Positions 1-64,000 of a DNA stretch of 64,000 nt are shown here, one piece after another; within the stretch, counting starts at the first letter, position 1; every line of letters begins with the position of its first letter. The notes under the pieces were generated by a model, which made no database searches, had not been told where the DNA came from, and saw nothing but the letters and a program-made list of their open reading frames with translations. Where the stretch lies: the IMG/VR virus record IMGVR_UViG_3300030320_000049; one strand, written 5' to 3'. The stretch comes from a virus. The position numbers and the translations under genes were made by a program.

Positions 1-893
1 TGTTCAGAAGTAAAGCCATCAAATTCCAATTGTTGAATCAGCCCATCTCTTGAAAAACTTGTAATATCCAAATAACTTTTAGCAGATTTTTCAGCTTGTC
101 TATTCCAACTTGCTCCACAAAAGTCTGCTGCATATTTAGCTTCTTCATCTGTATATTGTGAAAATTTCAGTTGTTGAATTATTCCATTATAAGAAAACGA
201 ATTTATATCTAAATAGTCTATAGCTTCTTTCAGCGCATTTTTCTTTCCAAGCGGTACTTGTGGTGTATCTTCGCATTTTGAGATAGTGCAATCATATATA
301 TAATCTTGCGCAGAAATTGAATCTGGTTTTAAAAATATTCCCTCAACAGTAACGTAATCTCCCACCTGTAGTTTTAATACATTTGAGTTATTGCTTCTTA
401 CGAACATTGCAAATTCATCATATCCTGTATATGTTATAGAATTATCAATTGAAATTTCAACACGATATGCGCCAGCCTTATTAACACTATTTGCTTGCCA
501 TTCTTGTTCTGTCGGAAGCTCTATGGTCTGTAACACATATCCATTTATTTTTACCTTATCTCCCATTGAAAAGTCTGGATAATCATTAATTTTTTCTGAA
601 TATATTTCTTTGATTACATCTTCGTAGTGGATTTCTGTATCCGCAGAATCATCAGAATCTCCAAATATCTCTGAATGGCTCATTTTATAAGTTTTCAATT
701 CCAAATCTTCCCACAAATCCTTGCATACAGAAAATACCGCTTCTGTTTCTTCTTCTGTTGCTGGTTCTATTTGTGTTGTTTCTTTAGTTTCTTCCTTTTG
801 TCCGATTTCCCACTTAAACGCCATGACAGGTGTCGCAGTCACCAAACTCGCCATCACGGTTGCAGCAGCAATAACTCTTTTTACTTTCTTCAT
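1..893 (-). CDS. Secreted protein with tandem Ltp-like repeats (superinfection-exclusion lipoprotein family); C-terminus outside window
   Basis: Not in ORF track because it runs off the window. Own translation from ATG 893..891 (RBS GGGAGGTA, complement of 901-908). Signal peptide MKKVKRVIAAATVMASLVTATPVMA, then repeats NALKEAIDYLDINSFSYNGIIQQLKFSQYTDEEAKYAADFCGASWN and AEKSAKSYLDITSFSRDGLIQQLEFDGFT, typical of the Ltp (phage TP-J34) domain. Confidence 0.7.
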   Translation of the reverse strand, partial: MKKVKRVIAAATVMASLVTATPVMAFKWEIGQKEETKETTQIEPATEEETEAVFSVCKDLWEDLELKTYKMSHSEIFGDSDDSADTEIHYEDVIKEIYSEKINDYPDFSMGDKVKINGYVLQTIELPTEQEWQANSVNKAGAYRVEISIDNSITYTGYDEFAMFVRSNNSNVLKLQVGDYVTVEGIFLKPDSISAQDYIYDCTISKCEDTPQVPLGKKNALKEAIDYLDINSFSYNGIIQQLKFSQYTDEEAKYAADFCGASWNRQAEKSAKSYLDITSFSRDGLIQQLEFDGFTSE

Positions 894-956
894 ACATACG
901 TACCTCCCAATACTTGATACCCATATTGTACCACCTTGGGACGTATTCTGGAAGCA

Positions 957-1181
957 CTATTTCGCTTTTCTATCAATTTCCGCAGTTACGGCAACCAAAA
1001 GAGCTTCGGCAAATTTCGCTCCGAAAGAATCAGCGTATTTATCGTGAATTTGCATTGCTTCCACGGTGAGATTTTCCCACTGTGGAATATCATCCTTTGA
1101 GATAAAGGCGTACTTCTTGTGAAGATTCCATATATCTTGCCAGATGGAGAAATAAGTCTGTTTAAAGTCCGTCAATACCAC
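957..1181 (-). CDS. hypothetical protein (74 aa)
   Basis: ORF track; overlaps the stop of upstream ORF 1172..1504 (coupled). No motif recognised. Confidence 0.4.
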   Translation of the reverse strand: MVLTDFKQTYFSIWQDIWNLHKKYAFISKDDIPQWENLTVEAMQIHDKYADSFGAKFAEALLVAVTAEIDRKAK

Positions 1182-1504
1182 TTCTCCTTCAGCTGATTAA
1201 TCGGTGTTCCGGCAACTCCGGCACTTTCTCCGCTGTCTGTTGCCTTGAAGTATGCGCCTGGAGTTTGCGGATACATAAATTCAAACATCAAATAATTAGC
1301 TGCATCGCAAAGATATTCTGTGTTCCCTGTCTCACGATACTTTTTGATGCACATATCGTGGGATTCCAAGGCGTTTACCAACTTCTCCCCGAAGTTATCC
1401 TTTGCTGTGCCATATTTGTAAAAGCTTACCTCAACCCTATTCTGGCGTAATTCATCGAAACGGTCTGAATATTCTGTTGGAAGTTCTGTTCCTATTTTGC
1501 TCAT
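1172..1504 (-). CDS. hypothetical protein (110 aa), faint resemblance to all-alpha NTP pyrophosphohydrolase-like phage proteins
   Basis: ORF track. Pattern SFYKYG...KKYRETGNTEYLCDAANYLMFEF recalls MazG/DUF550-type helices. Weak call. Confidence 0.35.
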   Translation of the reverse strand: MSKIGTELPTEYSDRFDELRQNRVEVSFYKYGTAKDNFGEKLVNALESHDMCIKKYRETGNTEYLCDAANYLMFEFMYPQTPGAYFKATDSGESAGVAGTPINQLKEKWY

Positions 1505-1623
1505 ATGTTTTAATTCTCCACAATTAATTAATTTCTTTTCTAAAAAATCAATTTTCTTGGCTTGTGCCTATATTTTATCTGGCAAGAGGTTTTGAAACGT
1601 ATTTGGTTATTTTATCATGCCAA

Positions 1624-1938
1624 TTAATTACTATCATACATCTCATAATCAATCGTTCCCAAATCACCGTACACATCTGGGTAATAGATTCCAACCCAAA
1701 AGTTATCTTCCATTGTTTTGTAGTAAGTTACTTTTACATTCCATCTCTGTACCTCGTCAATAATTTCTTTGTTAAGAAGTCCGAATTGATCTCGGCAAGC
1801 TTCACTTTCCAGTTTGTAAGTCAATGCTTTGTATTTCTCGGCATTTGCCTGTCTGGTGGCGGTAACATTGGTTTTGGTGAGAAGTAAAATCAATCCGGCT
1901 ACCAGGAACCATACTACACTGATGAAAGAAATTACCAC
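1624..1938 (-). CDS. N-terminally membrane-anchored hypothetical protein (104 aa)
   Basis: ORF track; hydrophobic N-terminus MVISFISVVWFLVAGLILLL. Confidence 0.45.
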   Translation of the reverse strand: MVISFISVVWFLVAGLILLLTKTNVTATRQANAEKYKALTYKLESEACRDQFGLLNKEIIDEVQRWNVKVTYYKTMEDNFWVGIYYPDVYGDLGTIDYEMYDSN

Positions 1939-2062
1939 GCCAAAGACAATATAAATCCACTCACATTTGAATACTCATATTCGTAGCTTAAAGATTCGCC
2001 TATTCTATTTGCAATCAGAATAACAACGCCGACCGCAAAAATGATTATTGATAGCCAAAATA

Positions 2063-3031
2063 TCATAGTATGTCCTCCCTGTTCTCAATTTTCATCAACA
2101 ATATTTTCCGCACATAACCAGACATGAAATGCGAATAATGGTGATCCGTGTACTCGCTGAATGAAGTGCCGAAATATTCATCAATCACTTTCATGTATGT
2201 TTCAATCTCAACATTCTGGAAATAATCTGGATTTGGCCCGAAACCAAACTTGTCCAGGATATTATCCAAAGCGTCTTGATTGATTTTTGTGTGTGGTTTC
2301 CTGGTTCGCTCTTCGTATCTCTTGAAGAAATACTTTGATACTACCAGGAAGCGGTTAGTTGTATAGGGGCTTGTCGTATATCCCAATTCTTCAAGTCGTA
2401 CTGCAACCTGGTTCTTGAATGCAGACCAATTAAAAGATTTACGGTCTATTGGAGTATACTGGATGCTTTCTTCTGTCAACATATTTTTGATATGTTGAGA
2501 ATTGAACCACTCGTTAGAGTGGTATGCATTTTTCTCTTCTTCTTTTGGATTAATAAAATCAGTATTAAATATATCAGTTATTGATTCATCAGTATTTGAT
2601 ATATCAGTTCTTTTATTATGAGGGTGGTGTTCTACATCTGGAGCTTCTAGGGCTAGGCTTTCTACACCTTGCTTTGGAGCATCTTGTTTATCTTCAGTTT
2701 CTTCTATTTCCTGTGGCGTTTCGTAAATATTATAAACATATTCAAACTTTGATCTGCCCTCTTCTTTACAAGGCTTTTTCTTATCAACAATAAGATATCC
2801 TGTCTCCTTTAATTCTTTTATGGTAGACCTCACCGCTGTTTCATTTTCTTTTAAAATTGAGCATAGACCTGGTATGGAATAATTCCAAGAATCTGGTAAA
2901 GAAAACATTACTGATAAAAGCCCTTTCGCTTTCAAACTTAAATTTTTATCTCTCAAATGGTGATTGCTCATCACCGTATAGTTTTTAGTTTTGTGTACTC
3001 TAAATACTGACATAAAATGACCTCCATTCAT
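2063..3031 (-). CDS. Winged-helix/HTH DNA-binding protein (replication-initiator/DnaD-like N-terminal domain)
   Basis: N-terminus FRVHKTKNYTVMSNHHLRDKNLSLKAKGLLSVMFSLPDSWNYSIPGLCSILKENETAVRSTIKELKETGYLIV is the common phage/plasmid HTH module. RBS GGAGG lies before ATG 3031. Confidence 0.55.
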   Translation of the reverse strand: MNGGHFMSVFRVHKTKNYTVMSNHHLRDKNLSLKAKGLLSVMFSLPDSWNYSIPGLCSILKENETAVRSTIKELKETGYLIVDKKKPCKEEGRSKFEYVYNIYETPQEIEETEDKQDAPKQGVESLALEAPDVEHHPHNKRTDISNTDESITDIFNTDFINPKEEEKNAYHSNEWFNSQHIKNMLTEESIQYTPIDRKSFNWSAFKNQVAVRLEELGYTTSPYTTNRFLVVSKYFFKRYEERTRKPHTKINQDALDNILDKFGFGPNPDYFQNVEIETYMKVIDEYFGTSFSEYTDHHYSHFMSGYVRKILLMKIENREDIL

Positions 3032-3121
3032 TTTTCCTCCAATTTTATAAAAACAGTGAGCTTGTCTCTTGGAGGTGAGACTTTCGGGAGCTACCCTAGC
3101 CCACTGGTTTTACCGAATTAA

Positions 3122-3418
3122 TTAATCAAACATTTTGAATGTTTCCTTGCAAAATTCCTCATAGTCGGTTTTCCCGACCAGTGGCATTTTATTCCTCAGT
3201 TTTTCCATGGCTCTAAAAAACTTGCCTTGGTCTTTATTCCAGATTTTACAGGAAATTAGAAGATACTTCTCTTCTGTATGTCCAAATTCTTTTCCGAAAT
3301 TCACTCTAATTTTCTCATTCTTAAAAAGTTGGTCTGCCAGATACTCTTCTGTATCTGCGAAAATGTATTCGCTACGGAATAAATGTTTTTGAATTAAGAT
3401 GTAATTTTTATATGACAT
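3122..3418 (-). CDS. hypothetical protein (98 aa)
   Basis: ORF track; RBS-like GGGAGGAA upstream of ATG 3418. Confidence 0.4.
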   Translation of the reverse strand: MSYKNYILIQKHLFRSEYIFADTEEYLADQLFKNEKIRVNFGKEFGHTEEKYLLISCKIWNKDQGKFFRAMEKLRNKMPLVGKTDYEEFCKETFKMFD

Positions 3419-3504
3419 GATATTCCTCCCTGTGAAAAAGGTTCTATTTTAAATCGAACCTTTCCAGACCTCATTTTAAATGCGGGCTGTCTAAAAATTC
3501 AAAA

Positions 3505-4200
3505 TTATGCCGCAATTTTATTAATTCCTTTATTCAGAATAAATTCTTTAATTTCGTTATACCCCCAGCCATATCCGACCAACGCACTTACAAGCATTTC
3601 AGCATTTTGTATTTTCACAAGATCTTCTTCCGAAAAACAATCTCTCATATTTTCTTTTCTGGAGATTCCAAAATCTTCTCTCAGCTGCTTGGCGTTTTTA
3701 CCAAATATGGACTTGTAAATAACGTCCGTATATGTAGAATAGGCATGTCCGTGCATTCTTTCATTTTCAGAAGATTGTTGAATTGCTTTTGTCAACGCCT
3801 GTCTTACTGCTATTCCTTTGGCTCTTTCAAGTTCTGTACGCCGATTGGATTCTGCAAGTTTTTTCAAGACTTGCTCACATCCTATAAAATATTTTCGTGC
3901 TTCTTCACCACGTTCGCTTTTTGAAGCCATTGAAATTCTCTTTGCTAAAGATGCACTGATTTTGTAATCCTCTGATGGTCTTCCACCTAATTTAGAGGTT
4001 TTCGCCGTGCAAGGCGAATACTCTTCTTTTTCAGCGTATGGATTTTCTGTGATATTATCTTTAATCCACCTGGCATAATGCGTTGGATTTAACTCCAACC
4101 AATTATATAAACATTTGGCTGTGGTGAATCCCTGTTCGTCTATTTGAAGTGCAATCTCAATAGGTGTCTGTTCGCTTGTTACTAAAACTTCATTTCCCAT
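3505..4200 (-). CDS. Phage antirepressor (AntA/AntB-type N-terminus, ORF6C/KilAC-like C-terminus)
   Basis: Motifs TTAKCLYNWLELNPTHYARWIKDNI, GGRPSEDYKISASLAKRISM and a C-terminal YSTYTDVIYKSIFGKNAKQLREDFGI pattern. Confidence 0.65.
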   Translation of the reverse strand: MGNEVLVTSEQTPIEIALQIDEQGFTTAKCLYNWLELNPTHYARWIKDNITENPYAEKEEYSPCTAKTSKLGGRPSEDYKISASLAKRISMASKSERGEEARKYFIGCEQVLKKLAESNRRTELERAKGIAVRQALTKAIQQSSENERMHGHAYSTYTDVIYKSIFGKNAKQLREDFGISRKENMRDCFSEEDLVKIQNAEMLVSALVGYGWGYNEIKEFILNKGINKIAA

Positions 4201-4233
4201 TCTTCCATTCCTCCTTATATTGATGGATAAAAT

Positions 4234-4303
4234 AAAAAAGAGCCGCCAAGTAAGACAAAAAATTCCTCAAAATCGAGAAATATTAATTTCTTCTTAGCGG
4301 CTC
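4234..4303 (-). terminator. Hairpin plus U-tract after the tape measure gene
   Basis: Minus strand GAGCCGC(4303-4297)...GCGGCTC(4246-4240), then TTTTTT (complement of 4239-4234). The loop is long and contains an inner AGAAAT/ATTTCT hairpin. Confidence 0.5.
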
Positions 4304-4364
4304 AAAAATCAAGACCGTGTGTACTTCTTCATTGAAGAAATTATACCACACAATCAGTCAAAAA

Positions 4365-7300
4365 TCAATATGCCGGAGACGGTTTGAAACGGCTATCCGT
4401 ATCATTCTGAGCTTTGGTCACAGCCTTTGCAATCTCACTTCCGTCTAAAATAATGCTGTTCATGATGTACTGCGGATTGTTATTTCCGCTGTTCATACTC
4501 ATTGCCATTGCAACGCCCTGTGCTACTGCTTTTGCCATTTCTTCTTTTGTAAGCCCCATGCTTCCATCCGAACTGGAAACAATACTGTCTGCAATCTTCT
4601 TCATGGTTCGTGGATTTTCCAGTGGAAGAACTGCCTCGGTACCAGCTTCACCGATACCAATTACTTGTGCACCATTAAAAAGACCACCTTTGGCGTACCA
4701 ATTAGGCTTATAAACTGGTGTAGAACTGGTTCTTCCACCACCAAGATCATGTTTTCTCCATTCTGAAATATAATAAGTCAGAGTTGGTAAATGTACTTGT
4801 TTCATGCCATCAGCGAATGATTGAGCAGTTTCCCGACCAATTGATGTAAGATTAACATTAAATAGCCTTTTAATTTTATCCGAAATCCCAGACAAATTAG
4901 ATTCTGTGTAGGTTTTCATTTTCCCAGTTTCCGTGTCAACTTTACCAGAAGCCTTTTCCCAAATCTGGTTTGTATTGATAAGAACAGAAGACCAATAACT
5001 TTGAATGGTTGTCATAACCTTACCCATTACATCTTTTGTATCGGTGTCCATGGTTCCGAGGGCTGTCGATACAGCACTTGCGGAATTTTCCCAGTTTGTT
5101 TTGGAGTTGGTTTCAACATCATCATTCGTGTTCTTTATCTTTGACCAAATGGAAGGCATTGTGCTTTCTGTGCTTTTTTTCATTCCAGCCATTGCCGTGC
5201 TTACGGCAGTATTGGCGAGACCAAAGCCAGTTTTTGTCTTGGATGATACGGAGCTAGAAGCATTTGCAACAGCGGTAGTAATACCTCCCACTGCTGTTTT
5301 CACAGATGTATTCATTCCATCGAAAGAATTCTTTGCACTTGTTTCCATTGTAACAACTGCATCTGGAAAATCTTTTCTGAGTTTTTCATCTAATTCATCT
5401 AACGGAACGCCAGCATTTTTTAATGACGTATAAACTGCGTCTAGCGCTTCTTCTGTATTAGCATATGTTCTTCCAGATATTGCACTATCAAGAGCATCTT
5501 TAGCAGTTAAGTAGTCTCCACTAAATTGATCAGAGCTAAGACTTAAAAGATAAAGTTCGTCTTTCAAATCAGATATACTGATTTTGGTTGTGTCAAATTT
5601 TCCAGCTGATTCAGATACACCATCTCCAAGGGCTACAGCTTTATCAGTCATATCTTCCAAAAATCCAGTTGATACACCCGCCTGTGCGCCGTATTTTTCG
5701 AGAATTTTTCTTGCATCTTCGGTTGATACGCCGAATTCTCCAAGTTTCTGAATGAAACTATCGTACATTTCAGAATTTGATTTTCCGGCACTTTCATCTG
5801 CTTCAATTAACTTCCAAAGCTCTTCTGCTTGGTCTTGTGTTATTTTATGCGCGCTTTCCATTTCTCCTGTATAATCATGGAGATAACCACCTGTTTGTGA
5901 TAGAATTCCATTTCCACCTTGTGCAGCTTCTGTGATACTTGCAATTCCTCTTGCAAGTTTAACAGATAATGCCGTTGCAACAAATACAATCCCAGCGGTT
6001 CCAAATATAGTACCAAGCGTTGAAGAAAATGAAGATAATCCACCAGCAGATGCCGTTTTTGCCGCTCCACCAATATCACCAATGATAGTAGGAAGAAAAG
6101 ATGCGGTATCAAGTGGGAAATTTAAAAGTTTTGAAGCTAATGAACCGATTCCACTTGCAAAGGAAAAGATTTTAGTGGCAATATCCTTTGCTATTTTGAT
6201 TGTAAACAATGTTCCAAATGCAGCACCAACTTGTTTTATAAATTCTGGATCAACTCCACTTAATTTTTCAGCCAGCCAATTAATAGCATTTGCAATACCG
6301 TTAATTAAGTCTGCCCCTATATTTATTACTCCTTCAAGTCCGGTAATCAACGCATCTGCAAATCCCTCTGCAAATGGTTGGAATGCAGACCATAAATTTC
6401 CAAGAGCAGTTCCAACAGCATTCCAATCAACCTTATCAATAAAATTCTGTATTGAGGTTTTTACACGGTCAATGCTACTCCAAATCCACTCCCAGTCAAC
6501 ATCAATAACTCCAAAATTATCAAGCGCAAGTACAATTCCACCGATGCCAAGTGCCATTGACGCATAAGGATGTTTTGCCAATAAAGAAAGTCCTTTTCCT
6601 AATGGGCTGTCTTTTCCGATGATTCCACCAATAAAGGTTAATCCTTTGAATCCAAGGATTGCAATGGAGATTTGTCCAAGTCCTTTTCCAATTGCCTGTG
6701 CAGTTTCCGGGCTGATATTTTTTATTGCATCGGCAATTGAGTTCAAGCCTCCAGGAAGCGTTGTATTGATAAAATTTTCTCCAACATCGAGCAAATCTTT
6801 GAAGAAGTCAACAATTCCCTGTCCAACATTTTGTGCAAATGGCGCAAGTGCATCCCAGAAGTTTTTCAATGCCGAATTAAGTTCGTCCCAGTGAATGTTG
6901 TTTCCGAAATTTGTTAATGCGTCAACAAGTTCCGGGATTGCACTATTCATTGTCCATGTACCTACCGGCACTAAGAATTTCTCATAGAAATCCATGAGAC
7001 CAGTCCAAACAAATTTTGTTGGCTTTTGAAGCATTGTAAAGAAACCGGAAAGCGAGCTATTCAGTTTACCCCAATTGATTTTATTTAGTAAATCATTCGT
7101 AATATTAAAGAATCGAGGAAGCCCGGAATTGTCAGATAACATCCATAATCCAATTGGTTTCAGATAATTATTCCACAAATCTTTCAGAGCTGTAATAGAG
7201 AAGTTTCCAAGCTTGCTAAGACCTTCATCATAAAGTTTCTTGATTGATGCAGTTGTTGGTTTAGCCGCTTTACGAATTTTTTTAAATACAGCTACAATCT

Positions 7301-10300
7301 GATCAGCGGTATCATTTGCCTTATTATTCATTTCTTCAAAAGCTTTATCCCATGCAGCTTGATACTCTGACAGGGCTTTATCTAATGCAGCATCCAGTTC
7401 TGGAAGGTGTGCACTCGCACCGCCTCCACTTCCGGAAGAGCCGGAAGAATTGCTAACTTTTGCATCATTTAATTGATTTAATTCATCAAATGAAAGCACA
7501 GAAAGAGTTTTTTGTAATTTCTTCGCATTGTCATTTGTTTTGTCAAGCCCGGAAGCTGCATCTTCTGTACTATCTGCAATACTTCCCATATCAACTGCGG
7601 CACTTCCTGTGGAAGCAACATAATTGGACATTTTGATACCCAAAAGTCTTCCAACCCACGAAAAAGCTCTCTGAATTGCAATAACAAAGGCGTTTATATA
7701 TGGAAGAACCTTTGAGATAATCGGAATGAATAATGAACCTATTGTCCTTGAAAGTGCGGAAAAGTTAGATTGTAGTAATCTAAGTTGGTTTGCCGGCTGA
7801 TTTATCGTATTAGCCAGGTCACCCCATGCATACTTTGAACTATTCAAGATTGTTATAGTTCTCAGAATAGCCTTGTCCGATTGACTTAAACTTGATACAG
7901 TAGCGTCAATTCCAAGATTATAAAGTTCCTGTTGTAAATTTGCCACACGGATATTAATGCCGTACTTGTCAAGAGCCCGGCTCATTCCGGTTATTCCGGA
8001 TGCCATATCATTCCATACATCGTTGAACTCAAGGTTCTTTACAGAAGCAAGGTCTGCTCCGATTTCTGTTAAAGCTTGTGAAACCTTAGTTGATGCATCT
8101 GCTGTTGCCCCCATGGATGATGCCATCTGAGCATAAGTAGCTTGATAGTTCATCGTTTGGTTTGGATCAAGTCCGAGGCTCGCGCCTTTTGTTCTAGTCA
8201 GATCACCTGCATCTGATACTTCAAATCCAGTCATTTTTTTTGTGAGTTCTTTTGCACGTTTTTCAAAAGATCCCACATATTCCTCTGCGGATTTTACTCC
8301 TGCATTCTGCCACTTGCTGATATCTAACCCGTCAGTAACTTGATCGAACGCAGAGTTAAAATAATTCAAAGTTTCTACGTAATCAGACGCAGATTCTACA
8401 GAATTCCAAAGTGCTTTAATCCCCCTTGTTACTGTGAAGAATTTCGCATATAATCCAGCAAACTGTGAAGTTAATGAACCAACTTTTTTTGAAGTCGCAT
8501 TTGCATTATTTCCAAATCCAGTTAAAGCAGAACTTGCAGCTCCAATTATGGAGGATAACCTTCTTCCAGCATTTCCAAGTCCATTTGTGGAATTTGATAA
8601 TCTCGAAAAAGAATTCGAAAGAGAATTTGTGGCTTTATTTATTTTTCCACTTGCAGTAGCTAACTGTGCCAAAGCTTCTGTCATTCTTATTGTATTTTCA
8701 CTAATTTTTGGTGCTGATTTCATTACATTGAAGAACGACAATACTTCATTTGCTAATGTCCCAAGTTGTCCAGAAGATTGAGCAATTTTACCACCAGCAC
8801 TTGCCAATTGTGAGATGGATTGTACAAATCTATTTGCAGAATCCGAAATTCCATCAACACCAATAAAGCTTTCTGTGATAATTCTTAAACTGCTTCCCAA
8901 TGCAGGTAATTCAGCGGATACATTTGCAATATATTCACCGGAATTGGCTAATCTAGCCATTGAATTAACAAAACGATTAACACTTGCAGATACATCCGGT
9001 ATTGCCGATAATCCAGATAACTGATTGATTATCTCGCCAAGTTTCATAGAATTAAAATTACTAATATCTACCTGGCTAAATCTGCTAATGGAATTAATGA
9101 TTGCATTCAAACCGGAAGCTTTATAATTAACAGTTCCCATGGCTCTTAAAGAATCTGAAAACTGTTTCATTCCATCGGCAATGCTTGTCATTTGTCCTGC
9201 ATCAATTTCTTTTAACTTTCCGGTAACTGCGTCTTTAATTCCTGTAGTGTCTACATCCAGAGTGACTTTTACAGTGTTATATTTCAGTTCGGCAACTTTG
9301 TTGATTGCCTTCTGAATATCCATTGTTATCTTATCCGTATTGATTTTTACATCAATAGGAAGTTGTCCATCCGCACTTTTCAAAGCATCGTTAAGGCGAG
9401 ATTTTACTTGTTCTGCTAATTGTCCTGTTGAATCGACTGCCATTCCCCATACTTTATCTGATGCTTTAGAAGCACTTTCACCGTAAAGAGATTCAATGGA
9501 AACTGGCTTAATGGATTCTCTAACTTTCTTTATATTTTCCAGAACGGTAACAAGCTGATCTGCTGCATTAATAGTATCTTTTGGAATTAATGTTGGAAAT
9601 CTTTCTGAAAGCTCTCCCCATGATTTATCGAGAGTGATTCCTTTTGTTGCATCGGTAACAACTTTATTAAGGTTATTCTTTAAAAGTTCTGAAAATTCTC
9701 CCTTTCCAATATCAGCTTTCAACATATCGGAAACATAGATTTTCTTGTTTTTGAAATAATTGTAAAAATCAACCCATTCCTGTTCTGCACCATCTAAGTA
9801 GCTTCCAAGATTGGCTTTTACTACACTTCCGCTTTTGATAATCGTATTTCCAATTTCTTCAACAATGCTTCCAACATTTCCAGAGATTTCTTTCCCGTCA
9901 AAAGACTGTGCCATTTCCTTTGCAAGTTCGTTCATTTGAGAACGAACTTTTGAAGCAGCACCGCCTTTTAAGTTAAATGCTTCAATTAATTGCTTTGAAA
10001 TGGAAGAGGTATCAATTTTAATATCACGTACTGTTTTATCAATGGCGTATTGTAGTTTTTGCGCTTGATCTCCACCCTTGATATCCAAATCAAGACTAAT
10101 CTTTTGATTCTGAAGATTGCTAAGATTGATTTTACTAAGTGTGTTTAATTTTGAAATAGCACTATCAAGCCCAGAAGTACGAACATTGCCTAGAGAATTA
10201 AAGGCAGACGTAACCCTTTCAAGTTCCCTTGCATAGCTACGCAGTCCATTTGTATTTACTCCGCTTAATGCGGAATTAACTTCTGTGAGTTTATTTGAAA

Positions 10301-10379
10301 GATTAGTCAGCGCACGTACTGCTTTTTCTGTACTGCTGCTAATTTGTATATCAAGGGTATCAATGGTATTGTCAGCCAT
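4365..10379 (-). CDS. Tail tape measure protein (about 2004 aa)
   Basis: Giant Ala/Ser/Gly/Lys-rich ORF directly downstream of the G/GT chaperones. C-terminal GIGEAGTEAVLPLENP motif typical of TMPs. Likely start is ATG 10379 (RBS AAGGAGGG), not the alternative start at 10424. Confidence 0.9.
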   Translation of the reverse strand: MADNTIDTLDIQISSSTEKAVRALTNLSNKLTEVNSALSGVNTNGLRSYARELERVTSAFNSLGNVRTSGLDSAISKLNTLSKINLSNLQNQKISLDLDIKGGDQAQKLQYAIDKTVRDIKIDTSSISKQLIEAFNLKGGAASKVRSQMNELAKEMAQSFDGKEISGNVGSIVEEIGNTIIKSGSVVKANLGSYLDGAEQEWVDFYNYFKNKKIYVSDMLKADIGKGEFSELLKNNLNKVVTDATKGITLDKSWGELSERFPTLIPKDTINAADQLVTVLENIKKVRESIKPVSIESLYGESASKASDKVWGMAVDSTGQLAEQVKSRLNDALKSADGQLPIDVKINTDKITMDIQKAINKVAELKYNTVKVTLDVDTTGIKDAVTGKLKEIDAGQMTSIADGMKQFSDSLRAMGTVNYKASGLNAIINSISRFSQVDISNFNSMKLGEIINQLSGLSAIPDVSASVNRFVNSMARLANSGEYIANVSAELPALGSSLRIITESFIGVDGISDSANRFVQSISQLASAGGKIAQSSGQLGTLANEVLSFFNVMKSAPKISENTIRMTEALAQLATASGKINKATNSLSNSFSRLSNSTNGLGNAGRRLSSIIGAASSALTGFGNNANATSKKVGSLTSQFAGLYAKFFTVTRGIKALWNSVESASDYVETLNYFNSAFDQVTDGLDISKWQNAGVKSAEEYVGSFEKRAKELTKKMTGFEVSDAGDLTRTKGASLGLDPNQTMNYQATYAQMASSMGATADASTKVSQALTEIGADLASVKNLEFNDVWNDMASGITGMSRALDKYGINIRVANLQQELYNLGIDATVSSLSQSDKAILRTITILNSSKYAWGDLANTINQPANQLRLLQSNFSALSRTIGSLFIPIISKVLPYINAFVIAIQRAFSWVGRLLGIKMSNYVASTGSAAVDMGSIADSTEDAASGLDKTNDNAKKLQKTLSVLSFDELNQLNDAKVSNSSGSSGSGGGASAHLPELDAALDKALSEYQAAWDKAFEEMNNKANDTADQIVAVFKKIRKAAKPTTASIKKLYDEGLSKLGNFSITALKDLWNNYLKPIGLWMLSDNSGLPRFFNITNDLLNKINWGKLNSSLSGFFTMLQKPTKFVWTGLMDFYEKFLVPVGTWTMNSAIPELVDALTNFGNNIHWDELNSALKNFWDALAPFAQNVGQGIVDFFKDLLDVGENFINTTLPGGLNSIADAIKNISPETAQAIGKGLGQISIAILGFKGLTFIGGIIGKDSPLGKGLSLLAKHPYASMALGIGGIVLALDNFGVIDVDWEWIWSSIDRVKTSIQNFIDKVDWNAVGTALGNLWSAFQPFAEGFADALITGLEGVINIGADLINGIANAINWLAEKLSGVDPEFIKQVGAAFGTLFTIKIAKDIATKIFSFASGIGSLASKLLNFPLDTASFLPTIIGDIGGAAKTASAGGLSSFSSTLGTIFGTAGIVFVATALSVKLARGIASITEAAQGGNGILSQTGGYLHDYTGEMESAHKITQDQAEELWKLIEADESAGKSNSEMYDSFIQKLGEFGVSTEDARKILEKYGAQAGVSTGFLEDMTDKAVALGDGVSESAGKFDTTKISISDLKDELYLLSLSSDQFSGDYLTAKDALDSAISGRTYANTEEALDAVYTSLKNAGVPLDELDEKLRKDFPDAVVTMETSAKNSFDGMNTSVKTAVGGITTAVANASSSVSSKTKTGFGLANTAVSTAMAGMKKSTESTMPSIWSKIKNTNDDVETNSKTNWENSASAVSTALGTMDTDTKDVMGKVMTTIQSYWSSVLINTNQIWEKASGKVDTETGKMKTYTESNLSGISDKIKRLFNVNLTSIGRETAQSFADGMKQVHLPTLTYYISEWRKHDLGGGRTSSTPVYKPNWYAKGGLFNGAQVIGIGEAGTEAVLPLENPRTMKKIADSIVSSSDGSMGLTKEEMAKAVAQGVAMAMSMNSGNNNPQYIMNSIILDGSEIAKAVTKAQNDTDSRFKPSPAY

Positions 10380-10427
10380 TTTATTTATCCCTCCTTTTTT
10401 ACAAAAAAAATAAAGGGCAGACAAGAC

Positions 10428-10790
10428 TTATTCATCCTGCCTGCCCTTTTCATGGTTAAGCTCAAAGTTTGCCTGCATGAGTTGCAAGCTTGCCAAAAGT
10501 GCGTTTCTCTGTTTTTTCTTTTCTTCTTCGGAAAGTATGCCTTCCTGTTTACGCCTTTCTTCCTCCGCTGATTCCAGTAAAGGTTTTTTCAAATACTCAG
10601 CCTTGGATTTTTTCCCCATTAAAGCATTTGCAACAGCTGTGAATGTGGCTGATGTTTCATAAATGCCTGCTTGCCAAAGCTCAGCGTCTTTTCTCTTTTG
10701 CCGTATCTTTTCTGCTTCGAGATAAGGCTTTAACTCTGTTGGGGTGGAATCCATAAATTCTTCTTTAGATACGCCAATAGAGAGGTACAA
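10428..10790 (-). CDS. Tail assembly chaperone, -1 frame extension (gpT-like part of G/GT)
   Basis: ORF is in the -1 frame relative to 10826..11254. That frame stays open upstream through the stop of the G-like ORF. Position between major tail protein and TMP. Confidence 0.6.
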   Translation of the reverse strand: MYLSIGVSKEEFMDSTPTELKPYLEAEKIRQKRKDAELWQAGIYETSATFTAVANALMGKKSKAEYLKKPLLESAEEERRKQEGILSEEEKKKQRNALLASLQLMQANFELNHEKGRQDE

Positions 10791-10825
10791 AGGAAGAATC
10801 TCTTGGTAAACAGCTTCTCGAAAAG

Positions 10826-11254
10826 TTAATTTTTCTTTTTGTGATCCTGTGGAAGCTTCGTTGCATTCTTCTCCACTGCCTGTGCTTCTGCTACTGCATT
10901 CAGCAGACCGGATAAAAAACCATTTTTCTCCAATTCTTTATCAAGAAGTTGGTATAAATCAAATCCGCTTTTCGGATTTTCCTCAGTTCCTTCATCTTCG
11001 TAATCATCCAAAAGGTCACAGACTTTATTAAGAACAGCTTCTTTTTCAGAATCACTTTCATACCCAAACTCTTCCTTGTGTTTCTTTTGAAGTCCGGCAA
11101 GAAGCAGTTCCGGAAGAAGAGAAATCATCTTCTGAAGGCTTCTCTCTTTTCCATCTGTAATTCCCTGTACCTTGTCCAGCACATCTGTTTTTGTAAGAAG
11201 TCCGTATCCGAATACAACCTTATACTCTTTTCCATGTACATTGAAAGTTACCAT
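10826..11254 (-). CDS. Tail assembly chaperone (gpG-like)
   Basis: 142-aa acidic protein between major tail protein and TMP. Ends ...CAC AAA AAG AAA AAT TAA. Confidence 0.7.
   Translation of the reverse strand: MVTFNVHGKEYKVVFGYGLLTKTDVLDKVQGITDGKERSLQKMISLLPELLLAGLQKKHKEEFGYESDSEKEAVLNKVCDLLDDYEDEGTEENPKSGFDLYQLLDKELEKNGFLSGLLNAVAEAQAVEKNATKLPQDHKKKN
10835..10841 (-). promoter_or_regulatory. Candidate -1 programmed frameshift slippery site C_AAA_AAG
   Basis: Read from sequence: zero frame CAC AAA AAG AAA AAT TAA; -1 frame CAA AAA GAA AAA TTA ACT... is open into ORF 10428..10790. Confidence 0.45.
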
Positions 11255-11276
11255 TTTATAATCCTCCCATTATTTT

Positions 11277-11750
11277 TTATATTTCTGATGTAGTTACAAC
11301 CTTTGTATCGAGTCCTTTGTAATCATTTATAATTAATGATATCGGGATGGTCGCAGCTTCATTTTGACCGATTTCTGGAAGAGGAATTGCTCGTCCTGTT
11401 TCGGCAACAATAAAAAATGCTTTTTCGAGATCTGGGAAAGCAACTTCGAACCAGGTTGAAAGGCCTTTAGCTTTTGCGTCTTTAGAGTCTTTAAAAAGTT
11501 TTTCGATTGCAGTTATAACGTCAGCATTCATGTTAAAAGTAACTTCCCATGCGCCTCCAGTATCCTGCCTTCCTGCCGCATATTGTGTGAAATAATCTTC
11601 TAATGCGGAAACATCAATCTGTTCGGTGTCAAGACTTATTCCACCGATTGAATTACACCTTTTTAATTGAGTAAATGCAGTTGGCTTTGTTCCACTCACT
11701 GTTTCTACGGCATAATGGAAAGTTACGCCAAGTGTTGTTAAATCTGCCAT
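11277..11750 (-). CDS. Major tail protein (TP901-1/phi13-like)
   Basis: 157 aa, MADLTTLGVTFHYAVETVSGTKPTAFTQLKRCNSIGGISLDTEQIDVSALED pattern. Sits upstream of the chaperones. Confidence 0.75.
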   Translation of the reverse strand: MADLTTLGVTFHYAVETVSGTKPTAFTQLKRCNSIGGISLDTEQIDVSALEDYFTQYAAGRQDTGGAWEVTFNMNADVITAIEKLFKDSKDAKAKGLSTWFEVAFPDLEKAFFIVAETGRAIPLPEIGQNEAATIPISLIINDYKGLDTKVVTTSEI

Positions 11751-11825
11751 TTTGATAGGCTCCTTTCTTTCATTTAAGTTTTAAGCACGTAACCCTGTGC
11801 AGGGAGATAGCGGATCACCGCCTTT

Positions 11826-12119
11826 CTACTCTTCTTTTCCTGCTTGCTTGATAAGTTGATTTACATAATTACTTAATCCGGCAACGATAATGCCTTGTGT
11901 AATTGCGGTAAACAATGCCATTGCAACTTCCTGTGAACCGGAAACTGTAGATGTTGCAAAAACATAAAGGCCGCAAATTAACACGCCGAGAATCCCTAAG
12001 ATCATCGGAATAAATTTGTCAGAAATATTTTCTGATTTTTTAATCATTGCCCCGATGAAATAAAGAACTACAACGACAACAAGTAATTCCGGCTTTACAT
12101 AGCTTAAAATCTGATCCAT
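11826..12119 (-). CDS. Holin-like 3-TM membrane protein (97 aa)
   Basis: Three hydrophobic segments and a charged C-terminus (NQLIKQAGKEE). Resembles phi-LC3/LL-H type holins. Confidence 0.5.
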   Translation of the reverse strand: MDQILSYVKPELLVVVVVLYFIGAMIKKSENISDKFIPMILGILGVLICGLYVFATSTVSGSQEVAMALFTAITQGIIVAGLSNYVNQLIKQAGKEE

Positions 12120-12177
12120 AATCTCACCTCGCTTTCGTTTTAGGCATAAAAAAAGAACGTCTATGCGTTCATTTGGT

Positions 12178-12579
12178 TTAAAGTAATTTTCCTGTATATA
12201 TTCGGCTGTATCGGCTCACAAGCTTTTTAATTCCACTGTCACCAAAAAACATAGGTTCCGGTCCGTATGTGCGGCGGAATCCCATGCTCACCATAGTTAT
12301 GTGACTTATCTTGTCCAATTCATACAATCTGGTTAATGCTTTGCTCCCAGATGTGAAGCAATTTACTTGAAATGATGGCATTGTTGCGCATTCATCCCCT
12401 TCTAAATCACCTCTCGTAATTGGGTTTCCGAGCATATAAAGCTGTGCATATGCCTTTTTGCCGGAAGCATTTGTTTCGCTTCCGTCCATGGAATAATTGT
12501 CTGCGCCGGTAATCTTAGAAACAGCCGCTCCCCACCTTGAAAAAACTTCCAATACAGGAGATTCTATTGTGTCTGGCAT
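12178..12579 (-). CDS. Tail completion/terminator-like protein
   Basis: Position immediately upstream of the major tail region. Likely start is MPDTIESPV (ATG 12579). Confidence 0.4.
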   Translation of the reverse strand: MPDTIESPVLEVFSRWGAAVSKITGADNYSMDGSETNASGKKAYAQLYMLGNPITRGDLEGDECATMPSFQVNCFTSGSKALTRLYELDKISHITMVSMGFRRTYGPEPMFFGDSGIKKLVSRYSRIYTGKLL

Positions 12580-12705
12580 ATCTGTCACCTCACAATAAAA
12601 AATGCGCCCACTTTTAGAGTGAACGCATTGCATATCATGCTACAATTTAACACTGTAATGATAACATAATTGGTTGGTATCATTCAGTATATTATAGTAT
12701 CTTCT

Positions 12706-13221
12706 TTAGGAAGAGAATACCTCTTTGGCAATTTTGCGGATATTCTGAATGATTTCTACACTGGCTTTATACATTGGCATTGTAGCTTCTGTACCGTAAG
12801 AACGTACCCATTCGCCGGAATCAGAAATATATACCCAGGAATCGTTTTTTCCTTTTCCTTGTCCGTAAGAACCGATTGTATAACCAAATTCTTCTCCTTT
12901 TGGATGTGGGCTAGAACCGGCTGCACCATTGTAGTGAATACCTGCGCCGAATTCTATATACAAAAGGTCTATTCCTTCACATATTAAATGGGCTTCTGCA
13001 TAGTCCCCAAAACTGTTAATTTTGATATAAGTATTATGGTTCTTATCGGAATCGCCTTGTGCTGCTAAAATATTTTGATTAATGACTGGAATCCCTAATT
13101 CACATAATCTTTTTATGAAAATTTCATTTTTGTTCCTTAAAGATTTTTGATAATTTTTTATTTCATCAATAGCTTTTTGGATTGATTTCTGCGATAAGGT
13201 ACACTTTATTGTCTTACCCAT
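12706..13221 (-). CDS. HK97 gp10-like tail component
   Basis: Pattern LLYIEFGAGIHYNG...PMYKASVEI and position in the module. Start taken at MGKTIK after RBS AGAGGGAA. Confidence 0.5.
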   Translation of the reverse strand: MGKTIKCTLSQKSIQKAIDEIKNYQKSLRNKNEIFIKRLCELGIPVINQNILAAQGDSDKNHNTYIKINSFGDYAEAHLICEGIDLLYIEFGAGIHYNGAAGSSPHPKGEEFGYTIGSYGQGKGKNDSWVYISDSGEWVRSYGTEATMPMYKASVEIIQNIRKIAKEVFSS

Positions 13222-13606
13222 CTTCATTCCCTCTTTTAGAAATTCCATATCTGGCAATATTGCCTTTTTGTGTGTCTAAAATCTTCTTTAACACGTAGTC
13301 TGGCAATACTGTAGGCTCTCCATTTTCGTCCAAAATAAGGCTTCCATCCTCTCTTATTTGTGGGATTCTGTCTATCCAAAATATGTCCGCTTCCTGTGGA
13401 TGGAAATTTCGATTAAAGCTTGTAATGTATCTGTCATAATCTGGAACTATTCCGGCTGCAATTTCTTCTGGCGTTCCGGCTGTAGATGATACGGAAAAAG
13501 AGAACAGAACTGGCTTCTCATAAACTTTAATACGGTCTAATCCTTCTGTTTTTTCGGTTATTCGCGACCAATATACTTTTTGCTTTTGACGGACTAATCC
13601 TCTCAT
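13214..13606 (-). CDS. Head-closure/head-tail adaptor-like protein
   Basis: ATGA start/stop overlap with upstream ORF at 13603-13606. Call is by position in the head-tail joining block. Confidence 0.4.
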   Translation of the reverse strand: MRGLVRQKQKVYWSRITEKTEGLDRIKVYEKPVLFSFSVSSTAGTPEEIAAGIVPDYDRYITSFNRNFHPQEADIFWIDRIPQIREDGSLILDENGEPTVLPDYVLKKILDTQKGNIARYGISKRGNEDG

Positions 13607-13989
13607 GCAATCATCCTTTCTGCCCCGATAGGAGCCACATATGTGAACTGGTTTCCTAAAATATCTCTGGCTGTGCCAATCACGAAATGGCTGTAGTCTG
13701 CCAGAATATTGCATACAAATTCTTCTGCATCAACCCAATATCGTTTCTTAACCATGCGGTGAAGTTCTGGCAGTAAACCATAGCTGAACATTACGCAATG
13801 TCCTAATTCATGGATAAATACACGGTTTAGAAGTTCTCCATATAGGTTGTTCGCAATCGAAATTGTCATTGTGGAGTAATCGGATACAGCAAGTGTCCTC
13901 TGCCCTGTACGGTCAATCAAAACATTATCATTGGGAGAAACAAAGCGCACTCTCCATAAGTCCCCGTTCATATAGAATTGTTTCAGCAT
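13603..13989 (-). CDS. Small HExxH zinc-metallopeptidase-motif protein (128 aa)
   Basis: FIHELGHCVMF motif seen in translation. Confidence 0.5.
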   Translation of the reverse strand: MLKQFYMNGDLWRVRFVSPNDNVLIDRTGQRTLAVSDYSTMTISIANNLYGELLNRVFIHELGHCVMFSYGLLPELHRMVKKRYWVDAEEFVCNILADYSHFVIGTARDILGNQFTYVAPIGAERMIA

Positions 13990-14062
13990 GGCTTATCACC
14001 ATCCTTTCTACGAAAAAAGCCCCTGCCGCACTACTGCAACAAGGGCTTAATCAATATTGTAA

Positions 14063-14689
14063 TCATGTCATCTGCTGAACCAAACGGCTCAGGTCAGTTT
14101 TCATCTGCTGTCTGAGCGTTGCATCTGCATCCGACCACATTTCCGTAAGGTTACGAATAATATCTGATGTGTATTCTTTCATGGAATCATCCATTTTTCT
14201 CTTGGATTCAGCATCCTTAGAATCATGATAGTGTCTACGATTCTCATCGTATTTATCATAAGATTCTCCGTATCTGGACTTCTTCCAATTCATACCATCA
14301 TTTTCCATATCACTACGCTCTGGATGATATCCCATGCGGTACATATTGCGCTCAAATTCTGGATTGTTTAAATACTCATCCATCCAGTCATCATCCTGCA
14401 TATACAGATACGGTCTATAGCCTTTTCTGGTTCCCCTACCTTTTGGAGCGAAACGCCCATTTGAATAGCGGTAACGGTCATATCCCATGCGTCCAAGATA
14501 CTTTTCTTCCTGTTCGCATTCGTCCATAGCTTCTACAATGCGATAATCTTTATCAGCGCAAATCGCACATTTTACTGCTTCCATGCAGTCTTTCAGATCG
14601 TCCCAATCTTGAGCACTGAGATTATCAAATCCATGTGTTTTGGCTTTTTCCATAGCCCATTTTCCCATTTCCATTGCTGTCTTATGCAT
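14063..14689 (-). CDS. Highly charged Arg/Tyr/Asp/Met-rich hypothetical protein (208 aa)
   Basis: ORF track; low-complexity RYRYSNGRFAPKGRGTRKGYRPYLYMQDDDWMDEY. Confidence 0.4.
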   Translation of the reverse strand: MHKTAMEMGKWAMEKAKTHGFDNLSAQDWDDLKDCMEAVKCAICADKDYRIVEAMDECEQEEKYLGRMGYDRYRYSNGRFAPKGRGTRKGYRPYLYMQDDDWMDEYLNNPEFERNMYRMGYHPERSDMENDGMNWKKSRYGESYDKYDENRRHYHDSKDAESKRKMDDSMKEYTSDIIRNLTEMWSDADATLRQQMKTDLSRLVQQMT

Positions 14690-15113
14690 TCACGATACCT
14701 CCCCTCTTCACAGCCTGTACAACATTTTCAGCTGTTGGGGCTGTACCATTGATTGCAGTCAGATTGTTATTCGGGCTACATGCCGGGTTTCCTAACATTT
14801 TGAACACTCCACCAGTAGCACTTGTTACAACTCTGGTTGCGTATTTTGTTCTTGTTCTAACACCACATGCTGTTACCTGTGCGCAGCAACGATTCTCTAG
14901 CGGATACAATGTTGTTCCTGTTCCTATCTGAATCATCACTGGGGCGGTAATTGTGGTTGTATTTGGAATAGATTGTGCTAAAACAATGCAGTATTTTTCT
15001 CCATTATTGTAGCTTCCTTCCGGGATAGTAACCACAAGATTTCCACCTGTGAATGCAATTGCAGTAGAGAGCACAAGGTGATTACAGAGCTTACAAACAT
15101 TCTTACATGCCAT
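14682..15113 (-). CDS. Cys-rich (8 Cys) Thr/Asn-rich hypothetical protein (143 aa)
   Basis: ORF track; CKNVCKLC at the N-terminus, RCCAQVTAC internally. Confidence 0.45.
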   Translation of the reverse strand: MACKNVCKLCNHLVLSTAIAFTGGNLVVTIPEGSYNNGEKYCIVLAQSIPNTTTITAPVMIQIGTGTTLYPLENRCCAQVTACGVRTRTKYATRVVTSATGGVFKMLGNPACSPNNNLTAINGTAPTAENVVQAVKRGGIVNA

Positions 15114-15190
15114 ATTTTTTACCTCTCAATCAATAAGAGGTGAGCCGTAACCCACCTCTTAGAATTAGTCAACCTCTAAGGGTGAGTTAC

Positions 15191-15991
15191 TTAGCAACAA
15201 CCGTTACCATATGTATTACATCCTGCATATGCATATGGAGCTGGAACCTGGAATGCAGGAATCGGAGCAGGATTGATTGCATTGATTAACTGCTGTGTCT
15301 GAGAAGCCATTGCAGTTGTAAGCAATGCAGACTGGCGATCCTGGGAAGCAGCACGTTTCAGATCAGAATTCTCTGCCTGTAATGTTGCAATCTTATCCTG
15401 AGTTAAGAAATCTAACAGCGCTCTCGTGTTGCTGTTCTGATTTTCCAGAAGGTCTCTGGTGTTGTTGTTCATTGTATTCTGCAATGCACAAGTGTTGGTA
15501 GCCAGGTTATAGTTGATACCCTGGATAGCTTCTCTAGTCTCGCAGCAACAATTTGCTAACTGAGACTGTAATGCATTGGTATTCTGCATACCGGCTACAG
15601 TATCAGCATTGATTGCCTGCTGAACGCCATTAAAACCTTGAAGCATTCCGACGTTCACGCCGTTGAAACCGCTCTGCATGGTATTGTTAAGCGCATATGT
15701 GCTATCACAAATGCCCTGCTGAATACCTCTGATACCATTCTGAATATCATTCAGAGCAAAGCCCTCGTTGATATCCGCTCTGGTAGCCCATCCTTGGAAA
15801 CCTGCACCATTTGTACCGTTTCCACCATTGCCGCCCCAGCCGCCAAAGCCGCCGAAACCGCCCCAGCCAAAGATAAGCAATATTATAATCCACCATGCCC
15901 AGCCACCGCCAAAGCCATAGCCTTCATCTGCACGGTTATTAGAGCCGCTTAATACAGCGACATCGCTTGCTGATAATCCACCATTCATCAT
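15191..15991 (-). CDS. Gly/Trp-rich single-pass membrane protein with Asn/Gln-rich helical region and Cys-rich C-terminus (266 aa)
   Basis: GYGFGGGWAWWIIILLIFGWGGFGGFGGWGGNGGNG, then N/Q-rich repeats; ends GCNTYGNGCC. Confidence 0.5.
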   Translation of the reverse strand: MMNGGLSASDVAVLSGSNNRADEGYGFGGGWAWWIIILLIFGWGGFGGFGGWGGNGGNGTNGAGFQGWATRADINEGFALNDIQNGIRGIQQGICDSTYALNNTMQSGFNGVNVGMLQGFNGVQQAINADTVAGMQNTNALQSQLANCCCETREAIQGINYNLATNTCALQNTMNNNTRDLLENQNSNTRALLDFLTQDKIATLQAENSDLKRAASQDRQSALLTTAMASQTQQLINAINPAPIPAFQVPAPYAYAGCNTYGNGCC

Positions 15992-16068
15992 AGCGATTAC
16001 CTCCTTATTGATTTTTGTAATTTATACAAAATCAAAAGACCGCGGCTCTTTTAATTATTGTAGCGAAT

Positions 16069-16308
16069 TTATTTTATTCCAAACTGGTTCTTAACCTGCG
16101 ACAGTATATCGTCTGGATTAATATTTCTTTCTTTACAAAGATTTCTTGCAAGTTTTTCAATTCCTGCATTATCACCTTTTTCCATCATGTTAATTGCATT
16201 GTCAATTACAGGATTATTTCCAGATTGCTGTTTCATCATATTGATTATGGCTTGTTGAGGATTCCCTCCACCACGTATCATCTGCATAAGTTGCATTGGA
16301 TTCATCAT
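16069..16308 (-). CDS. hypothetical Met/Asn/Gln-rich protein (79 aa)
   Basis: ORF track; ATGA-type overlap with the upstream ORF. Confidence 0.4.
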   Translation of the reverse strand: MMNPMQLMQMIRGGGNPQQAIINMMKQQSGNNPVIDNAINMMEKGDNAGIEKLARNLCKERNINPDDILSQVKNQFGIK

Positions 16309-16793
16309 CTCTGTTTACCTCCATTCTGCTTGGGTTCCGATGTTCCAGACATTTGTGTCGGGAACATACTCTTTATTTCGGAAATCTCAGAACAAACATC
16401 GTTCCGAAGCTGATTAAACATAGCTTCTATGTCAATCGGTTTTTCTTCTGCCTTTGGTTGCTGTTGTTCTTCCGGATTTATAAGTCGATAAACAAAAATT
16501 CTACTTCTTCCATCTGCCTGTAATTGTTTTCTATATATTTCTGTTCCATCTGTTTTTGGATAATAAACAGGATTACCGGACATATCTACATCTTTTGCCT
16601 TTACAGTATCAATGCCATCAACCATCTGTCCTTGCAACATGGGGATTTGTGGCACTTGTGGCATTGGTTGTTGAATTTGTGCCTGTCCGTATGGCATTGC
16701 CTGCTGATAACTATTCTGCAATTGTGCTAATCTATCTTGATACGGCTGTATTTGTTGAAATGGTTGCGCAAAATACGGATTACCATACTGCAT
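16305..16793 (-). CDS. Gln/Pro-rich N-terminus protein (162 aa)
   Basis: MQYGNPYFAQPFQQIQPYQDRLAQLQNSYQQAMPYGQAQIQQPMPQVPQIPMLQGQ low-complexity head; RBS GGGAGG upstream. Confidence 0.45.
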   Translation of the reverse strand: MQYGNPYFAQPFQQIQPYQDRLAQLQNSYQQAMPYGQAQIQQPMPQVPQIPMLQGQMVDGIDTVKAKDVDMSGNPVYYPKTDGTEIYRKQLQADGRSRIFVYRLINPEEQQQPKAEEKPIDIEAMFNQLRNDVCSEISEIKSMFPTQMSGTSEPKQNGGKQR

Positions 16794-16886
16794 ATCTCAA
16801 ACCTCCCTTGTTTTTATAACTATATTTTACAATAATAAAAGGTTGATTAACACGCCATGATAACGCCATAAATACGCCATTTTCTA

Positions 16887-17123
16887 TTAATACAAAGAAA
16901 AGCCCCGACAATACATCGGGGCAACTTTCATAATTTTCTTCTTTAATTTTCTGTTTATGCGGTCTACGGTTCTTGGGCTGTAGCCCATGATTTCTGAAGC
17001 TTCTGCAAGTGTTTTTTCTTCGTAAACACGCAATCGGAATAACTCTTTTTCTCTGGAATCAAATCCAGCTTCACGCAAATAGAAGATTCTTTCATCTTCC
17101 GAAAAGTCTTTATAATCATCCAT
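16887..17123 (-). CDS. Sigma-70 region-4-like HTH regulator (78 aa)
   Basis: REKELFRLRVYEEKTLAEASEIMGYSPRTVDRINRKLKKKI is a region-4/LuxR-type HTH. Confidence 0.6.
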   Translation of the reverse strand: MDDYKDFSEDERIFYLREAGFDSREKELFRLRVYEEKTLAEASEIMGYSPRTVDRINRKLKKKIMKVAPMYCRGFSLY

Positions 17124-17155
17124 TCCACCGTCCTCCCTGTTAGTGGAACCAATAT

Positions 17156-17467
17156 TTACACCGGGAAAATGCCTTTTAGGGCAAAGCCTAAAACAATACC
17201 AATTATGCCGGTTATGACATAAGCAATTATTTTGTCCTGTAACTTTCCTGGCTTTTCCATGAGTGATTTTAAATTGTCGTTCATTTCGTCAACTGTATCC
17301 TTAATGTGTCCCAGATCGTTGTTGTATAAAGCAATTTTCTGTTCTAGCGCATTGATACGATTAAAAAAGCCTTCATCCCTTTTGGAATGCTTTTCTTTCA
17401 TCTCATGGACGGCACTTTCCAATTCTTTCAAGCGGTGTTCGTTGATACACTCGTGTTCACATCCCAT
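17156..17467 (-). CDS. XhlA-like coiled-coil protein with C-terminal TM
   Basis: Coiled-coil N-terminus and C-terminal IIAYVITGIIGIVLGFALKGIF. Confidence 0.45.
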   Translation of the reverse strand: MGCEHECINEHRLKELESAVHEMKEKHSKRDEGFFNRINALEQKIALYNNDLGHIKDTVDEMNDNLKSLMEKPGKLQDKIIAYVITGIIGIVLGFALKGIFPV

Positions 17468-17574
17468 CGCTATTCCTTTCCATCACTCCCATTTTTAAGA
17501 TATTGCTTCTACCCACCTAATTTGAAGCACCCCTGCGATACGTGGGAGGATTGACGTATCACGCACACACCATC

Positions 17575-17892
17575 TTAGAATCCGATAAATGGAAATACAC
17601 CATGATTTACATAGATTTCAGTTTCGGAAGTCCAATTTCTGTTTACAGAAGATTCGGAATGTGATCCTTGGAATTCAGCTCCCTGTTTCACCAGAAAGAA
17701 AAGAGCCAAATCAAATATGCAATCATAGCAGTTTTCCATATCGGAATTTATTTTCTCATCACTGTAAGATGAAGGATAATTCCTTTTCTTCTTAAATGAA
17801 CGAATAGCCCTATTTACTGAAAGAATCACCCTCGCAGTTTCTACATCATCTTCAAGATAATTTGTCAAATCCTCTATAAGCTGTTCGTCCAT
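17575..17892 (-). CDS. Head-tail connector (gp6-like / DNA-packaging adaptor)
   Basis: Position after the capsid gene; LIEDLTNYLEDDVETARVILSVNRAIRSFKKKRNY pattern. Confidence 0.5.
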   Translation of the reverse strand: MDEQLIEDLTNYLEDDVETARVILSVNRAIRSFKKKRNYPSSYSDEKINSDMENCYDCIFDLALFFLVKQGAEFQGSHSESSVNRNWTSETEIYVNHGVFPFIGF

Positions 17893-17900
17893 TTAATCAC

Positions 17901-18109
17901 CTACCTTTGCTGAGATAAAATCTCTGATATTATTCCAGCCTTATTAGTTGCTGTCAGGGCATAGCCGTTATCACTTGCAAGTTGTCTTAACTGTGATACA
18001 GTCATATTAGACAACTCGCTTTCTGTATACTTATGTGTCGATTCGTCATAAACACTCGCTACAGATGGTGACTGGCTGTTTTCATCGAGACTATGCCCGG
18101 TTATTCCCC
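17901..18109 (-). CDS. ORF without its own start, ending in a HeH/SAP-like motif; possible -1 frameshift extension of the capsid protein
   Basis: -1 frame relative to the capsid gene. No ATG/GTG/TTG in frame between the capsid stop and codon NMT. C-terminus TVSQLRQLASDNGYALTATNKAGIISEIL. Confidence 0.35.
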
Positions 18110-19138
18110 CGCTTTGGTACCGATCACGATACCACCGTTTGCTTTTGGTGCAACAGGGACGAACATACCGGATGCTTTTGTCCATACTGCAACTGGGTCT
18201 GGTGTAGCCCACATGGAAAGAGTTACGAAAGAACGGTTCTCTTCCTGTATAAACTGTCTGTATTCAAGCTCTTCTGGTGTCACACCCCAGAGGCCAACAC
18301 CGAAAGAACCGTTAGCATCTGCTTCATACAGAGTAAATACATCCTCTTTGAGGTATCTGGCTGTTTTCAGGGTTCCATCTGCTTTTCTGAAATTAAAGTT
18401 CTCATCACAACGATCAATTGTGATTCCATATTCCTGCATAAGCAGATTGGCAAGCTCCTGCTTTGTGAGAAGCCTTTTATTTGCAGCACCCAGAACAGCT
18501 GTCTGCATTGCAGTGTTGTTCCGCATGTAGTTAATCATTTTAAGAGAAGTAACAGCTTTGTTTACTACATAGCCATTGCCTTCTGCTACAGCTACCATTT
18601 TCTGGATATCGCCCATGATATCTGCATCTGGCTTAGACCAATCAGTAAGCGTTACTTTTGCACTTGCTGGAACGCCATAGTCAATTCCCATGTCAACATG
18701 GTTCTCTTTGATTGTTACAGCGCCGGTGGAAAGGAACTGTCCTTTCATAACATTTGCTCTTGTAACAACGCCCTCGAACAGTCTGGCTGCATCATCAAAT
18801 ACAAAGTTTTTCAGTGCTTCATTATCCGGCACACCGTTTTCAATTGCCTGCCGTAAGTTTTCGGACTGATTGATTTTTCTCTTAATGAAGAGTTTTTCAG
18901 TCAGGACTTTTTCAAATCCAGGTCTTGTGCCGATTTCTGCTTCGCTATCAAGAGCGTGGACGAATGCAACTTCCGGGAGATTCTGTCCAGCCATAAGTCT
19001 GTAATACTCTGCTTTCAGATACTGGGTTTTTGTATCTGGGAAAATGGTATCGAGGATACCTGGTCTTTTAACGCTGAAATTCTGAGAGAAATTAAGTCTT
19101 TCTTCTTGGGTAATTGATTCCAAAATATTAAATGGCAT
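18101..19138 (-). CDS. Major capsid protein (lambda gpE-like family)
   Basis: 345 aa. Position after scaffold/decoration genes. MPFNILESITQEERLNF...YYRLMAG...WATPDPVAVW pattern. Confidence 0.8.
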   Translation of the reverse strand: MPFNILESITQEERLNFSQNFSVKRPGILDTIFPDTKTQYLKAEYYRLMAGQNLPEVAFVHALDSEAEIGTRPGFEKVLTEKLFIKRKINQSENLRQAIENGVPDNEALKNFVFDDAARLFEGVVTRANVMKGQFLSTGAVTIKENHVDMGIDYGVPASAKVTLTDWSKPDADIMGDIQKMVAVAEGNGYVVNKAVTSLKMINYMRNNTAMQTAVLGAANKRLLTKQELANLLMQEYGITIDRCDENFNFRKADGTLKTARYLKEDVFTLYEADANGSFGVGLWGVTPEELEYRQFIQEENRSFVTLSMWATPDPVAVWTKASGMFVPVAPKANGGIVIGTKAGE

Positions 19139-19151
19139 TTGTCATACCTCC

Positions 19152-19496
19152 TTAAAATACTGGGTCTTCTGTGACTACAAAAACAATTCCGGATTTTTCA
19201 AGCTCTGTTTTTGCAGTAGTGTCAACTGTTACTGGAAGTCTCTTTTCAAGAACACGTCCTGAGACAATCACAGAAATTGGTCTCTTGGTATCATCTGTCA
19301 TATCAACATCTTCAAATACAATGCCGATTGCGCCTGTCGCATTTGTTGGATATACGGAACCTGCTTTGATAATTTTCTTAGTTCCAACTGTTTCAGCATT
19401 TGTCTGGTCTGCTGTGTAGGTTTTGAGTACAAGTCCGACCTCGGATTCAAGAATATTTGGAGTGGACTCATACTGCTCTGTTTTCATAAAAGCCAT
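19152..19496 (-). CDS. Head decoration-like protein (114 aa)
   Basis: Small ORF between scaffold and capsid; IKAGSVYP...GIVFEDVDMTDD pattern. Confidence 0.5.
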   Translation of the reverse strand: MAFMKTEQYESTPNILESEVGLVLKTYTADQTNAETVGTKKIIKAGSVYPTNATGAIGIVFEDVDMTDDTKRPISVIVSGRVLEKRLPVTVDTTAKTELEKSGIVFVVTEDPVF

Positions 19497-19514
19497 TATT
19501 TATATCTCCTTTAC

Positions 19515-20162
19515 TTAAATATTTACAGGGGCGTTACCGTCCACTGATTTAGTTTCCTGGTTCTTTTTTGCTGAGTAAGCTTTTGCAAATTCAGCAGCAT
19601 CACTTTTTACTGTAGCTTTCCCACCGCTACCACCGCCCGGATTCGGAGTGTTTTCCAATGCTTCCTTCTCCCAAGCTGCTTTTGCGTTATCAAGTGCTGT
19701 TTTATTTGCTTCGGAAACTCCCTTAACAAAAGTTTCGACTTCTTTCATTGCATCTTCTGGTTTCTCATACGGTGCAGATGCGTATGCTTTAATAGCACTC
19801 GCGTATGTTTCGGTTGAAAGTCCTGCATTTGCGAACATAGAAGTAATTTCACTGGTAAGGGCTTTTTTGTTGGATTCTGCAAGCGCAGCTTTCAAATCAG
19901 CTAACTCCTTATCCACTGCTTCCTTTTCTTTCTTGCGTTCAGCTTCTAGCCGTTCTGCTTCGGTCATGTTCTGCTTTTTCAACTCTTCCAACTCTTTTTC
20001 CAGGGAATCTGCTTTTTCAGCTTTTTCCTTCAGAGAAACATTTTTGTCTTTCTCTTTCTTAGTTTCAGCAGAAATAGAATCAAGAAGCTTAGAAACCTGT
20101 TCCTCGGAAGGTTCTGCAACTCCCATACCGATAAGTGCCTGTTTTGCCTGTTCTCTTGTCAT
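19515..20162 (-). CDS. Capsid scaffolding protein
   Basis: Lys/Glu-rich coiled coil (EKELEELKKQNMTEAERLEAERKKEKE). Start ATG 20162 after RBS GGAG. Confidence 0.65.
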   Translation of the reverse strand: MTREQAKQALIGMGVAEPSEEQVSKLLDSISAETKKEKDKNVSLKEKAEKADSLEKELEELKKQNMTEAERLEAERKKEKEAVDKELADLKAALAESNKKALTSEITSMFANAGLSTETYASAIKAYASAPYEKPEDAMKEVETFVKGVSEANKTALDNAKAAWEKEALENTPNPGGGSGGKATVKSDAAEFAKAYSAKKNQETKSVDGNAPVNI

Positions 20163-20327
20163 TGAAATCTCCTTTCTTCCAGTCCAATACGCTTTTTCAA
20201 CACGGTTCGCTCCGCACATGGTCTGTACCCGATTTACGCTCACGGGCTGTTGCAATTTATTTGATTTTGGGTATTAAAAAAGAAGCCTTAGATTTCTCTA
20301 AAACTCCTTAAATAATCGAAATTTGGT

Positions 20328-21902
20328 TCATTCTTCGTTAGATGGAGAATTTGCCATTGGTTCTGTTTTGGACGGATTTTGAAACTTTCCGTCAAGTAAT
20401 TGCTGTGCTTTCTGCATTTCCGCTTCCGGGTCTGCCAGTTCTGGATAAATTGTTCCGAGATAAGGAAGGCTCATTTCATAAACTTTCTGTGGATCACTAA
20501 ATAGCCCACAAGTAATCAGTGCAATAAGCGGATGAATTTTATTTTTGAACAGATAATCAAGTGCCTGTGCTTTTACAAGCATATTGTCTGTCGGGTTTCT
20601 GGTTATCTTTACATCAAAATCTCGGGTTGAGATATTAACATCATTTGATGTACCACGGATAATATTCAGAATAATTCTAGCAGACTCCTTTTCAGCTTCC
20701 TTGGTGAATGCTTCTACCAATTTTGCATCTCTTTCTGCGAAGTCCCATCCATTACGAAGGTATACAGCATTTCCTGTATCCCCTCCGCTATTGCTTTGTC
20801 GGTTTGGCATTGCTTCCACAATCAGCATATTATTGTAGATATCATCCTTTGCAACCTGGCTCTCTGATTGATTCAGTTCAGCGGTCATCAGTTCAACATC
20901 CGATTGACAGCCATTTCCGGTATCTTTAACAGAGATAGCACCAAGTTTTACCATTTCCAAAAACTCGTTTTTGTCTACCTCGCAGTTTTTAAACTTCATA
21001 AAGGATTGCACAAACTGTTCCACGCCATTTAATCTGTCAGACTGGTATTTGTTAATTGCATCAAATAATGTGATTGCAATTTCAACATCTGAAAGCCTGT
21101 CATGATTATTCGGGCATTCAACAATTGGAATACCGCCAAAACCATTGATGCCGTAGTTAGTTACTTTCCCATTCTTGATTTCAAAAAACTGGTTCTTTGA
21201 ATAACATAAATAATATTGCTGTTCATCTTCATCTTTTAAAATCTGTACGGAAAGCATTGGTTTCCCATTTCTCTGTGAGTATACAATGTAACAATCACCT
21301 GGATACGGAATGAAGATTCTAAACGGTGGTAAATCTCCGTTTTTTGTCCAATCCTCTTCTTTCAGAATAGCCTTATAGGAAGTTCCTGTTGCGCTCTGGT
21401 ATATTGCCCTTTGGATGTTTCTTGCATCTGCATTGGCTTCATCAAGATAATCATTCAGAAGGTCAACTTGCTCATTTATTTTTTTGTCTGCATTTTTCTT
21501 TTTGCATACATATTGGATTGGTTCCCCGCAAATCTGCCCAGCTTTAAATTTTACAGTTTCAAATGCGTGATTTTCTACCACTCTGTTATTAACTTCTGGA
21601 CGGACTATTTTATTTCGGTATAATATCGGCTGATCGCCTTTCATGTACCGATACAGATAATCAATTAATGTTCGATTTCTATTATGTATGCCAATAGTGT
21701 CTGATACTACTTTCACTACATTTTGTGGAGTGATTCGGTCAACACCTGTGTAGGCTACTTTTCTCCCGAATTCACCTCGGCATAAATCTACAAAATTCAT
21801 TGTATTTCTCACGAGCCGAACCATCCTTTCTGTAAAATAAAAAGCACTGGATATTTTAATCCAATGCTCTACTTTATATTTTACACATATTGAAGGTATC
21901 AT
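20328..21902 (-). CDS. Portal protein
   Basis: About 500 aa ORF downstream of terL. True start uncertain (possibly MNFVDL at 21800). Confidence 0.8.
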   Translation of the reverse strand: MIPSICVKYKVEHWIKISSAFYFTERMVRLVRNTMNFVDLCRGEFGRKVAYTGVDRITPQNVVKVVSDTIGIHNRNRTLIDYLYRYMKGDQPILYRNKIVRPEVNNRVVENHAFETVKFKAGQICGEPIQYVCKKKNADKKINEQVDLLNDYLDEANADARNIQRAIYQSATGTSYKAILKEEDWTKNGDLPPFRIFIPYPGDCYIVYSQRNGKPMLSVQILKDEDEQQYYLCYSKNQFFEIKNGKVTNYGINGFGGIPIVECPNNHDRLSDVEIAITLFDAINKYQSDRLNGVEQFVQSFMKFKNCEVDKNEFLEMVKLGAISVKDTGNGCQSDVELMTAELNQSESQVAKDDIYNNMLIVEAMPNRQSNSGGDTGNAVYLRNGWDFAERDAKLVEAFTKEAEKESARIILNIIRGTSNDVNISTRDFDVKITRNPTDNMLVKAQALDYLFKNKIHPLIALITCGLFSDPQKVYEMSLPYLGTIYPELADPEAEMQKAQQLLDGKFQNPSKTEPMANSPSNEE

Positions 21903-21918
21903 TCAGTATATTCCAGTA

Positions 21919-22341
21919 TCATTTTTCAAAACCTTTTATCTTTTTTACTTCCGCTACGGCTTTTAAGTGCATTCTTTTCATATGTATTTCGGAATACCCC
22001 ATCTCGTCTGCGATACGAACCAATGATTTGTACTCAACATAGTGCTTAAATAATATGTCATATAGTAATGGGTCTTCAACCTGTTCTATGGTTCGGACTA
22101 TTTCTTGTCTTTTTTGTAAAAATTCATATATCATTTCTGAAATCTCTTCTCGCAGATCAAATATCTTTGCAACCATATCTCCCATTGGATCACGTTTTAC
22201 AGAAGTTTGCACCTTTTCCCCAACTGGAATTGCAGATACACTTGTGGAAAGAGAACTGAGCTGTTCTTCTTCGATAAGCTTGTTTTTGATTCTGTTATCA
22301 TAATTTTCAATCTGGCGTAAATATTGAGCTGTAGTCATCAT
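21919..22341 (-). CDS. DUF1492/sigma region-4-like regulator (140 aa) between terL and portal
   Basis: C-terminus LLYDILFKHYVEYKSLVRIADEMGYSEIHMKRMHLKAVAEVKKI. Confidence 0.5.
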   Translation of the reverse strand: MMTTAQYLRQIENYDNRIKNKLIEEEQLSSLSTSVSAIPVGEKVQTSVKRDPMGDMVAKIFDLREEISEMIYEFLQKRQEIVRTIEQVEDPLLYDILFKHYVEYKSLVRIADEMGYSEIHMKRMHLKAVAEVKKIKGFEK

Positions 22342-22344
22342 ATT

Positions 22345-24039
22345 CTATCTCCTTCCCCACATAAAATTTTTGGTTGCTTTTACTTCTGCAAATCTTTTGC
22401 TGGCAAGCGTTATTGCAAGCTGTGTAACTCCATCAGCGGCGTCATCATGTTCATTATCGCCAATATAGACGAAGGTAGTTAATTCATCCATAGCCTTTTG
22501 ATACTGTTTATCTTGATATTTCGGAGCCAAAAATATAAAATTTTGCTTAACATCCCCGGAATATTGATTTATTTTTTCTTTTTTTGCTTGTTTTGAAGGT
22601 GCTTTTGTACTTGTCGTGCTGCAAGCGTATTTATGTTCTTTCAAGCGTTCGTTTACATAATAGGCATACATATCTCCACCATTATTTGCTTCAAAATTGA
22701 TGGATTGAATATTATTTCCCATGATTCTTCCAACAACTAATGGCAATGTTCCTTCTTTTGGTGCTGTGCTAAAAATCCAATCATATATATACACATCTCC
22801 ATTTTCGTATTCTGCACCCACTGGCATTGATAAGCTATCGCCACCACCCCACGCAACATCGCAAGCAGAAACATTTTTAACAAATCCACCTTCTGGGAGA
22901 ACTCCGTTATAATATCTCAATTCGTCAGCTGCAAACACAATTCCTTCACGCAAGAAGGGCTTTTGCTGATATTTAGCTTCCCATTCGTTAGCGTCTAACC
23001 TAGCTTTCATATCAACATAATATTTTGTTGAAAATCCAACGCCATACTCATAATCGAAATTGGATTCACCATCATCGTTCAAAGCTGGAATTTTTCTAAA
23101 CCGATACATTGGATTATCCCGATTTAGCTTCTCAATCTTTCCAAGAGGATCATATAAATTCCATCTGGTTCCAACCATAAGTTCTCTTGCACCATCAATC
23201 TTACGGTCAACCATCTTGTTCAGATATTCTTGATATGTATTTTCCAATCGGGTAGGGCTTAATGAATGTTGCCTATCTCTTACAAGGTCATCCACGTACA
23301 AATACCCATCAGAAGAAATATCAACGGCACCTGTCCAAGTACCTTCAATACCACGGCAAGTCATTGTTGCAAATCGGTCTGGTTTGTCCAGGTTTATTTC
23401 AAAATCATCAGCACTCTGTTTTTGAAGTTTCGATTGCGGAAAAATTTCACTGTAGTTGTATTCCTGTGTATTAATGAGGTTAAGAAGTTCTCCGTAAAAT
23501 CCTTTTGCCAGTTTTCCAGAATGACCACCCATGGCACTATGGCTATTCGGTCTTTTTCCCATTATCCATGACATAAAGAAAATACACATAGTAGATTTTC
23601 CAACACGGCTCGGAAGTGATAAGCCGTAAAACTCTATCTTTCTTTCTTCCAAATCTTGTAGGTCTTTGGCTACTACATGTAGTGTTTTTTTTCGTGGAAT
23701 ATAAAATTTCTTGCTGTCCGGTCTATTTTTTTCCATATAAAGCAAGTAACTTTCAAATAAATGTGGTGCTTCCAATAATAAATACTGCCAGTAGATATCG
23801 TCAAAATTACCACTTCCAGTTAATGCAGCACACTTCTCTGCTATGTTATGTGAGTATTGACTTACTTTCATAGCCATTTTCCGTGCTTCTTGGTTCTTGT
23901 CGAAAGGAAGGTCAATATTCATATTTAAGAGCAAATCAAGGCAATCTTTTTGATTCTGATAGATTGTCATGTCGCTACTGATAATCTGATTTAGGACTGT
24001 CCGATACCATTCAAGCGAACCTTCTGTAATTTTTCCCAT
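22345..24039 (-). CDS. Terminase large subunit
   Basis: Walker A-like GLSLPSRVGKST and a C-terminal nuclease-like region. Start ATG 24039 after AAGGAGG. Confidence 0.88.
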   Translation of the reverse strand: MGKITEGSLEWYRTVLNQIISSDMTIYQNQKDCLDLLLNMNIDLPFDKNQEARKMAMKVSQYSHNIAEKCAALTGSGNFDDIYWQYLLLEAPHLFESYLLYMEKNRPDSKKFYIPRKKTLHVVAKDLQDLEERKIEFYGLSLPSRVGKSTMCIFFMSWIMGKRPNSHSAMGGHSGKLAKGFYGELLNLINTQEYNYSEIFPQSKLQKQSADDFEINLDKPDRFATMTCRGIEGTWTGAVDISSDGYLYVDDLVRDRQHSLSPTRLENTYQEYLNKMVDRKIDGARELMVGTRWNLYDPLGKIEKLNRDNPMYRFRKIPALNDDGESNFDYEYGVGFSTKYYVDMKARLDANEWEAKYQQKPFLREGIVFAADELRYYNGVLPEGGFVKNVSACDVAWGGGDSLSMPVGAEYENGDVYIYDWIFSTAPKEGTLPLVVGRIMGNNIQSINFEANNGGDMYAYYVNERLKEHKYACSTTSTKAPSKQAKKEKINQYSGDVKQNFIFLAPKYQDKQYQKAMDELTTFVYIGDNEHDDAADGVTQLAITLASKRFAEVKATKNFMWGRR

Positions 24040-24107
24040 AAAAATAGAGCCAGACCTCCTTTCTTTTTTAGGATTTAGTCTGGCTCTCATATGGCTCTCT
24101 TGACTGC

Positions 24108-25310
24108 TTATTCACTTGCTTTAAAGTTATATATAGGTTTGATAATATCAACTATTTCTACAGTATCTTTGATGTTATCAATAATTTCTTGCGGTGGTTT
24201 GTAGGCCATAGGGCTTTCATCAATTGTAGATTTCTGAACGGATGTTGTATATATTCCATCCATAGACTCCTTAAATTCTTCTAACGAAATGTTTTCTTTT
24301 GCTTTTGACCGGCTCATAATACGTCCTGCGCCATGAGGGGCTGAACAGTTCCAATCATCGTTTCCTTTCCCGACTGCAATAATGCATCCGTCTCGCATAT
24401 TCATGGGGATAAGAACTTTTTCACCATACTTAGCTGATATCGCACCTTTCCGAACAATATTTGTATCGTGGTCAATATAATTATGAATTGTGTCAAACCA
24501 TGTATCTCTTTGAAGTGTCCAATTCATGCTGTAGAATATAGCCGACTGTATACATCTTCTGTTTATTCTTGCAAATTCTTGACAGATTTTCATATCATGC
24601 AGATATTGTTTTCTGTGTTCTCCTGTCAAGTAGCACAATTCTTTCGGAATGCCAAGTTTGTCTGGCTTCCATTTTCGTTTTAATTCGTCAATACCATTTT
24701 GAATTTCCTTGTGCCTGCCAGAGCACTTGTATTCTTTTATTAATTTCTGTATTTCAGTTTCAAGTTTATCTGTGCCCTGCATATCTTCTATGGCAATTTT
24801 TTGATATATTTCAGCTACTTGCTTCCCAAGGTTGCGACTTCCAGTATGAATTACAAGGTATTTTGCACCTTTTGAATTAGTGTCAACTTCAATAAAATGA
24901 TTTCCACCCCCAAGCGTACCAAGGCTCCTGCGAATCCATTCGATATTTTTAAGCTGATGGAAGTAATGAAGTTCTTCTAATTCTTCAAAATTTATGATTT
25001 CGTCACGTACGTTTCTTCCTGCTGGAACATTTCTTCTTATTGCTTCGTCGAGAATTTTAAAATCTATTGTTCCAACGTCAGCAGGAATTTGCGTTGTAAG
25101 CATTCCACATCCAATGTCTACTCCAACAATGTTCGGAATTACTTTATCTCCGAGATCAGCAGTAAAACCAATTACACATCCTGCTCCTGCGTGAACATCT
25201 GGCATGATTCGTACTTTGCATTCAGAAAATGCAGGCTGCTTTATCAATGTATAAATCTGATTTAATGCTTCTGGTTCAATGTTTTCTGTAAATATCTTCA
25301 AGTCACTCAT
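24108..25310 (-). CDS. rtcB: RtcB RNA 3'-phosphate/5'-OH ligase
   Basis: Full-length (400 aa) with MPDVHAGAGC, GGGNHFIEVD, HTGSRNLG, HNYI and APHGAGR (guanylyl-His) motifs. Confidence 0.9.
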   Translation of the reverse strand: MSDLKIFTENIEPEALNQIYTLIKQPAFSECKVRIMPDVHAGAGCVIGFTADLGDKVIPNIVGVDIGCGMLTTQIPADVGTIDFKILDEAIRRNVPAGRNVRDEIINFEELEELHYFHQLKNIEWIRRSLGTLGGGNHFIEVDTNSKGAKYLVIHTGSRNLGKQVAEIYQKIAIEDMQGTDKLETEIQKLIKEYKCSGRHKEIQNGIDELKRKWKPDKLGIPKELCYLTGEHRKQYLHDMKICQEFARINRRCIQSAIFYSMNWTLQRDTWFDTIHNYIDHDTNIVRKGAISAKYGEKVLIPMNMRDGCIIAVGKGNDDWNCSAPHGAGRIMSRSKAKENISLEEFKESMDGIYTTSVQKSTIDESPMAYKPPQEIIDNIKDTVEIVDIIKPIYNFKASE

Positions 25311-25464
25311 AATGGCGCTCCTTTCTGGCTCTCTTGACTTTTCTTTTTGTTTTTTTGTATTCTAAATATTTTTCAAAACTATATTTTTCACAATATATAC
25401 AATTTTCTAATCCATCTGGTTCTGGATGTATACACGGAATGTTCCTTAATTTGCACCATACCAT

Positions 25465-25668
25465 TTAATCACTTAACTTTCTGCAAATTTCAATAAAATC
25501 TGGCTTACTAAGTTCTTTCAACTTATCAGCATACTTTGGAAATTCATGCGTATATATCGGATGACCTAAAAGCTTTTCCGCATATTCGTATGCAAGTCTT
25601 CGGTCATCCCCTGTAAGCATACAAATTCCTGTATAGGTTTCAATTACTACGGCTTCTTGTTTTGTCAT
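25465..25668 (-). CDS. hypothetical (67 aa)
   Basis: ORF track; same-strand packing. Confidence 0.4.
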   Translation of the reverse strand: MTKQEAVVIETYTGICMLTGDDRRLAYEYAEKLLGHPIYTHEFPKYADKLKELSKPDFIEICRKLSD

Positions 25669-25689
25669 ACATATCCTTTCTTGATAAAA

Positions 25690-25884
25690 TCATCTTCTTA
25701 ATTCCGTAAAAATATTTTCAATTACTTTCCATTCTGCGAATACTGCCATAAACAGTAATGGTACTGCAGAAAATCCCCAATGATTTTCAATCATCATTTG
25801 AATTGTGGCTATTAAATAATCTGCTACCCATTTGAATATTATGAAATTCGCAATTATCCAACATATTTTTCTGATTTTGTTCAT
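25690..25884 (-). CDS. small 2-TM membrane protein (64 aa)
   Basis: ORF track; two hydrophobic segments. Confidence 0.4.
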   Translation of the reverse strand: MNKIRKICWIIANFIIFKWVADYLIATIQMMIENHWGFSAVPLLFMAVFAEWKVIENIFTELRR

Positions 25885-26165
25885 TTGGTCACCATCTTTC
25901 TTTTTGATTTCAAGTATTTTCTGTATTTGCGACTGTATTTCCGAAGAATTAAATCGAGCATAATGCTATTTGTCTGTTCTACGTTTTCTGACATAGTTGT
26001 GAGATATGGATAATCTTCTCTATCATCTACTAATGTCTTGAAGATCAAGTCTAAAGCAAACTGAGCACTGATAGGTGGGTCGCACAGTTCAAAGTCTTTA
26101 TCCTTGTACCACTCATCAATCTTCTTCTGGAATCCATCAAAGGATATTTCTTCGCTCCATATCAT
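25881..26165 (-). CDS. hypothetical (94 aa)
   Basis: ORF track; 4-nt overlap with the next ORF. Confidence 0.4.
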   Translation of the reverse strand: MIWSEEISFDGFQKKIDEWYKDKDFELCDPPISAQFALDLIFKTLVDDREDYPYLTTMSENVEQTNSIMLDLILRKYSRKYRKYLKSKRKMVTK

Positions 26166-26174
26166 ACATTCACC

Positions 26175-26357
26175 TCAATCTGTAATCCCTAACTGTTTGT
26201 AAGTGAATACGGCAGTGTACTTCTTCCCACATTTGTAGCAAGTTTCTGTAATAGTGCAAGTCTTTTCCTTATCGTCACATTTTGATTCTGTATCTGAACT
26301 TTTGAACCTGCAACCACCTGTCAGAATGCATTTAATTCGTTTAAGACTTATTTTCAT
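26175..26357 (-). CDS. Cys-rich small protein (60 aa)
   Basis: ORF track; CxxxC...CxxC pattern. Confidence 0.4.
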   Translation of the reverse strand: MKISLKRIKCILTGGCRFKSSDTESKCDDKEKTCTITETCYKCGKKYTAVFTYKQLGITD

Positions 26358-26655
26358 TCAAAATACCTCTCAATATCTTTTCCCATTTTCCAATAGTGTA
26401 TGTTCCTACTTGTTTCGCATACATTTCCATGCGAACTGGAAACGTATCTGTAAAACCGCTTAAATGTCTTATAATGAACGGAAATTCTCTGCCTTTTATT
26501 TGCACCATAAATGTTTCCTCATAATCATATCGTCCAAGTACATTAGCGCAGAAGTAAGCAACCTCTCTTCCATCCTCTACGCAGACCTCAATTGAAGCTG
26601 CTACAGTTTCACCTGTTTGTAAAATTGTTATTGGGATATTTTTGTATTTCTTCAT
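26341..26655 (-). CDS. hypothetical (104 aa)
   Basis: ORF track. Confidence 0.4.
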   Translation of the reverse strand: MKKYKNIPITILQTGETVAASIEVCVEDGREVAYFCANVLGRYDYEETFMVQIKGREFPFIIRHLSGFTDTFPVRMEMYAKQVGTYTIGKWEKILRGILNENKS

Positions 26656-26921
26656 ACATTCACCTCAAATTCTTTCTTACAGTTGCTTCCCTTGCATTTT
26701 AATTTAAGATGCTGAATCTTTGTGTTTGGGCTAATCAAAAGTGCTTTCTTCTGGCAAAAAGGGCAACAGGCGTATTTCACTCCATTGATATTCCTCAATA
26801 ATGCCTGTCCATTCCACGGCTCGGGTGGGTTCATGTATTCAGAAAAATCTATCCCTTCGGATTCTAATGCTGACTTAATGCTCATTAAAAATCTCCTTAA
26901 ATTTCTTCCTATTAAAACCAT
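26652..26921 (-). CDS. Zinc-ribbon protein (Com-like Cys4 finger)
   Basis: ACCPFCQKKALLISPNTKIQHLKLKCKGSNCKKEFEV. Confidence 0.45.
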   Translation of the reverse strand: MVLIGRNLRRFLMSIKSALESEGIDFSEYMNPPEPWNGQALLRNINGVKYACCPFCQKKALLISPNTKIQHLKLKCKGSNCKKEFEVNV

Positions 26922-27099
26922 TGTCTTGGTTTCCCCAATACGGATATTGCTCTAAGCATTTTCTCATATAATCGCATGGATGTGCTTTTGCAAAGTCAAC
27001 AATTTCTTTGGCAGGTGCCTGTTGTACTTGTGTCTTCCATTCTGGACAACCTTTTGTTTTTTCTTGATCCATTAATTTTCCTCCGTTTCGGAATGCCAT
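26875..27099 (-). CDS. hypothetical (74 aa)
   Basis: ORF track; overlaps neighbours, so the start is uncertain. Confidence 0.3.
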   Translation of the reverse strand: MAFRNGGKLMDQEKTKGCPEWKTQVQQAPAKEIVDFAKAHPCDYMRKCLEQYPYWGNQDNGFNRKKFKEIFNEH

Positions 27100-27349
27100 G
27101 CTTTTTTCGGAAATTATTCTGGTTTATTCGATTTGGGGCAACTAGTGTCCAAAATAGTTCATTACTTAATTTACATTCAAGTTCAATACTTAACGGCTTG
27201 CCTATGCTACAAAGTGTACCGTCCTCATTTCTGTGAAGAATACCGCCTTCGATAACAAAAGCACCATCCGAAATTGAAATCTCTGGTGTTTCTTCAATCG
27301 CTTCACCATTGCTTGTAAAGAAATGCTTTAATTCCTCCTTTTCACCCAT
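26996..27349 (-). CDS. hypothetical (117 aa; 3' part overlaps 26875..27099)
   Basis: ORF track. The N-terminal 70 aa look protein-like; the basic tail may be out-of-frame read-on. Confidence 0.35.
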   Translation of the reverse strand: MGEKEELKHFFTSNGEAIEETPEISISDGAFVIEGGILHRNEDGTLCSIGKPLSIELECKLSNELFWTLVAPNRINQNNFRKKHGIPKRRKINGSRKNKRLSRMEDTSTTGTCQRNC

Positions 27350-27350
27350 A

Positions 27351-27674
27351 TCAGCACATTCCTTTGTTTTTCCTTAAATTAGCGTATCGGTCAACCAATT
27401 TGTCAACAGTAACAGTTAACTCGTTAATTCTGATGCAGTCATCCTGGTGGCGTTGTTCATACCATTCTATAGATGGATGACCAGTATCTACATTTTCAAC
27501 TTCATCAGTTGGAAGCTTCCAGTTATCATTTTCAAGAAGCTTTTGGTTAAGTGTCTCCGATAAAGCTTTATAGTCCAGGATTATATGCTGTTTCTTCTCG
27601 CATTCATCAGATAAAAGAACAACTTCATTTTTTAGCTGATCTACAGTCCAATTCTTTAAATCTTCAATTCTCAT
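27351..27674 (-). CDS. hypothetical coiled-coil protein
   Basis: Start taken at MRIEDLKNW, downstream of the stop of 27685..27924. Confidence 0.4.
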   Translation of the reverse strand: MRIEDLKNWTVDQLKNEVVLLSDECEKKQHIILDYKALSETLNQKLLENDNWKLPTDEVENVDTGHPSIEWYEQRHQDDCIRINELTVTVDKLVDRYANLRKNKGMC

Positions 27675-27684
27675 GGCATTCTCC

Positions 27685-27924
27685 TCAAATCTTAGTAAAT
27701 GTTTCCATATCGTAGTTGTCACGGATATAATCCACACACTCTTGCAGTTTTTCTCTCAAAAATGTGTCCTTTGCAATATCTGGGTGAAGCGCATATAGTA
27801 AGCAGCTTCCCTCTTTCCCGTCTTTCTGAAACTTTCTCCAATTGAACATCATAATGAATAAAGGAATTTTTGTAAGATTGTCCGTTTTTCTTTTGAGCCA
27901 AAAATTAGAAAGTTTTTTAATCAT
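27685..27924 (-). CDS. hypothetical (79 aa)
   Basis: ORF track. Confidence 0.4.
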   Translation of the reverse strand: MIKKLSNFWLKRKTDNLTKIPLFIMMFNWRKFQKDGKEGSCLLYALHPDIAKDTFLREKLQECVDYIRDNYDMETFTKI

Positions 27925-28091
27925 TTCTCTCTTTCCTCCCTATGCTTCATCTGACAGGCGATCATTTTAGCTATGTTTTCACGTTCCTGTTTTATGCCAT
28001 GTCCTTGGCGGAACAATTCGCATTCAAGGATATTTCCACAGTTGGAACATTCGTCTTTTATTTCTTTACCGCATACTTCAATCATTTTCAT
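27921..28091 (-). CDS. Cys-rich small protein (56 aa, below track cutoff)
   Basis: Own translation MKMIEVCGKEIKDECSNCGNILECELFRQGHG...; ATGA overlap with the next ORF. Confidence 0.35.
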   Translation of the reverse strand: MKMIEVCGKEIKDECSNCGNILECELFRQGHGIKQERENIAKMIACQMKHREEREK

Positions 28092-28290
28092 CACCACAGT
28101 AATTCAATAAGTAATTTGCAATTTTTCTAAGATCATTTTTCCCATACAGACGAATTCCATCTTTCAATTCTCTGTCAATCAGCCAATCAGCTAACTTTAT
28201 TGGTTGTGTAGGTGGTTCATCTTTGGATTTTTCTATCTTAAAATCATCGATTAAACCACCTCTATTTATAAGTTCAGACAAATCACTCAT
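28078..28290 (-). CDS. hypothetical (70 aa)
   Basis: Start at MSDLSELINRGG after RBS GGGAGGAG. The track ORF 28078..28389 has an implausible N-terminal extension. Confidence 0.4.
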   Translation of the reverse strand: MSDLSELINRGGLIDDFKIEKSKDEPPTQPIKLADWLIDRELKDGIRLYGKNDLRKIANYLLNYCGDEND

Positions 28291-28423
28291 GCTTGTTCTC
28301 CTCCCAACATTCACAACTATCATACATGCATCTAAAGTCTGCGCAATATTTGCTATCACCATTGAAGCAAACCCATGTGAAGTCATCATGTTTTCTACAA
28401 TTCTTACAACATTTTTCTTCCAT
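28283..28423 (-). CDS. Cys-rich small protein (46 aa, below track cutoff)
   Basis: Own translation MEEKCCKNCRKHDDFTWVCFNGDSKYCADFRCMYDSCECWEENKHE. Confidence 0.35.
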   Translation of the reverse strand: MEEKCCKNCRKHDDFTWVCFNGDSKYCADFRCMYDSCECWEENKHE

Positions 28424-28437
28424 AAACACCTCTTGTT

Positions 28438-28494
28438 AAAAAAATCCAGTGCGCCGACTTGAACGGCATGAATCTCCCAACGAGAAACACTGGA
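28438..28494 (-). ncRNA. Mini tRNA-like three-way junction (M1) lacking an anticodon arm, followed by U7
   Basis: Minus strand: TCCAGTG TT TCTC-GTTGG-GAGA TTCA TGCCG-TTCAAGT-CGGCG CACTGGA TTTTTTT. It has a 7-bp acceptor-like stem, a D-like hairpin with GG and a T-arm with UUCAAGU loop. Confidence 0.5.
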
Positions 28495-28540
28495 ACTTTA
28501 AGGGGGAAAATGCAACTTCTGGCAATGGCAATTTGCCAGA

Positions 28541-34795: not shown

Positions 34796-34922
34796 AACAG
34801 CTTCGGCGGTGGGCTGTTAACCCCTCGATTGTCGTTACGCCGCCACAAATAAGCATTTTAAAAGCCCCGGGATGATTTCCAAGGGCTTTTTCTTTTGGTT
34901 GGGGCGATTGTTCGCCCCTTTT
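34796..34922 (+). ncRNA. Candidate about 125-nt sRNA with three hairpins and tandem terminators
   Basis: TTAACAGC(34794-801)/GCTGTTAA(34813-820). AAGCCC/GGGCTT followed by TTTTTCTTTT (34862-34896). GGGGCGA-TTGT-TCGCCCC followed by TTTT (34901-34922). Confidence 0.45.
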
Positions 34923-34924
34923 GG

Positions 34925-35083
34925 TTATTCGTTTTCCTTCGTGGTTTCTTTGAGCAGTCCGGCTGAGTGTTTACGGATTTCGTTGTTCATTTCTCGGACT
35001 TCCTCAATGGTTTCGCATTTGTCTGTCGCTGTTGTGATCAACCAAGCAATAAACTGTAACTGTTTGTCTGTCATGTTCTCCAT
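34925..35083 (-). CDS. hypothetical (52 aa from MENMTDKQ)
   Basis: RBS AAAGGAGAAAAA before ATG 35083; directly downstream of a consensus promoter. Confidence 0.4.
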   Translation of the reverse strand: MENMTDKQLQFIAWLITTATDKCETIEEVREMNNEIRKHSAGLLKETTKENE

Positions 35084-35132
35084 TTTTTCTCCTTTCTGTG
35101 GTTTATAAGGTTCTTTGTTCCTTACAAGTATT

Positions 35133-35161
35133 ATTATATCTCTATTTTTAGTGATTGTCAA
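35133..35161 (-). promoter_or_regulatory. Consensus promoter TTGACA-17-TATAAT (leftward)
   Basis: Complement of 35161-35156 is TTGACA and of 35138-35133 is TATAAT. The spacer is a copy of the 16-mer TCTCTATTTTTAGTGA (35139-35154). Confidence 0.6.
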
Positions 35162-35411
35162 TATTTTGTTCACATATTTTAGAGATTATTTTTTCTCTAT
35201 CGTTGTCTGTTTCAACATATTTTATAATATCTCTAGGTTGCATTTCAAGAACGGCACAAAGTCTATTCAAATTGTCTAAAGAAATCGTTGTGTCTCCTTT
35301 TTTAAATTTTTGCATTGTAGCTTGTCCGAAAAGCCCTGTATTTTTAGCTTTTGTGGTATTTATACCGACTTTTGCAAGCTCTTCTATAACATTAATTTTA
35401 TATTGTAGCAT
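35148..35411 (-). CDS. XRE-family HTH repressor (CI/Cro-like)
   Basis: GQATMQKFKKGDTTISLDNLNRLCAVLEMQPRDIIKY; divergent from the plus-strand operon. Confidence 0.8.
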   Translation of the reverse strand: MLQYKINVIEELAKVGINTTKAKNTGLFGQATMQKFKKGDTTISLDNLNRLCAVLEMQPRDIIKYVETDNDREKIISKICEQNIDNH

Positions 35412-35443
35412 TTGTTTTCCTCCTAATCTTTTACTTTATATAT

Positions 35444-35472
35444 AATGTAGCTTTTTTAATGCTGATTGTCAA
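35444..35472 (-). promoter_or_regulatory. Weaker leftward promoter TTGACA-17-TACATT for the repressor gene
   Basis: Complement of 35472-35467 is TTGACA and of 35449-35444 is TACATT. Confidence 0.4.
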
Positions 35473-35481
35473 GAATATTTT

Positions 35482-35528
35482 TCTCTATTTTTTGTGAATT
35501 ATATGTTGACATTCTCTAATTTTAGTGA
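35482..35528 (+). promoter_or_regulatory. Two operator-like 16-mers TCTCTATTTTTTGTGA / TCTCTAATTTTAGTGA
   Basis: 35482-35497 and 35513-35528; a third copy is at 35139-35154. Two of the three fill promoter spacers. Confidence 0.5.
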
Positions 35529-35534
35529 TATTAT
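35506..35534 (+). promoter_or_regulatory. Rightward promoter TTGACA-17-TATTAT
   Basis: Read from sequence; drives the only plus-strand operon. Confidence 0.55.
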
Positions 35535-35744
35535 AATTACATCAACAAAGGAACAAAAGAAACAAACAACTGGAACCGCCCGAACCACTCAACACAATGA
35601 GGACATAGGGAGCCGGCACCGATTAATTGAAAAATTCTAGTTCCTAGGCAAAATAAAAAAAGCCCGGCAGTCTTCCAAACCAAACCGGGCACCAAACTAA
35701 AAAGAAAGGCAACCCTATTATAACAGGGGTGAGGGTGAAAATCA

Positions 35745-36824
35745 ATGAGTAAATATTTTAAGAGCGTAACAAGTTATCAAGATTTGAAAGATCAGTATAG
35801 AAAACTTTTGAAAGAAAATCACCCGGACAACGGCGGCGACCTGGAACAGATGCAGGAAATCAACGTAGAATACGATGCAATGTTTAAAATCTGGAAAGAT
35901 CGCGCAGCTGTTGCAAATAATCTTTCAGAAGAAGAAAAAACAGAAACCGCAAGAAGCACAAGACGCCATTTTTACAGTGCTTACGGCTGGGAGGGTTCAA
36001 GATACGATGTTAATTTGTCATTAAAAGAGATTGCTAAAATTGTAAGAGCCTATGTAAAAGAAGAATACCCAACTTGCAAATTTAGCATTCGCACTCATTA
36101 CGCAAGTATGTGCCAGTCATTAAGCGTTGATTTGCTGGAATTCCCGGAACAGATGTATAAAACCGCTGCGGAACTTAAAGAAAACTATTATACAGAAAAC
36201 ACGTATATAGATAAAGACGGAAAAACTCAGAGCTACAAAACCATGTCGGAAGAAGTAAACGAGATGTGGAGAAAATTAAATAGAAATAATATTTTTACAC
36301 TTGACAGCTGGACAGATGACGATCTATTGAAATGCTATGAAAAAGTTGTTTTTGAGGAAAACAAATCATTTTTCGGGGTACAAACTGAATATTTTAAAAG
36401 CGTTGTTGATGATGTAAACGCCTTTATTGCTTCTTATAATTACGATGACAGCGACAGCATGACGGATTATTTTGATGTTAATTTCTACGGCGGAGAAGTT
36501 GATTTTAGAAACTGTAAATATGTTCCAAAAGTCGCCAGAATTAAAAAGCAAAATACAGCCCCGGCAGCAAAAGAAAATAAAGAAGAATCAAGCGCCGCAG
36601 AAATTGAAACAAGCGGAAAAGCTTATACAGTGGAAGAAAGCCAGCACACAAAAACAGGCGAAAAGATTTATCTTGTAAAATGGCTCGATACTCTCAGCAG
36701 AGAAAGCTATAAAGAATTAAATAGCCAGATTAAAAAGTTAGGCGGCTATTATTCGAGATTTACACATAGTTTTATTTTTAAAGATGATCCTACCGAAATT
36801 TTGAAAGAGGTAAAAATCGCATGA
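35745..36824 (+). CDS. J-domain (DnaJ-like) protein, 359 aa
   Basis: YQDLKDQYRKLLKENHPDNGGDLEQMQEINVEYDAMFK with the HPD tripeptide. Confidence 0.8.
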   Translation: MSKYFKSVTSYQDLKDQYRKLLKENHPDNGGDLEQMQEINVEYDAMFKIWKDRAAVANNLSEEEKTETARSTRRHFYSAYGWEGSRYDVNLSLKEIAKIVRAYVKEEYPTCKFSIRTHYASMCQSLSVDLLEFPEQMYKTAAELKENYYTENTYIDKDGKTQSYKTMSEEVNEMWRKLNRNNIFTLDSWTDDDLLKCYEKVVFEENKSFFGVQTEYFKSVVDDVNAFIASYNYDDSDSMTDYFDVNFYGGEVDFRNCKYVPKVARIKKQNTAPAAKENKEESSAAEIETSGKAYTVEESQHTKTGEKIYLVKWLDTLSRESYKELNSQIKKLGGYYSRFTHSFIFKDDPTEILKEVKIA

Positions 36825-37348
36825 TAGAATGTAAAACAAATTGTTGCAGGTGCCAAAAATATGGCACCTGTGAACGATCACAAGAAAGATTATTTGAAAA
36901 GCTTTTTACTCGTTACGGATATGTACAGAAAGAAATGAGTAATAAAACAATACATATTTACGAACAACATCCGGAAAACTTACACAGTGAAAAGGAAATT
37001 TTAGAAAGATTCAGTCATGCAAAAGGAACTATTGAAGAATTAGAAGAAATGTTATTAGAATTAAAATCTTATCAAATAGAATTGTCAAAACGTTATAATT
37101 ATATTTTAACTTCTCCCATAAAAAAGAAGATAGAATTAAAAAGAGAAAAGCTCTATAGAAAAAACGTTATTTACTATATAAATTTTTATGATGTTAATTT
37201 AAATGACGGTCATGAGGAATTGACAAATTTTATAAAATATTCTGGAATTGAGCGAAAACAAGCGTTATTGCATTTTGAACAATTAAAAAAAGAAAATCCG
37301 AATGCTTTTTTTAAAAAAGATATTGAGCGTAATAAATGGGAAAAATAA
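36821..37348 (+). CDS. hypothetical (175 aa), Cys cluster at N-terminus
   Basis: ORF track; ATGA overlap with the J-domain gene. Confidence 0.45.
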   Translation: MIECKTNCCRCQKYGTCERSQERLFEKLFTRYGYVQKEMSNKTIHIYEQHPENLHSEKEILERFSHAKGTIEELEEMLLELKSYQIELSKRYNYILTSPIKKKIELKREKLYRKNVIYYINFYDVNLNDGHEELTNFIKYSGIERKQALLHFEQLKKENPNAFFKKDIERNKWEK

Positions 37349-37364
37349 TGTGGAGGTCTAAAAC

Positions 37365-37577
37365 ATGAAATATCATTACATAGCAATTTCAACACGCACA
37401 AATGACAAAAACTTTGCGTCTGTGCTTCGGGTTTCAAACTCTGACAATTTATTATTTTCATTGCAAGTCCCCGGCATTACTTCCGCAAATATTTGTAGCA
37501 CAAAAAAAGAAGCTGAAAAAGTCGTTGATTTTTGGAACAAGTGTTACAAGAAAAATAAAACTTATGGAGGGCTTTAA
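37365..37577 (+). CDS. hypothetical (70 aa)
   Basis: ORF track; RBS GGAGG upstream. Confidence 0.4.
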   Translation: MKYHYIAISTRTNDKNFASVLRVSNSDNLLFSLQVPGITSANICSTKKEAEKVVDFWNKCYKKNKTYGGL

Positions 37578-37578
37578 A

Positions 37579-37956
37579 ATGGTAACAATCAAGAAAGCCA
37601 CGCAAGCGCAGACAATCGCCGCCATAAAAAGCGGCGATTTCTCCACAGTTGATACAATCAACAGAAAAGCTGAAAAGGAAGCAATGGAAATCTTCAAGGC
37701 TGTTGCTGGTGGCGTTATTAAATTAGCTTATTGGGATATGTCCCCGATAAAGCGCCGTGACGGTAAAAAGTCTGTAATGCGGTACGCACTGCACAGATCA
37801 ACGAAAAAAGAAGACTGTTTACAACTCTCCTGTATGGAGCTTATCGGCGGCGAGATCATCCCCACAAGCGACAGACAATTTAATATTAAAGATGATTACG
37901 ACCGCCGGGAATTTTTCCGCAGTCTTCCAGCTGTTACAAAAATGACTTTTAAATAA
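37579..37956 (+). CDS. hypothetical (125 aa)
   Basis: Start ATG 37579 after GGAGGG. The track ORF from 37402 overlaps the previous gene. Confidence 0.45.
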   Translation: MVTIKKATQAQTIAAIKSGDFSTVDTINRKAEKEAMEIFKAVAGGVIKLAYWDMSPIKRRDGKKSVMRYALHRSTKKEDCLQLSCMELIGGEIIPTSDRQFNIKDDYDRREFFRSLPAVTKMTFK

Positions 37957-38012
37957 TAGGGCGCGTCTTTTTATATCCTGGCTCCCAGGGTGAAGGGAAG
38001 AAAGATAAAAAC

Positions 38013-38162
38013 ATGAGTGATAAAATATTTAATAAATTAATAACACTTTCTGTTGATGAGCTAGACAATTACATAGAATTTTTAGAAAGTATTTATTCCC
38101 CGACTATTACTGGGAAAGAGATTGATAAAAAAACTATGGAATATTTAGGTATAACTGATTGA
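38013..38162 (+). CDS. hypothetical (49 aa, below track cutoff)
   Basis: Own translation MSDKIFNKLITLSVDELDNYIEFLESIYSPTITGKEIDKKTMEYLGITD. Confidence 0.35.
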   Translation: MSDKIFNKLITLSVDELDNYIEFLESIYSPTITGKEIDKKTMEYLGITD

Positions 38163-38168
38163 TTTTTT

Positions 38169-38224
38169 ACCGCTTCCCGGTTTCCAGACCGGCGGCACGT
38201 TCACGGCGTGCAAGCGGTTTTTTT
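38169..38224 (+). terminator. tRNA-like three-way-junction terminator (M3)
   Basis: ACCGCTT C CCGGT-TTCCAG-ACCGG CG GCACG-TTCACGG-CGTGC AAGCGGT TTTTTT. Confidence 0.5.
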
Positions 38225-38392
38225 GGCATTCTGCCAGATACACCTTGCAAAGTTAATATAATAAGTCAATCAATTAACGCGCTATTTTATCCGTAAATCG
38301 TTTTTTATGCTGTTAATGGTGATTTATGCCACGTTTGCATTTTAAGCCGATTATGAGCCTTTAAAGCACTTTATAGTGCACTACATGGTTTA

Positions 38393-38421
38393 TTGACTGC
38401 TTGCGGCTATAGGTGTATAAT
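38393..38421 (+). promoter_or_regulatory. Near-consensus orphan promoter TTGACT-17-TATAAT
   Basis: 38393-38398 TTGACT, 38416-38421 TATAAT. No RBS-preceded ORF downstream. Confidence 0.55.
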
Positions 38422-38427
38422 AATCTT

Positions 38428-38940
38428 GTATAGCTATGTGCGGCTATGCTTTATTTGCGTACCGTGTAAATGGGGCGCATTGTGTCCGCTTATGTGCGTA
38501 GCTTGTCCGGGCTTCCCGGTGATCTGTCGCAACTGTCCGGTCTATATATCAATTAGGGCTATACAACTATATTGTGATATGCTTATATACGCCGCATTTG
38601 TCTTTTTAAGTCGTTTTATAATCGCAGTCAATAAAGTATAGGCTAAATACGCTACAAGCCATTTAAGGCTTATTTTGCAAGAGTATTATTGCATTTTTAT
38701 TACTGCATTATATGTCATTTGCTGTTATGATCTATTATCTGCGGGCTGTTGGTTCTGATCTGTCAGAGCTACGGCTGACGGTCGGCTTTACTGGTGTTCA
38801 ATCGTTCCCGGTTCTGTCCAGGTTTCATCATTTCGGCGCGGTATCGGTTCCAGGTGCTATCCCTGGTTGGTTTATACCGGCGGAAAAGTCGCAACTGTTC
38901 AAGGTTTCAATAGTTGCAACTAACTTGTAAACGATTTCCA
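38428..38940 (+). ncRNA. Candidate large structured non-coding RNA (or DNA cis element)
   Basis: About 0.5 kb, appears GC-richer by eye than its surroundings, with no credible ORF. Many local and nested helices, e.g. GGTAT[CCAGG-TGCTATC-CCTGG]ATACC at 38840-38877 and CTGTCAG/CTGACGG at 38760-38780. Confidence 0.3.
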
Positions 38941-39206
38941 AATTTAAACATCATTTTGGAAACCAAAAAATCACGGAAATTAAGAAAAAAAGTGGCAATC
39001 AGAAAATTTCTCACATTTTCTAGTTACCACTTAAATTTTAATTTTGCACAAATATTTCTATAGCGTAAAGTTCTGAATGATTCAAAATTCACAATTTATT
39101 TAATCCTTCTTTCTTACGTGTTCCATATCTTCTGTGAGATGATTTCTCTAAACGTTCCGTCCTCTTTGTTTGGGACTTTGAAAGTTTTTTCTTTCTCTGG
39201 TAATTG

Positions 39207-39875
39207 TCAGTCGTTGTTCCCATTCATACCCTCCTTGTTAATTTTCTGATTCTTAGTCTCAAAGTTTACAATTTCCGTGTCTGTTTCCAGTTCTTCCGGG
39301 ATTCTTCCAATAATGATAACTCGAAGCGGTTTCAATCTCCGTTCCATCTCCTTGAAACCAACGCAAAATTCCAACCGTGCTGCCTTGCTCTTTACTCTTC
39401 CATTGGTGCAACAGGCAACTGTGCTTCCCTTTGGTAGCCCATCAAAGCACCAGTCCCAACAGTATTCTGGTAATATGTTTACGTTTGGAATTACTGGAAT
39501 ATCATTCAAGACCATGTAGTGAGCCAGTGCATGATTGCGGTATTTATTCCGCAAGCACATTACCAGTGGCATTCCATTCTTGCCTACCGATATGCTAAAA
39601 TCCGGCATAATGACTGCATGAAAACATTTTAAATGCTTCATATACTTGTCTGGCTGATTCCATAATCTTTGAAACTGTACATCATCCACGTAGAAGTTTA
39701 CATCCAGTTCCCGGTGGTTCTTAATCTTTCTGCTGAAGCTCTCCGAAAAGTCTACAGTATCTTTCCCTGGATGAATAAAAGTCTTTGGAATTTTCGGGAT
39801 TCCGTACTTGCCTTCAAGGTCTGCATCAGTTATTAGAAACTCCTTCATTACATCATAGGCTGTGTGTATCTGCAT
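39207..39875 (-). CDS. DUF4417-like protein
   Basis: FYVDDVQFQRLWNQPDKYMKHLKCFHAVIMPDFS pattern. Start MQIHTAY after GGAGGG. Confidence 0.5.
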   Translation of the reverse strand: MQIHTAYDVMKEFLITDADLEGKYGIPKIPKTFIHPGKDTVDFSESFSRKIKNHRELDVNFYVDDVQFQRLWNQPDKYMKHLKCFHAVIMPDFSISVGKNGMPLVMCLRNKYRNHALAHYMVLNDIPVIPNVNILPEYCWDWCFDGLPKGSTVACCTNGRVKSKAARLEFCVGFKEMERRLKPLRVIIIGRIPEELETDTEIVNFETKNQKINKEGMNGNND

Positions 39876-40000
39876 ATTTCGCCCTCCATTTTCTTGAACA
39901 TAACACAATTTCAGAAAAAAGGCAAAAAAAATAATCGCATCTCTGCGATTTTATTATTTTGCACATGTACTTTTCCCTTTCATATGTACTTTTTGTAAAA

Positions 40001-40190
40001 GGTAATCAAAGGTAATCAGAACACTCGTTCATACCAAGTCCGCAAACCCTTGATTTTACTGCATAAATCGGGGCAACAGGATTTGAACCTGCGACCTCAC
40101 GGCTCGCGTTTTAATCCGTAAACCCTTGATTTTAAAGGCTTTCCAGACTTGAGGTAATCAAAGGTAACCAAAAAGGTAATCAGAACCTAT
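40001..40190. mobile_element. attP region: tRNA 3' fragment flanked by arm-type repeats
   Basis: GGTAAYCA x5 at 40001, 40011, 40153, 40163 and 40175. CCGYAAACCCTTGATTTTA x2 at about 40040 and 40115. Lies adjacent to int. Confidence 0.6.
40068..40113 (-). other. 3' portion of a tRNA gene (T-arm plus acceptor 3' strand) = probable att core
   Basis: Minus strand ...GAGGTC GCAGG TTCAAAT CCTGT TGCCCCG A. No matching 5' acceptor strand upstream. Confidence 0.6.
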
Positions 40191-40198
40191 GTTCTTAT

Positions 40199-41395
40199 TC
40201 ATCCAATCCTTTGCACTTTTGACACAATTTTATTTTTTTCTTCCAAAGAGCTAACATCAAATGTATAATATTTTTCATTAACTTCTTCGGTATGCCCGAG
40301 TAGCGATGCAGCAACAGTGGCAGATACTCCATTGCACCTTAGTTTAGAATTTATTGTTCTTCTAAATGCATGAATTCCTCTTTCTTCTATTCCTTCCTGC
40401 CTGCATTTGTTTTTTAAGCATGACGATATTACAGGAGCATGAACCCTTCCATTTTCGTTTGAAAACAACCATTCACTAATATACCCATTGCTGATTTCTG
40501 CTGATTTTAATTTCATTAAAAGTTTTCGAATTTCGCCAGTCATAGGAAACCATCTGTTCATTTGATTTTTTGTTTTTCCTATATAGTATTCTTTTGTATT
40601 TCTATTGTATTTTTCTGATTTATTAATAGATATATAATTTTCATTTATATCTTCCCATTTTAAAGCCGAAATTTCTCCAACTCTCATCCCTGTGAGACTT
40701 GCAAAATATACTGCGTATGAGGGAATGTATTCTGGCTGTTCATCAAAATCCTTTTTGCAGCGATTAATAATTAGTTTAAGTTCATGGTCTGATATTGTAT
40801 TATGACTTGAAGGCTTTTCTATCTCCGTGCAGTATTTATAAAATATTTTAGGTGAAAGAAATTCCATAGGATCATAATTCAATAAATGTTGTGACCTTGC
40901 ACTATCTATTGTGTTTTTGATATATCCAAACAAAGTTTTACACGCTTTTTTGCAAAGTTTTTGATCTTTTACAGTTCTGACAATGAATACCTTTATATCT
41001 TCTTCTGTCATTTTCTCAATTTCTTTTTCCGTAAATTCTTTTTTTTCAAAATAACGTGCTCTATCTGTAGAATACTTATACAAAGTGTTATCCGTCACAA
41101 ATTCTTTTTGAATTTCTATCCAATGCTCGTAAACATCCATAAATGTTTTAGGTTTTTCTGTTTTTTCTTTCTCGAAAGCAATAATATAATCTTCAATTCC
41201 CTTTCGGCTACTTCTTTTCACTAGCTTTCTAGAATTTTTTTCTGTATAAATATAAGTATACCAATTATTGTTTTTTCCCTGCCATATTTTATATTTTTTT
41301 AATATTTCTTCATTTTTCTTCATTTGTATTTCTTCAAGTACATGTGCAGGATTTATAATACCATTCTCAATAGCATATTTCAATATTTCATCCAT
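40199..41395 (-). CDS. int: Tyrosine integrase
   Basis: C-terminal catalytic pattern GMRVGEISALKWEDI...HAFRRTINSKL...LLGHTEEVNEKYY. Start probably MDEILKY (41395). The track N-terminal extension overlies a GC-rich hairpin. Confidence 0.85.
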   Translation of the reverse strand: MDEILKYAIENGIINPAHVLEEIQMKKNEEILKKYKIWQGKNNNWYTYIYTEKNSRKLVKRSSRKGIEDYIIAFEKEKTEKPKTFMDVYEHWIEIQKEFVTDNTLYKYSTDRARYFEKKEFTEKEIEKMTEEDIKVFIVRTVKDQKLCKKACKTLFGYIKNTIDSARSQHLLNYDPMEFLSPKIFYKYCTEIEKPSSHNTISDHELKLIINRCKKDFDEQPEYIPSYAVYFASLTGMRVGEISALKWEDINENYISINKSEKYNRNTKEYYIGKTKNQMNRWFPMTGEIRKLLMKLKSAEISNGYISEWLFSNENGRVHAPVISSCLKNKCRQEGIEERGIHAFRRTINSKLRCNGVSATVAASLLGHTEEVNEKYYTFDVSSLEEKNKIVSKVQRIG

Positions 41396-41403
41396 AAAAT
41401 TTA

Positions 41404-41450
41404 GGAGGAACCGGGAATTCCTTTTGCCGGCCGGCGGTTCCTGTTCCTCC
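41404..41450 (-). terminator. GC-rich nested palindrome upstream of int
   Basis: GGAGGAAC...GTTCCTCC and GGAACCG...CGGTTCC inverted repeats, followed on the minus strand by TAAATTTT. Confidence 0.35.
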
Positions 41451-41568
41451 TTTCTATTGATAGCCTGTTTTTTTGATTTTAAGCGCTTATTTTGTTTTAA
41501 CCATAACAATATTCACGAATATCATAAAAATTAATTTTAGCCGTTTTGGTCAAAACAATTATCATATT

Positions 41569-41781
41569 TCACAACAAATCAAATATATTGACCTGTCCAT
41601 CAATCTGAGATTCTTCCAGATTGTAAAATTTGCAAGCTATATAATCTGGGTTCCAAGCAACTTCCAGTTCGTATTGCAAGCACTGCGGATGCTTACCACC
41701 ACGGAAGAATCTGCATTCCGAACAGGTATGCTGATAAGCTGTACCGCCAGATCGCTTATACATTTCGCTTATCTTCCTCAT
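41569..41781 (-). CDS. Cys-rich small protein (70 aa)
   Basis: ORF track; CSECRFF...HPQC. Confidence 0.4.
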   Translation of the reverse strand: MRKISEMYKRSGGTAYQHTCSECRFFRGGKHPQCLQYELEVAWNPDYIACKFYNLEESQIDGQVNIFDLL

Positions 41782-42020
41782 AGAATCACTCGCTTTACTC
41801 TTGACTTTCCTCTCGCTTTCTTCTTGAAGATACCATTTTTAACACAATCCCTCGGATCACATCCTCTGCTATGTTCTTCGATCAAGATATAATCACAGGT
41901 TGCATTTGTACTCCATGCATTTTCGCTCTTGCTGTAATAGTCGCATTTTGAGCATTGTCTCCGCTTTAAGCCTATAATTTCAGTGCTTTTTAATTCTCTC
42001 CATGGTTTTCTATCTGGCAA
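41778..42020 (-). CDS. Cys-rich small protein (80 aa)
   Basis: ORF track; CSKCDYY...CDY...GCDPRDC. Confidence 0.4.
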   Translation of the reverse strand: MPDRKPWRELKSTEIIGLKRRQCSKCDYYSKSENAWSTNATCDYILIEEHSRGCDPRDCVKNGIFKKKARGKSRVKRVIL

Positions 42021-42550
42021 TTTTCCGCACCTCCCAATCTGGCATTATCTATAATTTTTAAAAGGTCTGGACTTAGTTTTCTTCGTTCTTGTTCTCTTTG
42101 CACTTCTGCCCGATATGTACGCTGAAAATTTGACTGGACTACGCTCAGCCATTTTCCATCTACATTCCCTGATTTCGCCCATTCTTCTAACTGCCCCGGA
42201 CTTGATACAGCTTTCTGAACTATTTCTGGAAGTTTAGAAAATTCTTCTTCCGCATGGTATATAGAGTTCCAAATTGCCCTTGATACCAGATTCCAAGCTT
42301 CTGTTTCGTTCAGTTCGTCAGACTGTGGCGCAAGGCTTTGTGCGCATTTCCTTAATGCTGCTATTGATGGCTCTTTCCATTCAGTCTGCATATATTTCTT
42401 TAATCCGAAACTTAAAAGCTTGTAATCTAGGTCTTTAAGGAGACCATACCAAGTATCAAAAGCATATTGATCTGGAAGAAACGATGGAGAAGTGTACACA
42501 GCTTTCATTGCTTTTACCAGTACCGCCCATTCTTCCCTTGTCATACCCAA
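41990..42550 (-). CDS. Replication accessory protein (tentatively G39P-like helicase loader/inhibitor)
   Basis: Position after the replisome organiser. Trp-spaced helical N-terminus. Weak call. Confidence 0.3.
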   Translation of the reverse strand: MGMTREEWAVLVKAMKAVYTSPSFLPDQYAFDTWYGLLKDLDYKLLSFGLKKYMQTEWKEPSIAALRKCAQSLAPQSDELNETEAWNLVSRAIWNSIYHAEEEFSKLPEIVQKAVSSPGQLEEWAKSGNVDGKWLSVVQSNFQRTYRAEVQREQERRKLSPDLLKIIDNARLGGAENCQIENHGEN

Positions 42551-43461
42551 TTGTCCACCTCGCTTACCCTGTTTTGGATTTTCTCCATGTAGCTTTGAGG
42601 CTTGTTGCCGGATTTATCAAGATAGTTCCCTTCAAATACCTTTGCAAAGTTACCGGGCTTTAAGAACCAATCGAAAGTTATCATCCAGCCTTCTTTGTTC
42701 TGCCCTTGTAAGAAGCTGCTATGGCGAATGTTTTCAATGGCTTCTAATATATCGCCCATATGGTTCTGACGGATTCTGGCTTTCACTGCTTGTTCTCGTT
42801 TTGATGTCATTCTTTTTACAGGGTTAATACCAAATTCTTCCAGAGTATTCCATTCATCAATGATTCGTTGGACGTCAGTCTGACGAATAGTATCTTTAGA
42901 TACTATTAAATCATTCTCTTCTTCTATTTCTTTTTCTTTATTATCTAATTCTTTATTATCTAGTTCTTTATTATATACTTCTGCCGAGCTAACGTTAGTT
43001 TTACTGTTAACTTTACCGTAAAGTTTACTGTTAGTTTTACACTCTATTTTGTCTTTCTGCTTTTTTCGATATTCTTGCATATAGTTTCGCATATATTGGC
43101 TTTTTTGCTCAATTTTATCAAGATTTTGATATTTTCCCCAGTTCGGAATTGTGTAAACTCCGGAAACAATTTCGATCATTCCGTAGTTCTCAAATGTTTT
43201 TAACGCTAATCGAACCGTGTTAATATCTCTCCTGAATACTGTCGCTAACATTTCATCAGTATATGCAATCTTATCGTTTAGGATAAAAACACCGCTGTTG
43301 TTATTTTTTCCGGCTAAGCACAACAATTTAAACCAGATTACGATAATGCTATCCGCACTTGGCAAATTTTCAATTAGCATTATTTTTTCATCATCAAAAA
43401 TGTCTGAACATATTTTTATCCATTTTACATCGCTTGCCAATTTTGAAATTCCTTTCTCCAA
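42541..43461 (-). CDS. Phage replisome organiser (N-terminal domain) / DnaD-like
   Basis: VKWIKICSDIFDDEKIMLIENLPSADSIIVIWFKLLCLAGKNNNSGVFILNDKIAYTDEMLATVFRR. Confidence 0.7.
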   Translation of the reverse strand: MEKGISKLASDVKWIKICSDIFDDEKIMLIENLPSADSIIVIWFKLLCLAGKNNNSGVFILNDKIAYTDEMLATVFRRDINTVRLALKTFENYGMIEIVSGVYTIPNWGKYQNLDKIEQKSQYMRNYMQEYRKKQKDKIECKTNSKLYGKVNSKTNVSSAEVYNKELDNKELDNKEKEIEEENDLIVSKDTIRQTDVQRIIDEWNTLEEFGINPVKRMTSKREQAVKARIRQNHMGDILEAIENIRHSSFLQGQNKEGWMITFDWFLKPGNFAKVFEGNYLDKSGNKPQSYMEKIQNRVSEVDNWV

Positions 43462-43483
43462 TTCCTGGCTTTTTCAAAAGTGT

Positions 43484-44605
43484 TTATTTTAATTCAACTT
43501 CAATTCCATTGATTTTCAGTTCTCCATTTACTGGAATTACAAGGGATGGATCGCCGTTTATTTCTTTCAGTTCAATCAGAGCAATTTTATCTGGCTGAAT
43601 GCAGATTGTTGCATCTGGTGTTACAATTTTTGCAGTTTTTGAATTATGGATATTATCAAGGGCAACAGGCTCATTGTTGAAATACATTCCCCAGTTTTCT
43701 TTAAAATCTGATAACTTCTCGCATGGAATTCCGCAATATCCAAAAATATGTTCCATTTCATCACATGATACAGTTATCATCTCTGGGCTGTCTTTCTTCT
43801 GTTCTCTTACTTCCCGTAACGATTCAACCAGGCTTTCAGTGAAATAAAATGTTGTGCATCCTTTGAAATTATCCATGATAAAATCTAAAAAGACATTGAT
43901 CTCATTTCCCGGTATACGCGGAATTGGTGTGCCAAGAACATTTTCGATAAAGTCCATATGAATATTCTTTATGTTTTTGTTGAAATACAAAGTTCCATGA
44001 ATATCAGTGCTTCTGTCATTGAATACAGGGAATAAGAATCCTGTTTCTGGTCTTGAGACTACCCAATCACGAATACGGTCTTTGATGTTATTTTCATCCA
44101 CATCATAGCTAAGACCTGCCTTTGAAAGATTCACCGGGCAAATGCTGCACAGAATGTGTTCATAAATTTCTTCTGATGCATCGTGCATTTCGGTTCTATC
44201 AGAAGCTTTTCCGGGAATGTCATATACTGCATGAATGAGAACTATGTAGTAATTTTCGTTATAATCGTAATTTTCAATCACTTTGTCGTAGAACTCGTCC
44301 AAAAGCTCATCATCTTTAAGTTTACTTGCTCTGATCCGCATAAGAAATTCCTGTGTTCCACCCTCTTTTTCCTGTTCTAATGGAAAATCAAAGTTCATAA
44401 GGTTCTTTCCAAGTCTGCCAGACATGGTTTTCTTGAAAATGTCAAAATACTTAAACATTTCTTCCTCTGGAAGAGACAGAAACGCTTCTTTAATTTTGGT
44501 TCTCTTATTCTTTTCTGCATCCACATAACAGCCACAAATACGTGTAATGGAACAATTTGCTGGTGTAAACTGTTTCTTGATCTCTGCGATTTCTTTCTTA
44601 TTCAT
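43484..44605 (-). CDS. DUF4317-family protein
   Basis: MNKKEIAEIKKQFTPANCSITRICGCYVDAEKNK start typical of DUF4317. Confidence 0.55.
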   Translation of the reverse strand: MNKKEIAEIKKQFTPANCSITRICGCYVDAEKNKRTKIKEAFLSLPEEEMFKYFDIFKKTMSGRLGKNLMNFDFPLEQEKEGGTQEFLMRIRASKLKDDELLDEFYDKVIENYDYNENYYIVLIHAVYDIPGKASDRTEMHDASEEIYEHILCSICPVNLSKAGLSYDVDENNIKDRIRDWVVSRPETGFLFPVFNDRSTDIHGTLYFNKNIKNIHMDFIENVLGTPIPRIPGNEINVFLDFIMDNFKGCTTFYFTESLVESLREVREQKKDSPEMITVSCDEMEHIFGYCGIPCEKLSDFKENWGMYFNNEPVALDNIHNSKTAKIVTPDATICIQPDKIALIELKEINGDPSLVIPVNGELKINGIEVELK

Positions 44606-44607
44606 GA

Positions 44608-44781
44608 TTAATCCTCCGCTCCAAATATTTTTCTTAAATTGTTCTGGTAATTCTTCACTGTTTGTTCGATAGTGTTATAAGTTTGTCTTAATCTGCATCT
44701 TTCTTTGTAACCATCGCATATTGTTCCAAAAAGAATGGCATTCCGACATATCCCATCTTGACTAGCGCAACATTTATTCAT
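44608..44781 (-). CDS. Cys-rich small protein (57 aa, below track cutoff)
   Basis: Own translation MNKCCASQDGICRNAILFGTICDGYKERCRLRQ... Confidence 0.35.
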   Translation of the reverse strand: MNKCCASQDGICRNAILFGTICDGYKERCRLRQTYNTIEQTVKNYQNNLRKIFGAED

Positions 44782-45323
44782 TTCTTCATCTCCTCCAACT
44801 TCTTCTCAGCTTCTTCACGGGTGGAAAATACTGTTTTACCTACTTCTCCTACAAATCTTACTATCTTAAACCCGTCTACGTATTTAAATTCAATACCAGT
44901 AATTTCAAAATCTTGTACTCCAAAAGAATGCACTTTTAATTTCTTGACTTCTCCATTAACAATGCAATATAAGTCATCTCCAATCTTACACGGCAATTTC
45001 ACAAGCAAGCCCTGTTCTTTTAAGTCTTTGTATTCCTTCAATTCTTTCTGCATTATCGCTAATTTAGTAAGCTCTAATCCAGTAAATGTACCGTTTTCTT
45101 TGAGTTCCTTTAATTCCTTTAAAGTGCCAATATCTTTATAAGACTTTAATTCTTCAAGCCACTCTGCGATTTGTTCATACTCCTTTACATATTGATTGCA
45201 TATATCTGCATGTAACTCATTTGCATCTTATGAACCCATATCTGCATTCTCGATACTCCATTTATAACGATTTGCAACTATCTTTGACTGTTTAATACCA
45301 TCATCAATTAGAAATCTCTCCAT
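44778..45323 (-). pseudogene. 181-codon reading frame interrupted by one in-frame TAA (45230..45228)
   Basis: Own translation: MERFLIDDGIKQSKIVANRYKWSIENADMGS * DANELHADICNQYVKEYEQIAEWLEELKSYKDIGTLKELKELKENGTFTGLELTKLAI MQKELKEY... No start codon occurs in the 59 codons after the stop. Confidence 0.5.
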
Positions 45324-45713
45324 CTACTTCACCTCTTTTGCTCCTTGATATATGGTTGCCATATCAAAATTACTTCTAATAAATCTTAGTGTCAGTTTAT
45401 GATTTACAAAATTTCCAAGTTGATCGTAAATCCAGTACATTTCCTCTTTCCCAAAGTTTGTACCAAGATATTTGTTAAGACTTGATATTAGTTGATCTCT
45501 CCATTCATTGTTCCTTTTAGGTGAACTGTATGGTTCTCCTTTTGCCATTGATCTTGAACAGTGTTCAAGCAGCTTGCAGATAATATCTTCTTTATCGGTA
45601 CAATTCTTTGCTGTGAAATATACATTTCCTTTTTCAGAAAGAATTATTTCCCCAAATCTGTTTATGTAGCTCCCGGGGAAGCATTCCATAAGACCGAAAA
45701 TTTCATCAGTCAT
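45324..45713 (-). CDS. hypothetical (129 aa)
   Basis: ORF track. Confidence 0.45.
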   Translation of the reverse strand: MTDEIFGLMECFPGSYINRFGEIILSEKGNVYFTAKNCTDKEDIICKLLEHCSRSMAKGEPYSSPKRNNEWRDQLISSLNKYLGTNFGKEEMYWIYDQLGNFVNHKLTLRFIRSNFDMATIYQGAKEVK

Positions 45714-46121
45714 CTACTTCACCTCTTCCATCTGACTTTCTACGGTATCTGCAAGTAACAACATTGATTCAATAACTTTATCTGTTAATGACATTCTATA
45801 TTTATTGTCAGCAAAATACTTAACGTGAGCTATTGCTTCCTTAATTTTTTCTTCGCACGCAACAATTTCGGATGCTTCATACAAGGGTTTATCATCACTG
45901 TAATAAGTTACATTTTTGTCATCGTAAAATTTTAACATATTCGGAATCGGAATATTCAGTGCATTTAAATGATTTTCTCCTATCCACTTAAATCCCTGTA
46001 ATTTTGCCACTTTCAAAACGCTTAAATACTCTTCCTGTGTCTTTACAAACACGCTTTTTCCTGTTAAATTAATCATCAGAATTTCCTCCTGTAATCGCAT
46101 CAATGCAATCGTTCCAACCAA
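45714..46121 (-). CDS. hypothetical (135 aa)
   Basis: ORF track. Confidence 0.45.
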   Translation of the reverse strand: MVGTIALMRLQEEILMINLTGKSVFVKTQEEYLSVLKVAKLQGFKWIGENHLNALNIPIPNMLKFYDDKNVTYYSDDKPLYEASEIVACEEKIKEAIAHVKYFADNKYRMSLTDKVIESMLLLADTVESQMEEVK

Positions 46122-46347
46122 TCTTGTAACTAGGCATCTTACAATTGCTTTGAAAATACTCTCTTCCGTACACTCCTGTTAATTTCATTTTCTCCGGCAC
46201 TGGCTTCAATGGACACCAATCTGGTCTAATGCTCAAATCTGTAATATCTCTTCTATTCGCTCTACAGAATGGGTGAAGTATTCCGCTGCGTAAAGCACAT
46301 GAAGCACAATATTTTGGTGTGTCCATCACTAATACTGATTTACTCAT
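46069..46347 (-). CDS. Cys-rich hypothetical (92 aa)
   Basis: ORF track. Confidence 0.4.
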   Translation of the reverse strand: MSKSVLVMDTPKYCASCALRSGILHPFCRANRRDITDLSIRPDWCPLKPVPEKMKLTGVYGREYFQSNCKMPSYKIGWNDCIDAITGGNSDD

Positions 46348-46498
46348 TTTCTTCTACCTCTTTTCTGCAAGAATGCTCCATATTGCGAAAGACTAATGAT
46401 AGTATCTTTTTCTCTTGTAGCCAGTCCATACCCAAGTCTTCCATTTTTTTATTTTCCTCTTTCGTAAACATGGTTGAAATGTCCTTGCCTTTACTCAT
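46340..46498 (-). CDS. hypothetical (52 aa from MSKGKDIS)
   Basis: Internal start of track ORF 46340..46663. The upstream part overlaps the YopX gene. Confidence 0.3.
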   Translation of the reverse strand: MSKGKDISTMFTKEENKKMEDLGMDWLQEKKILSLVFRNMEHSCRKEVEENE

Positions 46499-46919
46499 CT
46501 GATTCCTCCTGTAATAATTCTGGGTTGTCAAACACGTTTCCGGCAGTTTCAATCTTTCTGTGCCAATATCCAAGTTCTTTTCTGTAAAATGTCTCTTCTG
46601 GAAAATCAACATAAAATCCAAAATTATAGCTTCCGTAATCAAAACTCGAACAATACATTCCAAATTTTACCGGGGCATATTCTCCGTTATGATTAACAAT
46701 ATCGTTCTCCCAAATTTTCTTCCCGTTCTTGTCGGTCAGACCTGTGAACTGACAGAGGGTTTCTATATCAATTATATTGGTATATACTGTAAACAGATCT
46801 GAATCCTTCCGATAAAAAATAATGTCCTTCCCCCCTATGTGATATTGATCTCTTAGGTAATATCCCTCAACCCATTTTCCATCATAAACGCTCTTTGCCT
46901 TGAAAAGAATTTCTCTCAT
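46491..46919 (-). CDS. YopX-family protein
   Basis: MREILFKAKSVYDGKWVEGYYL...FTGLTDKNGKKIWENDIV. Confidence 0.7.
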   Translation of the reverse strand: MREILFKAKSVYDGKWVEGYYLRDQYHIGGKDIIFYRKDSDLFTVYTNIIDIETLCQFTGLTDKNGKKIWENDIVNHNGEYAPVKFGMYCSSFDYGSYNFGFYVDFPEETFYRKELGYWHRKIETAGNVFDNPELLQEESDE

Positions 46920-46920
46920 A

Positions 46921-47535
46921 TCACACCTCCTTCGGTTTTTCGCACCGCTCAAACTCGATCACCCAGACCCACGGGTTCGCATTCCAGCCGTAGCGATCAA
47001 GGTCTGATTTCTTAATGGTGGAATCCCAAATTTTAGCGAATCTTTCTATCGCTGTACGCCACATTTTTTCTTCCCAACCAACGTTTTTTCCATTCTTCCA
47101 ATTTGCTCCCTCTGCTTTTGCGCCATCTTCTGTGATATTCTGTAACCGCTCCACGCTCACATTCGTAACCTTCAGCCAGATACGAGCAGCTTTTTTCGGC
47201 ATGTGGATTGATGGTTTCCAAGGCTCGCCCGCATCTTCTGAATTTTCCACGCTTGCCTTGTAGCCGTAAAACTCTGCCAAGTGACAGTTTTGTCCTTCTC
47301 CTACACGCTTTATGTATTTATGCCATGTTTCTCTCACATAAATGATATCGCCCGGCTGATATGGTGGTGTAATTTTTCCTTGATTTCCGTCTGTATCATA
47401 TATATACAGCGGTTCTTCGCTTACTTCAAAATATCCTTCCGGTTGCGGTTTTACAATTCTTCTGGTGCAGCTTTTTCTTCCGTCCAGAATCGCTCGAACC
47501 ATTTCAGTATTGAATAAAATCCCTTTAACGGCCAT
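46921..47535 (-). CDS. ASCH/PUA-like phage protein
   Basis: LFNTEMVRAILDGRKSCTRRIVKPQP N-terminus common to ASCH-like phage proteins. Confidence 0.4.
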   Translation of the reverse strand: MAVKGILFNTEMVRAILDGRKSCTRRIVKPQPEGYFEVSEEPLYIYDTDGNQGKITPPYQPGDIIYVRETWHKYIKRVGEGQNCHLAEFYGYKASVENSEDAGEPWKPSIHMPKKAARIWLKVTNVSVERLQNITEDGAKAEGANWKNGKNVGWEEKMWRTAIERFAKIWDSTIKKSDLDRYGWNANPWVWVIEFERCEKPKEV

Positions 47536-47770
47536 CTACACCACCACCTTTCACGATTTCTATCGCCCTGCTCAGTCCAGCATTGTATCCTTGATGCACA
47601 TCGGATAAGATACATTCTGATTCAATGAATTTGTCTCTTTTCAATTCGCCAATAACCTTATTCACATCAAAAGCTGTCGACTGTTCGTCAATCTTTTCAA
47701 GAATCTCTAAATCATCAGAATATGCACAATGTATCGCATACTTCAATTTATCTGCATCAATCAACCTCAT
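47525..47770 (-). CDS. hypothetical (81 aa from MRLIDADK)
   Basis: Internal start of the track ORF. Confidence 0.35.
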   Translation of the reverse strand: MRLIDADKLKYAIHCAYSDDLEILEKIDEQSTAFDVNKVIGELKRDKFIESECILSDVHQGYNAGLSRAIEIVKGGGVDGR

Positions 47771-47900
47771 AATCTTCACACTCCTCCGCATATTCATAAC
47801 TGTCCATCGCACCGCATCTGCACTGGCACGAATCCTGCTTAGTGCAGCAGATGCAGCACTCTGTTTCACCGTCCGGGCAGTCTAATTTACATCTTCCCAT
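47757..47900 (-). CDS. Cys-rich small protein (47 aa)
   Basis: MGRCKLDCPDGETECCICCTKQDSCQCRCG. Confidence 0.35.
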   Translation of the reverse strand: MGRCKLDCPDGETECCICCTKQDSCQCRCGAMDSYEYAEECEDYEVD

Positions 47901-48075
47901 TAATCCAGTCGCCCTCTTTCTCAAAATAAATATATCTGCTATTCTTCTTGACCGGCTCTGAAGTATCAATACAATATTTTACCTCAAGCAAAGCCTGCCA
48001 AGATTTGAACTCTTTTAGTGTGACCTTGAATATAGTGTAGGTCTTCCCGTCCTTTTTGAAAATTGACATTTCCAT
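47887..48075 (-). CDS. hypothetical (62 aa)
   Basis: ORF track. Confidence 0.4.
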   Translation of the reverse strand: MEMSIFKKDGKTYTIFKVTLKEFKSWQALLEVKYCIDTSEPVKKNSRYIYFEKEGDWINGKM

Positions 48076-48077
48076 GT

Positions 48078-48479
48078 TCAGCCCTCCTTATATGGTTCTG
48101 GATAGTCCATCCATGCAACTACTGTTCCGCCTAAAACTTTTTTATCCGTTCTCCAAATTCCATCAGTAGTATGTGCCTGCTCTACCAATACTGTTCCATC
48201 GTCAAATACAACTGTAGCAATCACATATTTAGATGTTTTTTCGAACATTCCTCTTTTCCAGTTATTCGTTCCTTTGAATTTTGCAAATATGGAATCGTGT
48301 TCTTCCGGTAATCTCTCACTAACCGGAATCCAACCGTTTTCTTTCTCGTCTTGCTCCAGATCGCCCTGAAACTCTTCGATTATTTTCAGAACATTACTCG
48401 CAGCAATCATTTGTCGAGAGTCAGCAAGTTTCTTCATGAAATCATGATAATTAATTAGACTTTCTTTGATATAACTCAT
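48078..48479 (-). CDS. DUF551-like protein
   Basis: GWIPVSERLPEEHD motif. Confidence 0.5.
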   Translation of the reverse strand: MSYIKESLINYHDFMKKLADSRQMIAASNVLKIIEEFQGDLEQDEKENGWIPVSERLPEEHDSIFAKFKGTNNWKRGMFEKTSKYVIATVVFDDGTVLVEQAHTTDGIWRTDKKVLGGTVVAWMDYPEPYKEG

Positions 48480-48775
48480 TCTTCCACCTCCTCATAAGTT
48501 TCATTGAATATATCTGGCTTACACGGATAAAATTCACCGTGTACACCACGGATGATATAATCACCAATATTTGCCAGATGTTCACCCTCTAGCGTCTTGA
48601 TTACTAATCCGCCCGGAACCTTCCGATGGTCAATATAGAAATTCTTACCTTCTGCCGGAATGTACTGGTCCGTACACTGATAGTCCGTCAGAAAATCGAA
48701 CATTTCTCGATGATTTGTACCAGTCCACTGTACCGCGTCAATTACAACTGGTTTTTTTCTATACCTCATACTCAC
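48476..48775 (-). CDS. conserved phage protein (99 aa)
   Basis: RKKPVVIDAVQWTG...GDYIIRGVHGEFYPCKPDIFNETYE pattern common in phages. Confidence 0.5.
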   Translation of the reverse strand: MSMRYRKKPVVIDAVQWTGTNHREMFDFLTDYQCTDQYIPAEGKNFYIDHRKVPGGLVIKTLEGEHLANIGDYIIRGVHGEFYPCKPDIFNETYEEVEE

Positions 48776-49401
48776 ACCTCACTATCTTCTGGCTCTTCAT
48801 TAAACATTTTATATATACGGCCAGAATGAAATGCCTTTCTTAATTTTTCATAATTAATTTCAGTAAGATCTGAAATTTGAGAAATTGTCATTGGCTTTCC
48901 TTTGAATTCTACAATCAAATTATTTCTTTTATTATTTCCTTGTATTTTTGCATCCACCCATCTACAGTTGTCAGGCGAATATCCATTATTATTATCAATG
49001 CGGTCAATCGTTAAATTGTCTTGATACCCATTCTCTATTGCCCATTTATAAAACATCATAAAATCATGCCATTCTTCACAAACAGATATTCCACGACCGC
49101 CATAATCAATATATTGTGGGTGATCTTTGTGCTCGCATCTATATTTCATATTGCGCCAGATGTTATATATCCTTGTATGCCTTAATCCGTGTCTTGTAGC
49201 TTTTTGCCTTGCAATATCAACGCTTAAACAACCGCACGATTTTGTTCTTCCTATTTTGAGCGCGTATGCTTCTACGGTTTTTATGTTTCCGCAATCACAT
49301 TGGCATATCCAATATGTTCTATTGGTATCGTCCGTTTTTTTTCGCTTTATTACTGTTAATCTCCCGAAACGTCTTTCTGTTAAGTCTACAAACTTACTCA
49401 T
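48772..49401 (-). CDS. HNH/homing-endonuclease-like DNA-binding protein
   Basis: FGRLTVIKR...WICQCDCGN...SCGC and LTIDRIDNNNGYSPDNCRWV. Confidence 0.55.
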   Translation of the reverse strand: MSKFVDLTERRFGRLTVIKRKKTDDTNRTYWICQCDCGNIKTVEAYALKIGRTKSCGCLSVDIARQKATRHGLRHTRIYNIWRNMKYRCEHKDHPQYIDYGGRGISVCEEWHDFMMFYKWAIENGYQDNLTIDRIDNNNGYSPDNCRWVDAKIQGNNKRNNLIVEFKGKPMTISQISDLTEINYEKLRKAFHSGRIYKMFNEEPEDSEV

Positions 49402-49431
49402 ATTCCATTTTCCCTTTATCCTGACTTCTGA

Positions 49432-49809
49432 TTAACATTTTGCGTCCTCCTGTTTCTTGAAATCCATCTTCAAATCATAAACGAACTGGCAAAGTTCCTC
49501 TGCAATCTCGTCTGCGTTCTCTACATTTGAAAGCTGTCTAACATACTGCTTACCACAGATAACACAAGTCAACTTTCTGATTGTTTCCCAGACCTGCCAC
49601 GAAATAATGGTGGAACCAAAAGCATCCGTCATTAGAGAATCTCTTCCGTTTCCGTTGTCGTCTATGAACCACTTTTCTCTCGGCGCTTTTAATTTGGTTG
49701 CAACATCTTCTCTGGTAAGGCAACCTTTGTATTTTTCGTCAATGCGCTTTTCCAGCTCGTCCAGAAGTTCCTTCTTTTCCTGCTCTGTCATTGTGTCCTC
49801 ACTTTCCAT
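49432..49809 (-). CDS. hypothetical (125 aa)
   Basis: ORF track. Confidence 0.45.
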   Translation of the reverse strand: MESEDTMTEQEKKELLDELEKRIDEKYKGCLTREDVATKLKAPREKWFIDDNGNGRDSLMTDAFGSTIISWQVWETIRKLTCVICGKQYVRQLSNVENADEIAEELCQFVYDLKMDFKKQEDAKC

Positions 49810-50188
49810 ATCTTCTCAAAATTTCTGCAACTGCATTAATATGCTCTGACAGTGTATCTAAATCTTCATCTTTAATTGCTCTCAGCCCACGTCTCGACTT
49901 AAAATCTTCGATAGCATATACGCCATCTTTGATTGCTTTAAACTGCTTCGCCATTTCACTTTCTTTTATGGCATCAGAATCGTATTTATAAAACACTTCA
50001 TATTTACCGTGCTCTCCAAACTTGTCAGTTTCAATTTTAGTTCGCTTAGGAGTTATACGAACGATCTTTGCGGGATACACCATGACATGCCTAAACCCTA
50101 TTCCGAATCCACTCCACACTTCTCTTGCAATTCCAACCACGTCTCCGACTTTTAAATCATCTTTACTTATCGGATTTAATTTTCCCAT
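49799..50188 (-). CDS. hypothetical (about 129 aa)
   Basis: Start taken at MGKLNPIS after GTGAGGA. Confidence 0.4.
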   Translation of the reverse strand: MGKLNPISKDDLKVGDVVGIAREVWSGFGIGFRHVMVYPAKIVRITPKRTKIETDKFGEHGKYEVFYKYDSDAIKESEMAKQFKAIKDGVYAIEDFKSRRGLRAIKDEDLDTLSEHINAVAEILRRYGK

Positions 50189-50304
50189 TTCCATCCTCAC
50201 TTTTCCAATGTAAGCAACTGGCACGCTATCGTGCAGTCCTCCATGATTTCTGTGTTAATATTTCCTCTATCTGGTTCTAATTCATCAAGGAATAAACCAT
50301 TTAT

Positions 50305-50691
50305 TTACGCTCCAAATCTTCTGACCAATTCTTTAGTTTCTTCTGGAAATCTAATTTTCGTCTTCTCTTCGATTTCCTCCATCATGCTCATAAAGCTTCT
50401 CTCTCCGTTATTTGCCATCCTCACATACTCGTTAGCAAGATGAACTACATCCAGAAGCCTGTCTGTTGAAAACTTATGTTTCTTGTTCAAAGCCATCATA
50501 ATTGTTACAGTATTGACTACGGTCGCCCAATTATCGCCAGTATCAAAGCCGTCGTTGTAGGCTTGATCTCGCATTTCCTGTAGTTCCTTGTACGATTGCT
50601 TCATCGCTCTTCCGAAAGCCTGTGACATTTGATTATCGCATTCCAACACCCTATTTTTCTTTGGTGCTTTCATCTTTAATTTGCTTCCCAT
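50305..50691 (-). CDS. hypothetical (128 aa; start uncertain)
   Basis: ORF track; overlaps the upstream ORF by 41 nt. Confidence 0.4.
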   Translation of the reverse strand: MGSKLKMKAPKKNRVLECDNQMSQAFGRAMKQSYKELQEMRDQAYNDGFDTGDNWATVVNTVTIMMALNKKHKFSTDRLLDVVHLANEYVRMANNGERSFMSMMEEIEEKTKIRFPEETKELVRRFGA

Positions 50692-50950
50692 ATTTTTTCC
50701 TTTCGTATCTGTATTCCGTCAAACGGTACGCTCTCGATATTCCCGGATGTTCTGTGGCAATCAGAGAATCCATCTCCAATTGCCGCATATGTCTCTGGAC
50801 GGTACACTTTGTGAGGTCTGTTCCATCCATGATTTCCTCGTACGAATGCATATATCCGTGTTTCTCAAAATACTCAACCAGAAATCTGTAAATATCATTT
50901 CTGGAGGATTGCCCCTCATTATATTTCCTCTGACGGTAATTCATAGGCAA
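50651..50950 (-). CDS. Winged-helix DNA-binding protein (99 aa)
   Basis: YEEIMDGTDLTKCTVQRHMRQLEMDSLI. Confidence 0.45.
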   Translation of the reverse strand: MPMNYRQRKYNEGQSSRNDIYRFLVEYFEKHGYMHSYEEIMDGTDLTKCTVQRHMRQLEMDSLIATEHPGISRAYRLTEYRYERKKYGKQIKDESTKEK

Positions 50951-51249
50951 AACGGATTTTCTTCCGCAGTATTGCTTTTTTCTGCACGCATTTTATTTAA
51001 TCTTTCCGCAGCTTTCTTTTTCGCTTCATCGGAATATTTCCTTGGTGGATTGATTTTAATGTAGGAATATGGCAAGTGAGCGAAAATAGATCCATCATTA
51101 TTTCTGGCAAGAATTTTCACATCGTCTGGAAATTCCTTTTCTAATTCCTCACATCTGTTCTTCCAGGAACTTCCGTTCTTAGCAGTAACCCCTACATAAT
51201 CTCTTCCGGGAATCCACTCAATTACACATTCGTTTGTATATTCTGACAT
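50941..51249 (-). CDS. hypothetical (102 aa)
   Basis: ORF track. Confidence 0.45.
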   Translation of the reverse strand: MSEYTNECVIEWIPGRDYVGVTAKNGSSWKNRCEELEKEFPDDVKILARNNDGSIFAHLPYSYIKINPPRKYSDEAKKKAAERLNKMRAEKSNTAEENPFCL

Positions 51250-51262
51250 TTAATCATGCTCC

Positions 51263-52102
51263 TTATATAAAATCTCCTATGATCATTTGGCTATCATTTT
51301 CAAAAACAAGCATTTCGTTTTTTGCTCTGCTATAAAAGTTCCTGTCAATTTCAAATCCGTATGCACTTCTGCCAAGTTCCATGGCGGCTCTCAATGTGCT
51401 GCCACTTCCACAGCAAGGGTCAATCACTACATCCCCAGGGTCAGTAAATATTTCAATCAGTCGTTTTAGAACTGATACTGGTTTCTGCGCTGGATGAATT
51501 TTCGGAATGCCCTTTCCGTCTTTTTCCCACTGGAACCAGTTAAAAACCATCTTTCCAGTTCCACGAATAGTCTTTCCGTTTTCGTCCGTTTGCGCTCCAT
51601 TTCTGAATTTTGGAAGTTTATCTCTGTAGAATATAAGTGCATATTCTGTAGCACCTACCACACGCATATTTGCTTTAAGCACCTGTGGGCTGTAGTTTTT
51701 AATAAACACAAGTGGTATATAGTGAACAAAGCCATGTTTCGCAGCTGCATTGATCAGAGTTTGAATTTGTTCAAATGAACAAAACACTATCATACATGGT
51801 GCGTCTGAACTTCTTCCTCTTGTTCCTGCCTTTTTCGGTTCTTTCTTCAACATTTTTGAACAAAAATGGAAGTATTCATACAGATTGAAATTGAAATCAG
51901 AGTTAAATGCTGCTTTCCCGGCTAATTTGCTTTCACCGTTCTTGTTATCTCCGCCCGTGTACCACATAGGATTACTTCCGTAGAAATTACATCCTACATT
52001 GTATGGAACATCAGCAATTACGAGTTGCGCTCTTGGAATTGCGTATTTTTTATAGTTCTGCATAGAATCACGATATATTTCACACTTTAATTTCATTTTC
52101 AA
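51263..52102 (-). CDS. DNA methyltransferase (beta-class N6-A or N4-C)
   Basis: Motif IV-like IADVPY near the N-terminus and motif I VIDPCCGSGST near the C-terminus. No cognate nuclease is adjacent. Confidence 0.8.
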   Translation of the reverse strand: MKMKLKCEIYRDSMQNYKKYAIPRAQLVIADVPYNVGCNFYGSNPMWYTGGDNKNGESKLAGKAAFNSDFNFNLYEYFHFCSKMLKKEPKKAGTRGRSSDAPCMIVFCSFEQIQTLINAAAKHGFVHYIPLVFIKNYSPQVLKANMRVVGATEYALIFYRDKLPKFRNGAQTDENGKTIRGTGKMVFNWFQWEKDGKGIPKIHPAQKPVSVLKRLIEIFTDPGDVVIDPCCGSGSTLRAAMELGRSAYGFEIDRNFYSRAKNEMLVFENDSQMIIGDFI

Positions 52103-52204
52103 AAGAAGCCCGGTGCACCCTTACGTCAGCTGAAGGCAAGCTCCTTTCATTTTTTTATTTTTTATCTTTGGAATTTAGCCAGTAGAACTACTGGTGTGTT
52201 AGAA

Positions 52205-52795
52205 TCAGTGATAGTTTTCTTCATTGAGTAATTCGTTGAATTTTTCCAACGCCTTAATAGATACTTTGTTATTTGCTTTTTCTGGTCTGATTGATACATT
52301 TAAGTGAGTATCAATGATGTGTTTTAACTCTCTTGCAAGTGTTTTCTTGCCTTGTTGAAGTCCATCTCTATAACCTTTTGCTGGGCGAAATTCATTGATT
52401 TTTTCTTTTCCTTCTCCTTGGCTTCCAGATGTTTTATTGTATCGGCATTGGTACCCTTTTTTTGTGTATTCCAATATCCAATACTGTTCCATATTATCAA
52501 GCTGTTCTACTGGATAATGGATAAAATTTATTTTCCACCCATACGGATTTTCTTTACTGTAAAATCCTCTCTTCTTTATTGATAAATCAATGTGCTGGTA
52601 CCCAGTAAGATGAGAACACATCCGCTGAATTATATGTACTGCCTGTCCTATATAAAAGTATGGGATTTCGTTTTCATCAGTTCTGGTTAAAAAATAAATT
52701 CCACTGCCATCATCAAGCTTTGGATTGATTTTCAGAAGCCTTTTTCGGTTCGCTACTTCAATAGCTTTTGCCTGTCTAAGCTTTTTATAATTCAA
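52205..52795 (-). CDS. GIY-YIG domain nuclease
   Basis: SGIYFLTRTDENEIPYFYIGQA...R...H...E pattern. Confidence 0.6.
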   Translation of the reverse strand: MNYKKLRQAKAIEVANRKRLLKINPKLDDGSGIYFLTRTDENEIPYFYIGQAVHIIQRMCSHLTGYQHIDLSIKKRGFYSKENPYGWKINFIHYPVEQLDNMEQYWILEYTKKGYQCRYNKTSGSQGEGKEKINEFRPAKGYRDGLQQGKKTLARELKHIIDTHLNVSIRPEKANNKVSIKALEKFNELLNEENYH

Positions 52796-52960
52796 CCGGC
52801 ATCACTCCCTTTTCAATCTGGTCAATGAGTTTCTTGCATTCATCTTTAACATAGGTTTCATTTAATCACTCCCATTCATCTTCATCCTCATCTTCACCAT
52901 CATCACAGTAACCATTTTTCTAAGCGCATCATAAACAGCAACTTCTACCATAGTTTTCTC

Positions 52961-53386
52961 CTAACTAAACGGAAATTCATCTTCCATACCGCCTAAATCT
53001 GGCACATCCATGAAACTAGGTTCTGGTGGCGGTACTGGTCGTGTATCTGTTTCCTGTGTTTGTGGTGACTGGCTCTTTCTTTCTGCAAATTCATGTTCTG
53101 CAATAAGACAATCATTTGAGTAAACTTTTTCGCCATTTTTGTTCGTATAGTTTCCAGTCTGCCATTCTCCACGCACATTTACTTTCGTGCCTTTTTTAAG
53201 ATATTTCTCTGCAAATTCTGCATTTTTTCCAAGGCATACGCAAGCGATAAAGTCAGATTTTCTTTCTGTATTCTTTTTCACTCTTCTCTCGACAGCCAAA
53301 ATATATCTTGCAATTTTGGTGTCATTCGTTCCCATTCTAATATCTGGGTCAGCGGTTAATCTTCCAGAAAGAATAACAATATTCAC
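52961..53386 (-). CDS. ssb: Single-stranded DNA-binding protein
   Basis: MNIVILSGRLTADPDIR OB fold and acidic C-terminal tip MEDEFPFS. Confidence 0.9.
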   Translation of the reverse strand: MNIVILSGRLTADPDIRMGTNDTKIARYILAVERRVKKNTERKSDFIACVCLGKNAEFAEKYLKKGTKVNVRGEWQTGNYTNKNGEKVYSNDCLIAEHEFAERKSQSPQTQETDTRPVPPPEPSFMDVPDLGGMEDEFPFS

Positions 53387-53392
53387 AATTTA

Positions 53393-53581
53393 TCACCTCT
53401 CAATCTGAATGTCGCACCTGATAAGTGCGTGTTTGATTTTCTTTGTATTCCCTGTTACGATTTCTTCTTTCCCGATAACAAAGGAAATATCATCTTCTGT
53501 TACGTCAAATCCTTTTGTTTTGATATGCTCCATGATGATTTCTTTAATTTCATCTTCGCCGATTCCGATTGTTATTTCCAA
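53393..53581 (-). CDS. hypothetical (62 aa, TTG start)
   Basis: TTG 53581, 8 nt after GGGAGG. Confidence 0.35.
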   Translation of the reverse strand: MEITIGIGEDEIKEIIMEHIKTKGFDVTEDDISFVIGKEEIVTGNTKKIKHALIRCDIQIER

Positions 53582-53586
53582 TGTTG

Positions 53587-53943
53587 TTACCTCCCTGGTT
53601 TGTAGACTGGCGGCATTGGCTGCCATGCAATGACTGGGTAATACGCAAAGCCATATGCTTCTACACTTCCCCATTTACCGTCCCCTAAATATGTAAGACT
53701 TGTTGGAAGAACAGCTCCCTTAATTGTAACTGCATATTCTTTCCAATCTACAGGGTTTTCTTCCTTGTTTGGTTCTGGCGGCAAAATTAAATCTGTTGGA
53801 AACCACATATCCGCAGAGCTGTAGGAACAAATCAGTTCTTCAACTTTCTTGATTGCATCATTCCATCCTTTATCATACTTGCATTCCTGTTCAGAAGGTT
53901 CTGACTTTTTCAGTTTGTCAAGTGTTTTTAAGAAGATTTTCAT
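53587..53943 (-). CDS. DUF551-like protein (118 aa)
   Basis: ORF track; W..P pattern. Confidence 0.4.
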   Translation of the reverse strand: MKIFLKTLDKLKKSEPSEQECKYDKGWNDAIKKVEELICSYSSADMWFPTDLILPPEPNKEENPVDWKEYAVTIKGAVLPTSLTYLGDGKWGSVEAYGFAYYPVIAWQPMPPVYKPGR

Positions 53944-53946
53944 GTG

Positions 53947-54426
53947 TTATTTTTCCTCCATAGCTATCACATCACATCCAATAAATACCAATTCCTCATG
54001 TTCACTCATTCCATAGCCGACAGATTTTCTTCCTACTTTAAAAAATACATTATTTGTATTAACCGTAACTCCTTCAGTTTTTTCCATATAATCAGAAACA
54101 ATAGCTTTCAAAATATCTTCATTTAAGAAAGTCTTTTTTTCGACTATTGGATGTTCTTTTGGCATATATTCAAGCCATGTCTCTACACCTTTGTATTCTT
54201 TTCCTAGTGTGTCAGTCCATTCGCCATTTCCAGTATATGCAAGCATGATGATTCTTTCAGAGTTTTTCAGCTTTACATAATACAAACATGCAGTATCACC
54301 AATTGGGGGTTCTGGAAGTGAGTCATTTACTAAACGCCATGCACTAGGTGAAGGAATTGTTTTTCCTGTTTTACGGTCTACATGCTCCTGTCCTTTAATT
54401 ACATAGTTTCTAAATTTTTTTGGCAT
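53947..54426 (-). CDS. hypothetical (159 aa), DUF551-like N-terminal half
   Basis: WRLVNDSLPEPP motif. Confidence 0.4.
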   Translation of the reverse strand: MPKKFRNYVIKGQEHVDRKTGKTIPSPSAWRLVNDSLPEPPIGDTACLYYVKLKNSERIIMLAYTGNGEWTDTLGKEYKGVETWLEYMPKEHPIVEKKTFLNEDILKAIVSDYMEKTEGVTVNTNNVFFKVGRKSVGYGMSEHEELVFIGCDVIAMEEK

Positions 54427-54719
54427 TAATTTTCTCCTTTCAATAATTCAGCCGAATTGTTTTCCTTATCATCTTCAATAGCTTTCCAAATGCAAGCCAT
54501 AACAGGTGCAAAATCAAGCAGTATTTCCCTTTCTCTGATGTTTCTTCCGTCTTTTTCATGCCAATCTCTCACTATATAAAGTTCGGCATTTGCAGAAAGA
54601 ATATCTGTTTTCATGTCCCAGTATTTAATATGAATTTCATAAGCTGCATTTTCAGAAATTGGATTTACATAAATTCCTTTTGTTACTTCTTTCCAATCTT
54701 TCAAACCAATTGTTGCCAT
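54426..54719 (-). CDS. hypothetical (97 aa)
   Basis: ORF track. Confidence 0.45.
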   Translation of the reverse strand: MATIGLKDWKEVTKGIYVNPISENAAYEIHIKYWDMKTDILSANAELYIVRDWHEKDGRNIREREILLDFAPVMACIWKAIEDDKENNSAELLKGEN

Positions 54720-54731
54720 CTATTTCTCCTT

Positions 54732-55501
54732 TCAAAACGGACATAAGTCCAAATTAACTTCAAGTCCAGGTCTGGCAATCTGCACCAGCGCATCATCCCA
54801 AACCACCGCTTCTTTTATCTCCTTCAAAATCTGTTCCGGATCAGCTGCTTCATTACTCAAATGCACCAATGTTACCGTCCGTAATGCTGCAGTATGGTTC
54901 GTATTTACCAAGCTTTTGCAAGTGTCTAATGAACAATGCCCTTTAAGCCTGTGCGTGTAATTTTCAGCTGTTTTGTCAACCAATTCATTGCAATAGTTGC
55001 ACTCAATAACAAAGTGGTTCAGTCGCATTGCCTTGAAGTTGTACTTGCAGTATTCAAAGTCGGTCATGTACAACAACTTTCCCATTTCTTCATGTTCCAC
55101 GATATACCCATAATTGAAACATTGAATAAGTTGCCCTGTGTCCTTATCCCTTGTAGTATGCGGCAAATAGAACGGTATTACTGTAAACGAGCCAACCCGG
55201 AACGGTCTTTTCTCTGGAACTCCTTTCATCAATTCGCCAGTGATGATTTGCAGATGTTCCACGGTTTCATCATTGGTGTAAATCTGAATACCTAAATTCA
55301 TCAGATTTTTAAATGATTCACGGTGATCGCTCAACCGTGTTCATGGGTAAGAAGCACGCCAGAAACATCACTTGTTCTGTAATCAATTGCTTTTAAAATG
55401 TCTTTGTATTTACATCCGCAGTCAAGAAGAAGCATTTCTCCACTGTTCGATTTCAAAACATAGCAGTTTCCGTGTTGGCTCCCTGTATTCACTACTCGCA
55501 T
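54732..55501 (-). pseudogene. Metallo-beta-lactamase-fold hydrolase/nuclease split inside the HxHxDH motif
   Basis: N-part 55501..55331: MRVVNTGSQHGNCYVLKSNSGEMLLLDCGCKYKD...GVLLTHEHG*. The -1 frame continues (L)SDHRESFKNL... (track ORF 54732..55334). Confidence 0.7.
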
Positions 55502-55529
55502 GAACATTTTTCATCACCTCGCTTTCTGT

Positions 55530-55739
55530 TTATTTGTAGCTATTTAAAATTGAAGAAGCAGTTTCTCCAATCATATTTTTATCGTCCTGCTGATATGGAG
55601 GAGCTCCGCTCCATAATTCTTTCATATCTTTTAAATCTGTAGCCACCATTGCGTCCCTTATTAATTGAAGCTCTTTAAGCGATAATTCCACAGTCACAAT
55701 AGAATCCCAATTAATTCTCTTTCTTCCTATCTCTTTCAT
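55530..55739 (-). CDS. hypothetical (69 aa)
   Basis: ORF track. Confidence 0.4.
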   Translation of the reverse strand: MKEIGRKRINWDSIVTVELSLKELQLIRDAMVATDLKDMKELWSGAPPYQQDDKNMIGETASSILNSYK

Positions 55740-56086
55740 ACTTCATCATCCTCTGGAAATCGGAATACAATGTTTGCAGGCTCGAATTTCATATCTGGGC
55801 TGTTAACCATGGTTTTAATGATTCCGAAACCTCTTGCAGCCATTTTTATGCATTCTTCGTAATCATCATCGCTCATTTCAACGTTTTGTGCTAAAAACAT
55901 TCCTGCATACACTTTGTGAAGAGCTTTCATGGCTTTCTCGGCTTTTTCATCTGTCGAATAACGAGCCATGACTGTTCCTTTTTCACCTACCATTGGCACA
56001 TATACTCTTATGATATTTTCAGTTCTGCTTAATGATGTGATTTCATAAGGAACATCAAATTTCCCATTCTGACTAACTAATCTCAT
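55736..56086 (-). CDS. hypothetical (116 aa)
   Basis: ORF track. Confidence 0.45.
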   Translation of the reverse strand: MRLVSQNGKFDVPYEITSLSRTENIIRVYVPMVGEKGTVMARYSTDEKAEKAMKALHKVYAGMFLAQNVEMSDDDYEECIKMAARGFGIIKTMVNSPDMKFEPANIVFRFPEDDEV

Positions 56087-56129
56087 TCACTCACCTCCGA
56101 AAAAAGTTTCTCTTATATTTCTACTCATG

Positions 56130-56414
56130 TCAGTTTTCCTCATTCACAACAATACCGCCGTGGATAATAACTCTCTTTCCATCCGAATCATCAAAGTAAA
56201 CTTCATTCTCTGATTCGGAAACATCAAACTTTCCAGACCAGGACTTGATTTTACCGCCGTTGTAATCGTAAACAGTTACGGTACGATTCAGACCACCGTC
56301 AATATCACTAGACAGTGATTTTAATGATCTGCTACAGGAAGAACAACCACTAAACATCGTGATTGCTGTAATCCCTGTGATTAATACTGCTGTCTTAATA
56401 CATTTATGCTTCAT
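56130..56414 (-). CDS. Small lipoprotein (94 aa)
   Basis: Signal peptide with lipobox ITMFSGC. Confidence 0.55.
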   Translation of the reverse strand: MKHKCIKTAVLITGITAITMFSGCSSCSRSLKSLSSDIDGGLNRTVTVYDYNGGKIKSWSGKFDVSESENEVYFDDSDGKRVIIHGGIVVNEEN

Positions 56415-56427
56415 TTTGGCTCTCCTT

Positions 56428-56589
56428 TTACATTGTAAGTTGGATTATAATGAGTACCACATATGTAATAACATTTAAAAGAATAATTAAATTGGTTCGA
56501 TTGTATTCATTTTTTCGAATAAAAGTTACTATCCATCCCAAAAGTGCTATTGAAAGCAAAATAATAAGTACAATTGTGGAAGTTTCCAT
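56428..56589 (-). CDS. 2-TM membrane protein (53 aa, below track cutoff)
   Basis: Own translation METSTIVLIILLSIALLGWIVTFIRKNEYNRTNLIILLNVITYVVLIIIQLTM. Confidence 0.35.
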   Translation of the reverse strand: METSTIVLIILLSIALLGWIVTFIRKNEYNRTNLIILLNVITYVVLIIIQLTM

Positions 56590-56590
56590 C

Positions 56591-57697
56591 CTACATTTCC
56601 TCCTGGCTCATAAATGACGGAATTTCTGTTTCCACTGGCTCTGCTGCCGGGGCTGGTTCTTTCTCAGCTGTCTTTACAGTTTCGGCTACGGTTGGCTGCT
56701 TTGGCTTTTCTTCGATTGCTTCTGGCTGTGGAATGAATTCTTCTATGTTTGCGTTCTGCTCGATTTCTTCCTGTACTTCTCTGTATGTAGCGTCCATCAT
56801 GTTGTATTCGTAAGCCTGCACTGGATTATCCCATTTCTTAGGAATGGACTTCATAATGTTGTTACGCATCTTACGAATAATCATTGACTCTCTGGACTGT
56901 GTTTCGTAATAAGACGGTGAAATATACGGTCTTAATTCCTCACAGTCAATGATTGCTTCTAGTTCTCCAATGTCAGCGACCTTTTTCATGATCTCTTTTT
57001 TCTTTGCTTCAATTTGAGCTTTCTGCGCATCTGTAGCTTTATATCTGTCTGCACAAATTCCAAACGTTTCATTCTGGAGATTGTTCTTGATGTGTGCTGC
57101 AAGATTCTTCAGTACATCTGCTCTTTCGCAAGAAAGGTATTCAATATGTCCGTCCTTATACTGAATCGGATATACGATACGGACTACCCTACCTACACCA
57201 GATTCTTCCCATTCTGGCGGTGTGATTTCCACACCTTTATGTCTTGGTGGGATATACTTATCACCTTCTCTGACTTTCCAGTACGGGAATACTTTAGCTA
57301 CATCGACACCATATCTACTTACAAGAGCGTCATTTCCATCGCCCTCAATCGCAAACTCGATTTTCTTCTCCCACTGTGCCGGCTTCCCTTTTCCTGCTAC
57401 GTTTACGTTTCTGATCTGGAAATAGCACTCTCTCGGCTGTGCATTTGCGTTCAGCTTTAATGCTGCTACTTTACTCAGAATAAATTTAAGATTAGAACCA
57501 TTGATTGCTTCAAAACTTACTCCGCTCTCATGCACCATCTGGAAAATAGATCCCATTGCTGCTACTACGCAATCTTTTGAGTAGGAATCAAATTCCATTC
57601 CTCTTGAAGTCAAATCTCTTTCCATTAAATCGACATAACGATTTGTGTAATAGGAAAGCTGTGTGTTAAAATTTGCTACCTGTGTGTTTTCTGCCAT
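56591..57697 (-). CDS. RecT-like single-strand annealing protein
   Basis: ECYFQIRNV...IEFAIEGDGNDALVSRYGVDVAKVFPYWKVREGDKY pattern and an acidic C-terminal tail. Confidence 0.5.
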   Translation of the reverse strand: MAENTQVANFNTQLSYYTNRYVDLMERDLTSRGMEFDSYSKDCVVAAMGSIFQMVHESGVSFEAINGSNLKFILSKVAALKLNANAQPRECYFQIRNVNVAGKGKPAQWEKKIEFAIEGDGNDALVSRYGVDVAKVFPYWKVREGDKYIPPRHKGVEITPPEWEESGVGRVVRIVYPIQYKDGHIEYLSCERADVLKNLAAHIKNNLQNETFGICADRYKATDAQKAQIEAKKKEIMKKVADIGELEAIIDCEELRPYISPSYYETQSRESMIIRKMRNNIMKSIPKKWDNPVQAYEYNMMDATYREVQEEIEQNANIEEFIPQPEAIEEKPKQPTVAETVKTAEKEPAPAAEPVETEIPSFMSQEEM

Positions 57698-57851
57698 TTT
57701 AATTCTCCTTTTCTTTATTTATATGCTCAGTGGCATATGAAACAGGATGAAGTGTTGTGTCCTGTCCTGTTATTTCCTTTACTAAAATTTTATGTCCTGT
57801 TGTGATTTCCGGGCATTCACCCGGATTCATATACCACCGATAGTTACCAAA

Positions 57852-58529
57852 TTAAATGATAGTTACATTGTCCGGGTTGATGTGGTATCTTCCATTTCCA
57901 TTTGCTCTCTGTGTTCCGATTCCAATGTACTTTCCGCTGGTTTCAATCAACTGCAACACTGTCTCGTACGGAAATACAATATCCGGGCAAGATACCTCAA
58001 TAGTGGTTCGCCAGTTATGAAATACGTTGCTACTGCAAAGAACCGGGCTTCCAGCGATTGAAGAAGTCGGAACAATCTTATTTACTATCTCAACAGATTC
58101 AAAATTTACCGGGCAAATAGAACCTTCGATTGAAAGAGAACGCTTTATATCTGTTCCTTTCTTTCCTGTGGAATCCTTGAAGAAAGTAATAAATGTTTCT
58201 GTGAATGATTTCTTGAATGCCTGGGTAAGAATGCAAGGTCTGTTGTTTGCCATGTAATCTTTCCACTCTTCTTCTGTGTAAAGGGAAATATCTTCATCAT
58301 GGAAATTAATCGGTTTCTCCCAGTGAATACCAGTAATTAAGCCCTCCCAAACATTTTTGGGCTGATTGTAAATAGCTGGCATTTTGAAGCCCTTGTCCTT
58401 GGACTGCTTGAAACATTCAGCCTGTTCGTAGTAGCGGCTTCTCTTGTGAAGAATTAGGTCTGTGTCCCCGATTAACTCAACTCTTAATGTGGTTTCCTTT
58501 AATGGTTCGATTGTGATGTTTTTTGCCAT
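57852..58529 (-). CDS. hypothetical (225 aa)
   Basis: ORF track. Confidence 0.5.
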   Translation of the reverse strand: MAKNITIEPLKETTLRVELIGDTDLILHKRSRYYEQAECFKQSKDKGFKMPAIYNQPKNVWEGLITGIHWEKPINFHDEDISLYTEEEWKDYMANNRPCILTQAFKKSFTETFITFFKDSTGKKGTDIKRSLSIEGSICPVNFESVEIVNKIVPTSSIAGSPVLCSSNVFHNWRTTIEVSCPDIVFPYETVLQLIETSGKYIGIGTQRANGNGRYHINPDNVTII

Positions 58530-59515
58530 GTTGCTTTCCTCCTAAAATAAAATGATTTTTTATTGTTTTTTTGTTTGCACAAACATTCAAACGGATTAAT
58601 CTGCAATAAATAATTAGTGATCTGTCCTATACTGTTTTGTTCTGTGATGTTCTGTGATATCTTATTATGCGAAACTAATCCGCTTGAATCTTTGTGTAAA
58701 CTCCAAATGTACTTAGCAAGCAGTAGAATGAGCTATATTTTACTGTCATGTGCTGTTCTCTATTGTGCGAAGATATAATTTTCTTAGCAGTTTTCTACTG
58801 CCAACTAAATACACTTGGTGGCTTATCTGCTCGGTAGGTAACATGAAATATTCTGTATTTTTATATTCTGCAATATTCTATGGTATCCTTTACTATGGCA
58901 TCTCATGCCACCTACCCAGGAGACAATTTTGTTTGGATGAGCCGCTTTATAGGCAATATAAAAGTTAGGTGTAATTATCTATAATTAGATATATTTCACT
59001 GTGCTCTAATTTACCGCGTTATGTTTCGATATACTTTCCTAGCGATTTATACCGCCTGTAAAACAGCCCATCCGCTAAGTGCTGTGTCCTGTTGTGTTCT
59101 ATTTCTTGCTGTTATTATCTGTCTTATTCTTTCCTATTCTGTTTTAAGTGTTCACAACACTTGTCACTCTGCATAAGTAATCTATCCTATCCTGTTATAT
59201 GCTGTTTTGCTTTGTTCTTTCATATTCTTCTACTTATGCAGACTGATAAATGCTGTGGTTTCCTACGGTCATAAACCTGTATTGAACTGAGGTGTAATGT
59301 TATGTTTTCTGTTATTTTATATTCTAATAAAATGTTTTTTAATTTTTTCAATACAGGCATATCAACGTAGGAATTTCGCCGCTACTGCACTCATAAGCCC
59401 GCAAGAATAAGGTGTAACGTTCTTTTCTGTCTTGTTCTGTAGTGCCCTGTTATGTCATGTTCTGCATTATGTTCCCACTCTTGCAGGCATATCAGCACAG
59501 TAACGGCATTCATGT
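58530..59515. repeat. 1-kb non-coding, strand-skewed (T/G/C-rich on plus strand) degenerate repeat region
   Basis: TGTTCT/CTGT words recur many times. Tandem GTTCTGTGAT x2 at 58639-58658. GGTGTAA x3. CAGGCATATCA x2. 11-bp inverted repeat CTGCATAAGTA/TACTTATGCAG at 59169/59231. Confidence 0.55.
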
Positions 59516-59962
59516 TTAATTAATCAGTTCCCAAACTTCTTCGTATTCGGAAATATTCTGGTATTTCTGCTTCACTGCCAGAAGTTCATTTCGGCAACGC
59601 TCTAAAAGTGCTTCGTATTCATCTGGCTGTTTCAAAATAAGCTGTGTTGGCTTATATCCGCTTTTTCCATCTGTTTTGTAAAACACTCGAATTGCTGTCG
59701 GCTTTGGCTTGTTATCAATATCCTGTTCCACGATTTTTAATTGGCAAACTATCAATCTGGCTTCGTGGATTCTGTATTTTTCAGCCGCTATGGAATCATC
59801 CCATGTGAAGCACTTATGTAATTCTGTACTTTCGTCCCTTGCTTTCTCAAGAATCTGCTGTGGTGTAGCTGATTCCATCTGATCGCAAATTTCCATGATT
59901 TCAGATGCACATTTTGTAGCATCTGCCTTGAAAAAATGTTTTCCCCATGTTGCTGTTAGCAT
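59516..59962 (-). CDS. hypothetical (148 aa)
   Basis: ORF track. Confidence 0.5.
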   Translation of the reverse strand: MLTATWGKHFFKADATKCASEIMEICDQMESATPQQILEKARDESTELHKCFTWDDSIAAEKYRIHEARLIVCQLKIVEQDIDNKPKPTAIRVFYKTDGKSGYKPTQLILKQPDEYEALLERCRNELLAVKQKYQNISEYEEVWELIN

Positions 59963-59978
59963 TTTCCCCTCCTAATTA

Positions 59979-62006
59979 TCAGATTTCTTTTACTTCCAAA
60001 TCCCCATCCGTAACTCTCAGAATAATCATCTGTCTGTCTAATACAGGGATTCTCTCAACATTAACGGATTCGCTATCATCAATCCAGATTGGAAGATTCA
60101 GATGGTTCATCTCCTGTAACCCATTCAGCAAATCAACCTCGCAAAGAATTTTGTCGGAATGATTCAATCCGCTGTTGTAGTCGATTCCATTACAGATCAT
60201 CTTGCAAGTTTCCACTGGATTTCCCTCAATCGTGTAATCAAGGAAACTGAACTGGAAATGTTTAAAGTGTGGATTGATTTTCTCTGCCAATGCCTTATTT
60301 TTCTGAATTGAGAAGTTAAGAACGGTATCAATGTTCTTTTCGATATCAGCTTGTACCTGTCCAAGGCTTTTCAGTTCCTCATTCAGTTCGGCTACTCGCT
60401 TTTCTTTCTCTGTGACTGCTGCCTGTGCAATCTTAATGTCTGCATCCACATTGGAAATCTGTTTCATAACATTGCTGATCTGCATTCTTAATTCCTGTTT
60501 CTTTCCAGGAACATCATCAAATGACTTTAATTTCTCTTCAAGTTCTGCAATTCTCGCTGTAACTGCAAGATATTCTTCATCATTTGTTATATCTACAGAT
60601 TCTGGAAGCTCCGTAAATTTGGACTGTTCTTCCTCAATCTGTTTAGTAAGTTCAGCAACTTCATCCTGTGCTACGCCGATTTCTGACTGTAATTTGCTGA
60701 TTTCCTCGTTAGTTTTCTTTAATTTTGCAGAAGCAGAATTTCCAAGATCACAAGTTCCTTTTAACTGGTTCTGTTTTGCCGATTCCCAGTTTTGCTTTTT
60801 GGTTAATTCATTTTCAATTCTGAACTTCTTCTTTTCTTCAAATGAAGATTTCAGTTTGGAAACTTGTTCTTCTGGCAGTTCCTGTCCACAGGTCGGGCAA
60901 ATGGTATCAGAATCATTGAATGTTTCAGCTTCAATAGCTTTCAGTTCAGAATCATCCCACTCCATTTCTTTGATTCTCGGATAGTCCTGTCTGGCTCTAT
61001 CCAAGTCAGCTTTTGCTTGTTGTGCTTCCCTTATGTGGTTATCCAGTTCCATTCCAATAATACGAATGCTTGATTCCTTTTCTGATTTTTTTAACCTAAG
61101 TTCGGAAACTGTATCAGAAATGAATTTTTGTCTGGCTCTTAACCATTCATTCGCTTTGCTAACCAGACCATCCCTGGAAGATTTCAAACCACGGATTTCA
61201 TATGAAAGGCTGTCATAGCCTTTTGCTGAATCTTCAAGAATCCCTTCCTGTTCTTCCAGCTTGGAAAGTTCCGCATTAAGCTCCTGTTTTTTGGATTCCA
61301 GGGAAGAAGTATCTTCTGCTTCAACAGTCCGATTGGTTTCGTAAGCAATCTCTGTATTTTTTGCATCAACCTTTTTCTTCTGTGCATTCAGTTCCTTTCG
61401 GAGCTTCTTTAAGGTATCCTCTACGGAATGCCCCTTTGTAATTTCTTCTACATGTGCATACTGTGGATTTTCTTCCATAAACTGCGCAATATCAAAACCA
61501 GACATTTTTTCCAATACCTTTCTGGATTCTGCGGTTGACTTCTGCAATGTGTCCAGGAACGGTTTTGGATTACTGCACATCAGAAGCGTTGAAGGCTCTG
61601 CTATTGACTGGATGAACTCGGTATAATCCTTTGATTTAGCCGGGAATCCGTCAATTTCATAAGAAGTTTCATTTCCATCGAATACCTCTTCGGACTGTCC
61701 TCTCGGTTTTCTCCACTTTTGTTTTGTGATTTTGCGGATTACTTTTTCTTTCCCATCAATCGCAAGTGTAAGTTCTCTTACAACATCAACCTTTGGCACT
61801 TCCACGCCATTTTCTTTTCTGCGGATAGAAGTCGGTTCTGTACCATTTGCCATCTTTCCTGTCAGGACATCTAAATATGCGTCCTGTAATGTGGATTTTC
61901 CTTCTCTGTTTCTGCCGGAAATCTCTGTTCTTGGAAACAAATCTACAGACTTACTCGGAAACTTCTTGTAATTCACTAGCGAAATTTTTTTCACTTCCAC
62001 TTTCAT
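59979..62006 (-). CDS. Rad50/SbcC-like SMC-family ATPase
   Basis: Walker A SGRNREGKST, long coiled coil with zinc-hook CPTCGQ, and C-terminal PIWIDDSESV (Walker B/D-loop-like). Confidence 0.75.
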   Translation of the reverse strand: MKVEVKKISLVNYKKFPSKSVDLFPRTEISGRNREGKSTLQDAYLDVLTGKMANGTEPTSIRRKENGVEVPKVDVVRELTLAIDGKEKVIRKITKQKWRKPRGQSEEVFDGNETSYEIDGFPAKSKDYTEFIQSIAEPSTLLMCSNPKPFLDTLQKSTAESRKVLEKMSGFDIAQFMEENPQYAHVEEITKGHSVEDTLKKLRKELNAQKKKVDAKNTEIAYETNRTVEAEDTSSLESKKQELNAELSKLEEQEGILEDSAKGYDSLSYEIRGLKSSRDGLVSKANEWLRARQKFISDTVSELRLKKSEKESSIRIIGMELDNHIREAQQAKADLDRARQDYPRIKEMEWDDSELKAIEAETFNDSDTICPTCGQELPEEQVSKLKSSFEEKKKFRIENELTKKQNWESAKQNQLKGTCDLGNSASAKLKKTNEEISKLQSEIGVAQDEVAELTKQIEEEQSKFTELPESVDITNDEEYLAVTARIAELEEKLKSFDDVPGKKQELRMQISNVMKQISNVDADIKIAQAAVTEKEKRVAELNEELKSLGQVQADIEKNIDTVLNFSIQKNKALAEKINPHFKHFQFSFLDYTIEGNPVETCKMICNGIDYNSGLNHSDKILCEVDLLNGLQEMNHLNLPIWIDDSESVNVERIPVLDRQMIILRVTDGDLEVKEI

Positions 62007-62607
62007 GCTCGATTATCCTCCCTATTGATACCTCATATGCAGTTCTAAGCTCTACTTCATCACCAGATAATTTTTTATGATAAATCCGGCTCTGGATTCT
62101 TCCGATTATTTTTACGAAATCTCCAACCTTGAAATCAGCAGCTTCTCTGGCTTCTTTCCACCATGCTATACATGGGATATAATCTGTTCTTCGTAAGTCA
62201 TATTCGTTGCAAGCAATCATCAAATCACAGATTTCTTTTCCTCTTGGTGCTCGGCTGTACACAGGCGGTTTGCAAAGATAACCTTCCAGAATGATTTTGT
62301 TTTCATCGTCCGCGCTTCCGTCTCCACCCAATAATGTTTCTGCTTTAACTTCCAATATTAAATGTGATTTTCCATTTTCCTTTTTATTGTATGAAGTGTA
62401 TTTTCCCTCAATATAGATGTGTTCTCCAATTTTCCAGTTTTCTGCCATTCTTTCTGGTATTGCTACTGGAAGCAAATCTACGTTTCCACTGGTACGCTTT
62501 GCACCAATATAGAATCTTACGAATTTTTCTCCGTCCTTGAAAAACGTTCCTGGCTGAATATCCATTATTACGCCATATATCTGAACTTCATTCTTATTAT
62601 TCTTCAT
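61951..62607 (-). CDS. Tandem OB-fold (SSB-like) protein, paralog 2
   Basis: Two halves each with an ...V.I.GR..SR... OB-like pattern (FVKIIGRIQSRIY). Similar architecture to 62597..63214. Confidence 0.45.
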   Translation of the reverse strand: MKNNKNEVQIYGVIMDIQPGTFFKDGEKFVRFYIGAKRTSGNVDLLPVAIPERMAENWKIGEHIYIEGKYTSYNKKENGKSHLILEVKAETLLGGDGSADDENKIILEGYLCKPPVYSRAPRGKEICDLMIACNEYDLRRTDYIPCIAWWKEAREAADFKVGDFVKIIGRIQSRIYHKKLSGDEVELRTAYEVSIGRIIEHESGSEKNFASELQEVSE

Positions 62608-63214
62608 CCTCCAATTTCTCCATTTCTTTTACGGAAATCTCATATACACTTTCCGTTTCTTCCCCATTAACATAAACATCACGGCTCATTAACCTGCCAG
62701 TTACTTTAATGTAATCATTTCTTTTAACCTCTACCGCCAGATCAGCACCTTTTCCCCATAAATTGCAGCAAATAAAATCTGCTCTTTCCGAATGATCTCT
62801 TGGAATTGCTACGAAAAGATTTGAAACTTTCCTGTGCGTTACTGATGTAAGTTTTGCATATGGTTCTTTCGTGCAACTTCTGGCAATAAACTCTGCTTCG
62901 TTTATATCACCTTCTGGAACCTGTTCTTCCAGGATTTTCACTTCATCAGCTGCGATATAATTAACATTGTGGTGCTTATTTGGATTTTTAGAAGTGTCCA
63001 TGCTTCTGATTGCTCCTGTTACCACAACTTCTTTTCCGTTATAATCATTGTCACGTACAATGGAATCTTCTATAACGATTGGAAACATATCCACTGCACC
63101 GCTTTTACGAATGACTGTCAGCATGAATTTGTAATAGTATCTTCCGTAATGCTCGTGGCTGAATACTATTTCCCCGGCTCTACCGGATAATCTTACTTTA
63201 TTTAATCTTTGCAT
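62597..63214 (-). CDS. Tandem OB-fold (SSB-like) protein, paralog 1
   Basis: VRLSGRAGEIVF..., VVVTGAIRSMD and YIKVTGRLMSRDVY repeats of an OB-like pattern. Confidence 0.45.
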   Translation of the reverse strand: MQRLNKVRLSGRAGEIVFSHEHYGRYYYKFMLTVIRKSGAVDMFPIVIEDSIVRDNDYNGKEVVVTGAIRSMDTSKNPNKHHNVNYIAADEVKILEEQVPEGDINEAEFIARSCTKEPYAKLTSVTHRKVSNLFVAIPRDHSERADFICCNLWGKGADLAVEVKRNDYIKVTGRLMSRDVYVNGEETESVYEISVKEMEKLEDEE

Positions 63215-63391
63215 TTACTTTTCCTCCATTTCTAATATAATAGGAAGAAACACCATTGAGAATAAGACTGTTGATACAAAGAACACCCCGATAGCATCAA
63301 ATGATGTAAGCATCCATGTGATTGAGAAGATTACTGTAAACACCCCTATCCCTACAAATATTTCTCCTATTGTCTTTACCACCTCTTTCAT
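63215..63391 (-). CDS. 2-TM membrane protein (58 aa, below track cutoff)
   Basis: Own translation MKEVVKTIGEIFVGIGVFTVIFSITWMLTSFDAIGVFFVSTVLFSMVFLPIILEMEEK. Confidence 0.35.
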   Translation of the reverse strand: MKEVVKTIGEIFVGIGVFTVIFSITWMLTSFDAIGVFFVSTVLFSMVFLPIILEMEEK

Positions 63392-63398
63392 TTTGTCC

Positions 63399-63533
63399 TC
63401 ACTTTCTTCTGTATGTGGTTACTGCAAGTGCAGCTGCCAGAATAGCGATAATTACATTTCTTGCCATCAGCTTTTCTTCCAGATCAGCAATGATTTCACT
63501 GGAAAGTGGCTGATTTTCTCCATTTTTTTGCAT
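63399..63533 (-). CDS. C-terminally anchored small protein (44 aa)
   Basis: Own translation MQKNGENQPLSSEIIADLEEKLMARNVIIAILAAALAVTTYRRK; RBS AGGAGGA. Confidence 0.35.
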   Translation of the reverse strand: MQKNGENQPLSSEIIADLEEKLMARNVIIAILAAALAVTTYRRK

Positions 63534-63660
63534 AAAAAATCCTCCTGTTATATTTTTGTTTGTCAAATACAGGAGGTTGTGTTATAATAATCCTGTATTT
63601 AACTAACTCATTCTTAGTTAGATACCGTCCTGGTTGGTGTGTCCGCACCTTCCAGGACAC

Positions 63661-64000
63661 TTAATCTGCTTCTACAAATTTTCCATCTTTCAGCGTATAG
63701 AAAGTATCTTCCTTGATATTTTTCCCATCTACTTTTGCTGATTTAACATCTACAATATGATATTCATGATTGATCTCTTTCCACTCTGCTAAAACAATAA
63801 AACATCCAATTTTTCCTTTAGCTTTTGAATTAATTCCTGTAGCTAATGCAATACTTTCTTTTCCTTCTACAATTGCCGCTGAATAATTTCCGGTATTGGT
63901 TGCCGCTGACTGATTTCCGGTATTGGTTGCCGCTGACTGATATCCGGTATTGGTTGCCGCTGACTGATATCCGGTATTGGTTGCCGCTGACCGATTTCCG
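63661..64000 (-). CDS. C-terminal part of a repeat-containing (beta-helix/fibre-like) protein; N-terminus outside window
   Basis: Own translation ...GNRSAATNTGYQSAATNTGYQSAATNTGNQSAATNTGNYSAAIVEGKESIALATGINSKAKGKIGCFIVLAEWKEINHEYHIVDVKSAKVDGKNIKEDTFYTLKDGKFVEAD*. Confidence 0.6.
   Translation of the reverse strand, partial: GNRSAATNTGYQSAATNTGYQSAATNTGNQSAATNTGNYSAAIVEGKESIALATGINSKAKGKIGCFIVLAEWKEINHEYHIVDVKSAKVDGKNIKEDTFYTLKDGKFVEAD
63873..64000 (-). repeat. 27-nt tandem repeat (4.7 copies visible) encoding nonapeptide SAATNTG(Y/N)(Q/Y)
   Basis: Units start at 63873, 63900, 63927, 63954 and 63981; nearly identical at DNA level. Confidence 0.85.

Follow-up and report, generated by a model that had tools for sequence, protein, structure and literature searches.

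Two short RNA elements of a phage tRNA array, here termed M1 and M2, adopt tRNA-like folds that lack the anticodon arm, and our comparative analysis showed that both folds are real and under selection, with compensatory upkeep across a set of over 150 contigs from related human-gut phages. The reading that we favor, with a probability of about 0.45, is that M1 and M2 are tRNA-derived RNAs that are co-transcribed with the array and cut out by tRNA-processing enzymes, and that M1 serves as a removable boundary or terminator element. M1 probably marks the place where the transcript of the tRNA cluster ends or is cut. Both elements were analyzed in a 64-kb window (the whole stretch of DNA under study, 64,000 nt, IMG/VR record IMGVR_UViG_3300030320_000049), which comes from a large clade of roughly 40–85-kb phages of human-gut viromes.

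Architecture of the two tRNA-like folds

A preliminary description of this DNA had placed M1 at 28438–28494 and M2 at 31083–31134 as tRNA-like folds without an anticodon arm. These coordinates hold, and the letters given for the two elements are the reverse complement, which places both on the minus strand; the folds themselves are borne out by minimum-free-energy (MFE) folding, a descriptor scan and covariation. The minus strand is the coding strand of the region, and M1, M2 and all neighboring genes are co-oriented on it. The main features of the RNA island are listed below.

31188–31260, minus strand: tRNA-Gln(UUG), with which the array invariably starts, directly upstream of M2
31083–31134, minus strand: M2, a tRNA-like fold of 52 nt without anticodon arm, from MFE fold and covariation
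28673–30124, minus strand: DUF2828/DUF7788 (vWA) protein (Pfam match, PHROG 850), an optional insert of the island found in 78 of 123 complete islands
28541–28612, minus strand: anticodon-UCA tRNA that closes the series of canonical tRNAs ahead of M1, CCA not encoded
28518–28540, minus strand: conserved hairpin that separates the last tRNA from M1, with a covarying stem and the loop AUUGCCA (ACUGCAA in relatives)
28445–28494, minus strand: M1, a tRNA-like fold of 50 nt without anticodon arm, from MFE fold and covariation
28444–28438, minus strand: U7 tract directly 3' of the M1 acceptor stem, its first U at the discriminator position

Read on the minus strand from 28494 to 28445, M1 is TCCAGTG-TT-TCTC-GTTGG-GAGA-TTCA-TGCCG-TTCAAGT-CGGCG-CACTGGA. 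It is composed of a 7-bp acceptor-like stem, a UU linker, a 4-bp D-like stem with the loop GUUGG, a 4-nt linker and a 5-bp T-stem with the loop UUCAAGU. Both the MFE and the centroid fold of M1 are the proposed three-way junction at –20.4 kcal/mol (z = –3.9), an energy matched by none of 200 shuffles. The acceptor 5' strand and the T-stem are separated by 19 nt. M1 retains U8, the 4-bp D-stem, the D-loop GG, which in tRNA contacts the T-loop, a connector of 4–5 nt with the size of a variable loop and an invariant UUCAAGU T-loop, and is thereby close to a tRNA from which positions 27–43 have been excised.

M2, read on the minus strand from 31134 to 31083, is GTCTTCT-A-GCCC-AACG-GGGC-TGATTAAA-GGGGC-TTCAAAT-GTCCC-GGAAGAC. 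Its 7-bp acceptor-like stem ends in an invariant U·G wobble and is followed by a 5-bp D-like stem, to which the A8–U22 pair contributes, with the loop AACG, a 7-nt linker (GAUUAAA) and a 5-bp stem with the loop UUCAAAU. The proposed three-way junction is again both the MFE and the centroid fold, at –20.8 kcal/mol (z = –2.8; matched by 3 of 200 shuffles), with a spacing of 21 nt from the acceptor 5' strand to the T-stem. M2 is built more loosely than M1 in that its acceptor and D-like stems follow each other without a spacer, its 4–5-nt loop has no GG, and its connector is 7 nt long. The sequence CUGAUUA in the three-way junction was also considered as part of a hammerhead ribozyme; this candidate was rejected because the CUGANGA and GAAA cores of that ribozyme are not conserved: U occupies the essential G position, the sequence 3' of the second hairpin is variable (GGAAG, GGAUG, GGACG or GGGUG), and no Rfam ribozyme matched.

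As in tRNA (RF00005), the 7-bp acceptor stem of both elements is stacked without a spacer on a 5-bp T-stem, which carries a 7-nt loop of the form UUCRANY (UUCAAGU in M1 and UUCAAAU in M2). The canonical T-loop that had been ascribed to the elements is present in both copies of the window, but some relatives of M2 deviate from it, with GUCAAAA or an 8-nt NGUCAAAU loop. By comparison with tRNA, the anticodon stem-loop is entirely missing. M1 and M2 were accordingly rejected as canonical tRNAs, which require a cloverleaf with an anticodon stem-loop, and tRNA finders are blind to both. ARAGORN and Rfam (at gathering thresholds and at E ≤ 10) found five tRNAs in the island, left M1 and M2 unmatched and returned no Y RNA family.

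To define the architecture, a descriptor was written as a 7-bp stem that encloses a hairpin and a 5-bp stem whose TTCRANN-loop arm lies directly against the 3' strand. Scanning both strands of the 64-kb window with this descriptor gave M1 and M2 as the sole sites, against a chance expectation of 0.105 on average in 200 dinucleotide-preserving shuffles, or 0.055 if the D-like stem had to span 4 bp or more. The third such element (M3) of the preliminary description was absent from the window by this descriptor, relaxed settings included; the only other non-canonical tRNA-like bodies there are 114 and 89 nt long.

Compensatory changes maintain both folds

Homologues were collected from IMG/VR contigs, 80 of which were retrieved through the DUF2828 protein, at least 118 through an M1 pattern and 45 through a pattern written for M1 variants whose acceptor stem differs, and GenBank contributed two further scaffolds of human faecal origin. 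Among 22 distinct M1 homologues, 98.0% of the pair cells are standard pairs, and 8 of the 16 pairs are changed on both sides (53 cells). Slid-register controls, by comparison, gave 27%–51% pairing and at most two pairs with two-sided changes. M2 behaves likewise over 24 distinct homologues, with 98.3% of cells paired and two-sided changes at 7 of 17 pairs (60 cells); its pair 1:72 occurs as five pair types. A covariance-model search had been put forward as the check on these folds, and a lack of compensated homologues as the outcome that would speak against them; many compensated homologues were found.

M1 falls into four sequence types, with D-stems such as TCTC/GAGA, CCAC/GTGG, TCAC/GTGA and TCGC/GCGA. 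In types C and D the helices can be read as 8 + 4 rather than 7 + 5, and the 12-bp stack of acceptor and T-stem is preserved. Acceptor pairs 1–3 and 5, the D-loop GUUGG and the T-loop are invariant, while the remaining stem pairs vary freely, and this pattern suggests that M1 is recognized sequence-specifically beyond what RNase P, RNase Z or termination would need. The invariant parts of M2 are the U7·G wobble, A8 and the AAA–GG junction. A purely structural role is opposed by these invariant pairs, loops and junction, and also by the dispensability of M2 to its neighbors.

G·U pairs are frequent in both elements and would be A·C on the opposite strand. As such pairs can form only when the minus strand is read, it is the sense transcript that carries the fold. 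A DNA-level element, such as an att site or a cruciform, is disfavored for the same reason, as the invariant and the frequent G·U pairs exist only on the transcribed strand.

Covariance models built for M1 (R1) and M2 (R2) each identified one copy in the window, at 74.2 bits (E = 4e-20) and 82.2 bits (E = 7e-24), respectively. Neither model matched the other's element, so that M1 and M2 are two families with a shared architecture and not the single family originally proposed.

Position of M1 and M2 in the tRNA array

The layout of the array is shared by about 170 contigs: tRNA-Gln(UUG), M2 where present, tRNA-Met, variable tRNAs and other RNAs, the DUF2828 module where present, a variable tRNA, the hairpin, M1, the U-run, a Shine–Dalgarno sequence and ATG. 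M1 is the last RNA gene wherever it is present, whatever tRNAs precede it or ORF follows it, and even the anticodon in the last tRNA slot before it varies across relatives. Its end lies 21–25 nt from the next start codon, which leaves no space for a promoter between M1 and the next ORF; in the window, the U7 tract is followed by AACAAGAGGTG (ribosome-binding site) and then by ATG at 28422. M1 was considered as the 5' UTR of one specific gene and rejected as such, because the downstream ORF changes between clades while M1 stays constant. M1 thus belongs to the end of the array and not to a particular gene. It is not indispensable, since the islands of the L072 clade end without it.

M2 is an optional cassette. 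In two loci (L003 and L013) about 60 nt that include M2 are missing with the adjoining hairpins retained, and model R2 found no M2 in five loci. The processing punctuation that had been suggested for both elements fits M1, the last RNA gene close before a start codon, and leaves M2 unexplained.

A discriminator base and then a U-run of 4–8 nt follow M1 in all four sequence types, and the mean leading T-run in 31 distinct M1 trailers is 5.2, compared with 1.1–2.0 for the tRNA classes and M2. In the window, the 7-bp stem of M1 (four G–C pairs) followed by U7 has the stem and U-tract of an intrinsic terminator, whereas M2 has no U-run. A consensus scan of the island for promoters and terminators, which gave little information overall, did not call M1, which is a three-way junction and not a simple hairpin.

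None of the five island tRNAs encodes CCA, and neither do M1 and M2; the trailers of the tRNAs, M1 and M2 all begin with U, never with C. A C after the discriminator is an anti-determinant for RNase Z (PMC7479834), and the U-initial trailers are compatible with RNase Z processing of the array RNAs.

Comparison with known tRNA-like RNAs

The closest functional analogue of M1 and M2 is the t-element of plant mitochondria. These elements are cut by RNase P and RNase Z, which sets the 3' or 5' ends of neighboring mRNAs (PMC1920247), and an excised t-element can be stable and gain non-templated C or CCA (Forner et al. 2007, PMC1920247). Like M1 and M2, t-elements are non-canonical tRNA-like folds with a T-arm motif that lie within longer transcripts. 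Their boundary position is also shared: in every island with M1 it separates the last tRNA from the next ORF, at a junction of tRNA array and mRNA, and M2 lies between tRNA-Gln and tRNA-Met. By comparison, t-elements are organellar, occur as scattered remnants and not as fixed members of a tRNA array, and have no adjoining U-run.

The closest phage analogues are T4 rnaC (species 1) and rnaD (species 2), which the T4 record labels as 'small, stable RNA' without a function. They resemble M1 in lying at the 3' end of a cluster of phage tRNAs whose first gene is likewise tRNA-Gln, and the T-arm of rnaC (CCGGG-UUCGAAU-CCCGG) is followed directly by an acceptor-like 3' strand, as in M1 and M2. Unlike the minimal 50-nt fold, however, rnaC and rnaD are 139 and 119 nt long and contain large extra domains, and models R1 and R2 gave no match and no sequence similarity at the T4 locus.

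Mimicry of tRNA is common to M1, M2, mascRNA, YrlA and the tRNA-like domain of tmRNA, but their anatomy is not. The tmRNA domain shares with M1 and M2 the acceptor stem and T-arm, a reduced D region and the lack of an anticodon arm. It differs from them in its large mRNA-like and pseudoknot domain and in the alanine identity pair G3·U70, where M1 and M2 have C3–G70 and no insertion. A tmRNA identity was rejected, as ARAGORN found none in the window and M1 and M2 are just 50–52 nt long with nothing inserted. Compared with an intrinsic terminator, M1 shares the stable helix (the acceptor stem) and the U-run that follows, but its 'loop' is a 36-nt junction of two hairpins with conserved loops of tRNA type.

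YrlA also mimics tRNA with a T-arm and D-arm, and its gene lies close to that of a Ro-type protein in bacterial and phage genomes. [quoted passage not shown] 2014, PMC4201824). The long Ro-binding stem of YrlA is built from its 5' and 3' ends and its acceptor stem is closed, whereas the RNA ends of M1 and M2 themselves form the acceptor-like stem and no long Ro-binding stem is present. On these anatomical grounds, and since the elements also occur in islands without the 'Ro-like' DUF2828 gene (see below), a Y RNA or YrlA identity was rejected.

Literature searches on DUF2828, YrlA, mini-tRNAs, tRNA arrays and phage RNase P and RNase Z retrieved no account of tRNA-like genes without an anticodon arm in phage arrays. 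In agreement with the preliminary description, such a phage element was found neither in Rfam or ARAGORN nor in the literature searched.

M1 and M2 are independent of DUF2828 and RtcB

Co-occurrence was assessed in 123 islands that contain M1 and extend at least 3.5 kb upstream. DUF2828 was present in 78 of them and absent from 45, where its presence was scored on parts of each contig and a copy elsewhere in the genome is possible. M2 was found in 64 of the former and in 35 of the latter, and so shows no association with DUF2828. Neither DUF2828 nor RtcB was nearby in 21 of the 29 islands for which at least 5 kb of downstream sequence was also available, and M1 and M2 occur mostly without RtcB. 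Our comparison shows that the presence of M1 and M2 is independent of both protein genes.

By comparison, three other parts of the island follow DUF2828 strictly: a 114-nt tRNA with an insertion (30481–30368), an 89-nt tRNA-like RNA (30366–30278) and the DUF2828 5' UTR were found in 75 of the 78 islands with DUF2828 and in none of the 45 without. Both RNA bodies contain an inserted hairpin module and have no normal anticodon loop, and they are better candidates for a DUF2828 partner than M1 and M2.

Cultured phages frequently encode DUF2828 (701 records), and a tRNA array often adjoins it. Descriptor and covariance models found no fold like M1 or M2 in four other phages with DUF2828 that have tRNA arrays or a Ro-like gene, with examples from Bacillus, Listeria, Mycobacterium and Salmonella, and the sister clade L072–L082, whose DUF2828 is 86%–87% identical, has neither M1 nor M2. 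In addition, the DUF2828 protein had no Ro60 match in the PDB by phmmer with a single sequence or by a six-sequence profile; the 'Ro-like' label is an annotation in some phage records only.

Proposed mechanism and alternative explanations

In the mechanism that we favor, M1 and M2 would be separate RNA genes that arose from tRNAs and kept the tRNA 'top half', comprising the 12-bp stack of acceptor and T-stem and the D-like hairpin. Because the anticodon arm has been lost, they would be unable to decode. Both would be transcribed within the polycistronic tRNA array. An acceptor stem with a T-arm, stacked over 12 bp, suffices for RNase P, RNase Z and the CCA-adding enzyme, and since this stack is what the processing enzymes measure, M1 and M2 should be excised like the adjoining tRNAs. 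Host RNase P is predicted to cut at the 5' end of each element and RNase Z after the discriminator, and CCA may then be added.

For M1, the acceptor-like stem and the U-run may stop or attenuate transcription of the array, as is suggested by their resemblance to an intrinsic terminator. RNase P or RNase Z, to which the tRNA shape of M1 would make it accessible, would then remove M1, free the 3' end of the last tRNA and part the precursor from the mRNA about 20 nt downstream. An efficient terminator would, however, block the promoter-less ORF 20 nt on, so that either termination at M1 is no more than partial or the U-run has another role. M2 behaves as a cassette, gained and lost in the manner of an accessory tRNA gene, and would more likely act as a free small RNA, since its neighbors do not need it.

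In a second reading, the main rival and possible but unlikely in our estimate, the excised RNAs of about 50 nt, perhaps tipped with CCA, would accumulate as trans-acting tRNA mimics and serve as decoys or sponges for proteins or RNAs that read the acceptor end or the elbow and ignore the anticodon. Possible targets are host toxins or defense enzymes that act on tRNA 3' ends, tRNA-modifying enzymes and sensors of uncharged tRNA. M2 behaves as an accessory gene would, present or absent while its flanks are unchanged, and the same island carries other tRNA-like RNAs without a normal anticodon loop. Furthermore, specific recognition by a partner is suggested by the positions of M1 (acceptor pairs, D-loop and T-loop) and M2 (wobble, A8 and junction) that stay invariant amid covarying pairs. 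A purely trans-acting role would nevertheless leave the fixed terminal position of M1 and its U-run unexplained, and neither element co-occurs with the protein genes tested (DUF2828 and RtcB). The M1 and M2 patterns had no matches in one genome per bacterial and archaeal species, and this confinement to one phage clade deprives the mimic reading of a comparative handle. A more far-reaching version, in which M1 and M2 are the first phage 'half-tRNAs', stable and CCA-tipped mimics reduced to acceptor end and elbow that titrate or mislead anticodon-blind host factors in trans (defense toxins that cut or modify tRNA 3' ends, sensors of uncharged tRNA, or the tRNA-processing and tRNA-modifying enzymes), with M1 acting in addition as a self-removing terminator, appears rather doubtful.

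Alternatively, M1 could be a mere branched intrinsic terminator and M2 a decaying tRNA remnant, neither being processed nor functional in its own right. This is consistent with the U-run after M1, with the dispensability of M2 in nature and with the drift of its loops from the tRNA consensus in some clades, but a terminator needs no conserved T-loop, GG in the D-loop or exact 12-bp stack, and the compensation of all three helices in both elements, at 98% pairing over 22–24 distinct sequences, is unlike a pseudogene; we regard this explanation as improbable. Least probable is that M1 and M2 are partner RNAs of the DUF2828 ('Ro-like') protein, as YrlA is beside bacterial Ro60, which the preliminary description had raised by proposing them as ligands of that protein. 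The DUF2828 gene is indeed flanked by M1 and M2 in the window, and Y RNAs adjacent to Ro60 in bacteria carry tRNA-like modules competent for RNase P and the CCA-adding enzyme (PMC4201824). M1 also ends as a helix with a single-stranded U tail. Ro60 is known to bind RNAs of such a shape. The proposal is disfavored by the 45 of 123 complete islands in which M1, and in most cases M2, is present although DUF2828 is missing, by the 21 of 29 islands with neither DUF2828 nor RtcB nearby, by the DUF2828 phages and the L072 clade that have no such fold, by the two larger tRNA-like RNAs that track DUF2828 in place of M1 and M2, and by the absence of a long Ro-binding stem.

Implications for phage tRNA clusters

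The tRNA clusters of phages are commonly regarded as nothing more than a source of decoding tRNAs. Here, two non-decoding members are under selection and one of them is constant. Terminator hairpins need to be removed before tRNA 3' ends can mature, and a tRNA-shaped boundary element such as M1 may be would be a neat answer to this problem. In that case, M1 would also be the first counterpart in a bacterial virus of organellar tRNA punctuation and t-elements. Were one of the two RNAs to act in trans, it would represent a new class of tRNA mimic in the conflict between phage and host. In addition, models R1 and R2 could improve the annotation of gut phages, in which the M1 and M2 loci are currently blank, and the co-occurrence result directs the search for RNA partners of the DUF2828 'RNA-binding protein' to the other tRNA-like RNAs.

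The host of these phages is likely a Firmicute, as judged from strong Shine–Dalgarno sites in the sequence and from the terminase, whose nearest counterpart (38%) belongs to a Clostridium innocuum phage.

tRNA-like RNAs with a replaced anticodon loop track the DUF2828 gene

Two RNA genes of the tRNA array, here called the island, retain normal acceptor, D and T arms, and their anticodon loop is replaced:

30368–30481, minus strand: tRNA-like RNA with replaced anticodon loop
30278–30366, minus strand: second tRNA-like RNA of this kind

At the place of the anticodon loop, both RNAs carry a module of about 50 nt: its 7-bp hairpin bears CAUG...UG, and the single-stranded sequence after this hairpin contains A[CU][AU]GCAA. 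Scored as a tRNA, the 30368–30481 RNA reaches 48.7 bits, with 51 nt inserted. An insertion of this size is far too small for a group I intron. The same phage encodes RtcB. Four or five tandem genes of the same kind are found in the L072 clade (L072 2800–3460), a sister clade with DUF2828 and without the tRNA-like RNAs M1 and M2. These RNAs could be tRNAs that contain an intron of a new type; alternatively, they could be tRNA-like RNAs that do not decode.

Both RNAs and the 5' UTR, which together lie within window 30130–30481 on the minus strand, strictly track the gene for the 'Ro-like' DUF2828 protein, being present in 75 of the 78 islands with this gene and in none of the 45 without it. Within the 230 nt upstream of DUF2828, A[CU][AU]GCAA occurs in four copies, compared with about 0.2 expected. 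Orphan T-arms in two other phages with DUF2828, MrDarsey of Bacillus and BPS15Q2 of Salmonella, are preceded by ACAGCAA at a distance of about 40 nt, and AGCAGCAAT is likewise placed about 40 nt upstream of an orphan T-arm in a mycobacteriophage. The regions noted for the motif or T-arm outside the window, in compared phage loci, are:

L201, about 3240–3300
L204, about 7430–7500
L203, about 6520–6590

The anticodon-loop-replaced RNAs and the 5' UTR are better candidates for the partner RNAs of the 'Ro-like' protein.

Conserved hairpins and a variable tRNA in the island

Further elements of the island are two hairpins and a tRNA:

28518–28540, minus strand: hairpin directly 3' of the last tRNA, with orthologues and a covarying stem
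28541–28612, minus strand: tRNA directly preceding M1, with different anticodons among relatives at the same slot
30985–31022, minus strand: long bulged hairpin just 5' of tRNA-Met, with conserved loop AUGGCGG

The stem of the 28518–28540 hairpin varies as CTGGCAA/TTGCCAG, CCAATGA/TCATTGG and CCTACGA/TCGTAGG around a conserved 7-nt loop, AUUGCCA or ACUGCAA, which resembles an anticodon loop reading UGC. Compensatory changes are also observed in the stem of the 30985–31022 hairpin, GCCGGATTGTTTG...CAAATAATTCGGT in the window versus GCCAGAAATAAAT...CTTATTTCTGGT in the compared locus L003. Additional hairpins immediately precede, on the 5' side, both tRNA-Gln and the second tRNA-Met.

Among near-identical phages, the tRNA slot before M1 carries the anticodons tca, tga, gct, tgt or aca. 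That of the window is the opal-reading tca, with C rather than U at position 33; read with the standard code, the window's large ORFs are intact, and TGA recoding is therefore not evident there. The clade with M1 sequence types C and D has tRNAs with abnormal anticodon loops, reported by ARAGORN as 'ac', 'aa' and 'tt'.

A mosaic of RNA cassettes with constant ends

Two non-coding stretches are kept in almost all related islands:

30620–30900, minus strand: conserved stretch between two tRNA-Met genes
31261–31416, minus strand: conserved stretch upstream of tRNA-Gln

Neither stretch has a match in Rfam, and both may hold more structured RNAs. In islands without DUF2828 (L137, L085 and L097), the slot of the DUF2828 module is occupied by about 230–600 nt of unrelated non-coding sequence. 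With tRNA-Gln as its constant start and M1 as its constant end, the island has a mosaic interior made up of RNA cassettes that are exchangeable. The tRNA cluster of phage T4 (L205, record positions 70908–72530) has the same outline, with tRNA-Gln at its start and the non-tRNA stable RNAs rnaD and rnaC at its end, and the 3' end of rnaC contains a canonical T-arm and an acceptor-like strand.

Follow-up and report, generated by a model that had tools for sequence, protein, structure and literature searches.

A conserved promoter, followed by ~0.6 kb that encodes no protein and adopts no elaborate fold, is most likely the start of a regulatory RNA gene that is only loosely structured and of a rather common type, in a temperate gut phage that probably infects Blautia or other Lachnospiraceae. 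The window analysed here comprises 64,000 nucleotides of the virus record IMGVR_UViG_3300030320_000049, and the promoter occupies positions 38393-38421 of its plus strand, near one end of the future prophage. A preliminary description of this locus had suggested either a large non-coding RNA expressed in lysogens or a DNA cis element that happens to carry a promoter. The RNA proposal survives in part: a promoter-driven non-coding transcript is the favoured and best reading of a stretch that is non-coding, has a promoter under purifying selection and lies near the prophage end, but the notion of a large structured molecule does not hold. We tentatively propose an independent untranslated transcript of ~0.62 kb, which would end at the hairpin 38990-39032. 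Phages rarely keep ~0.9 kb of non-coding DNA without reason. The family of temperate, ~80-kb phages to which this one belongs is common in human-gut metagenomes. Almost nothing is known of gene regulation in Lachnospiraceae phages, and the transcript, once its role is identified, could show how they control lysogeny or accessory genes at the level of RNA or of transcription.

An orphan promoter and the stretch behind it

The promoter TTGACT-17-TATAAT is of the sigma-70/SigA type, matches 11 of the 12 consensus positions as claimed previously, and is predicted to start transcription near G38428. It was correctly placed just after the M3 terminator, as it lies ~170 nt beyond this plus-strand element (38169-38224). 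A match of 11/12 alone is within the range of chance in an AT-rich genome (five in the window vs 3.6 +/- 1.75 in block shuffles), hence the reality of the promoter rests on its invariance among relatives. It is retained in all of the 70 distinct versions that we drew from ~100 related gut-phage contigs, with the score of 11/12 kept in 69 of them; TTTATTGACTG and TATAAT are invariant, and the letters of the spacer vary while its length is fixed at 17 nt. Judged from the alignment, this combination of invariant hexamers, fixed spacing and variable spacer sequence is a classical promoter footprint, and, with a diversity (pi) of 0.07 vs ~0.15-0.2 at near-neutral sites, we regard the promoter as real and under purifying selection, as one would demand of an independent ncRNA gene.

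Upstream of the promoter extends a conserved AT-rich spacer (38225-38392, pi = 0.119), in which neither an ORF nor a conserved fold was detected (alignment-fold z of -0.7 on the plus and +0.6 on the minus strand); it carries short inverted repeats and may contain sites for a regulator. The inverted repeat TTTATTGACTGC (I6), whose copies at 38389 and 38624 are complementary in 12/12 positions, links the promoter with a promoter-like site on the minus strand (38603-38635; TTGACT-17-TAAAAT in relatives, with TAAAAA in the window), the -35 region of which is the 12-nt inverted copy of the TTTATTGACTGC of the main promoter. This site faces the main promoter and is optional, scoring at least 9/12 in only 44 of the 70 relatives.

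The stretch downstream of the promoter is truly non-coding. The earlier statement that no ORF preceded by a ribosome-binding site follows the promoter was borne out when both strands were checked, since no ORF of at least 8 aa with a Shine-Dalgarno (SD) sequence is conserved in at least 10 of the 70 versions. In the alignment of relatives the period-3 signal is absent downstream of the promoter, and indels are overwhelmingly not multiples of three (280/308). The best frame of the region, of 72 aa, is intact in only four of the 70 versions and is broken at different positions in the rest, so that the conserved, possibly recoded frame in homologs that would speak against an RNA was not encountered. 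The possibility of a hidden protein-coding gene, be it in the standard code, in an alternative code or as very small ORFs, deserves mention inasmuch as the A-poor composition leaves plus-strand open frames of 85-138 aa in some relatives and the phage encodes a tRNA with the UCA anticodon. However, besides the lack of a conserved frame, of periodicity and of an SD-preceded start, translations with code 4 (TGA=W), TAG=Q or TAA=Q gave no convincing ORF, and the longest open frames of the window and of six relatives have no match in Pfam, which makes such a gene extremely improbable. A type I toxin-antitoxin locus was rejected as well, as neither strand has a conserved SD-preceded small ORF.

Structure and constraint of the predicted RNA

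An Rfam/Infernal scan, one of the checks suggested at the outset, matched no RNA family in the region, ROOL, GOLLD, OLE, 6S and the riboswitches included: at gathering thresholds of Rfam 15 the whole window yields tRNAs only, and the scan of 38100-39300 at E <= 10 returned three noise matches with 14-18 bits, compared to gathering scores of 39-76. The RNAalifold consensus of 54 versions reaches -16.7 kcal/mol over 553 columns, with a covariation term of -1.5. Significance was assessed by alignment-shuffle z-scores, which replaced a crude enumeration of helices swamped by chance G/T-rich pairings; the values range from -1.7 to +1.7 on both strands, i.e. there is no significant consensus structure, whereas the neighbouring terminator hairpins that served as controls in the same test score -3.1 and -4.3. 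The nested helices proposed in the preliminary description are not maintained either. The central base pair of CCAGG/CCTGG is broken in 46 of the 54 relatives and two base pairs of GGTAT/ATACC in 18/54 and 30/54, respectively, and for all four proposed helices together the proportion of paired cells is 84.6% vs 84.2% in shuffles, with a covariation score equalled or beaten by 99 of 500 shuffles. With no family match, no conserved consensus fold and no support for the proposed helices, the idea of a large structured RNA is abandoned. This applies also to membership in ROOL or GOLLD (RF03087 and RF01998), the large ornate phage-associated RNAs. The unit is in the same size class (~0.5-0.8 kb) and likewise resides in a Bacillota phage, but it has no Rfam match even at E <= 10, no global fold or covariation, and no adjacent tRNA array.

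Two hairpins are the only ones that, by comparison of the relatives, look selected. H1 is a 5'-terminal stem-loop (GUAUAGC...GCUAUGC, 38428-38449, dG = -9.6 kcal/mol) that starts at the predicted +1 and is followed by UUUAUUUG (up to 38457). It is paired in 98.6% of the cells among the 54 relatives, its changes are compatible with wobble pairing (G.U) on the plus strand only, and its stem is less diverse than its loop (pi of 0.043 vs 0.157). The predicted fold suggests that H1 probably serves to stabilise the transcript at its 5' end. H6 (GCAACUGUU...AAUAGUUGC, 38891-38917, plus strand, dG = -11.3 kcal/mol, z = -4.35) is paired in 95.7% of the cells, with one pair changed from CG to UA in three sequences, and is the sole internal helix with a contrast between stem and loop (pi of 0.099 vs 0.226). 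The local hairpins show only weak covariation, most of it on one side of the stem.

Constraint is distributed unevenly along the unit. From the diversity profile, the first ~260 nt are moderately constrained (38428-38690, pi = 0.094-0.136, with a conserved block at 38596-38690 and with neither a coding signal nor a significant consensus fold), and the 3' ~300 nt drift at about the neutral rate. This G+U-rich, mosaic and indel-prone half (38691-38980) has pi of 0.157-0.201, for which the third codon positions of the DUF4417 gene (0.152) and the int-DUF4417 spacer (0.208) serve as neutral yardsticks, and natural deletions of 17-236 nt occur in it among the relatives. Given this neutral evolution and the losses in some relatives, sequence-specific function may be absent from much of the "RNA". 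The impression that the region is richer in G+C than the rest of the phage was right in direction, since 38428-38940 with a GC content of 0.429 falls at the 96th percentile, but the excess is only mild (window mean 0.376, sd 0.033). Likewise, short motifs are indeed repeated (three copies of TGTCCG, two each of TGCGGCTAT and TGATCTGTC), but each motif is individually weak once multiple testing is corrected for, and its copies differ from one relative to another.

On these grounds we propose the following scenario. Transcription from the host-SigA-type promoter would start an untranslated RNA near G38428, and the conserved stem-loop at its 5' end would shield it from 5' exonucleases. The RNA, ~0.6 kb long, would most likely stop at the hairpin 38990-39032 and its U-rich tract, a hairpin that also ends the converging int-DUF4417-orf44 unit in the reverse direction; read-through past this point would be antisense to orf44 and DUF4417. 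The molecule would be neither ornate nor globally folded, its constrained elements being H1 and several conserved single-stranded blocks within the 5' ~260 nt, plus the hairpin 38891-38917. As only ~260 nt are constrained and the rest is neutral, the RNA most likely acts via short linear or hairpin elements, possibly by base-pairing, by protein binding or merely through its transcription converging with that of the neighbouring operon. A search of the 64-kb window and of 301 Lachnospiraceae genomes revealed no complementary target above the level of chance; two matches of 30-39 nt in the genomes lie inside unrelated sequence and were judged to be chance. Repeats that also occur elsewhere in the window are 11-14-mers at the level of chance. 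The closest counterparts of such a gene are the moron-type ncRNAs of prophages, e.g. DicF of Qin, IsrK of Gifsy-1 and AgvB/AsxR of the EHEC prophage Sp5, which have their own promoters and terminators, a length of 50-300 nt, defined seed regions and known targets. Here, too, we see a self-contained promoter-to-terminator unit without an ORF near the prophage end, conserved in the phage lineage independently of the neighbouring modules. It differs in its length of ~0.6 kb, in the neutral drift of more than half of this length, in that our searches revealed no target for it, and in its Gram-positive host.

Boundaries, attachment site and origin

The unit is a defined one, bracketed by the M3 terminator upstream and a hairpin downstream. 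M3, the left boundary of the gene-less spacer, is an intrinsic terminator with a hairpin and a U-run (pi = 0.059) that ends the only plus-strand operon; the consensus fold of 39 distinct versions (E = -19.9, z = -3.1) is on the plus strand. At the other end, the terminator hairpin of the int-DUF4417-orf44 unit (38985-39045) is strongest on the minus strand, with a 16-bp stem followed by U7, dG = -20.1, z = -4.5, a consensus z of -4.3 and pi = 0.07. On the plus strand it is weaker (dG = -13.2 and z = -3.3 for the window alone) and precedes a U-rich tract, and the consensus fold of the relatives gives this plus-strand version no support; the structural prediction makes it a likely 3' end of the transcript. 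The right boundary of the spacer is orf44 (39089-39223, minus strand), a highly basic small ORF of 44 aa that overlaps the stop of DUF4417 and shows the coding signature in its diversity at the three codon positions (0.019/0.015/0.110); this pattern does not fit a frame of DUF4417 extended by TGA read-through. In the literature, all that is known of DUF4417 is its frequent fusion to ParB-CTPase folds in phages, and searches of the neighbouring proteins in PADLOC and the PDB returned nothing useful. In the nearest virus record (G001) the contig ends inside DUF4417. The gene-less spacer measures 0.8-1.1 kb (~0.9 kb) in all 69 relatives with both flanks recovered and persists where the int/att module or the upstream genes are swapped. 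Blastn against the phage GenBank collection gave no match, and a search of 185,579 species genomes with DUF4417 peptides and a 33-nt invariant stretch revealed no prophage copies.

The unit had been described as lying next to attP, which is true only loosely, since attP is 1 kb to the right, with orf44 and DUF4417 in between. It occupies 39998-40185, adjoins int (~100 nt past its stop) and contains four copies of the arm repeat AGGTAATC and a 29-nt core that is found exactly in at least 120 bacterial genomes, as the 3' end of tRNA-Pro(GGG). Region 38393-38940 has none of the three hallmarks (integrase adjacency, arm repeats, host-matching core) and was rejected as attP. Relatives carry different int/att modules at 39915-39975. 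A replisome organiser and a helicase loader are encoded by the phage itself, and tandem iterons (42934-42982 and 42994-43040, within an array at 42917-43040) reside inside the organiser gene; by this arrangement the array is likely to be the origin. An iteron-type origin of the kind of SPP1 gene 38, i.e. organiser-bound tandem direct repeats beside an AT-rich stretch, was accordingly rejected for 38393-38940, and a search of 38163-39088 that tolerated up to 2-3 mismatches found no copy of the iterons. There is no ParA or ParB among the proteins scanned, and terS/terL are more than 6 kb away. Thus none of the DNA elements invoked initially (ori, parS, pac) has positive evidence in its favour. 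The locus need no longer be listed as a candidate for a large structured RNA, an attP site or an origin, and the same negative results assign attP, the tRNA-Pro target in the host and the likely origin to other places.

Alternative readings and related systems

Among the alternatives to a regulatory RNA gene, the one that deserves most attention, although we consider it doubtful, is a decaying relic with a working promoter, i.e. a lost accessory (moron) gene or captured DNA that is now drifting. The promoter alone would be kept because transcription itself matters, by colliding with the int-DUF4417-orf44 unit or insulating against it, or, in a variant of this reading, by acting as a brake that depends on topology and extends to attP and int in the circular form alone, as in lambda sib. 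The contrast between an invariant promoter and a mosaic body is what one would expect of a relic, as are the neutral-level diversity of the 3' half (0.16-0.20) with its frequent deletions and insertions, and the promoter aims at attP, 1.6 kb off, and would face outward at the prophage end. However, the Pfam searches mentioned above identified no former gene, constraint extends beyond the promoter into the 5' 260 nt, H1 and H6, the length of the spacer is preserved in nearly all relatives, and two hairpin terminators (38990-39032 and 39933-39950) stand between the promoter and attP/int. The lambda sib site is an RNase III hairpin read within the int transcript, by which int is retroregulated. 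The present element resembles it in being non-coding and located across attP from int, so that its relation to int differs between the circular and the integrated form, but it is a promoter aimed at attP, with two genes and two terminators in between, and we found no long hairpin of the RNase III type. 

By analogy to plasmid ColE1 and the lactococcal Ceduovirus c2, the unit might instead be a transcription-primed replication origin, in which an RNA hybrid in the conserved AT-rich block 38941-39088 primes DNA synthesis and the minus-strand promoter-like site at 38631 supplies an antisense control RNA; we regard this as unlikely. In ColE1, the primer RNA II is ~555 nt long and is controlled by the antisense RNA I made from a convergent promoter. 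The predicted transcript of ~0.55-0.6 kb likewise starts at a strong promoter and heads for a conserved AT-rich block, with a non-template strand richer in G (0.23) than in C (0.20) ahead of this 150-bp block of 25% GC, and meets a face-to-face promoter-like site ~200 nt past its start in 44/70 relatives. On the other hand, the antisense promoter is missing in 26 of the 70 relatives, the window included, no conserved stem-loops like those of RNA I/RNA II were found, and this is an integrating phage rather than a plasmid. The c2 ori is an ORF-free region between divergent early and late modules, with an RBS-less promoter whose non-coding PE1 transcript (PE1-T) is needed, is flanked by a second promoter that reads into the early genes, and supports replication that needs no additional phage functions (PMC7150918). 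Our unit has a similar anatomy, being ORF-free between gene modules, with a strong RBS-less promoter and a predicted non-coding transcript, and being more variable between similar phages than the adjacent coding sequence, but it lies between convergent units with no gene downstream. Against a primed origin also speak the tandem iterons within the replisome-organiser gene, the classical origin position for its gene family, together with the lack of iteron copies in the region and of any DnaA-box-like sequence on inspection by eye, and the minus-strand terminator accounts for the AT-rich block. A protein-binding DNA platform, on which a phage regulator would loop DNA or silence the promoter and the transcript would be incidental, is in our opinion quite improbable. 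Its putative sites would be the direct repeats YTGTCCNGGCT (38502, 38532 and 38813) and the perfect 12-nt inverted repeat TTTATTGACTGC. A stretch of 52 nt holds three copies of TGTCCG, spaced 21 and 30 bp apart, compared to an expected number of 0.13; deletions seen in relatives take out roughly the length of one such spacing (21-22 or 30 nt), and the sequence upstream of the promoter is as constrained as that downstream. Yet the repeats are short, vary individually in relatives and lose significance once multiple testing is allowed for, TGTCCG shows a genome-wide strand bias (18 vs 4), and no candidate binding protein was identified, ParA and ParB being absent from the scanned set.

It is tempting, though rather a long shot, to see in this locus a new kind of phage control element: either an RNA priming a second origin of the c2/ColE1 type or a topology-dependent switch, in which the outward-facing promoter at the prophage end may make a fast-evolving, largely unstructured 0.6-kb RNA and, in the circular genome alone, its transcription may converge on the att-proximal operon (orf44-DUF4417, followed by attP and int). 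If true, either version would cover the ~100 related gut-phage contigs as well as relatives with other integrase modules. Returning to the favoured reading of a regulatory RNA gene, the unit may have company within the same phage: a second orphan plus-strand promoter is present at 63560, and the 16-mer TATAATAATCYTGTAT and the 9-mer TGTGTCCGC are common to both units, which suggests a class of such units.

The gene-less spacer and its surroundings

No credible ORFs are found in a 926-nt stretch, 38163-39088, which contains the orphan promoter. On the left it is bordered by the end of the sole plus-strand operon in the window (35745-38162), which encodes a J-domain/LPD29 protein along with small genes. 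To its right ends a minus-strand unit comprising the tyrosine integrase gene int (41509-40199), a DUF4417 gene (39908-39207) and, last, orf44 (39223-39089), which overlaps the DUF4417 stop and encodes 44 highly basic aa (MGTTTDNYQRKKKLSKSQTKRTERLEKSSHRRYGTRKKEGLNKL). Orf44 is a real small gene, since its nucleotide diversity in relatives is 0.019, 0.015 and 0.110 at codon positions 1, 2 and 3, respectively; an apparent TGA read-through extension of DUF4417 was rejected, as it is not the conserved frame. The remainder of the phage genome in the window is transcribed nearly all on the minus strand, whose genes elsewhere include a replisome organiser, helicase loader, SSB and methylase. A Cro/CI-type HTH gene (35411..35148, minus strand) sits among very strong promoters, with a 12/12 consensus promoter at 35161 (minus) and a back-to-back pair at 35472 (minus) and 35506 (plus) nearby; the region 34900-35540 is probably the genetic switch. 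The IMG/VR contigs of several relatives terminate at points matching approximately 35400-36200.

The preliminary description placed the sequence behind the orphan promoter next to attP. The attP features are found at 39998-40185, between int and DUF4417: four AGGTAATC arm-type repeats in two clusters (40000 and 40010, 40152 and 40174), a duplicated AAACCCTTGATTTTA (40045 and 40120), and a core at about 40070-40105 that is the reverse complement of a tRNA 3' end. Therefore, the orphan-promoter region is not attP itself; it lies 1-1.6 kb away with two genes between, and after integration would be that far in from one prophage end, its promoter pointing outward. Exact copies of the 29-nt core occur in at least 120 bacterial genomes, a large number of which belong to Blautia or other Lachnospiraceae, and in both Blautia genomes checked the core forms the 3' end of tRNA-Pro(GGG), which points to the host clade (Blautia/other Lachnospiraceae) as well as to the integration site. 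This fragment also occurs in Blautia faecis DFI.3.66, ~107 nt after a 58%-identical integrase, with no complete tRNA called there.

Conservation of the promoter and absence of a protein-coding gene

We searched for relatives using the DUF4417 protein, the promoter and an internal 24-mer; this gave 101 loci (IMG/VR gut-phage contigs of about 76-90 kb), from which 69 distinct versions of 38160-39200 were extracted, i.e. 70 with the window. The spacer is matched at least in part by 99 of the 101 loci, and the left flank by 95. Its length is 0.8-1.1 kb across the 69 versions, and it is kept despite differing upstream genes and, in some relatives, a different integrase/att module. When aligned to 39990-40195, a subset of relatives exhibits wholly different sequence downstream of DUF4417, i.e. 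another integrase/att module, while DUF4417, orf44 and the gene-less spacer are unchanged. In a single relative (L014, 4700-5480 of that locus) an IS607-like insertion directly after DUF4417 replaces the spacer; it carries the gene for a MerR-HTH serine recombinase and, after it, the beginning of a TnpB-like ORF. Searches of reference genomes found neither a prophage copy of the region nor a host target, and its comparison with the rest of the window revealed no shared sequence beyond chance.

The promoter claimed at 38393-38421 (plus strand) is indeed present, with an 11/12 match, a score not rare in the AT-rich DNA of the window. It occupies the same alignment position in 70/70 versions and scores 11/12 in 69; TTTATTGACTG and TATAAT do not vary, and the 17 nt between them are fixed in length and variable in sequence. 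Promoter diversity (pi) is 0.07, whereas third codon positions of DUF4417 reach 0.152 and the int-DUF4417 spacer 0.208. The orphan promoter is thus under selection. Along the unit, pi is 0.119 in the upstream spacer (38231-38384), 0.071 at the promoter, 0.094-0.136 in the 5' part (38428-38690), 0.157-0.201 (about neutral) in the 3' part (38691-38980), and 0.070 in the right-end segment (38981-39088), where low diversity is due to a terminator hairpin serving the minus-strand unit. A 102-nt insertion found in one relative (L036, two contigs) follows the position matching 38841, where the spacer drifts; the inserted DNA includes a hairpin-like A8/T-rich motif and is possibly a small mobile element.

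The claim that the sequence downstream of the promoter is ORF-free is borne out. The column entropy of the spacer alignment has no period-3 signal, and of 308 indels scored against the window, 280 have lengths not divisible by three. On neither strand do even 10/70 versions share a start codon that has a Shine-Dalgarno motif. Reading TGA as W, or TAG or TAA as Q, yielded nothing convincing for the region. The 72-aa frame of the window (38712-38930) is intact in 4/70 versions and broken at differing places elsewhere, while long open frames in some relatives are consistent with A-poor composition and have no Pfam match. A hidden coding gene is thus extremely improbable. As to the region's composition, it is GC-richer as described (0.429 versus 0.376), but the excess is mild, and the recurring short motifs exist but are weak.

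RNA structure and the predicted transcript

The preliminary description envisaged, as one candidate, a large lysogeny-expressed non-coding RNA. The non-coding character and the promoter stand, but the region is not a large structured RNA: Rfam has no family match for the region at gathering thresholds or at E <= 10, and RNAalifold on 54 versions gave only 33 pairs (-16.7 kcal/mol over 553 columns, covariation term -1.5). Refolding after shuffling alignment columns, each within its conservation class, gave z from -1.7 to +1.7 on both strands across seven overlapping windows. Treated in the same way, the upstream terminator scored z = -3.1 and the hairpin of the minus-strand terminator -4.3, hence the test is able to find structure in these alignments. 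The four helices proposed earlier cannot be told apart from shuffled partners, and most relatives break two of them. Folded as a single sequence, the minus strand scores z = -3.6, a value due to local palindromes, which are not conserved.

Seven local hairpins were tested. Pairing in relatives reaches 95% or more for four of these, with nearly all changes one-sided and wobble-type, and stems are clearly better conserved than loops in only two: H1 (38428-38449, plus; stem pi 0.043 versus loop 0.157) and H6 (38891-38917, plus; 0.099 versus 0.226). H1 starts at the predicted transcription start and depends on G.U pairs, which would become C.A mismatches in an RNA from the opposite strand. This is the strongest strand-specific hint of an RNA made from the plus strand, and H1 probably stabilises the 5' end of the transcript.

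Within 38981-39088, the minus-strand terminator has a 16-bp stem and U7 (dG = -20.1, consensus z = -4.3). Its plus-strand reading, followed by UUAAAUUUUAAUUUUG, is weaker (dG = -13.2). The orphan transcript would be expected to end here, giving an RNA of about 0.62 kb; since the plus-strand version lacks consensus-fold support, transcription may leak onward, antisense to orf44 and DUF4417.

Competing explanations and a second orphan promoter

We tentatively favor, at somewhat below even confidence, a conserved promoter-driven non-coding unit whose product would be a loosely structured RNA, about 0.6 kb long. A drifting relic, with the promoter retained for convergent or topology-dependent transcription, seems unlikely, though it deserves consideration: 38691-38980 is about neutral and accommodates the natural deletions and one insertion seen in relatives L040, L070, L081 and L036, but the 5' 260 nt and the two hairpins are constrained.

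It was also suggested that the region is a DNA cis element such as ori or parS. However, the replisome-organiser gene holds tandem iterons at 42917-43040 (15-nt TTCTTTATTATCTAA x3.3, 12-nt GTTAATTTTACT x3.9), which is where origins usually lie in this gene family (SPP1-type phages). These iterons are probably the phage origin, and neither unit is found in the orphan-promoter region, which argues against a transcription-primed origin there. On the other hand, the anatomy of the region is similar to that of the lactococcal c2-type phage ori, at which replication is believed to be initiated by a non-coding PE1 transcript (PMC7150918), and in 44/70 versions a minus-strand promoter-like site (TTGACT-17-TAAAAT), ~200 nt downstream, faces the main promoter, recalling ColE1 RNA I. 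The facing site is not universal, as its -10 in the window is TAAAAA, and we consider such an origin an improbable, minor rival. ParA/ParB were not found among the phage proteins scanned. A protein-binding DNA platform is quite improbable.

With respect to our favored non-coding unit, a second orphan promoter (TTGTCA-17-TATAAT, plus strand), flanked by a 10-nt inverted repeat, lies at 63560-63660. It has in common with that at 38393 the 16-mer TATAATAATCYTGTAT and the 9-mer TGTGTCCGC, and its transcript would pass two hairpins before running antisense to the end of a minus-strand ORF whose 3' end is at 63661. As both promoters face the 3' end of a minus-strand gene, the shared motifs and like setting suggest that the phage may hold a small class of such units. 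At 63873-64000, within a minus-strand ORF running off the window end, there is a 27-nt tandem repeat (TTGCCGCTGACTGATATCCGGTATTGG, 4.7 copies, 95% matches).
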